Below, piece by piece: positions 1 to 32,000 of a DNA stretch of 32,000 nucleotides. Origin of the DNA: Marinicrinis lubricantis (GTDB taxonomy: Bacteria > Bacillota > Bacilli > Paenibacillales > KCTC-33676). The position numbers and the translations under genes are program-made. The stretch lies in the NCBI RefSeq assembly GCF_965137935.1, contig NZ_CBCSCT010000001.1; one strand, 5' to 3'. The stretch's first letter is position 1, and each line of letters begins with the position of its first letter. The notes under the pieces were generated by a model. That model did no database searches, was not told the origin of the DNA, and saw only the letters and a list, made by a program, of their open reading frames with translations.

Positions 1-69
1 CGCACGAAAAAAGAGAACTCGATTCAATGTACGGAGTGCAGTCATAAGGAACTGCTGCCGGAAGATTAA
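1..69 (+). CDS. topA: 3' end of DNA topoisomerase I (partial, C-terminal zinc-ribbon tail)
   Basis: Frame 1 is open from the window edge to TAA at 67-69. It reads RTKKENSIQCTECSHKELLPED*, a CxxC tail like the C terminus of Bacillus TopA. topA precedes trmFO in the conserved Bacillales cluster. Only 22 codons are visible. Confidence 0.5.
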   Translation, partial: RTKKENSIQCTECSHKELLPED

Positions 70-155
70 CTGAGTGAAGGAAAAGGTGATTAGCGAATTA
101 TTAGCAGCGCCTGAGCATATATATGATTTTTAGTGCCAAACAGGAGGCGACATCA

Positions 156-1478
156 TTGTCATCGCAATCAAATAAAGTAACCGTCATCGGCGCAGGGCTT
201 GCGGGAAGCGAAGCGGCATGGCAAATCGCAAAAAGAGGAATCCCTGTCGTATTGTATGAAATGCGGCCGTTGAGACAAACACCCGCACATCATACGGACC
301 AATTTGCCGAGCTCGTCTGCAGCAATTCGCTGCGGGCGAACGGCTTGACGAATGCAGTGGGGGTTATCAAGCAGGAAATGCGGGAGCTTGATTCACTGAT
401 ATTGAAGTCGGCGGACAAGCATGCTGTTCCTGCGGGCGGTGCATTGGCGGTAGACCGGGACGGCTTTACCGGAGAAGTGACTCGTACGCTTCGTAATCAC
501 CCGTTAATTGAGGTAAGAAATGAAGAAATTACGGAGCTGCCGACTGAAGGAATTACACTGGTGGCGACGGGCCCATTAACCTCGCCAGCATTGTCGGAGA
601 ATTTAAGAAATATTACCGGTGAAGATTATTTATATTTCTATGATGCTGCAGCGCCGATCATTGAAAAAGATTCCATCGATATGGACAAGGTATTCCTTGC
701 CTCTCGTTATGACAAAGGGGAGGCAGCGTATTTGAACTGTCCTATGACGGAAGAGGAATTCGATCGATTCTATGACGCTTTAATTACAGCCGAGACCGCT
801 CCTCTCAAAGAATTTGAGAAGGAAGTCTTCTTTGAAGGCTGCATGCCCATCGAGGTTATGGCGAAGCGCGGGAAGCAAACGGTGCTGTTTGGCCCGATGA
901 AACCGGTAGGTCTAACCGATCCCAGAACAGGAAAAACCCCTCATGCTGTCATTCAATTGAGACAGGACAACGCGGCGGGGACTTTGTACAATATGGTCGG
1001 CTTCCAAACGCATTTGAAATGGGGAGATCAAAAAAGGGTATTTTCCTTAATACCTGGATTAGAGCAGGCGGAGATCGTGCGCTACGGCGTGATGCACCGA
1101 AATACGTTCATCAACTCTCCCAAACTAATGGAGAAGACGTATCAGTTTAAACAGCGGCCGAACTTGTTTTTTGCCGGTCAAATGACAGGCGTGGAAGGCT
1201 ACGTAGAATCAGCAGCTTCCGGATTAATTGCCGGTATCAATGCAGCCAAGCTGGCTTCTGGCAGCGAGCCCGTCGTTTTTCCTAGAGAGACCGCTTTAGG
1301 CAGTATGGCATACTATATTACAACGGCGGAATTTACGAATTTCCAACCGATGAATGTGAATTTTGGATTGTTCCCACCGCTCGGGCAAAGAATTCGCAAC
1401 AAAAAAATGAAAAATGAAGCGATTGCCGAACGTGCTTTAACCGCGTTAAGACAGTTTATCCCGCAAGTGAACGGGTAA
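156..1478 (+). CDS. trmFO: Methylenetetrahydrofolate--tRNA-(uracil-5)-methyltransferase TrmFO (Gid)
   Basis: From ORF 123..1478. It has the N-terminal FAD-binding motif [14 protein letters not shown]. Blocks [37 protein letters not shown] and [18 protein letters not shown] match Bacillus TrmFO as I remember it. AGGAGG at 142-147 lies 8 nt upstream of an in-frame TTG at 156, which I prefer over ATG 123. Confidence 0.93.
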
Positions 1479-1551
1479 CTTGAGAACCTATTTCCGACTA
1501 TGTTACCATGGATGGAAGAGAAGCCAATGGAACCGGAAAGCAGGTGGAGTC

Positions 1552-2475
1552 ATGTCAGAGTTGGAAGCGGACTACGTCGTTCATGAAGAGGCTGAGTGGT
1601 TCGATCGCTTTATGGAATATTTGCTGGCAGAGAAGAACGCGTCGGAGTATACGGTTCAGAGTTATAAGAAAGATTTGACTCATTTCAGCCATTTTTTAAA
1701 GCAGCAACGCATTGACCGGCTTGCTGCTGTTTCTTATTTAAATGTAAGAATGTATTTAGGACAGCTTCATCAGGAAGGCTATGCTCGAAGAACGATCGCA
1801 CGCAAGCTGTCTGCTCTGCGCAGCTTTTATCGTTTTTTGCTGCGTGAGGGCCATGTGGAGCAGCATCCGCTGCAAAGCGTACGTACGCCTAAGCTAGACA
1901 AACGGCTTCCCAAATTTTTATATATGGAAGAAGCAGCTTCGTTGATGGAAGCTCCGGATTTATCGACACCGATTGGGAAACGCGATAAGGCACTGCTGGA
2001 GACGCTATATGCGAGCGGCATGCGTGTCAGTGAGCTGACAGGACTGGATGTGAGGCAAATTGATCTGCATCATGGAGTCGCGCTTGTTTTCGGTAAAGGA
2101 GCGAAGGAAAGATATGTTCCGCTGGGCGAGCATGCGGTAGAAGCGCTGAAGGAATATATCGAGCATATTAGGCCAAAATGGTTGAAAGACGGCACCGAAC
2201 AAGCGGTGTTTATAAACCAGCGAGGTACAAGGCTTAGTGACAGATCGGTCCGACGCATCATTGATCAAGCGGTGAAGAAGCTGTCGGAAGCAAGAAGGGT
2301 CAGTCCGCATACACTTCGGCACAGCTTCGCGACACATTTGCTGGAAGCTGGTGCTGATCTTCGAACCGTACAGGAGCTGCTCGGTCACGCTAATTTATCT
2401 ACCACTCAAATTTATACGCATGTCACCCGTGACCATCTGCAGAGTATATACAACCGGGCTCATCCGAGGGCATAA
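1552..2475 (+). CDS. xerC: Tyrosine recombinase XerC (CodV-type)
   Basis: From ORF 1480..2475. It has the SAM-like N-domain ([13 protein letters not shown]) and the tyrosine-recombinase catalytic region ([46 protein letters not shown]). AGGTGGAG at 1542-1549 precedes ATG 1552, which I prefer over the upstream TTG. It lies ahead of hslVU-codY as in the Bacillus codVWXY operon. Confidence 0.92.
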
Positions 2476-2556
2476 TTCAAGGAAAAGTCAAATATGACTT
2501 GCATCGATGGAGTACTGATTGTTTGTTTCGTATTGTATTAAAGGAGGTCGATCGAT

Positions 2557-3096
2557 ATGGACCAGTTTCATGCGACAACGATATTTGCCATACATCATAA
2601 AGGCAAGGGGGCCATTGCCGGCGACGGGCAGGTCACTTTCTCCAACAGCATGATTATGAAAAGCCAAGCAAAAAAAGTGAGAAGATTGTACCGAGGACAA
2701 GTGATTGCTGGTTTTGCCGGCTCGGTTGCGGATGCGATCACACTGTTTGAGAAGTTTGAAGGAAAGCTTGAGGAGCACCATGGCAATTTGCAAAGGTCCG
2801 CCGTAGAATTGGCGAAGGAATGGCGTTCCGACCGAGTGCTTCGCAGGCTGGAAGCGATGATGATTGTGATGGATCGAAGTCATATATTATTGATTTCCGG
2901 CAACGGTGAAATCATTGAGCCTGACGATGGGGTGCTCGCGATTGGCTCTGGGGGCAGTTTCGCACTCGCCGCCGGCCGCGCACTGAAGCAGTATGCGGAC
3001 CATATGGAAGCCAAGGATATCGCGAAGGCTGCCCTGACCATGGCCGCGGACATATGTGTATATACCAATCATAATATTATTGTAGAGGAAATATAA
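2557..3096 (+). CDS. hslV: ATP-dependent protease subunit HslV (ClpQ/CodW)
   Basis: 179 aa, co-linear with Bacillus CodW ([44 protein letters not shown]). AGGAGG at 2542-2547 lies 9 nt before the ATG. Confidence 0.95.
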
Positions 3097-3140
3097 GTGA
3101 GTCTCATCATGAACAGGGATAGATCAGGAGGGGTGGAAAC

Positions 3141-4532
3141 ATGAATGTTCAGGCATTGACACCTAGGCAGATCGTTGCTGAGTTGGATAAATACATTATC
3201 GGGCAAAATAAGGCGAAGAGATCTGTCGCCATTGCGCTTCGTAACCGTTATCGCAGAAGTCGTTTGGAAGAATCGATTAGGGATGAAATCGTTCCTAAAA
3301 ATATATTAATGATCGGTCCTACGGGAGTAGGTAAAACCGAGATTGCCAGAAGATTGGCGAAGCTGGTTCAGGCGCCTTTCGTCAAAGTAGAAGCTACCAA
3401 ATTCACGGAGGTCGGTTACGTCGGCAGAGACGTCGAATCTATGGTTCGGGACCTTGTGGAAACAGCTATTCGCATGGTAAAGGTAGAAAAAATGGAAGGC
3501 GTGCAGGAAAAGGCGGAACAACTGGCGAATGAACGAATCATTCAAATCCTTGCACCTTCAGCAGCCAAATCGAAGACAAAAAATCCGTTCGAGATGCTGT
3601 TTGGCCAGCAGCAGGAGCAGGAGCCTGCCGATGATAAAGAGGACTCTTCATTGCGCGAGCGGCGTGCGGATTTGAAACAGAAGCTGTTTAACGGCGAGTT
3701 AGAGGATCGGGTTGTTGAGATTGAGGTAGAAGATCATTCGCCGTCGATGCTCGAAATGTTTTCCGGACAAGGCAATGAGCAGATCGGTCTGAATATGCAG
3801 GAGATGTTCGGCAGCATGCTGCCGAAGAAAACAAAGAAACGCAAGCTGCCGATCAAAGAAGCGAGGAAAGTGCTGACACAGGAAGAAGCCGCGAAGCTGA
3901 TTGATATGGACGAAGTTGTGCAGGAGTCCATTCGTCGTGCTGAACAGAATGGGATTATCTTTATTGATGAAATTGATAAAGTCGCCTCTTCCTCCAAAGG
4001 CAGCGGTCCTGACGTTTCCAGAGAAGGTGTGCAGCGAGACATTCTACCGATTGTCGAAGGCTCAACGGTTATGACGAAGTATGGTCCGGTGAAAACGGAT
4101 TATGTGCTCTTTATTGCAGCGGGAGCGTTTCATATTGCGAAGCCGTCGGACCTAATACCTGAGCTTCAAGGACGATTCCCAATTCGCGTGGAGCTAAACA
4201 ATTTAACGATGGAAGATTTTATCATGATCTTATCGGAGCCTAAAAACGCATTGACGAAACAATATGCGGCACTGCTGGAAACCGAGGGGATACAGATCGG
4301 ATTTTCTGAAGAAGCATTAAAGGAAATTGCCCGAATCGCAGTGGATGTGAATCAGAACACCGACAATATCGGTGCGAGAAGGCTTCATACGATTCTAGAG
4401 AAACTGCTTGAGGATCTTTCCTTTGAAGCGCCGGACATCACGCTCGAATCGTTTACGATAAGCAGCGAATATGTAAGAGAAAAGTTGTCTGATATAGCTC
4501 AGAACAGAGATTTAAGCCAGTATATTTTGTAG
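3141..4532 (+). CDS. hslU: ATP-dependent protease ATPase subunit HslU (ClpY/CodX)
   Basis: 463 aa with N-terminal [17 protein letters not shown], Walker [16 protein letters not shown] and Walker [11 protein letters not shown]. It also has the inserted charged I-domain and C-terminal [20 protein letters not shown]. Confidence 0.96.
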
Positions 4533-4587
4533 TCCGCTGTGCATATTCCTCCGCCTGAGCGTTTCAGGAAATTGGGGGGCGGTAGAT

Positions 4588-5370
4588 ATGAATCTATTAT
4601 CAAAAACACGAAGATTGAACAAGCTGCTTCAAAAAGCGGCAGGAAGTGCCGTGAATTTTAATGAAATGGCTGAGGTGCTGCAGGATACGATCCGTTCTAA
4701 CGTTTATGTGATCAGCCGCAGAGGGAAGATTTTAGGGTATTCGATTGAAGACGAAAAAAGCTTTTACGAATTAGCAAATATCGTGACAGAAGAAAGCCGG
4801 TTGTCTCCCAGGTACAATGATATGCTGATGTCGATCAAAGAAACGGCGCATAATCAAGAGCTTCGCCAGTTTCTGCATTCTGATCTTGACGGGTTGAGCG
4901 CGGTCGTTAGTGATCAGCATTTAACCGTCATTCCGATTGTAGGGGCGGGTAAAAGACAAGGGACGTTGGTGCTCCAACGCCGAGATGAGCCGTTCATCGA
5001 AGACGATTTAATATTATCGGAATATGGCTCGACCATCATAGCGATGGAAATCTTGCGCGAGAAGACGGAAGAAATTGAGAAAGAAGCGAGAAACAAGGCC
5101 ATTGTGCAAGTTGCTGTCAATTCATTGTCTTACAGCGAGACAGAAGCGGTTGAACATATTTTCGAGGAACTGAATGGACAAGAAGGAATGCTCGTTGCCA
5201 GTAAAATAGCCGACCGAGCGGGAATCACTCGTTCGGTCATTGTCAATGCGCTGAGAAAACTGGAGAGTGCTGGAGTTGTCGAGACGAAATCTTTGGGTAT
5301 GAAGGGCACTTACATTCGGATTTTGAACGCGCAGCTCATGGAAGAATTTCATAAAAACAAAGAACACTAA
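4588..5370 (+). CDS. codY: GTP/BCAA-sensing global transcriptional repressor CodY
   Basis: 260 aa with an N-terminal GAF-like region (LLSKTRRLNKLLQ) and a C-terminal winged HTH (ASKIADRAGITRSVIVNALRKLESAGVVE). The stop codon TAA at 5368-5370 lies inside the left copy of the transposon target duplication. Confidence 0.96.
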   Translation: MNLLSKTRRLNKLLQKAAGSAVNFNEMAEVLQDTIRSNVYVISRRGKILGYSIEDEKSFYELANIVTEESRLSPRYNDMLMSIKETAHNQELRQFLHSDLDGLSAVVSDQHLTVIPIVGAGKRQGTLVLQRRDEPFIEDDLILSEYGSTIIAMEILREKTEEIEKEARNKAIVQVAVNSLSYSETEAVEHIFEELNGQEGMLVASKIADRAGITRSVIVNALRKLESAGVVETKSLGMKGTYIRILNAQLMEEFHKNKEH

Positions 5371-5372
5371 CG
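5367..5372. repeat. Target-site duplication, left copy (CTAACG)
   Basis: CTAACG directly abuts the element terminus TGTT... at 5373, and an identical hexamer abuts the other terminus at 8371-8376. If the terminal CA is counted as flank, the repeat reads CACTAACG (8 bp) on both sides. Confidence 0.85.
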
Positions 5373-5444
5373 TGTTACTGCTAACGCATAATGTCCGGAG
5401 ATTGATGGTGTATGTTGTCCTGCTATTGACGGTTAATCTGACCG
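5373..5444. repeat. Terminal inverted repeat, gene-distal end, with two sub-repeats (outer 5373-5398, inner 5413-5444)
   Basis: The sequence is TGTTACTGCTAACGCATAATGTCCGGAGATTGATGGTGTATGTTGTCCTGCTATTGACGGTTAATCTGACCG. Outer and inner units share the pattern TGTT..GCTA..TAAT.T..CCG. The whole block matches the other end in inverted orientation. Confidence 0.8.
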
Positions 5445-5460
5445 ATTCTTCATATATGAA

Positions 5461-5485
5461 AGGGAGAATTATGATAATTCTCCCT
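5461..5485. other. Perfect 11-bp stem / 3-nt loop hairpin overlapping the ATPase stop codon
   Basis: AGGGAGAATTA-TGA-TAATTCTCCCT. The - strand stop codon (TAA, complement of 5469-5471) lies in the stem. There is no clean U-tract on either strand (+: GAATGACG; -: TTCATATATG), so a terminator role is uncertain. Confidence 0.5.
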
Positions 5486-6275
5486 GAATGACGCGTTTAA
5501 CCATATGATCATCGATGATGCGGTGTTTGTTCTGAGCCCCATAGATTAAACAATGAGTGCATACTTTGTTGATTAGCCTAGCTGCTCCGCTAGAGAATCG
5601 ATAGATGTCATCGATGGCTCCATCGGTAAAGATATCCCGGTCTGCACCAGCATAAGTCATATGTCTCTCGATGTAGGCTCCTGTTTGAGCCCGGTCATAG
5701 TGCGGAAGTTTGCATTGTAGATCGATGCGTTGACGAATCGCGGCGTAGGCTTGTAGATTGATGCGATCCCACAGTTCGCTTTGCCCGACCAGGATGAGAG
5801 CCATTGGGCTTTGGGCATCCATCTTAAAATTCAGTAAAAAGCGAACTTCCTCCAGCATCTCCCGGTCCAAAAGATGACTCTCATCCACGACCACAACGGG
5901 TTGCAGTCCATGAATTCCCCGCATGAGCTCGATCTCCCGATGCAGCTGACGCTTCGCATCCCCACGATAAAACTTCGACTCACAACCGAGTTGTTCCAGC
6001 AGCCCCTTGTAGAAATGCCGCGGTGTCAGTTTTGAATCTGACAGATAGAGCACCTTGAACTTCGCAGGATCCAGTTCTTCTGCAAACCGCCGAATCGTTG
6101 TCGTCTTTCCGGTGCCGCAGTCTCCGGTCACAACCGCAAACCATTGCCGTTCTGCCGCATATTCTAACCGTCCCAGCGTCTCCTCCAAAATGACCGACTC
6201 ATACAACTCGCTTGGCGGGACATCTCTGGAGAACGGTGAACGGCTAAGATCGTAGAATGCCTCAAACATCGCCAT
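5469..6275 (-). CDS. Transposition helper AAA+ ATPase, ExeA/TniB-like (AAA_22 class), functional analogue of IstB/MuB
   Basis: 268 aa with an N-terminal FYDLSRSPFSRDVPPSELYES motif (ExeA/GspA-like FGL..PF signature). Walker A is VTGDCGTGKTTTIRRF and Walker B is VVVVDESHLL. It lacks the IstB-type GPPGxGKTHLA motif. The start overlaps the transposase stop by 14 nt, and AAGGTAAGGTGA lies just upstream. Confidence 0.85.
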   Translation of the reverse strand: MAMFEAFYDLSRSPFSRDVPPSELYESVILEETLGRLEYAAERQWFAVVTGDCGTGKTTTIRRFAEELDPAKFKVLYLSDSKLTPRHFYKGLLEQLGCESKFYRGDAKRQLHREIELMRGIHGLQPVVVVDESHLLDREMLEEVRFLLNFKMDAQSPMALILVGQSELWDRINLQAYAAIRQRIDLQCKLPHYDRAQTGAYIERHMTYAGADRDIFTDGAIDDIYRFSSGAARLINKVCTHCLIYGAQNKHRIIDDHMVKRVIQGELS

Positions 6276-7614
6276 TCACCTTACCTTTCTTACGGTAGCT
6301 GACGGCCGGCGCTTGCTCGGAGCGGCGCCCGTGACTCTGTACTTCGGCAGCACTTAGCAGCCTTGACGAATCTGCTGGTACAGGTTGAAGATGGTCCGGC
6401 AGTGGAGGACGTTTTCCGGCACGTTCACCGATTACGAGTTCTTTTACCTTCCACGGTTCGTGGCCTTCGTATTCGATCGTCAATTCGGTGATGTCCGCCG
6501 GGTCATACACGACATCCACGGTACATCCGATGAACGGAAGCCCCACTTCATATTTGCGATCCAAGAAGCTAATGCACCCGGTTTTGTCGACCTTGCGGGT
6601 TTCGCAATGAAGGAATGCATTGGCGAGTATCTCCGGTTCCACAAACCGAAGCGCCTTCTTGTCACTGCGAAAGGCGGTTTCGGGGCTACGTTTGTTCTCA
6701 AGTGCTGAATGCGGCTTGTTCTGGTAGCATTCCGAGAGCCAAACTCCGAACAACTCATTCAGGCGGTCAAGCGTCTTTGGTTTTTCAAGTGCTGCTTCGC
6801 TAAGGAAAGAATCCACCACGCGGTTAAACCGTTCAACCTTCCCAGTGGCCTCTGGCGAGTATGGCTTAGCAAACAGAAGGCGAATGCCAAGCTTGGAGCA
6901 CGTTCGGGTCATCCACTTGGTTCGATACTGCCTCCCGTTGTCGAAGTACACGGCTTCCGGAACACCGTACTTCTGAATGGCCTTTCGGAAACAGTCCTCG
7001 ACGATCGTCTTATCCATGACCGGGTAAAACTCACCATGCAGTACAAATCTCGTCGCATCGTCGATGAAGGTAACGAGAAACACTTGCTTCATCGCTCCGC
7101 CCGGTCCAATGGGCAGATACGGACCGTACTTCAAGTCCGAGTGCCATAGGCGATTGCGGTGCGGCTGTTGGAATCGCCGAGCCGCTACACCAGAGTTTGC
7201 ATACATTCGCATATGTCTGGTGCTGTAACCACGTTCCGTTAGCTTCTCTTGAAGCGTGCTCCGTTTGACTTGGCCCGGTTGGACGCGACCTTCCCATTCC
7301 AGGATCTGAATGATCTGGGCGACACTGCGACTTGGCACTTCTCGCCGCAGCAAGATCGCTTGCTCCAAGACCTCCGGCGGAATGGTGGGGGCTACGGGTT
7401 GTTTCCCTTTGCTCTTCGGCTTTAACCCGCCAAAGCCATCTTGCCGGTAGGCTGCTAGATACCGTCGCAGCGTCCTCTCCGATATTCCGATTTGCTCGCA
7501 TATTCTTTGCTTGATTTCCTTTGCCTTTGCTGGGTCGAGCCCTTCTGTAAGCAATGGGGCAAGGAGCTGCACACGATCTGCAGCGATTTGCTCTGCTTTC
7601 TTCTGATCTTTCAT
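6262..7614 (-). CDS. DDE (rve/retroviral-integrase fold) transposase, IstA/TniA/Mu-like
   Basis: 450 aa with an N-terminal HTH (IGISERTLRRYLAAY) and a second HTH-like region (RSVAQIIQILEWEG). The candidate DDE triad is in WHSDLKY, VYFDNGRQY and ATGKVERFN. The C-terminal barrel-like segment is RKVDKTGCISFLDRKYEV...VDVVYDPADITELTIEY. RBS GAAGGTG lies 7 nt upstream of the ATG. Confidence 0.9.
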   Translation of the reverse strand: MKDQKKAEQIAADRVQLLAPLLTEGLDPAKAKEIKQRICEQIGISERTLRRYLAAYRQDGFGGLKPKSKGKQPVAPTIPPEVLEQAILLRREVPSRSVAQIIQILEWEGRVQPGQVKRSTLQEKLTERGYSTRHMRMYANSGVAARRFQQPHRNRLWHSDLKYGPYLPIGPGGAMKQVFLVTFIDDATRFVLHGEFYPVMDKTIVEDCFRKAIQKYGVPEAVYFDNGRQYRTKWMTRTCSKLGIRLLFAKPYSPEATGKVERFNRVVDSFLSEAALEKPKTLDRLNELFGVWLSECYQNKPHSALENKRSPETAFRSDKKALRFVEPEILANAFLHCETRKVDKTGCISFLDRKYEVGLPFIGCTVDVVYDPADITELTIEYEGHEPWKVKELVIGERAGKRPPLPDHLQPVPADSSRLLSAAEVQSHGRRSEQAPAVSYRKKGKVNGDV

Positions 7615-7656
7615 TCGTCTGCACCTTCTTCTGATAGATTCGTTTACGAGTCTATC

Positions 7657-8208
7657 TCAGAGAGCTTCGGACAAGAATGCAGAACGGGTATGTACCCACA
7701 AATTTGAATTCGCAACAGGTCGGACAACTCTTGCCAGCCAACCATCGGCATCACCGACATAACGTCCGAATCTATGGTGTGCAGCTTGTGAAGGTGCGGA
7801 CGATTCCTTCACAACATCTAGATAAAAGCGAATGGCGATGGACTCTAAGCACCCAAGCAAGTAGGTAGCCATAGAACAAAACCAACTCCGCCAACGGTAC
7901 AGTGTGGAGTTGTCTGCGGCAACATCTACTTCTGAGGGTTCAGTCGTGATGACATTCTCCACACATGCTGATTCGTAACGCTTGTAAGGTACGATGCAAT
8001 CCGGTAACTCATGATGAATCTTCCGGCAAGCCGTACATCGAAGTCTTCGAATGACCAATACGCTCTTTTCTCCCGTAGCATGTACAAGCTTCCGTTTTCG
8101 GCTCCCGATCACCGATAAACTCGCAATGCAGCAAGGACTAGGAACAATTTCTGCACACCTAACAAAAAACGCCGGGGATCTTCTCATCCAGCTCAAAATT
8201 TGATACAA
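7657..8208 (-). CDS. Zn-ribbon protein (DUF6431-like from memory), first gene of the element
   Basis: Motif IGSRKRKLVHATGEKSVLVIRRLRCTACRKIHHELPDCIVPYKRYE resembles the conserved CxxC...RRxRCxxC..H.ELPD..PYK.Y ribbon of DUF6431 proteins as I recall them. The first knuckle is atypical (SPCC). The track start at 8208 is TTG, the first ATG is at 8187, and neither has a good RBS. The stop lies 42 nt before the transposase ATG. Confidence 0.65.
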   Translation of the reverse strand: MYQILSWMRRSPAFFVRCAEIVPSPCCIASLSVIGSRKRKLVHATGEKSVLVIRRLRCTACRKIHHELPDCIVPYKRYESACVENVITTEPSEVDVAADNSTLYRWRSWFCSMATYLLGCLESIAIRFYLDVVKESSAPSQAAHHRFGRYVGDADGWLARVVRPVANSNLWVHTRSAFLSEAL

Positions 8209-8278
8209 TGATCATACGTTTTGTGAGGGGATGTCTCCAGTGAGCTTGCGCTAACAGGCTCACGCTATATGGAGGCAT
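8159..8278 (-). CDS. 39-codon upstream ORF overlapping the Zn-ribbon ORF start (leader ORF or the frameshifted true 5' part of that gene)
   Basis: ATG at 8278 is preceded by AAAAGGAAAAGG and lies about 20 nt downstream of the predicted promoter -10. It reads MPPYSVSLLAQAHWRHPLTKRMIIVSNFELDEKIPGVFC* and ends just after a T6 run (complement of 8164-8169). Removing one T would fuse it in frame to ...VRCAEIVPSPCC... of the Zn-ribbon ORF. Confidence 0.3.
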   Translation of the reverse strand: MPPYSVSLLAQAHWRHPLTKRMIIVSNFELDEKIPGVFC

Positions 8279-8298
8279 CCTTTTCCTTTTCTGTGATA

Positions 8299-8370
8299 CG
8301 GACATTATATTCGTCAATCCCTGGACAGGCAACACCGTCAGCTTTCGGGCATTATGCTTCAGCGTAAACA
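8299..8370. repeat. Terminal inverted repeat, promoter-proximal end, with two sub-repeats (inner 8299-8334, outer about 8345-8370)
   Basis: The reverse complement is TGTTTACGCTGAAGCATAATGCCCGAAAGCTGACGGTGTTGCCTGTCCAGGGATTGACGAATATAATGTCCG. This aligns with 5373-5444. Confidence 0.8.
8304..8332 (-). promoter_or_regulatory. Sigma-A-type promoter inside the terminal repeat, reading into the element genes
   Basis: The - strand reads TTGCCT (complement of 8327-8332), a 17-nt spacer GTCCAGGGATTGACGAA, then TATAAT (complement of 8304-8309). The -10 is perfect and the spacing correct. It sits within the inner sub-repeat of the end. Confidence 0.55.
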
Positions 8371-8376
8371 CTAACG
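8371..8376. repeat. Target-site duplication, right copy (CTAACG)
   Basis: It is identical to 5367-5372 and directly abuts the ...GTAAACA terminus. Confidence 0.85.
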
Positions 8377-8420
8377 ATTTGCTCTCAGCAAAGAATATAT
8401 TAATAAAGCATAACCGTTAT

Positions 8421-8457
8421 AAGAGGTCACTTCTCATAGGAAGGACCTCTTATTTTT
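8421..8457 (+). terminator. Rho-independent terminator, inferred original codY/operon terminator now displaced 3 kb from codY
   Basis: AAGAGGTC(A)CTTC - loop - GAAGGACCTCTT gives a stem of about 12 bp with one bulge, followed by ATTTTTGTG. With the element and one TSD copy removed it would lie about 50 nt after the codY stop. Confidence 0.8.
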
Positions 8458-8460
8458 GTG

Positions 8461-8640
8461 TTGAGATCGCTTCCTATTTGTAGTCCTTTTTTCTTATTGA
8501 AAAACAAAAAAAATTGCTTCATAGTTAGGAATGGTATTTTCATACTTCATATTGTGACGAAATTCATGATATTTTTTGGAATTTGTCGAATCAAGAAGGA
8601 ATATGAAAACGAATGTTGAATACGTCATATTAGCAAAAAA
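8461..8640 (+). promoter_or_regulatory. AT-rich region expected to hold the fla/che operon promoter(s); exact -35/-10 not resolved
   Basis: It lies between a terminator and flgB, the first gene of a same-strand operon of more than 23 kb. The best sigma-A-like candidate is weak: TTGAAA (8497-8502), 17 nt, CATAGT (8520-8525). A second is TGaTATTTT (8567-8575), extended -10-like. No convincing sigma-D (TAAA-N15-GCCGATAT) match was seen. Confidence 0.3.
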
Positions 8641-8649
8641 AGCAGGTGG

Positions 8650-9066
8650 GTGAACCAGGTGGATATGCTTCAATCGAAACACTTATCTTTAATTGAATCA
8701 ACAATTAATGCTTCTGCTATGAGACACAAGGTCATAGCGAATAACATCGCTAATGTCGATACGCCTAATTTCAAGCGGTCGGAAGTCTTATTTGAGGAGC
8801 TGTTGAATCAGGAAATGAATGGAGAGAGCAGTCTTGTAGGTACTCGAACCCATTCCAAGCATCTTCCCATTGGACCAGGACAGCCATATGGTATTGAAGC
8901 CACGATTCGGGTAGATGGATCGACATCGCTGAACAATAATCAAAACAATGTGGATATTGACTATGAGATGGCGTTATCCGCTAAAAATCAGCTGAAATAT
9001 AACGCATTGATCCAACAGATGAATCATGAATTGAAAATGTTCCGAACATCGATTGGAGGCAGGTAG
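8650..9066 (+). CDS. flgB: Flagellar basal-body rod protein FlgB
   Basis: It has the rod N-terminal motif VIANNIANVDTPNFKR and the C-terminal NQLKYNALIQQMN. The start is ambiguous (GTG 8650, GTG 8659 or ATG 8665); GGTGG at 8645-8649 favours GTG 8659. Confidence 0.93.
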   Translation: MNQVDMLQSKHLSLIESTINASAMRHKVIANNIANVDTPNFKRSEVLFEELLNQEMNGESSLVGTRTHSKHLPIGPGQPYGIEATIRVDGSTSLNNNQNNVDIDYEMALSAKNQLKYNALIQQMNHELKMFRTSIGGR

Positions 9067-9068
9067 GG

Positions 9069-9524
9069 ATGAAACTGATGAATGGATTTGATATTAGTGC
9101 ATCCGCACTAACGGCGCAGCGCTTGCGAATGGACGTGATCTCTTCCAATATAGCCAACGCGGATACAACCCGAGGTCAGCGAGTAGGCAACGAGTGGCTT
9201 CCATATCAGAGGAAAATGGTTGTGATGGAGCCGCGGCAAAGCGAATTTTCTAATATTCTAGAGGCGCAAATGAACGGCAGAGACGGTATAGGTCAGGGTG
9301 TAAAAGTGACCAGCATTACTACAGATAATTCGCCGTATAAACAAGTGTATGATCCTACTCATCCTGATGCGAATGAAGATGGTTATGTGCTCATGCCGAA
9401 TGTGGATATTTTAAAAGAAATGGTCGACATGATGTCGGCATCTCGTGCTTACGAGGCCAATGTGACGTCGCTGAACGCATCGAAGTCGATGTTTATGAAA
9501 GCTCTAGAGATTGGCAAATATTAA
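9069..9524 (+). CDS. flgC: Flagellar basal-body rod protein FlgC
   Basis: SASALTAQRLRMDVISSNIANADTTR at the N-terminus and MVDMMSASRAYEANVTSLNASKSM at the C-terminus are typical FlgC motifs. GGAGG lies upstream. Confidence 0.95.
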   Translation: MKLMNGFDISASALTAQRLRMDVISSNIANADTTRGQRVGNEWLPYQRKMVVMEPRQSEFSNILEAQMNGRDGIGQGVKVTSITTDNSPYKQVYDPTHPDANEDGYVLMPNVDILKEMVDMMSASRAYEANVTSLNASKSMFMKALEIGKY

Positions 9525-9546
9525 TGGATTGTAAGGGGGTGTACTG

Positions 9547-9840
9547 ATGATCGAAAAAATAGCTCTAGCAAATCATTCGCTGCCTGCTTCTTCTTTAAGG
9601 GGGGGCGCAGTAAAAATGGGTGAAGATTTTGCTGAAGCCCTGAATAATGCAGTTGAAGGTCTGAATAAACAGCAAAGTCAAGTGAATCAATTGACAGAGA
9701 AATTCATTCAGGGTGAACTGACCGATGTTTCTCAGCTTACCATCGCTTCGGAAAAAGCGGCGCTTGGTTTGGAGCTTACGGTTCAATTGAGAAATAAAGC
9801 GGTAGAAGCATACCAAGAAATCATGAGAATTCAGCTCTAA
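9547..9840 (+). CDS. fliE: Flagellar hook-basal body complex protein FliE
   Basis: 97 aa with the C-terminal conserved ASEKAALGLELTVQLRNKAVEAYQEIMRIQL. It occupies the position after flgC. Confidence 0.92.
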   Translation: MIEKIALANHSLPASSLRGGAVKMGEDFAEALNNAVEGLNKQQSQVNQLTEKFIQGELTDVSQLTIASEKAALGLELTVQLRNKAVEAYQEIMRIQL

Positions 9841-9900
9841 TGCGCATCACTTTTATTAGAAATGCAGCACATATAGCGGTACCGACAATAGAGGTGGAAA

Positions 9901-11496
9901 ATGAACGAGTCAATTAGCCGGTATTGGGACAAAACGAAACAATACTGGAACCAGTTTAGCAAGAAGCAGAAAATCATGTTCGTTTCGGTTTTTGCATTAA
10001 CTATTTTGGCTCTTGGTATGCTGGTATATTATTTCTCGCGCACACAGTATGAATGGGCCTATTATGATTTAGATGCGACGGATATGGCCGCTGTTACGGA
10101 ATACTTGGATTCTTCCGGTATCCCATATAAATATGGAGCGGATGGTTCTAGCATCGCAGTTCCAAGTTCAGATGTAACAGATGTAAAAGTGAATGTAGCA
10201 GCTCAAAATTTGGTCCAAAGCGGTAAGCAGGGATTTGGTCTTTTTAGAGACAATATTTCCGGCTTTGGGATGACAGATAAAGAATTTGATCTGCTCAGCG
10301 TGGATGGTCGTGCAGGAGAAATCGAGAAACTGTTAAACAGCTACCAAGGGGTACAAAAATCGCTAGTTCTTTTGTCTATGCCAGAAGAAAGCGTGTTTGC
10401 GAGAGCAGGTCAGGAAGAGACGGCATCCGCATCGGTCAGCATTCAATTTGCGGCAGGATATCGTCCAGATCAGCAAGTGATCGACAGTATGTACAATCTG
10501 GTTCGCAGCGGTGTCGGTGTGGATAAACTACCGATTTCAAATATTACGATTACAGATCAATCCGGAAATCAGCTTTTTGCTTCGGAGACAACTGAAGGCG
10601 GGATGGGTCAAGCTGCTCTGTCTATCGCGGAACAGCACATGAGAATTAAAAAGGAATACGAGCAGGACATTAAAAACGATGTCGAACGTTTCCTGAAAAC
10701 AATTCTAGGCCAGGACAAAGTCGTTGTGAATGTTGCTTCCAGCTTTAACTTCGATCAGAGAAATCGTGAGGAACTGCTTTTCGAGCCTGTCAATGAAGAG
10801 GAAATGCAGGGGATTGAGCGCAGCGTCCAAGAGATCACGAAATCCTACACGAGCGAAGGCGGCGGAGACACAGGTGGTGTGGTTGGAACAGGTGAAACGG
10901 ATGTTCCTGGATATCAAAACAGCGCAAGCAGCGGAACCAGTACATCTGAGGAAGTCAACCGTACGATCAATTATGAGATTAACGAAATTAGACAATCCAT
11001 CGTTTCTAGTCCATATGTCGTTCAAGATTTGTCGATTTTTGTCGCATTGGAATCCACTGAGGATAAGGTCGTAACACCAGAGGTACAGCAGCAGGTGAAA
11101 ACAATGCTGGCCAGCTTGGTTGGAACTTCTCTTGCGAATAGTGATAAGCAGTACACGCAGGAACAATTGGAAAGCAAAGTTTCAGTCATTGCACAAACAT
11201 TCGAAGGCAAAGAAGCAACAACCATTCCATCCGGGGAATCTAACATGATGTGGTATGGGATTGGAGCTGCTGCATTAGCTTTAATCGCAATTGGCGGATA
11301 TTTTATTTTCCGTAGAAATAAACAAGAGGTTGTTGAGGAAGAGCTGCCTGACGAAAATGTACCGGTAGAGTATCCTTCAATCGATTTGGATAGTATGACG
11401 AATGATCAACAGGTACGCAAGCAGTTGGAAAATCTGGCGAAGAAAAAGCCGGATGAATTCGTAAATCTGCTGCGGACTTGGTTAGTGGATGAATAG
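9901..11496 (+). CDS. fliF: Flagellar M-ring protein FliF
   Basis: 531 aa with an N-terminal TM (IMFVSVFALTILALGMLVYYF) and a YscJ/FliF periplasmic region. It also has a C-terminal TM (WYGIGAAALALIAIGGYFIF) and a FliG-binding tail (LRTWLVDE). Confidence 0.95.
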   Translation: MNESISRYWDKTKQYWNQFSKKQKIMFVSVFALTILALGMLVYYFSRTQYEWAYYDLDATDMAAVTEYLDSSGIPYKYGADGSSIAVPSSDVTDVKVNVAAQNLVQSGKQGFGLFRDNISGFGMTDKEFDLLSVDGRAGEIEKLLNSYQGVQKSLVLLSMPEESVFARAGQEETASASVSIQFAAGYRPDQQVIDSMYNLVRSGVGVDKLPISNITITDQSGNQLFASETTEGGMGQAALSIAEQHMRIKKEYEQDIKNDVERFLKTILGQDKVVVNVASSFNFDQRNREELLFEPVNEEEMQGIERSVQEITKSYTSEGGGDTGGVVGTGETDVPGYQNSASSGTSTSEEVNRTINYEINEIRQSIVSSPYVVQDLSIFVALESTEDKVVTPEVQQQVKTMLASLVGTSLANSDKQYTQEQLESKVSVIAQTFEGKEATTIPSGESNMMWYGIGAAALALIAIGGYFIFRRNKQEVVEEELPDENVPVEYPSIDLDSMTNDQQVRKQLENLAKKKPDEFVNLLRTWLVDE

Positions 11497-11507
11497 AGGT
11501 GTAACGA

Positions 11508-12521
11508 ATGTCTAAGGCGCAACAAGGCCTATCTGGGAGACAAAAAGCAGCATTGCTACTCATCACGCTTGGACCTGAGGTGTCTGCCCAAATTTTCAAG
11601 CACCTCAGGGACGATGAGATTGAACAATTAACGTTGGAGATTGCCAACGTCCGGAAGGTTTCAACGGAAACCAAGGAAACCGTACTCTCAGAATTTCATG
11701 AAATATGCATGGCTCAAGAGTATATTTCTCAAGGCGGCTTGGCTTACGCCAAAGAAGTACTGGAAAAAGCGCTTGGCGGTCAAAAGGCGGTTGATATTTT
11801 AAATCGCTTGACGGCAACGCTCCAGGTCAGACCATTTGATTTCGCACGGAAGGCCGATCCTGCCCAAATTTTGAATTTTATTCAAAATGAGAATCCACAG
11901 ACGATCGCCTTGGTGCTTTCTTATTTGAAATCAGATCAAGCGTCAGTCATTTTATCCTCTCTGTCTCAGGAGAAACAAGCTGATGTTGCGAAAAGAATTG
12001 CGCTGATGGACAGTACTTCTCCGGAAGTGGTTAGTCAAGTGGAACGCATTCTAGAGCAAAAATTGTCCGCGACAGTAACACAGGATTATACGAATGCAGG
12101 CGGTATCGAATCGATCGTACAGATTTTGAACGGTGTCGATCGCGGGACAGAAAGAACGATTTTGGATTCGTTGGAGATTCAAGATCCGGAACTTGCTGAA
12201 GAGATCAAGAAGAGAATGTTTGTATTCGAGGATATCGTCAATTTGGACAACCGTTCTATTCAGCGTATTATTCGCGATGTGGAGAATGCGGACCTTCAAC
12301 TTGCGCTTAAAGTGTCAAGTGATGACGTTCGTGATGTCATATTTAGAAATATGTCCAAACGAATGGCGGATACATTCAAGGAAGAAATGGAATTTATGGG
12401 ACCTGTGCGTCTGCGTGATGTTGAGGAAGCTCAAACCCGTATTGTAGCTACGATCCGTAAGCTAGAAGAAACAGGAGAGATCATCATCGCTCGCGGCGGA
12501 GGAGATGATATCATTGTCTAA
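11508..12521 (+). CDS. fliG: Flagellar motor switch protein FliG
   Basis: 337 aa with LSGRQKAALLLITLGPEVSAQIFKHL, MFVFEDI, and a C-terminal charged-helix region (DVEEAQTRIVATIRKLEETGEI). Confidence 0.96.
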   Translation: MSKAQQGLSGRQKAALLLITLGPEVSAQIFKHLRDDEIEQLTLEIANVRKVSTETKETVLSEFHEICMAQEYISQGGLAYAKEVLEKALGGQKAVDILNRLTATLQVRPFDFARKADPAQILNFIQNENPQTIALVLSYLKSDQASVILSSLSQEKQADVAKRIALMDSTSPEVVSQVERILEQKLSATVTQDYTNAGGIESIVQILNGVDRGTERTILDSLEIQDPELAEEIKKRMFVFEDIVNLDNRSIQRIIRDVENADLQLALKVSSDDVRDVIFRNMSKRMADTFKEEMEFMGPVRLRDVEEAQTRIVATIRKLEETGEIIIARGGGDDIIV

Positions 12522-13362
12522 TTTGATTAAATCTACCTATTACGTTCCCATTCAAGACAAGAAAAAGCTGGAGGCTGTTGTGCCCGCTGTTGATGCTCAG
12601 GCGCAGGAAACACAGCGTCCAGCTGTCAGTTATAACGATTTACCAGCAGAAATCAAGCAGGAAATCGAAGAGCTCAAGCAATCGTTAATTCGTGAAGCGG
12701 AAGAGGCGGCGCAAGCTGTTTTGGATCAGGCGAAACTGGAGGCCGAGCAACTGAAGGCGGCTGCTTCCGAAGAAATCGAAGCCTGGTGGCAGGAGCATAG
12801 ACAAAGAGATCAACACATCATCGATGAAATGAAATCGCAAGGTTACGCTGAAGGAGTTCAGGAAGGGAAACAAGCTGCAAAAGAACAAATTGTTCGAGAA
12901 TATGAAAGTCAAATACAAGATGCGAACAAGCTTTTGCAGGCGGCCTATGACCATAAGCGACGAATTATTGCAGAGGCGGAACCGTTTTTGATTGAGGTCA
13001 GTACCATGATCGCTGAAAAAATACTGAAACGAAAGCTTTCTGAAGATCCAAGGCTGTCGATTGAATTGATTCGTCCACTTCTTGAACGATCCAGACAGCA
13101 AGGGTCTGTATTGTTGTCGGTATCTCCGTCTCAATATTCTGCAATATATGAAGCTAGAGACGAACTGCGGCAATGCATAGAGCCTCAAGCGGAGCTTGAA
13201 ATCTTGCCTGATGCGGCGGTAGAGGATGGAATTTGTATTGTAAGAACTTCCTTTGGCAGTATGGATGCGCGTATTAGCACACAGTTGGAGGAGATTAAGC
13301 AGGCGCTGCAGCAGGCTGCAGTATATTCGGTAGCGGAGGATGAACAGGATGATTCAGCTTGA
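12505..13362 (+). CDS. fliH: Flagellar assembly protein FliH
   Basis: 285 aa with an E/Q/A-rich coiled-coil N-half and a FliH-type C-half (EAEPFLIEVSTMIAEKILKRKL, ICIVRTSFGSMDARISTQL). It lies between fliG and fliI and overlaps fliG by 17 nt. Confidence 0.85.
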   Translation: MISLSNLIKSTYYVPIQDKKKLEAVVPAVDAQAQETQRPAVSYNDLPAEIKQEIEELKQSLIREAEEAAQAVLDQAKLEAEQLKAAASEEIEAWWQEHRQRDQHIIDEMKSQGYAEGVQEGKQAAKEQIVREYESQIQDANKLLQAAYDHKRRIIAEAEPFLIEVSTMIAEKILKRKLSEDPRLSIELIRPLLERSRQQGSVLLSVSPSQYSAIYEARDELRQCIEPQAELEILPDAAVEDGICIVRTSFGSMDARISTQLEEIKQALQQAAVYSVAEDEQDDSA

Positions 13363-14668
13363 TGCAAGCAAATATACATCCCTTTTGCAGACGTTGGATC
13401 CGGTTCGTGTCAACGGAAAAGTAACGCAAATTATAGGCCTTATGGTGGAATCCCAAGGTCCTGAAGCGAATATCGGGGATGTCTGTCATATTCATCCGCA
13501 CCGTGGCTGCAAACCGCTTCCCGCAGAAGTCGTTGGCTTTCGCGATAATAAAGTACTGCTCATGCCGCTGGGCGATCTGCAGTCGATTGGACCAGGTTGT
13601 GAAGTTGTCAGCACAGGACGCCCTTTGACGGTGAAGGTCGGTCAAGAGCTTTTGGGCAAGGTGCTGAATGGCTTAGGTGAACCGCTTGACGGAAGCAAGC
13701 TGTCATCCAATATGCTGCGTTATTCTACACATAACGTGCCGAGTAATCCATTGAACCGGCCGCGCGTGCAAGAACCTTTAGGTGTAGGAGTCCGATGTAT
13801 TGACGGACTGCTAACTATTGGCAAAGGACAGCGTGTCGGAATATTCGCCGGTTCAGGCGTTGGTAAGAGCACCTTGATGGGAATGATCGCAAGAAATACA
13901 TCGGCAGATGTGAATGTGATCGGACTGATTGGTGAGCGTGGACGTGAGGTGCTGGACTTTATAGAACGCGATTTAGGTCCGGAAGGTTTAGCTAGATCCG
14001 TTGTCGTCGTAGCGACTTCCGATCAGCCGGCGCTCATTCGGATTAAAGGTGCGCTTATCACCACAGCGATTGCGGAATATTTTCGGGATCGCGGCATGAA
14101 CGTCATGCTGATGATGGACTCTGTTACCCGTTATGCAATGGCCATGAGAGAAGTCGGTCTTGCTGTCGGTGAGCCGCCAGCGACACGCGGCTATACGCCA
14201 TCGGTTTTTGCTAATTTGCCGAAGCTGCTGGAGCGTGCTGGAACATCACCGAAGGGCTCGATTACCGCTTTTTATACCGTATTGGTCGACGGTGATGATA
14301 TGAACGAACCGATTGCTGATACCGTACGAGGAATTTTAGACGGTCATATCGTTCTCAGCAGGCAGCTGGCCAACCGAGGCCATTATCCGGCCATCGATGT
14401 GTTATCCAGCATCAGCCGGGTAATGAAGGAAATTGTACCTGAAGAACAGCAGCTGGCAGCTGATCGCTTGAAAAAATGGCTTTCTGTCTATAAAAATTCG
14501 GAAGACTTGATCAATATAGGGGCGTACCAGACTGGTTCGAATCAAGAAATTGATACTGCCATTTCTTATATTGATAACATATGGAACTTCACCTCTCAGA
14601 AAGTAACGGAAAAGGTAGATTTTCAAAATGTTCAAGAAAGACTCATTCAAGAGTTTTTAGGAGGTTGA
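13349..14668 (+). CDS. fliI: Flagellum-specific ATP synthase FliI
   Basis: It has Walker A GIFAGSGVGKSTL, Walker B VMLMMDSVTRYA, and a RecA/F1-like fold sequence throughout. The ORF track starts at 13340, but GGAGGA (13335-13340) is placed correctly for the second ATG at 13349. Confidence 0.95.
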   Translation: MIQLDASKYTSLLQTLDPVRVNGKVTQIIGLMVESQGPEANIGDVCHIHPHRGCKPLPAEVVGFRDNKVLLMPLGDLQSIGPGCEVVSTGRPLTVKVGQELLGKVLNGLGEPLDGSKLSSNMLRYSTHNVPSNPLNRPRVQEPLGVGVRCIDGLLTIGKGQRVGIFAGSGVGKSTLMGMIARNTSADVNVIGLIGERGREVLDFIERDLGPEGLARSVVVVATSDQPALIRIKGALITTAIAEYFRDRGMNVMLMMDSVTRYAMAMREVGLAVGEPPATRGYTPSVFANLPKLLERAGTSPKGSITAFYTVLVDGDDMNEPIADTVRGILDGHIVLSRQLANRGHYPAIDVLSSISRVMKEIVPEEQQLAADRLKKWLSVYKNSEDLINIGAYQTGSNQEIDTAISYIDNIWNFTSQKVTEKVDFQNVQERLIQEFLGG

Positions 14669-14672
14669 TCCG

Positions 14673-15104
14673 TTGAAATTCCGTTACGCATATCAAAATA
14701 TCGTTAATTTAAAAGCTACTGAAAAAACACAAGCGCAATGGATGCTTTCGCGTGAATTGGAACGGCTGCGTACAGAGGAAACGAGCTTGTCGCAGCTCCA
14801 GCAGCAGCGAAAAGAAACGATGGACACCCTTCATCAAGCAGCGTTGAATGGGGCATCTGTGTTAGAGCTGCAGCATCTTCAGCTGTTTCTGGATCGTTTG
14901 GAGAAAATGATTCAATCAAAGGTCAAGGATGTTGGTGAAGCTCAGAAAAGAGTGCAGGAGAAGCAGCAAAGCTTAAACCATAAGGCGATGGATGAGAAGA
15001 TATGGACCAAAGCCAAAGAAAACGCCCTTACAGAGTTCACCGCTCAGTTTCTCAAGAAAGAGCAGGAGGAGCTGGATGAATTGGCTGCTGTCCGCCACGG
15101 ATAA
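14673..15104 (+). CDS. fliJ: Flagellar export chaperone/stalk protein FliJ
   Basis: 143 aa, all coiled coil, with the N-terminal FRYAYQNIVNLK..EKTQAQ typical of FliJ. The TTG start lies 8 nt after AGGAGG (14659-14664). Confidence 0.85.
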   Translation: MKFRYAYQNIVNLKATEKTQAQWMLSRELERLRTEETSLSQLQQQRKETMDTLHQAALNGASVLELQHLQLFLDRLEKMIQSKVKDVGEAQKRVQEKQQSLNHKAMDEKIWTKAKENALTEFTAQFLKKEQEELDELAAVRHG

Positions 15105-15130
15105 GCTCTTGTTAGGAAGGAGGAGACGGT

Positions 15131-16030
15131 ATGCCAGAGCATGAGGTAGAGAAAACCTCCTATGGAGCCTTTGAAAAAATACTTTACTTATTTTTAATTC
15201 CTGTTGTGTTCACAAGCATTTTAACGGTTGTGCTATTGTCCATGTTTAATTACGACGTTAAAAATTCTGTTTTATCGTTTGCGAACAAAATTCCGCTCGT
15301 CGAAAAAATCATCCCTGATCCGGAAGAAGAAGCTTCGGAAGATACACCTTCAGGGGAAAAGATCGCTGCGGAAGGACAAAGCAATGAACAACTGGCTCAG
15401 CAAATAAAAGATCTTCAAAAACAGATTGACTCCAGCCGAGGTGTCATTGAATCGAAGGATCAGCAAATATTAAAGCTTCGGGCGGAAATTGAACAATTGA
15501 ATGCTAGCTTAGAGGAAAAACGTCAATCGGACGAGGAATATCTGAATCAAATCAAAAAGCTATCTAACATGTATGCCGATATGACACCTTCGAAATCGGC
15601 GGCTATCTTAGAGCGGTTGACGATGGATGAGCTGGTACTTGTAATGAGCCAAATGTCCTCGGATGATCAAATACGCATACTAGAGAAGATGAACCCGCAA
15701 ATTGCGGCTGAGGCGTCGATCCAAATGAAGGATTTAGTACCGGCTGAAAACATGCAGATCGCTGCATTACAATCCAGGCTGGAAATCCAAGATAGCGAGC
15801 AGGCGGAAGATACGGATTTCACGACAGAAGATTTGAGCCAAACGTTCGCTGCGATGACGGCGAAAAGCAGTGCATCGATCCTCCTTGAAATGTATAACGC
15901 AGACCCCCTTCAGGTTCTGAACGTACTAAGAGCCATGAATGTGAACGCGAGATCTTCTATTATCAGTTCGATGGAACAGCAGGATAAAGATAAGGCGGCG
16001 GCTATTTCAGCAAAGCTTAGCAATAACTAA
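15131..16030 (+). CDS. ylxF: YlxF-like flagellar operon protein (N-terminal TM, coiled coil, two MgtE-N-like modules)
   Basis: It occupies the position between fliJ and fliK, as ylxF does in B. subtilis. It has a TM segment ILYLFLIPVVFTSILTVVLLSMF and a coiled coil (LAQQIKDLQKQI...LRAEIEQLNASLEEK). The repeated modules are MTPSKSAAILERL... and MTAKSSASILLEM.... Confidence 0.7.
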   Translation: MPEHEVEKTSYGAFEKILYLFLIPVVFTSILTVVLLSMFNYDVKNSVLSFANKIPLVEKIIPDPEEEASEDTPSGEKIAAEGQSNEQLAQQIKDLQKQIDSSRGVIESKDQQILKLRAEIEQLNASLEEKRQSDEEYLNQIKKLSNMYADMTPSKSAAILERLTMDELVLVMSQMSSDDQIRILEKMNPQIAAEASIQMKDLVPAENMQIAALQSRLEIQDSEQAEDTDFTTEDLSQTFAAMTAKSSASILLEMYNADPLQVLNVLRAMNVNARSSIISSMEQQDKDKAAAISAKLSNN

Positions 16031-16062
16031 TGTGATCATCACTCGAAAGGAGGTGAAAACAA

Positions 16063-17496
16063 ATGATGAATGGTGCACCTATTTCTACAGCAATGGTTTC
16101 CAGCGGGCAAACGGCAACGAGTACACAAGCTGCTGCAGCCCAGGTCCAGTTAACTGGAGGAAGCGCGACGCAGGGGAAAGGGCCGGATTTCCTTCAGACA
16201 CTGCAGCAAGCCATGACATTGGGATTAAGTCCTGAAGCTTTAATAGCTTTGCAGGGGCAAGGGAATTTCGCCATTATGGAAAATCACGAGCTGCAATTGT
16301 CGATACAGGCTCTGAGCGCTGAGGATGATTCTTCTACAACAGAAGAACAAATGGACTCTTTACTACAGTTGTTAGACGCTTTAAATGCTCAACTCAATTC
16401 TGAAGAGACCGTTCCAGCGGCAGAAGAAACATGGATTTTGGTAGAAGACATTCTTGAACAAATTGCCGGCCTGCTGCTTCAAAAGCTTCCTGTATCTGTG
16501 CAGGACGCTATGCGGGCAGATCACCAGCCAACCGCTTCTGCTAACGTAAAGGAACAAATCAGCCAATTGCTTCCGCTTCTTCAACAGCTTGGCTCTAAAT
16601 CCGAACAGAACAGCGTGGATCTGCCCTTAGCTTCGAAACAGCAGCTGAATGTATTATTGGCACAGTTGGAGACTGTTACTCGTCATATTGCATCAACGAC
16701 GGTGAAACAAAATGTGCAACCTGTGATCGATGCAGATGCTCTAGTCGCAGCACAGGCAGGTCAATCCGAAAAGACGGAAACAGGCAAACCTAATCCTTCG
16801 ACTGCATCAACAGGACAATCTGTTTCCAGTCCTTCCCTTACTGTGGTGAATATGAATCACGCTGCGGCTCAAGCGTCTGAGAGTCAACCGATCCAAGAGG
16901 TTTCCGAGAAGCCAGCGGTGACCCAGGATGCTTCTGCAGCTGTTAAGGAGCCGCAAGTTGAGACTGCGGTGAATGTAAAGACGGATGTCCCTGTACATAA
17001 GGCGGCAGCTGATGTACAAGCCAATCCTACCGTGAAGATGCATGCTCATCAATTTGCGGAGGAAATGAGCCGACTGGTCAAATCCATGAATTTGTCACAG
17101 CAAAACGGCATGGCGGAAGCGAAAATTATTTTGATGCCTGAAACACTGGGGCAAGTTGAAGTCCGCATCAGCATGCAAAACGGTGTCATGACTGCGCAAT
17201 TTGTGGCCGATACGATGCTCGGCAAGGATGCCCTGGAAACACAGCTCCTTCAACTGAGAGCTTCTCTGCAGCAGCAGGGACTGCAAGTAGATAAACTGGA
17301 AGTAACCCAAAGCAGCGTATTTGCAGGCATGAATCAAGAGCAGCAGAGACAAGGCTTCACACACCAGTCTCCTTCGCCGAAATCGAATAAAGACAAAGTA
17401 GAGGCTTACGAACAAACTGCAATCGTTGACGAAGGAATGGATGATTCAGGTTTGGACGATGAAGTGCGTGAAGGCGGGTTCCATGCAACAGCGTAA
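16063..17496 (+). CDS. fliK: Flagellar hook-length control protein FliK
   Basis: 477 aa with a Q/A/S/T-rich low-complexity N-region. The C-terminal Flg_hook-type domain reads AEAKIILMPETLGQVEVRISMQNGVMTAQFVADTMLGKDALETQLLQLRASLQQQGLQVDKLEV. Confidence 0.88.
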   Translation: MMNGAPISTAMVSSGQTATSTQAAAAQVQLTGGSATQGKGPDFLQTLQQAMTLGLSPEALIALQGQGNFAIMENHELQLSIQALSAEDDSSTTEEQMDSLLQLLDALNAQLNSEETVPAAEETWILVEDILEQIAGLLLQKLPVSVQDAMRADHQPTASANVKEQISQLLPLLQQLGSKSEQNSVDLPLASKQQLNVLLAQLETVTRHIASTTVKQNVQPVIDADALVAAQAGQSEKTETGKPNPSTASTGQSVSSPSLTVVNMNHAAAQASESQPIQEVSEKPAVTQDASAAVKEPQVETAVNVKTDVPVHKAAADVQANPTVKMHAHQFAEEMSRLVKSMNLSQQNGMAEAKIILMPETLGQVEVRISMQNGVMTAQFVADTMLGKDALETQLLQLRASLQQQGLQVDKLEVTQSSVFAGMNQEQQRQGFTHQSPSPKSNKDKVEAYEQTAIVDEGMDDSGLDDEVREGGFHATA

Positions 17497-17526
17497 TTCA
17501 TCTGCTCGTAAAGGAGGGTTAGAGAA

Positions 17527-18075
17527 ATGGCGGATAATGTATTTGGTACGAGCAATATATGGCCGAATTATTCTACGCAAAATATTAACAAAGTAACACG
17601 AGAGCCGAAAACGGAATTAGGTAAAGATGAGTTTTTGCAATTGTTGGTTGCACAGTTGAAGAACCAAGACCCTACCCAGCCGGTAGAGGATCGTGAATTC
17701 ATCTCCCAAATGGCGCAATTCAGCTCTGTCGAACAAATTATGAATATGTCTCAGCAGTTGAGCATGATGCGCCAGTCCATGGGGATTTCATCCGATTTGA
17801 TTGGGAAAAACGTGAATTTCATCGTTTGGAACACTGCGACTTACCAAGAACAAACCATGACGGGTATTGTCGAAGGGATTAAGATGAAGGATGGCTATCA
17901 GTATGCAATTGTTGATGGCCAAGAAGTGTCGCTGGATCAAATCACTAAAATTTGGTTTTCGGAAGAAGAGCCTGTTGTAGACGACGGCAGTGAAGAAAGT
18001 GAACACACCGATTCAACTCCCGACACAAACGAGTCTACTGCTGGGGACACTCCCGTGACTGAAGGAAGTGAATAA
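17527..18075 (+). CDS. flgD: Flagellar hook assembly (capping) protein FlgD
   Basis: It has LGKDEFLQLLVAQLKNQDPTQPVEDREFISQMAQFSSVEQ, the FlgD signature. The C-terminal tail is acidic. Confidence 0.93.
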   Translation: MADNVFGTSNIWPNYSTQNINKVTREPKTELGKDEFLQLLVAQLKNQDPTQPVEDREFISQMAQFSSVEQIMNMSQQLSMMRQSMGISSDLIGKNVNFIVWNTATYQEQTMTGIVEGIKMKDGYQYAIVDGQEVSLDQITKIWFSEEEPVVDDGSEESEHTDSTPDTNESTAGDTPVTEGSE

Positions 18076-18076
18076 G

Positions 18077-18457
18077 ATGGCAGACCAGTTTAGGGTTGGC
18101 AGCTTATACAGCCCTCAGATTCATCCGAAAGCGGTGAACAAGGCTCAAACTTATGCTCGCCGGAACGAAACCAGTTCATTTGAAAATCTTCTCAATCAAC
18201 AGCTGTTGAAATTTAGTCACCACGCCGAAATGCGGTTGGAACAAAGAGGAATTGAAATTCCTCCTGAGCAAATGGAGAAGCTGGAGGCCGCAGTCAATAA
18301 GGCGGCTCAAAAGGGTGCGAAAGAAACACTGTTGCTGATGGATCAAATGGCTTTTATCGTGAATGTCAAAAATCAAACTGTCGTAACTGCTATGGATCAA
18401 ACGGCATTGAAGGATCACATCTTTACGCAAATTGACAGTGCAATGATAGTTCAATAA
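18077..18457 (+). CDS. Small conserved flagellar-operon protein (TIGR02530-like from memory)
   Basis: From ORF 18068..18457. GAAGGAAG (18061-18068) is placed for ATG 18077. The FSHHAEMRLEQRGIEIPPEQMEKLEAAVNKA...MAFIVNVKNQTVVTAMD pattern matches the small protein found between flgD and flgE in many Firmicutes. Confidence 0.7.
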   Translation: MADQFRVGSLYSPQIHPKAVNKAQTYARRNETSSFENLLNQQLLKFSHHAEMRLEQRGIEIPPEQMEKLEAAVNKAAQKGAKETLLLMDQMAFIVNVKNQTVVTAMDQTALKDHIFTQIDSAMIVQ

Positions 18458-18535
18458 ACCAATTGGGCTGGCCCGCTTATGGAGGCCCTGGCCGCTGACC
18501 GATTGATGCGGCTTATAACGAAGGAGGATGTTTTC

Positions 18536-19366
18536 ATGCTTAGATCACTGTACTCCGGAATTTCCGGTATGAAAGGCTTTCAAACAAAATTAGACGTCAT
18601 TGGTAACAACATTGCGAATGTGAACACCGTTGGATTCAAAGGAAGCCGTGTTATGTTTCAGGACATTTTGTCACAAACGATCTCTGGGGTTTCTGCACCA
18701 ACCGATGAGTCCGGCGGTGTGAACCCGCAGCAGGTCGGACTTGGCGTTGAAATCGCAGCAATCGACACGATCCATACGGGAGGCAGCGCAATGACGACGG
18801 GTCAAGTCACAGATTTGCGCATTAACGGTGACGGTTTTTTCGCGGTTAGCTCCGATGTCGATGGAGAGAACTCCTATTTAACTCGTGCCGGTAATTTCAC
18901 AGTGGATGCGAACCGTTATCTTGTCAATGCGGATGGAATGTTCGTACTCGGCGCTGACGGCGCTCCGATTCAATTGGATGATGATATTAACGCTTTTACC
19001 ATTTCGCAGAACGGACAATTCGTCGTGATCAACGCAGATGGTACGAACGAAGTGCGTGAGGATCTGGCGATTGGCGTTGCTCGAGTAACGAATCCTGGTG
19101 GCTTGGAGAAAGTGGGAGGAAGCCTTTATCGGTTAACTCCAAATGCGGAGATGGATGCTGAAAGTGTACTTGACATCATCGGTGCCGCAGGCGATGAAGA
19201 GTTGGGAACAGGTACAATTATTTCCGGACAGTTGGAAATGTCGAATGTCGATTTGACATCTGAATTTACGGAAATGATCGTTGCTCAAAGAGGATTCCAA
19301 TCCAACTCCAGAATTATCACTACATCGGATGAAATTTTGCAAGAGATTGTAAACCTGAAGAGATAA
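18536..19366 (+). CDS. flgE: Flagellar hook protein FlgE (short Firmicute type)
   Basis: From ORF 18479..19366. AAGGAGGA (18521-18528) lies 7 nt before ATG 18536, giving MLRSLYSGISGMKGFQTKLDVIGNNIANVNTVGFK. The C-terminal region is LEMSNVDLTSEFTEMIVAQRGFQSNSRIITTSDEIL. Confidence 0.93.
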   Translation: MLRSLYSGISGMKGFQTKLDVIGNNIANVNTVGFKGSRVMFQDILSQTISGVSAPTDESGGVNPQQVGLGVEIAAIDTIHTGGSAMTTGQVTDLRINGDGFFAVSSDVDGENSYLTRAGNFTVDANRYLVNADGMFVLGADGAPIQLDDDINAFTISQNGQFVVINADGTNEVREDLAIGVARVTNPGGLEKVGGSLYRLTPNAEMDAESVLDIIGAAGDEELGTGTIISGQLEMSNVDLTSEFTEMIVAQRGFQSNSRIITTSDEILQEIVNLKR

Positions 19367-19401
19367 TGACGCTTAAGTAAACGTTAAAATGATTGGCTTT
19401 C

Positions 19402-19446
19402 GGCTTCCCGGTTCAGCGATGCTGGACCGGAGCCCTACATATTTTT
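19402..19446 (+). other. Stable RNA hairpin (10-bp core, loop GAT) followed at a distance by T5, between flgE and flbD
   Basis: CCGGTTCAGC (19408-19417) pairs with GCTGGACCGG (19421-19430) with one G-U pair, plus outer partial pairing. The T5 run at 19442-19446 is 11 nt downstream, so this is not a canonical intrinsic terminator. Confidence 0.35.
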
Positions 19447-19462
19447 CGGCAGGAGGAGCCTG

Positions 19463-19687
19463 ATGATATCCGTTACCCGTTTAAATGGCACAAAGTTTAC
19501 GTTAAACGCTCTACTTATTGAATCTATTGAGTCAACTCCGAATACCATCATTTCCTTGATCACAGGGAATAAATTCATAGTTCTCGAACCAGTAGAAGAT
19601 GTGGTAAGCTTAGTTCGACAATATTTGAGAGGGATCGGTCTCATTGGGACGACTGCACTACTTCATGTCGAGGAGGAGGCTGACTAA
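19463..19687 (+). CDS. flbD: Flagellar protein FlbD (SwrD-like)
   Basis: 74 aa. MISVTRLNGTKFTLNALLIESIESTPNTIISLITGNKFIVLEPVEDVV matches the FlbD family. AGGAGGAG lies upstream. Confidence 0.9.
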   Translation: MISVTRLNGTKFTLNALLIESIESTPNTIISLITGNKFIVLEPVEDVVSLVRQYLRGIGLIGTTALLHVEEEAD

Positions 19688-20149
19688 ATGAAAAAAATGC
19701 TTCCCGTATTAATTATCGTCCTAGTTTCAATTACCTTAATTTCGGTCGCTGCCTTTTCCTTATATCACTTTGTACTTAATGACTCTGGCAGCAGCAATAA
19801 TGAAGCCGCCATCGAAGAGACAAAGCCGCTTACCGCGGAAGAGAAAAAAGAGCTTACCGTGGAAGTGAATGATATCATAACGAATTTATCCGAATTAAAT
19901 TACATTGTTAAAGTGAATATGGATTTCATCGTAGATAGTGAAGAAGCCAAAAACGAATTAACTCTGCTTACTTCAACCGTTAAATCGATTATGGTAAAAA
20001 CATTGGCTGACACGGCACCTGATGAAATGAAGGGCAGCAAAGGCCAAGATACATTTACAGCAAAAATTATGAATGCGGTCAACGCAGAACTTCAAGAAGG
20101 CAAGCTAGTCCAGGTCCAAATTACAGACTTGGTCATTAATCGTCAATAG
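19688..20149 (+). CDS. fliL: Flagellar basal body-associated protein FliL
   Basis: 153 aa with a single N-terminal TM (LPVLIIVLVSITLISVAAFSLYHF) and a FliL-type C-domain. It lies immediately upstream of fliM. Confidence 0.88.
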   Translation: MKKMLPVLIIVLVSITLISVAAFSLYHFVLNDSGSSNNEAAIEETKPLTAEEKKELTVEVNDIITNLSELNYIVKVNMDFIVDSEEAKNELTLLTSTVKSIMVKTLADTAPDEMKGSKGQDTFTAKIMNAVNAELQEGKLVQVQITDLVINRQ

Positions 20150-20184
20150 GCTTTCATGGTGACTTTGCAAAGGGGGTGGATGTT

Positions 20185-21180
20185 ATGGTAGATGTACTTT
20201 CGCAAAATGAAATAGATGCCCTCCTCGCGGCGCTTTCTTCCGGGGAAATGAATGCAGAGGAACTGAAAAAAGAAGATACGGAGAAGAGAGTCCGTGTTTA
20301 TGATTTCAAAAGAGCGGTTCGGTTTTCGAAGGATCATATTCGGAGCTTGACTCGGATTCATGAAAATTTTGCCCGATATTTGACGACATATTTTTCTGCA
20401 CAGCTTAGAACTTTTGTACAAATCAATGTCGTCCAAGTGGAGCAGCTTCCTTATGATGAATTTATTCGTTCGATTCCGAAATTGACGATTTTGAACATTT
20501 TTGAAGCAGCGCCTCTTGAAGGAAGAATGGTGCTTGAGGTAAATCCGAACGTTGCCTTCGCGATGCTGGACAGATTGCTTGGTGGATCAGGCACAGCACC
20601 ATCTAAGGTCAGCGCGCTGACCGAAATTGAAACCAATGTCATGGAAAGAATTTTTTCGAAAGCTTTCGATAGTTTGCAGGAAGCCTGGAAGACCGTAATA
20701 GACATTGAGCCTCGAATGGAGGCATTGGAGACGAATCCGCAATTTATGCAGATTGTTTCTCCTAACGAAACCATAGCATTGATTTCATTAAGCACTAAAA
20801 TCGGTGATACGACAGGAATGATTAATCTATGTATTCCTCATGTGGTGATTGAGCCTGTGATGGCCAGATTATCTGTTCACCACTGGTTCGTCTCACAGAA
20901 AAAGGCGAGGGATGAAAAGGATCAAATCGCACTTACGCATCACCTGAATCAAGCCAAACTACCCGTCATTGCTGAATTGGGTTCCTCAGAGATTACCGTT
21001 CATGAGCTTCTGAATTTGGCGGTTAACGATGTAATCACTCTGAACAAGCCGACAAATGGCGGCTTGCAGATTAAAATAGGTGAAAAAGTTAAGTTTATCG
21101 GAAATCCCGGACAAGTAAAAGGGAAAGTAGCTGTCCAAATTATGGAAGTTGTTGAAGAGGAGGAAGAAGATGTCGAGTAA
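20185..21180 (+). CDS. fliM: Flagellar motor switch protein FliM
   Basis: It has the N-terminal CheY-P binding motif LSQNEIDALL, a CheC-like middle domain, and a C-terminal SpoA/FliN-like domain. The track starts at GTG 20176, but ATG 20185 is better spaced from GGGGGTGG. Confidence 0.95.
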   Translation: MVDVLSQNEIDALLAALSSGEMNAEELKKEDTEKRVRVYDFKRAVRFSKDHIRSLTRIHENFARYLTTYFSAQLRTFVQINVVQVEQLPYDEFIRSIPKLTILNIFEAAPLEGRMVLEVNPNVAFAMLDRLLGGSGTAPSKVSALTEIETNVMERIFSKAFDSLQEAWKTVIDIEPRMEALETNPQFMQIVSPNETIALISLSTKIGDTTGMINLCIPHVVIEPVMARLSVHHWFVSQKKARDEKDQIALTHHLNQAKLPVIAELGSSEITVHELLNLAVNDVITLNKPTNGGLQIKIGEKVKFIGNPGQVKGKVAVQIMEVVEEEEEDVE

Positions 21181-22393
21181 TAAGGATTATTTATCTCAGG
21201 AGGAAATCGATGCGCTTCTTAATCACGCGTCATCTCCTTCTGAAGAGGGAAACACTTCTTCAGACACTTCGGTCGAAGATATTTTAACCTCTTTGGAACA
21301 AGATGCACTGGGCGAAATCGGTAATATCACTTTTGGAAGTGCGGCGACTGCTTTGTCTACACTGTTGGGCAAAAAGGTGGATATTACGACTCCAAAAGTA
21401 TCCATCGTGAGAAGTGAGGCACTGCAGAGCGAATTTCCCGAACCGAACGTAGCCGTACATGTGAATTATGTGGAAGGCTTTCAAGGCGTTAACTTGCTTG
21501 TTATTCAGAAGCGGGATGCTCAGGTCATTGCGAATTTAATGCTGGGCGGCGATGGTACAATCGTTGAAGAAGAGTTGAACGAGATTCATATCAGTGCCGT
21601 GCAAGAAGCGATGAATCAAATGATGGGTTCTTCCGCGACTTCGATGTCTACGATATTTAACCGATTGGTGAATATTTCACCTCCAGGAATCGACATTATG
21701 GATTTGGCGAACGGCCAAACGGAAACACCCCTTCCGCAGGAAGAAGTGTATGTCAAGATTTCGTTCCGTTTGAAAATCGATGATTTGATCGATTCGACCA
21801 TCATGCAGCTCCTTACCGTTTCTTTTGCCAAAGAAATGGTGAACAGCTTGATGGGCGGCTCTGAGGCAGCAGAAGAAGTAGCCGCAACAGCGGTAGAAGA
21901 ACCACCTGCACCTGCGCCACAAGCTGTACCGCAGCAGGCTCCAATGCACGATCAACAGCCTCCTGCAGCTTCGGTGCACCAAGCACCTCCTGTATATCAA
22001 GAACCATATGCGCAGCCGCCATACTATGAACCATCTGCACCTGCGTCTGGACATATTCAGCATCAGCGCAATGTTAATGTGCAGCCAGTAGAATATACCC
22101 AGTTTCAGCCACAAGGTTTTTCACAAGCAACAGGCGGCAACCTAAATCTTTTGATGGACATTCCTTTGAAGGTTACCGTAGAACTAGGGCGTACATCGAA
22201 ACTAGTCAGGGAAATCCTTGAATTGTCCCAAGGCTCGATTATCGAGTTGGACAAGCTTGCAGGCGAACCTGTAGATATTTTAGTGAATAATAAGTTGGTG
22301 GCCAAAGGCGAGGTTGTCGTTATTGATGAGAACTTTGGGGTTCGTGTAACGGATATTGTCAGTCAGGCAGATCGTTTAAAAAACATTCAATAA
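21170..22393 (+). CDS. fliY: Flagellar motor switch phosphatase FliY (CheC-like + FliN domains)
   Basis: From ORF 21149..22393. GAGGAGGAAG precedes ATG 21170, which overlaps fliM by 11 nt. It has an N-terminal LSQEEIDALL and two CheC-type E-x2-N sites (DALGEIGNITFG, SAVQEAMNQMMG). A P/Q-rich linker precedes the C-terminal FliN domain (LLMDIPLKVTVELGRT...GEVVVIDENFGVRVTDIV). Confidence 0.93.
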   Translation: MSSNKDYLSQEEIDALLNHASSPSEEGNTSSDTSVEDILTSLEQDALGEIGNITFGSAATALSTLLGKKVDITTPKVSIVRSEALQSEFPEPNVAVHVNYVEGFQGVNLLVIQKRDAQVIANLMLGGDGTIVEEELNEIHISAVQEAMNQMMGSSATSMSTIFNRLVNISPPGIDIMDLANGQTETPLPQEEVYVKISFRLKIDDLIDSTIMQLLTVSFAKEMVNSLMGGSEAAEEVAATAVEEPPAPAPQAVPQQAPMHDQQPPAASVHQAPPVYQEPYAQPPYYEPSAPASGHIQHQRNVNVQPVEYTQFQPQGFSQATGGNLNLLMDIPLKVTVELGRTSKLVREILELSQGSIIELDKLAGEPVDILVNNKLVAKGEVVVIDENFGVRVTDIVSQADRLKNIQ

Positions 22394-22482
22394 TCGATTA
22401 TGCAGTTACTAATTAGGTATTTTCAATCATTTATGAAATTGATTTAATCATTGTACTTTTATTTCAGGAGGAGACGGATACT

Positions 22483-22845
22483 ATGTCGAACAGAGTATTA
22501 ATTGTGGATGATGCAGCATTTATGAGAATGATGGTAAAGGACATTTTAACGAAAAATGGTTATGAAGTCGTAGGAGAGGCAAGCGACGGAGCACAAGCCG
22601 TTGAGAAATACAAGGAAGTAAAACCTGATCTGGTAACGATGGACATTACGATGCCGGAAATGGATGGGATCGCGGCTTTAAAAGAAATTAAAAAAATGGA
22701 TCCGAATGCAAAAGTCATTATGTGTTCCGCTATGGGACAGCAGGCGATGGTTATCGACGCTATTCAAGCAGGAGCTAAAGATTTTATCGTGAAACCTTTT
22801 CAAGCGGATCGCGTGATCGAAGCCATTAAAAAGACGCTGGGATAA
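22483..22845 (+). CDS. cheY: Chemotaxis response regulator CheY
   Basis: 120-aa stand-alone receiver with VLIVDDAAFMR, phospho-acceptor context LVTMDITMPEMDG, and KDFIVKPF. Confidence 0.96.
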   Translation: MSNRVLIVDDAAFMRMMVKDILTKNGYEVVGEASDGAQAVEKYKEVKPDLVTMDITMPEMDGIAALKEIKKMDPNAKVIMCSAMGQQAMVIDAIQAGAKDFIVKPFQADRVIEAIKKTLG

Positions 22846-22881
22846 GCCCCGGCCTTTTTTTAAGAGAGAGGATTGTGTTCA

Positions 22882-23499
22882 GTGAAAAGAAGAAAAAAAG
22901 GATTCATTCTGCTGCTTACATCGCTGTTGCTGCTAGTTGCATTGAATTCGCCTTTTGCAGTGTTCGCTGCCGATCAGGAAGAGAGCAATACAGAATTTAG
23001 CGGAATAGAATCCGGATTTTCATCTTTCGTATACGTGTGTGTTGTTCTTCTTATTATTATTGGATTAATTGTCGTCATTCTTCGCTTTTTGGGGAAGAAG
23101 AATAAAATGCTCTTTTCGCATCCTGGATTAAGAGTGGTTAGCGCAATTTCCCTTGCACAAAATAAATCTCTGCAGCTGGTTGAAGTCGGCGAGAAAATAT
23201 ATGTTCTTGGTGTCGGTGATGATATTTCCGTGATCGATACGATTGCATCTGCTGAAGAAAAGGACCAGCTGCTGTATTTGCTTGAATCGAAACAAGCCGA
23301 GACGTTGTCCTCGAAATGGTCCGACTGGCTGAATCGTATGCGGTCGCCGAAGAAAGATGAGAAAGAGACGATGGATCATGATGACGCTGCTTCTTTTCAG
23401 CAAGTAATGATGGAAAAATTCAATCGGATATCCGATCAAAAGCAAAAATTGCAGGATTTGCTGCAGGAACAAGAGGACAATAGGAAGGATCGCAGATGA
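22882..23499 (+). CDS. fliO: Flagellar biosynthesis protein FliO/FliZ
   Basis: From ORF 22873..23499. GTG 22882 lies 9 nt after AGAGAGAGGA. It has a signal-like N-terminus (KRRKKGFILLLTSLLLLVALNSPFAVFAADQ), a TM (VYVCVVLLIIIGLIVVILRFL), then the FliO pattern SLQLVEVGEKIYVLGVGDDISVI. Its stop overlaps the fliP start (ATGA). Confidence 0.8.
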   Translation: MKRRKKGFILLLTSLLLLVALNSPFAVFAADQEESNTEFSGIESGFSSFVYVCVVLLIIIGLIVVILRFLGKKNKMLFSHPGLRVVSAISLAQNKSLQLVEVGEKIYVLGVGDDISVIDTIASAEEKDQLLYLLESKQAETLSSKWSDWLNRMRSPKKDEKETMDHDDAASFQQVMMEKFNRISDQKQKLQDLLQEQEDNRKDRR

Positions 23500-24227
23500 A
23501 AAAAACAAGTATGACGCTATCCGCTATATTGATGATATGGCTGGCAGGGGTAAAGCCAGCGATGGCGGAAGATCTGATAAATATTCCTGGCGTAGAGTCT
23601 TCCAGCACGGTAACGATCATTTTATTGATTACTGTGCTGAGCATTGCACCTGCAATCTTACTGTTGATGACTTGCTTTACCCGAGTTGTCGTCGTGCTGG
23701 GATTCGTGAGAACCGCACTAGCGACCAACGCGATGCCGCCGACACAGGTATTAGTCGGACTGGCTATGTTTATCACTTTTTTCGTCATGGCGCCTACTTT
23801 AGGTGAAATCAATGAACAGGCACTGCAGCCGTATTTGCGTGGCGAAATTACAAGTCAAACCGAAGTGCTGGAAAAGGCAGCAGAGCCCATGAAAGAGTTT
23901 ATGGCGAGTCATACACGAGAGAAGGATTTGCTGCTATTTCTTGATTATGCGGGGGCCGAGAAGCCGGAAGATGTTCAAGATATTCCTTTAACGGCGCTTA
24001 TACCCGCCTTTGCTCTGAGTGAACTAAAGACAGCATTTCAAATGGGCTTTATGATTTTTATCCCTTTTCTGATCATTGACATGGTCGTGGCCAGCATTTT
24101 GATGTCTATGGGGATGATGATGCTTCCGCCTGTGATGATCTCACTGCCATTTAAAATCTTGTTATTTATTTTAGTAGACGGCTGGTATTTAGTCGTTCGG
24201 TCACTGCTGCTCAGTTTTAATACATAA
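23496..24227 (+). CDS. fliP: Flagellar type III export apparatus protein FliP
   Basis: It has a signal peptide followed by highly conserved FliP blocks (TFTRVVVVLGFVRTALATNAMPPTQVLVGLAMFITFFVMAP, MGFMIFIPFLIIDMVVASILMSMGMMMLPP). Confidence 0.96.
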   Translation: MKKTSMTLSAILMIWLAGVKPAMAEDLINIPGVESSSTVTIILLITVLSIAPAILLLMTCFTRVVVVLGFVRTALATNAMPPTQVLVGLAMFITFFVMAPTLGEINEQALQPYLRGEITSQTEVLEKAAEPMKEFMASHTREKDLLLFLDYAGAEKPEDVQDIPLTALIPAFALSELKTAFQMGFMIFIPFLIIDMVVASILMSMGMMMLPPVMISLPFKILLFILVDGWYLVVRSLLLSFNT

Positions 24228-24247
24228 CGATAAGCGAGGGAGACTTC

Positions 24248-24517
24248 ATGAGTTCAGAGTTTGTCATAAAATTGGCTGGAGAAGCCATTTATACGGTTTT
24301 AAAAGTTAGTCTGCCCTTAATGCTGTTGGCTCTCGCTGTCGGGTTAATTATTAGCGTGTTTCAAGCAACAACACAAATTCAGGAGCAGACTTTGGCGTTT
24401 GTTCCTAAAATTATCGCAGTACTGGTCGCTTTATTGTTTTTCGGCAGGTGGATGATCACAAGCATGGTGGATTTTACGTACAGCCTACTAAATAATTTAC
24501 ACAACTTTATAGGGTAG
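24248..24517 (+). CDS. fliQ: Flagellar type III export apparatus protein FliQ
   Basis: 89 aa with two TM segments and the conserved ISVFQATTQIQEQTLAFVPKI. Confidence 0.95.
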   Translation: MSSEFVIKLAGEAIYTVLKVSLPLMLLALAVGLIISVFQATTQIQEQTLAFVPKIIAVLVALLFFGRWMITSMVDFTYSLLNNLHNFIG

Positions 24518-24523
24518 TGGTCG

Positions 24524-25306
24524 ATGGTGCAATGGTTTTTAGATCACCTGCCACATGTTCTGCTTGTTTTTTGTCGAATCACATCTTTTTTTGTCGTGGC
24601 ACCCATATATTCCTATCGCGGAGTGCCTGCGCCATTTAAGATTGGCTTCTCTAGCTTTATTGCATTGATCACATTTGCAGCCATTTCATTTGATGAGCCC
24701 GTTACGTGGACGCTGAGCATCATTCCATTAATATTGAAGGAAGTCGCCGTAGGATTGATGCTGGGCTTTTTGGCCTATTTGTTTTTTACGGTGGTACAAA
24801 TTGCCGGATCCTTTATTGATATGCAGATGGGTTTGGGGATTGCTAACGTGGTGGATCCGATGACAGGCGCACAAAGCCCGATCATCGGTAATTTCAAATT
24901 TTATCTGATGACTTTAATTTTTCTATCGATGAACGGTCATCATTATTTGATTACTGCGATTATGAAGAGCTATCAGTGGGTTCCGATCAACAGCTTGTTT
25001 TTTGCCAACTTGGAGAATGGAAGCATCAGCGAATTTATTTTGAACATATTTATTCAGTGCTTTACATTTGCTTTTCAAATGTCAGCGCCGATTATTGCCG
25101 CTTTGTTCTTAACCGATGTGGCGCTTGGGATTCTAGCAAAAACTTCACCACAGTTTAATGTTTTTGTCATCGGTTTGCCGCTGAAAATCATTGTTGGTTT
25201 CTTGCTGCTGATTGTGGTCATTCCAGGCCTGCTATATTTATTTACACAACTGTTCGAATCCATGTTTCAGGAAATGGAGCGATTTCTTAAAATCATGGGA
25301 GCTTAA
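24524..25306 (+). CDS. fliR: Flagellar type III export apparatus protein FliR
   Basis: 260-aa polytopic membrane protein with FliR blocks (FCRITSFFVVAPI, AGSFIDMQMGLGIANVVDP, FLTDVALGILAKTSPQFNVF). Confidence 0.94.
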   Translation: MVQWFLDHLPHVLLVFCRITSFFVVAPIYSYRGVPAPFKIGFSSFIALITFAAISFDEPVTWTLSIIPLILKEVAVGLMLGFLAYLFFTVVQIAGSFIDMQMGLGIANVVDPMTGAQSPIIGNFKFYLMTLIFLSMNGHHYLITAIMKSYQWVPINSLFFANLENGSISEFILNIFIQCFTFAFQMSAPIIAALFLTDVALGILAKTSPQFNVFVIGLPLKIIVGFLLLIVVIPGLLYLFTQLFESMFQEMERFLKIMGA

Positions 25307-25320
25307 GTGAGGGGGAGAAG

Positions 25321-26433
25321 ATGAGGGTGACTACCTTCGAGCCGCGGATGCGGATGAATCTTCAGTTTTTTTCGCAAGAAAAAACAGAGAAGGCTACCCC
25401 GAAAAAGCGCAGCGATTCTCGTAAAAAAGGTCAGGTTGCCAAAACCGCTGAACTGCCCAGTGCACTCATTTTATTGTTCAGCTTTTTAACTCTATTTTTT
25501 TTGGGCGGTTATTTTAAAGAGAGAATTCATCATCTTTTCCTGCTGACGTTCAACAAATATATGGTGATGGATGTAAGTATTCATACGGTCTTGGCCATGG
25601 CCAGCGAGGTCATATGGCAAATTCTTCTGCTGCTTATGCCGATTATGTTGGTCGCCGTTTTATTTGGATTTATCGGGAACTACGTCCAATTCGGACTGCT
25701 CTTTACAGGCGAACCTTTAAAAATGAAGCTGAACAAGCTGAATCCGATTGAAGGCTTTAAACGTATATTCGGGCTTCGTTCTTTAGTAGAACTGTTAAAA
25801 TCGATTATTAAATTGCTCGTAATCGGTCTTGTCGTTTTTTATACGATATGGAAAGAAAAGGACAACATTCTCGCTTTAGCGACCGTCCCGCTGGATCATA
25901 TCTATTCGTATATTGCGGGCTTGACTCTAAATCTCGGACTTCAGATTGGCGTATTGCTCATTGTACTTGCTGTACTGGATTATTTCTATCAAAAATACGA
26001 ATACGAGAAAGGTTTGAAGATGTCCAAGCAGGACATTAAAGATGAGTACAAAAAAGCGGAGGGTGACCCTAAAATTAAAGGCAAGATTCGCGAGCGTCAA
26101 CGCCGAATGGCGATGCAGCGAATGATGCAGGAGATACCGAATGCGGATGTCGTCATTACGAACCCAACGCATTTTGCTGTAGCAATTAAATATGACAATC
26201 AACAGATGGATGCCCCCACTGTGATTGCAAAGGGTCAGGACTTTTTAGCTTTAAAAATTAGAGAGAAAGCGAAAGAGCATGGAATTATGACGATGGAAAA
26301 TAAACCTCTCGCCAGAGCGTTGTATCACCAAGTTGAAATCGGGGAAGCGATTCCTGCCGAATTATTCCAAGCTGTGGCCGAAGTTTTAGCATATGTATAC
26401 AAGTTGCAAGGAAAAACGTCGAGTAATTCATGA
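25321..26433 (+). CDS. flhB: Flagellar type III export switch protein FlhB
   Basis: It has LQFFSQEKTEKATPKKRSDSRKKGQVAKT at the N-terminus, four TMs, and the autocleavage motif NPTHFAVAIKY. GAGGGGGAG lies upstream of ATG 25321. Confidence 0.95.
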   Translation: MRVTTFEPRMRMNLQFFSQEKTEKATPKKRSDSRKKGQVAKTAELPSALILLFSFLTLFFLGGYFKERIHHLFLLTFNKYMVMDVSIHTVLAMASEVIWQILLLLMPIMLVAVLFGFIGNYVQFGLLFTGEPLKMKLNKLNPIEGFKRIFGLRSLVELLKSIIKLLVIGLVVFYTIWKEKDNILALATVPLDHIYSYIAGLTLNLGLQIGVLLIVLAVLDYFYQKYEYEKGLKMSKQDIKDEYKKAEGDPKIKGKIRERQRRMAMQRMMQEIPNADVVITNPTHFAVAIKYDNQQMDAPTVIAKGQDFLALKIREKAKEHGIMTMENKPLARALYHQVEIGEAIPAELFQAVAEVLAYVYKLQGKTSSNS

Positions 26434-26464
26434 TTGCTGCTAGTTCATGAGGAGGACCTAAAGG

Positions 26465-28498
26465 GTGAAACCAAGAGATCTGCTAATATTAATTGGCATC
26501 ATAGGCATCGTATTAATGATGGTATTGCCGCTGCCGACAATACTGCTGGATGTCCTTCTAATCATCAATATCTCGTTAGCCTTAACGATCCTGTTGCTAG
26601 CTATGAATACGCAGGATGCATTACAGTTTTCTATTTTCCCTGCGATTTTATTGGTAACCACCTTGTTCCGTCTGGCACTTAATGTTTCCTCAACAAGATT
26701 GATTTTATCCGAAGGCCATGCAGGGGACGTCATTACCACGTTCGGGAGCTTCGTCGCCGGCGGCGAATTAGCTGTCGGGTTTGTCGTATTTTTGATTCTC
26801 GTCATTGTGCAGTTCCTGGTCATTACCAAAGGATCGGAACGGGTTGCAGAAGTCGCGGCACGTTTTACATTGGATGCGATGCCAGGGAAGCAAATGAGTA
26901 TTGATGCTGATTTAAATGCTGGATTGATCAACGAACAGCAGGCTAAGGAAAGACGGGAAAAAATTGAGAAGGAAGCCGACTTTTATGGAGCGATGGACGG
27001 TGCGAGTAAATTCGTTAAAGGAGACGCCATTGCGGGGATCATTATCCTGCTCATAAACTTGATCGGCGGATTTGCGATCGGGATGGCGAGCGAAGGATTG
27101 TCCTTCAACGAGGCGATTTCCAAATACTCCATTTTAACGATCGGGGACGGATTAGTCAGCCAAATTCCTGCACTGCTTATTTCTACGGCTGCTGGTATTA
27201 TTGTGACACGCTCGGCATCTGACGGTAATTTTGCGGAGGATATCTCTTCACAGCTGCTCAGCTATCCTAAACTGCTTTACATCGTCGCCGGAACGATAAC
27301 GGTATTGGGTCTTTTTACCCCAATTGGTCCTGTGACGACATTACCGATTGCCGCTATTCTCGTTTTCGCTTCTTATCGTATCCAGAAAACGATGAATAAA
27401 CAGCAGGCTGAAGCCAGTCAAATGGTAGAGGAACAGGAAATTGAGGAGGTTCGCAGCCCAGAGAGTGTAGTAAATCTGCTGCAGGTTGATCCTATTGAAT
27501 TTGAGTTCGGATACGGGCTCATTCCTTTGGCTGATGCTCAGCAGGGAGGAGACTTGTTAGACCGGATTATTATGATCCGCAGACAATGTGCTTTGGAACT
27601 AGGACTTGTGGTTCCTGTGATCCGTATTCGCGACAATATTCAACTAAAACCGAATGAATATGTCATTAAAATTAAAGGAAATACGATCGCGCATGGTGAA
27701 TTATTACTTAATCACTATTTGGCGATGAGTTCAGGACTAGATGATGATACTATTACTGGAATCGAAACGACAGAGCCTGCTTTCGGACTGCCTGCATTGT
27801 GGATCGACGAAGCAATGAAGGAGAGAGCTGAAATGTCCGGTTATACGATCGTCGACCCTCCGTCCGTGGTTGCCACTCATCTTACGGAAATGATCAAGCG
27901 TCATGCTTATGAACTCGTGGGCAGACAGGAGACGAAAATGCTGGTCGATCATTTGAAGGAAAGCTCTCCTGCTTTGGTTGACGAATTGATTCCGAATATT
28001 TTGTCGATTGGTGACGTTCAAAAAGTACTTGTCCGCCTTTTGAAGGAAAAGATATCGATCAGAGACTTGGTCACGATTTTCGAAACGCTGGCGGACTATG
28101 GAACCTACACGAAGGATCACGATATTTTAACGGAATATGTTAGACAAGCCTTGTCGAGGCAAATTACACATCAATTTGTCGGTAATGAAGAGGTGCTCCG
28201 GGTGGTCACGATCAGCCCCGCTGTGGAGAAGAAAATTGCTGAAGCGGTTCAACAGACCGATCAAGGCTCTTATCTTGCTTTAGATCCGATGACCAGTCAA
28301 TCCATTATTCGCAAAATGAATGACGAACTGCAAAAGCTGCTGCAGATCGGCCAACAGCCAATCGTTTTGGCATCTCCTACGGTTCGCATGTATTTGCGGG
28401 GTCTCATGGAAAGAGTCATGCCGGATATCCCGGTATTGTCTTACAATGAACTGGAATCCAACGTTGAGGTACAAAGTATTGGGGTGGTGAACATATGA
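26465..28498 (+). CDS. flhA: Flagellar type III export gate protein FlhA
   Basis: 677 aa with a GTG start 8 nt after GAGGAGGA. It has conserved FlhA blocks (FPAILLVTTLFRLALNVSSTRLIL, RVAEVAARFTLDAMPGKQMSIDADL, FYGAMDGASKFVKGDAIAG) and a cytoplasmic C-domain. Confidence 0.96.
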   Translation: MKPRDLLILIGIIGIVLMMVLPLPTILLDVLLIINISLALTILLLAMNTQDALQFSIFPAILLVTTLFRLALNVSSTRLILSEGHAGDVITTFGSFVAGGELAVGFVVFLILVIVQFLVITKGSERVAEVAARFTLDAMPGKQMSIDADLNAGLINEQQAKERREKIEKEADFYGAMDGASKFVKGDAIAGIIILLINLIGGFAIGMASEGLSFNEAISKYSILTIGDGLVSQIPALLISTAAGIIVTRSASDGNFAEDISSQLLSYPKLLYIVAGTITVLGLFTPIGPVTTLPIAAILVFASYRIQKTMNKQQAEASQMVEEQEIEEVRSPESVVNLLQVDPIEFEFGYGLIPLADAQQGGDLLDRIIMIRRQCALELGLVVPVIRIRDNIQLKPNEYVIKIKGNTIAHGELLLNHYLAMSSGLDDDTITGIETTEPAFGLPALWIDEAMKERAEMSGYTIVDPPSVVATHLTEMIKRHAYELVGRQETKMLVDHLKESSPALVDELIPNILSIGDVQKVLVRLLKEKISIRDLVTIFETLADYGTYTKDHDILTEYVRQALSRQITHQFVGNEEVLRVVTISPAVEKKIAEAVQQTDQGSYLALDPMTSQSIIRKMNDELQKLLQIGQQPIVLASPTVRMYLRGLMERVMPDIPVLSYNELESNVEVQSIGVVNI

Positions 28499-29781
28499 GA
28501 GTAAAGCGCTATTTGGTAGACACCATGCCAGATGCCTTGCATAAAATACGGGCCGATCTAGGTAAGGATGCTGTCATTATTAATACGAAGGAAATCAAAG
28601 TTGGCGGCTTTTTAGGTTTATTTCGCAAAAAGAAAATCGAAGTCATTGCCGCGCTGGATTCGAACGAGAAGCCTACGCCGGTAACGACCGCCGCTAATCT
28701 GGACAGCTTTACTGAAGCATTGAAGTCAGCCCAGACCAATGTACTGAAGCCGGAAGTAGAGAGTGCTATAGAACAGGCACCCATCATCCCGCCGGTAATG
28801 ACGGCTAGGTCGGAAAGGGTTTCGGCATCCACCAGGTATCAGCCAACGTATGAAAGGTCGTCCACGAACCGTCCATCCTCTTCTGAACCGATGGGTGAAC
28901 ATATATGGGATGAATTGAAGCAGTTGAAGGAAATGTTGAAGAAGTTAAACCATCTACAGACAGAGGGAACTCCGTCACTGCCTGAAGGGTTTCAGACTTA
29001 CAAAGAATTGCTGCTTCAACACGGGGTAATGCGTGAGATTGTCGACTCGATTATGGAACAGGCAATGGACGCAAATAAGTCTGCTGCGGGTCAAGCAGCA
29101 GAAGTCGCTTCAGAAGCCGTTCCTTTCATTCGCAGCGTGATGCAAAACATTCTTCCGGAGGAGAGGTTTGAGGGACTAAACGAACATGCCAGAATCGTCA
29201 ATTTTGTTGGACCAACCGGTGTCGGCAAGACCACCACGATTGCCAAACTAGCTGCTGAGCAGGTGTTGAAGCAAAATAAAAAGGTGGGCTTTATCACCTC
29301 TGACACTTACCGGATTTCTGCGGTGGAGCAGCTGAGGACCTATGCCAATATTTTGAATGTTCCTTTGGAAGTCGTTTTTTCACCGCAGGAATTAATCAAG
29401 GCCTTCCAAAAGCTCGAGGATTGCGACCTAATTTTTATGGATACGGCTGGAAGAAACTACCGCAATGAAATGTTTGTATCGGAATTAAACAGTTTGCTTT
29501 CATCACATGAGAGCAGTGAAACGTATCTTGTGCTGAGCTTGGCTGCTAAATACGCTGACATGAAATTGATTACGAAGAATTTCTCGAAATTTAAGCTGGA
29601 TAAGGTGTTATTCACGAAGCTGGATGAAACCGAAACGTATGGTGCGATTCTGAATATAGCCTATGAGTTCCCGCTCAAATTGTCTTATATAACGAATGGA
29701 CAAAACGTCCCTCAAGATATCGAATGCATGCAACAGAACGACATCTTAGAACTACTGTTGGGGGAAGATGGCCATGGTTGA
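28495..29781 (+). CDS. flhF: Flagellar biosynthesis SRP-type GTPase FlhF
   Basis: It has the N-terminal MRVKRYLVDTMPDALHKIRADLGKDAVI and a G-domain with [20 protein letters not shown] and TKLDET. Its start overlaps the flhA stop (ATGA). Confidence 0.94.
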   Translation: MRVKRYLVDTMPDALHKIRADLGKDAVIINTKEIKVGGFLGLFRKKKIEVIAALDSNEKPTPVTTAANLDSFTEALKSAQTNVLKPEVESAIEQAPIIPPVMTARSERVSASTRYQPTYERSSTNRPSSSEPMGEHIWDELKQLKEMLKKLNHLQTEGTPSLPEGFQTYKELLLQHGVMREIVDSIMEQAMDANKSAAGQAAEVASEAVPFIRSVMQNILPEERFEGLNEHARIVNFVGPTGVGKTTTIAKLAAEQVLKQNKKVGFITSDTYRISAVEQLRTYANILNVPLEVVFSPQELIKAFQKLEDCDLIFMDTAGRNYRNEMFVSELNSLLSSHESSETYLVLSLAAKYADMKLITKNFSKFKLDKVLFTKLDETETYGAILNIAYEFPLKLSYITNGQNVPQDIECMQQNDILELLLGEDGHG

Positions 29782-30646
29782 TCAGGCCCAGGCATTAAGA
29801 AATTTGGTGAAAGCGTCGGCGGTAGACGGTCAAGCGAAACAAACCAGAGTAATCACGGTGACAAGCGGTAAGGGCGGCGTCGGTAAATCAAACTTCACGC
29901 TCAATTTTGCCCTTGCACTTCAGTCTCAAGGCTATAAGGTTGTGATCTTTGATGCAGATATCGGTTTAGCCAATTTGGATGTATTGATGGGGATGTCGCC
30001 GCAATACCATCTGTATCATTTGCTGAAGAAAGAAAAAACGATCCATGAAATTATTCATCAAGGACCAGGCGGCTTGCAGCTCGTTGCCGGCGGCTCAGGG
30101 TTCAATGATTTACTGTCATTAACCGATGAGCAGCTGGAATATTTTGTAGAACAAGTAAGCCAGTTAAGCGGAGTGGTCGATTTTATTTTGTTCGATACGG
30201 GTGCGGGTTTGTCAAAAGAGACCTTAAAGTTTATCGTTTCCGCCGAACAGACCTTTGTCGTAACGACACCGGAACCGACTTCGATTACCGATGCCTATGC
30301 CATCATTAAAATGGTGCAGCAAATGGATCATCACAACGTTCAGTTTAAATTAGTCATTAATCGGGTGTCGGATTGGGAGGAAGGAAAAGCGACTTCGGAC
30401 AAAATCAGCTTTGTCGCTAAACGCTTCTTAGGTATTGATATTGAGACCGTCGGTTATGTTTCCGATGACAGCCACGTGTCTAAATCAGTTAAGAAACAGG
30501 TTCCCTTTTTGATCGAACATCCGTCCTGCTCAGCTTCTCGGGATATACAGCGTATAGCCAAACAATTTATTAGCGGCAGCACGATGAATGGCGAGCAGAC
30601 GGGTCTAAAAGGCTTTCTGACCAAAATGATACGCTTCATGAAATGA
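29768..30646 (+). CDS. flhG: MinD/ParA-type ATPase FlhG (YlxH)
   Basis: It has the deviant Walker A VTSGKGGVGKSNF and the ParA/MinD blocks VVIFDADIGLANLDVL and ILFDTGAG. It lies after flhF. The start is ATG 29768 or ATG 29774. Confidence 0.92.
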   Translation: MAMVDQAQALRNLVKASAVDGQAKQTRVITVTSGKGGVGKSNFTLNFALALQSQGYKVVIFDADIGLANLDVLMGMSPQYHLYHLLKKEKTIHEIIHQGPGGLQLVAGGSGFNDLLSLTDEQLEYFVEQVSQLSGVVDFILFDTGAGLSKETLKFIVSAEQTFVVTTPEPTSITDAYAIIKMVQQMDHHNVQFKLVINRVSDWEEGKATSDKISFVAKRFLGIDIETVGYVSDDSHVSKSVKKQVPFLIEHPSCSASRDIQRIAKQFISGSTMNGEQTGLKGFLTKMIRFMK

Positions 30647-30687
30647 TGGCTAACATCCAGATTTAAGCTTCATAGGGGTGATATGTG

Positions 30688-31749
30688 ATGAAACGGTATA
30701 AAATCATGGTCGTAGATGATTCAGCGTTCATGAGAAAAATGATATCTGACATGATAAGCAGCGATCCGCTGTTTGAAGTCGTATGTAAGGCAAAAAATGG
30801 CCAAGAAGCAGTTGAGCTGGTGAAAGTGCACAGCCCCGATGCGATTACAATGGATGTGCACATGCCGCTTATGGATGGTCTGGAAGCGCTGCGTCAAATC
30901 ATGAAGGTGCAGCCGACCCCTGTGATCATGCTTAGCAGTGAAACAGCGGAGGGTACAGAGGTTACCATTCAAGCTCTGCAAGCAGGAGCGATCGATTTTA
31001 TTCAAAAGCCTTCAGGTGCGATATCCTTGGACATTCATAAAGTAAGTTCAAATCTTTTGGAGAAGCTGAAGATTGCCGTAAACAGCCGCCAGAACATAGC
31101 CATGCCACCGGCTGTTTCTATAAGTCCAAAGCCTCCAATATTTCCGAAGAAGTCGGGAGATCGTTTTCATCAGTTGGTTGCAATTGGCACTTCAACAGGT
31201 GGTCCCAGAGCCCTTCAGCATGTTCTATCTGAAGTCCCTCAAGGGTTTCCTTCGCCGATCGTCATCGTGCAGCATATGCCGCCGAAGTTCACCTTGTCTT
31301 TAGCGCAGCGGCTGGACTCGATCTGCAGCATTCATGTGAAAGAGGCTGAGCACGAGGAAATGCTGAAGCCAGGTACAGCTTATATTGCTCCCGGTGGATA
31401 CCATATGAAGGTGAAAAGAAAAGGAACAGACTATCAAATTACTTTGTCGCAAGAAGAGCCGATGATGGGGCACAGGCCATCCGTTGACCGCTTGTTTGAA
31501 TCGATTGCCACTCTGCATGAACTGAAAAAATACGTTCTGCTGTTAACAGGGATGGGCAGTGACGGTGCTCGCGGAATGCAGGCGATTAAAAGTGAGGGTT
31601 CAGCGGTTACTTTCGCAGAATCCAAGGAGACCTGTGTTGTCTATGGGATGCCCAGATCAGCCGTTGAGCTTGGAGTTGTTGATCATGTTCTTCCGCTCCA
31701 AAGGGTGATGTCCAAGATGTTGGAAGTTTTTCAGGCGGTTGACAGCTAA
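30688..31749 (+). CDS. cheB: Chemotaxis protein-glutamate methylesterase/response regulator CheB
   Basis: It has an N-terminal receiver (IMVVDDSAFMRKM, ITMDVHMPLMDG). The C-terminal methylesterase domain has VAIGTSTGGPRAL, VIVQHMPPKFT and GMGSDGARG. The track begins at GTG 30685; the adjacent ATG 30688 is equally possible. Confidence 0.95.
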   Translation: MKRYKIMVVDDSAFMRKMISDMISSDPLFEVVCKAKNGQEAVELVKVHSPDAITMDVHMPLMDGLEALRQIMKVQPTPVIMLSSETAEGTEVTIQALQAGAIDFIQKPSGAISLDIHKVSSNLLEKLKIAVNSRQNIAMPPAVSISPKPPIFPKKSGDRFHQLVAIGTSTGGPRALQHVLSEVPQGFPSPIVIVQHMPPKFTLSLAQRLDSICSIHVKEAEHEEMLKPGTAYIAPGGYHMKVKRKGTDYQITLSQEEPMMGHRPSVDRLFESIATLHELKKYVLLLTGMGSDGARGMQAIKSEGSAVTFAESKETCVVYGMPRSAVELGVVDHVLPLQRVMSKMLEVFQAVDS

Positions 31750-31798
31750 GATGTTAACCGCATAAAGCCTGACCCATTATTTAAGGAGGTGCAAACAT

Positions 31799-32000
31799 AT
31801 GGAAGTGAATCAGTACTTATCCATGTTTATCGACGAATCCAAGGAACATCTTCAGGCGATGAATGAAAACCTGTTGAGTCTAGAGAGCAATCCAGAGGAT
31901 TTGTCGATCGTTCAGACTATTTTTCGTTCTGCTCATACCTTGAAGGGGATGTCGGCAACGATGGGGTTCGAAGATTTGGCTTCGTTAACCCATGAGACCG
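31799..32000 (+). CDS. cheA: Chemotaxis histidine kinase CheA, 5' end (HPt domain; truncated by window edge)
   Basis: It is not in the ORF track because no stop falls in the window. AAGGAGGTG (31783-31791) lies 7 nt before ATG 31799. My translation is MEVNQYLSMFIDESKEHLQAMNENLLSLESNPEDLSIVQTIFRSAHTLKGMSATMGFEDLASLTHET, which contains the phospho-His context SAHTLKG. Confidence 0.9.
   Translation, partial: MEVNQYLSMFIDESKEHLQAMNENLLSLESNPEDLSIVQTIFRSAHTLKGMSATMGFEDLASLTHET

Follow-up and report, generated by a model that had tools for sequence, protein, structure and literature searches.

A Mu-type C-terminal domain is typical of transposases that have an ATPase partner. In Staphylococcus aureus, Tn552 makes 6–7-bp duplications and has repeated transposase sites in each of its ends, and it also carries a resolvase (BinL) with a res site and a bla cargo, is not known to have an upstream DUF6431 gene, and targets plasmid res sites. 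To a DDE transposase having a Mu-type C-terminal domain, the Tn5053/Tn402 (TniA-TniB-TniQ) and Tn7 (TnsB-TnsC-TnsD) systems add an AAA+ regulator and a third protein that binds zinc; their duplications measure 5 bp and their insertion is specific for a site or a structure, and TniQ proteins join zinc fingers to HTH folds. Mu (MuA/MuB) and IS21 (IstA/IstB) pair the DDE transposase with an AAA+ target-DNA activator. A canonical IS481 element is about 1 kb long and has one gene. Duplications of 6 bp and TGT...ACA ends are found in most members of that family (PMC10045372), and a 7-bp target site is reported for a Tn552 derivative (PMC12486829). The nearest named relative of the element described here is Tn6049 of Cupriavidus metallidurans CH34, also found on pHS87a of Pseudomonas aeruginosa, which is present in 12 copies in strain CH34 and whose ATPase gene was named gspA for its likeness to secretion ATPases (PMC2864759); we found no description of its mechanism in the literature searched.

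In the 32,000-nucleotide stretch of Marinicrinis lubricantis DNA analysed here (the window), we found an intact mobile element of 2998 bp, probably a three-gene insertion sequence that arrived recently, this grade applying to our explanation as a whole. Its three genes, all on the minus strand, encode a DUF6431 zinc-ribbon protein, an rve DDE transposase with a Mu-type C-terminal domain, and an AAA_22 ATPase (Table 1). The boundaries are set by imperfect inverted repeats of about 70 bp and by the 6-bp direct repeat CTAACG on either side, and the draft-genome contigs of relatives, which open precisely with TGTT and close precisely with AACA, back them as well; the units of these relatives measure 2995–3003 bp, and several draft contigs are identical in extent to our element. 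The first-pass annotation had placed the system at 5469–8278, which covers the genes and falls short of the full element, whose true limits are 5373–8370, and the three ORFs and all the motifs that it quoted are present in the sequence. With TGT...ACA ends and three conserved genes within 3.0 kb, the inverted repeats enclose no cargo genes, and neither ORFs nor Pfam revealed a recombinase or resolvase gene among the three. Megablast against the PLSDB plasmids gave no match, and the PGAP name of the transposase protein is just "DDE-type integrase/transposase/recombinase".

Table 1. Coordinates of the element, its genes, ends and flanking repeats in the window.
Feature	Positions	Strand	Details
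Target-site duplication, copy 1	5367-5372	.	CTAACG; holds codY stop TAA at 5368-5370
Whole mobile element, 2998 bp	5373-8370	genes on -	inverted repeats TGTT...AACA and 6-bp flanking direct repeats
Right end, downstream of ATPase gene	5373-5444		terminal TGTT; repeats TGTCC-N5-TTGAYGG at 5392-5408 and 5416-5432; third half-site
ExeA/GspA-type AAA+ ATPase gene, 268 aa	5469-6275	-	AAA_22 and TIGR03015
DDE transposase gene, 450 aa	6262-7614	-	Pfam rve and Mu-transpos_C; N-terminal HTHs
DUF6431 zinc-ribbon gene, 176 aa from ATG at 8187; alternative TTG at 8208	7657-8187/8208	-	Pfam DUF6431
Left end, upstream of ribbon gene	8299-8370		terminal TGTT; repeats at element positions 20-36, 44-60 and 67-71
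Predicted sigma-70-like promoter	8304-8332	-	TTGCCT-N17-TATAAT, embedded in left-end repeats
Target-site duplication, copy 2	8371-8376	.	CTAACG; same hexamer as 5367-5372

The transposase contains the motifs WHSD, YFDNG, GKVERFN, RKVDKTGCISF and VDVVYDPADITELTIEY, and Pfam recognizes in it an rve core (52.9 bits; residues D160, D225 and E261), a Mu-transpos_C domain (28.3 bits; residues 334–378), and HTH_28, HTH_29 and HTH_32, while a short motif of its tail (S417, R418 and L420) is invariant among 8 relatives. Its best curated match is the NCBIfam IS481 profile NF033577, aligned over profile positions 15–280 of 284 with 188.3 bits, under the 224-bit cutoff, which is passed with 249 bits by a Geobacillus pGS18 relative 30% identical to our transposase. 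The element also shares with IS481 its TGT...ACA termini and mainly 6-bp duplications, but it differs in that score below the cutoff, in about 140 C-terminal transposase residues, including Mu-transpos_C, that extend past the IS481 profile, and in having two further conserved genes. On an HMM of the transposase family, Tn6049 TnpA scored 171 bits, Tn552 p480 106 and 52 bits on two fragments that together cover the profile from end to end, TniA 26, MuA 7, and a partial IstA 3 bits. Judged by these transposase sequences, the closest characterised transposon is Tn552, whose p480 is a full-length homologue and whose transposase and ATPase genes overlap as they do here; in contrast to Tn552, our element has neither recombinase nor cargo, and its ATPase lies far nearer to ExeA than to p271, which is a detectable but distant homologue.

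The first 14 nt of the ATPase gene are shared with the end of the transposase gene, and the ATPase bears the motifs FYDLSRSPF...LYES, GDCGTGKTT and VVVVDESHLL. Pfam assigns it to AAA_22 with 81.9 bits and, just above the gathering cutoff of 22.4, to TniB with 25.0 bits, while IstB_IS21 gave no match at E ≤ 0.1; TIGR03015 aligned over the full length with 153 bits, below its cutoff of 324 bits. The ATPase keeps all AAA+ catalytic motifs: Walker A (G51–T58), Walker B (D131/E132), R183 and R233 are at least 97% conserved, and we read the two arginines, from sequence, as a putative arginine finger and sensor 2. On the ATPase family HMM, ExeA reached 172 bits and Tn6049 GspA 102, followed by MuB, the best classical transposition ATPase, with 46, Tn552 p271 with 36, a Burkholderia IstB with 8.6, and Tn402 TniB with 5.7 bits. 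Aeromonas ExeA is 31.5% identical over residues 3–254, and among solved structures MuB (8xvb, E = 1.4e-3) ranked with the best sequence matches, behind Cdc6 (E = 7.5e-4). No proven transposition ATPase comes as close to the protein as the cellular ExeA and PEP-CTERM ATPases do, and its closest homologues outside transposons are ExeA/GspA of type II secretion and the XrtA/PEP-CTERM ATPases of TIGR03015. ExeA, however, is a 571-aa protein with a transmembrane and periplasmic half that the element's 268-aa ATPase lacks, and the latter has no exeB neighbour and is always coupled to a transposase.

The ribbon protein, with the motif RRLRCTACRKIHHELPDCIVPYKRY, matches DUF6431 (PF20020) with 104.3 bits against a gathering cutoff of 26.6, and it has 960 homologues, the best 120 of which share 58–100% identity over the full length; the conserved residues are C19/C20...C51-x2-C54 and H58/H59. 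Below threshold, Pfam pointed to Zn_ribbon_recom (11 of 30 members), Zn_ribbon_ISL3, zf-IS66, HTH_28 and HTH_Tnp_ISL3. Its structure models were poor (pLDDT 51 and 61), and Foldseek against the PDB gave nothing significant and no TniQ or TnsD among the matches, the top non-significant ones being zinc-ribbon domains of large serine integrases. Since it is similar to the zinc-ribbon/HTH modules with which transposases and recombinases bind DNA, the ribbon is, by analogy, probably an end-binding or regulatory factor. Among the three proteins, the ribbon evolves fastest (45–93% identity) and the ATPase is the most conserved (73–99%). Such fast evolution of the ribbon would also fit a specificity or adaptor role.

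The genes for ribbon, transposase and ATPase stay together, in unchanged order, even among deeply diverged elements. We found the same trio at 80 of 80 related genome loci (at least 71% transposase identity), wherever the contig allows, and also with eight transposase copies belonging to a Brevibacillus relative (from one genome and several assemblies); the trio is still kept at 25–37% transposase identity in Geobacillus pGS18, Thermobacillus, Clostridium tagluense and Burkholderia RPE67. The pairing of transposase with ATPase persists in Bacillota, Actinomycetota and Pseudomonadota, even where identity falls to 22–30%. The first slot is held by DUF6431 in Bacillota and Burkholderia, by an HTH protein instead in the actinobacterial relatives, and by a different Cys-rich protein in Tn6049.

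Like our element, Tn6049 is multi-copy, has TGT...ACA ends within about 3.5 kb, and has a small Cys-rich ORF that precedes the overlapping genes of an IS481-like DDE transposase and a GspA/ExeA-like AAA_22 ATPase, the transposase scoring its 171 bits over its full length. However, the transposase cores are only about 30% identical and the ATPases 22%, Pfam neither assigns the small ORF to DUF6431 nor finds Mu-transpos_C, an extra 90-aa ORF follows the ATPase, and a 4-bp direct repeat is reported (PMC4739549) versus 6 bp in the present element. Because of this low identity (22–30%), we place our element in a Tn6049-like superfamily and not in Tn6049 itself.

Each end of the element contains two full repeats about 24 bp apart (phased by 24 bp in the right end) plus one half-site, and alignment showed that this motif is kept across 40 ends of relatives. 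The putative promoter of the left end, with 10 of 12 matches, is the best promoter-like site of its region, and in our reading of the 40-end alignment both of its hexamers appear to recur in most left ends and to be absent from right ends. As for the insertion site, the codY stop codon lies within the duplicated hexamer, and therefore codY is intact. Among 36 independent insertions of relatives, the duplications were of 6 bp in 23, 7 bp in 11 and 5 bp in 2; the flanks were unrelated, with no common flanking gene, no strong motif beyond a weak B-N-N-T-A-N preference, and no other copy at codY, and about half fell within ORFs. The position beside codY is not a special target, and the family inserts almost anywhere; the location 2 bp past the codY stop codon would be a tolerated, near-random insertion.

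Most likely, we are dealing with a three-gene insertion sequence that, among characterised systems, is related most closely to the Tn552 transposition module and IS481, and which would work as follows. The N-terminal HTH domains of the transposase would bind the phased end repeats, and a paired-end complex would be assembled by means of the Mu-type C-terminal barrel. The ATPase would act like MuB, IstB or Tn552 p271: forming an oligomer on DNA in an ATP-dependent manner, it would capture the target and activate strand transfer, and it would probably contact the conserved C-terminal tail of the transposase. The predicted promoter, sitting among the left-end binding sites, would drive the operon, so that the transposase, once bound there, would switch off its own expression. 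The DUF6431 protein would be a zinc-ribbon plus HTH-like DNA-binding factor, of the type that ISL3, IS66 and IS1595 transposases carry N-terminally and that large serine recombinases also contain. Most likely it acts on the ends or the promoter of the element itself, where it would serve as an InsA/OrfA-like regulator or an assembly factor, and not as a site-specific target selector. These roles of the ATPase and the ribbon are drawn by analogy only, and end binding by the ribbon could be redundant since the transposase has its own HTH domains.

The first-pass annotation had read the locus as a minimal TniA/TniB/TniQ-like system and not a classical IS21, and its interpretation holds in part: the exclusion of IS21, the ExeA-type and not IstB-like ATPase (on the family HMM, ExeA 172 bits against 8.6 for IstB; 153 bits to TIGR03015), the Mu-type domain of the transposase, the ribbon gene that in our gene-neighbourhood census always accompanies the pair inside the inverted repeats, and the likeness to Tn552 (p480 with about 157 bits over two fragments, 6-bp and sometimes apparently 7-bp duplications, multiple phased end repeats) all stood, whereas the TniB link appears weak and neither the TniQ likeness nor a precise targeting of codY survived. 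That minimal system, in which the ribbon selects the target or adapts the ATPase and thereby explains the insertion at the codY stop, strikes us as unlikely. It would account for the three components, a DDE transposase with a Mu-type domain, an ATPase of the AAA_22 clan whose Pfam TniB score lies just over the cutoff, and a zinc-binding protein, the latter being the most divergent and having its slot taken by other DNA binders in other phyla, both of which are expected of a specificity module. Nevertheless, hhalign of the DUF6431 family against Tn402 TniQ returned a probability of 0.06%, none of 30 DUF6431 members matched Pfam TniQ even at E ≤ 1, the Foldseek matches included no TniQ or TnsD structure, and TniA and TniB reached only 26 and 5.7 bits on the family HMMs; besides, the ribbon gene comes first and not last, the duplication is of 6 bp and not 5 bp, the element holds no recombinase gene, and the 36 insertions showed no site-specificity. 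An IS21-family element (istA/istB) with an extra small ORF is hardly credible, even though the transposase-ATPase gene pair overlaps, the ends have multiple repeats, and the transposase gives weak sequence matches to the solved IS5376 transposase, which we take to be an IS21-family IstA, as well as to the IS21 transposase profile. This identity is refuted by the absent IstB_IS21 match, by the IS21 transposase profile NF033546 (54.4 bits against a cutoff of 160, compared with 188 for IS481), and by the family-HMM scores of IstB and partial IstA. Neither Mu, with its MuA score of 7 bits, nor IS21 has a DUF6431 partner.

An ordinary IS481-type element, with a self-sufficient transposase and with ATPase and ribbon as passengers or accessories having host-directed functions, seems improbable to us. 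The IS481 profile, termini and duplications agree with it, as do the gspA name given to the Tn6049 ATPase (PMC2864759) and the occurrence of ExeA-like ATPases in non-mobile EPS and type II secretion loci; yet no protein of the trio is better conserved than the ATPase, whose gene runs across the stop codon of the transposase gene and whose product is without ExeA's membrane and periplasmic portion; ATPase and transposase stay together over three phyla to 22–30% identity, and the transposase has its extra C-terminal residues with Mu-transpos_C. A further reading, which we regard as rather unlikely, is that the trio represents a distinct ancient lineage of ATPase-assisted transposition, whose first gene is an exchangeable DNA-recognition subunit setting end or target specificity together with the ATPase, as an independently arisen analogue of TniQ/TnsD. 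If true, a recent common origin would link these transposon ATPases to the cellular ExeA/GspA and PEP-CTERM ATPases.

Returning to the three-gene insertion sequence related to Tn552 and IS481 that we favour, its family would be, with the same good but not full confidence that we give to the whole explanation, a large one that abounds in Bacillota and has relatives in Actinomycetota and Pseudomonadota. The literature searched contained no mechanistic study of it. The family is not uncatalogued: Tn6049 is a named distant relative, and a 2026 preprint notes the same DUF6431-DDE-AAA cassette, in 15 copies, in Clostridium JS66 (bioRxiv 10.64898/2026.08.16.744336).

The segment between codY and flgB, a region with hslU upstream of it, holds an intact copy of a three-gene element whose family is widespread and shows kinship to IS481, Tn552 and Tn6049. 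This family is already known as sequence and, for one branch, by name, and its mechanism is uncharacterised. Its three minus-strand ORFs, encoding a Cys-rich ribbon protein (DUF6431), a DDE transposase and an ExeA-type AAA+ ATPase, are tightly packed, and across the segment the GC content goes up to 50-55% and the GC skew is inverted. The codY gene is intact, given that its stop codon TAA (5368-5370) falls within the hexamer duplicated on both sides of the element. Every motif quoted in the first-pass annotation was found in the window, and the genes that it assigned to the system stand, with the boundaries widened to the complete element. The insertion has parted codY from its apparent terminator, and transcripts from codY now read into the element, in the opposite sense to the ATPase gene.

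Coordinates of the element, its surroundings and the additional ORFs of some relatives
Feature	Position	Strand	Remarks
codY	4588-5370	plus	neighbour on one side
Direct repeats	5367-5372 and 8371-8376		CTAACG, perfect, 6 bp, flanking the element
Whole element	5373-8370		2998 bp; from ends and direct repeats
Inverted repeats	at 5373 and 8370		imperfect, ~70 bp, starting TGTT
12-bp inverted repeat	5461-5472 / 5474-5485		perfect; spans the ATPase stop codon
ATPase gene	5469-6275	minus	268 aa; start overlaps transposase gene end by 14 nt
Transposase gene	6262-7614	minus	450 aa
Ribbon gene	7657-8187, or 8208 from alternative start	minus	176/183-aa Cys-rich protein
Leader region	8160-8290		element positions ~80-210, left end
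Promoter-like site	8332-8304	minus	TTGCCT-N17-TATAAT, 10/12 matches
Terminator-like hairpin of codY	8413-8447		followed by a T run; ~40 bp past the element's far end; judged by eye
flgB	8650-9066	plus	neighbour on the other side
Fourth ORF, relative L080	6143-6397		overlaps ATPase stop codon
Fourth ORF, relative L063	6143-6382		overlaps ATPase stop codon
Fourth ORF, relative L100	4340-4657		after ATPase gene
Fourth ORF, relative L093	4310-4582		overlaps ATPase stop codon

In Pfam, the ATPase matched AAA_22 with 81.9 bits and TniB with 25.0 bits, just over the cutoff of 22.4, with no match to IstB_IS21, and it aligned over its full length with TIGR03015, the XrtA/PEP-CTERM-associated ExeA-like ATPase, at 153 bits, under the model cutoff. 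The transposase matched rve (52.9 bits) and Mu-transpos_C (28.3 bits), plus HTH_28, HTH_29 and HTH_32, and its best NCBIfam profile was IS481 with 188 bits, under the cutoff of 224 and far ahead of ISNCY_2 (85), IS3 (64) and IS21 (54 bits). Transposase residues 34-311 cover positions 15-280 of the 284 in the IS481 profile, and about 140 C-terminal residues with the Mu-type domain extend past it. Reference proteins for comparison came from annotated records: TniA, TniB and TniQ of Tn402 (R751), Mu A and B, p271 and the frameshifted p480 of Tn552 (pMW2), the IstB adjoining a Burkholderia relative, and Aeromonas ExeA. The family HMM of the ATPase gave 172 bits to ExeA, 102 to Tn6049 GspA, 46 to MuB, 36 to Tn552 p271, 8.6 to IstB and 5.7 to TniB, and the best solved-structure sequence matches of the ATPase were Cdc6 and MuB. 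The family HMM of the transposase gave 171 bits to Tn6049 TnpA, 106 + 52 to Tn552 p480, which spanned the whole profile, 26 to TniA and 7 to MuA.

Membership in IS21 is ruled out by the missing IstB_IS21 match together with the IstB and IS21 scores, as the first-pass annotation had proposed, and its description of the ATPase as ExeA-like and of the transposase as carrying a Mu/Tn552-like domain also holds. The resemblance to Tn552 that it noted is the best characterised analogy. The kinship of the ATPase to TniB is weak. The catalytic D160, D225 and E261 of the transposase are invariant in 33 diverse relatives. In 74 family ATPases, conservation reaches at least 97% for the Walker A motif (G51-T58), the Walker B motif (D131/E132), R183 and R233; we read these two arginines as a putative arginine finger and sensor 2, respectively. 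The closest non-mobile homologues of the ATPase belong to an exopolysaccharide locus of a Rhodovulum plasmid (L098) and to exeA-exeB of Aeromonas (L097), so that one ATPase lineage serves envelope-assembly systems and transposons alike.

The ends share one architecture in the 40 that were aligned, with a terminal TGTT, then two full repeats of aTGtCC-N5-tTGACGG at a spacing of about 24 bp, and a half-site as the third. By our own reading of this alignment, most left ends also contain the promoter-like site, which is the best of the region in the window and sits within the putative transposase-binding sites, an arrangement suggesting that the genes of the element may be autoregulated through a left-end promoter. 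A profile of the ends placed both boundaries in 65 loci, and several draft contigs start exactly at TGTT and stop exactly at AACA. Among 36 independent insertions, the duplication measured 6 bp in 23, 7 bp in 11 and 5 bp in two, which fits a 6-bp duplication plus chance one-base extensions. The sole target signal at these sites is weak, roughly B-N-N-T-A-N, the flanks are unrelated, about half of the insertions lie within ORFs, and no second copy at codY occurs among the family insertions. A preference for codY, or for the ends of genes, as a specific target is thereby rejected, and the codY position, to which significance had been attached as an unusually precise insertion, is a tolerated and not a targeted one.

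In six complete copies (L003, L038, L040, L042, L055 and L077) the two flanks hold no matching duplication, which is what recombination between copies would be expected to leave. This fits a deletion bordered by two copies in Clostridium sp. JS66, for which a 2026 preprint reports 15 copies of a DUF6431-DDE-AAA cassette, some of them next to a segment whose loss is structurally like a deletion by homologous recombination (bioRxiv 10.64898/2026.08.16.744336).

The family is abundant, with up to 12-15 copies per genome and a reported link to genome deletions. Among the candidates scored there were 2792 transposase homologues at E<=1e-5, the closest being 100% identical in Marinicrinis (Cohnella) lubricantis, and many matches come from contigs that measure 2995-3001 bp, which marks a repeat collapsed in assembly. 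An exhaustive search of representative proteins with the transposase gave 486 clusters (50% identity) at E<=1e-30, and a scan of one genome per species, seeded with an 8-sequence alignment, gave 442 stretches, of which the best 80 show 71-95% identity and are spread over many Bacillota genera. When these 80 loci were searched by tblastn with the three window proteins, the order ribbon-transposase-ATPase was found wherever the contig was long enough, and the third gene is obligatory, in line with the first-pass interpretation; identity to the window proteins fell from the ATPase (73-99%) through the transposase (71-95%) to the ribbon protein (45-93%). The trio also accompanies 8/8 copies of the transposase of a Brevibacillus relative (one genome, several assemblies). 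The element itself had no megablast match among plasmids.

Because the scan returned only loci of at least 71% identity, deeper relatives were taken from tblastn against plasmids, where several lineages keep the transposase-ATPase pair at 25-37% identity. Geobacillus pGS18 carries a 3107-bp element with TGT...ACA ends, the duplication AAAATAC and genes for DUF6431, an 'IS481 family transposase' and an AAA ATPase; Thermobacillus has an unannotated DUF6431 ORF and the duplication GCAACT; Clostridium tagluense has a DUF6618 protein in addition to DUF6431, a DDE transposase and an AAA ATPase; Burkholderia RPE67 has DUF6431 at 33 bits; and in Kitasatospora and Mycobacterium an HTH protein stands in place of DUF6431. 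The ATPase also matched Cupriavidus metallidurans plasmids, at a locus where an IS481-family transposase and an AAA ATPase lie between a Cys-rich ORF of 181 aa and an ORF of 90 aa, and which we take to be Tn6049, reportedly first described by Van Houdt in 2009. On pHS87a, the inverted repeats of Tn6049 are of the TGT... type and its direct repeat measures 4 bp (PMC4739549), in contrast to the 6 bp of the window element. The literature found on these relatives did not address their mechanism. Combinations of ExeA, IS481 and TniQ turned up in the literature only in passing. One such case is an 'exeA-int' pair, an ExeA-like ATPase beside an integrase-type gene, which adjoins mcr-9 in Tn6230-related regions of Enterobacteriaceae (PMC13049778) and may be what is left of a related element with a transposase-ATPase pair.

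The ribbon protein matches DUF6431 with 104.3 bits and is conserved over its full length, including C19/C20, C51-x2-C54, H58/H59 and an 'STLxRWxxW' helix. Its proposed role as a TniQ-like target selector found no support, and homology to TniQ is rejected: hhalign gave a probability of 0.06%, 0/30 ribbon members had a TniQ match in Pfam at E<=1, and a Foldseek search of the PDB gave no significant match, with AlphaFold models that are confident only in part. The first-pass interpretation is supported in part. All the sub-threshold signals lead to DNA-binding zinc ribbons or HTH modules of recombinases and transposases, namely Zn_ribbon_recom in 11/30 members, Zn_ribbon_ISL3, zf-IS66 and Zn_ribbon_IS1595, HTH_28 and HTH_Tnp_ISL3 in the Burkholderia homologue, and, as top non-significant fold matches, the zinc-ribbon domains of large serine integrases. 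Together with the actinobacterial swap to a plain HTH protein, these signals lead us to favour an InsA/OrfA-like protein, which would act at the element's own ends or promoter. An adaptor or target selector is possible, and the faster evolution of the ribbon protein is compatible with both roles. A search with the Geobacillus DUF6431 seed gave 13 matches only and added little diversity.

A ribbon-transposase fusion through stop-codon readthrough or frameshift was also considered, since the window copy and five distant relatives looked in-frame, yet it is rejected because over 66 distinct family loci the gap modulo 3 is distributed 24/24/18 and in-frame stops are common.

Mu, Tn7, CRISPR-associated transposons, IS21, Tn5053 and Tn552 all rely on AAA+-dependent DDE transposases, and it was in such systems where target choice, target immunity and programmable insertion were worked out. 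The present family is compact (3 kb) and very abundant in Bacillota, and neither the ATPase lineage on which it relies (ExeA-type) nor its third protein (DUF6431) has been studied so far. If the role of the ribbon protein were established, a Pfam DUF would gain a function, and it would become clear whether a transposition machine of three parts arose independently of the TniQ-based systems. Annotators label the three genes generically, and therefore these elements pass unrecognised as insertion sequences.

Many relatives are longer, 3.26-3.41 kb, because their ATPase gene is followed by one more small ORF, 79-105 aa in length, a slot missing from the window element; these ORFs are unrelated in sequence between lineages, being DUF6618 in C. 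tagluense and unnamed in others. About 90 bp inside the left end there is a conserved AAGGAAAAGG-ATG (ribosome-binding site and start codon), which in many relatives opens a long ribbon form of 199-207 aa with the N-terminus MPP...TWSLYQxMSWLR. In the window copy, a 39-aa ORF of another frame begins at this ATG, and the leader may be a remnant or may serve as a regulatory peptide. Stop codons interrupt the ribbon frame there (…NV*SLYQILSWMRR), so that translation of the window ribbon protein must begin at the internal ATG (8187) or else at a TTG.
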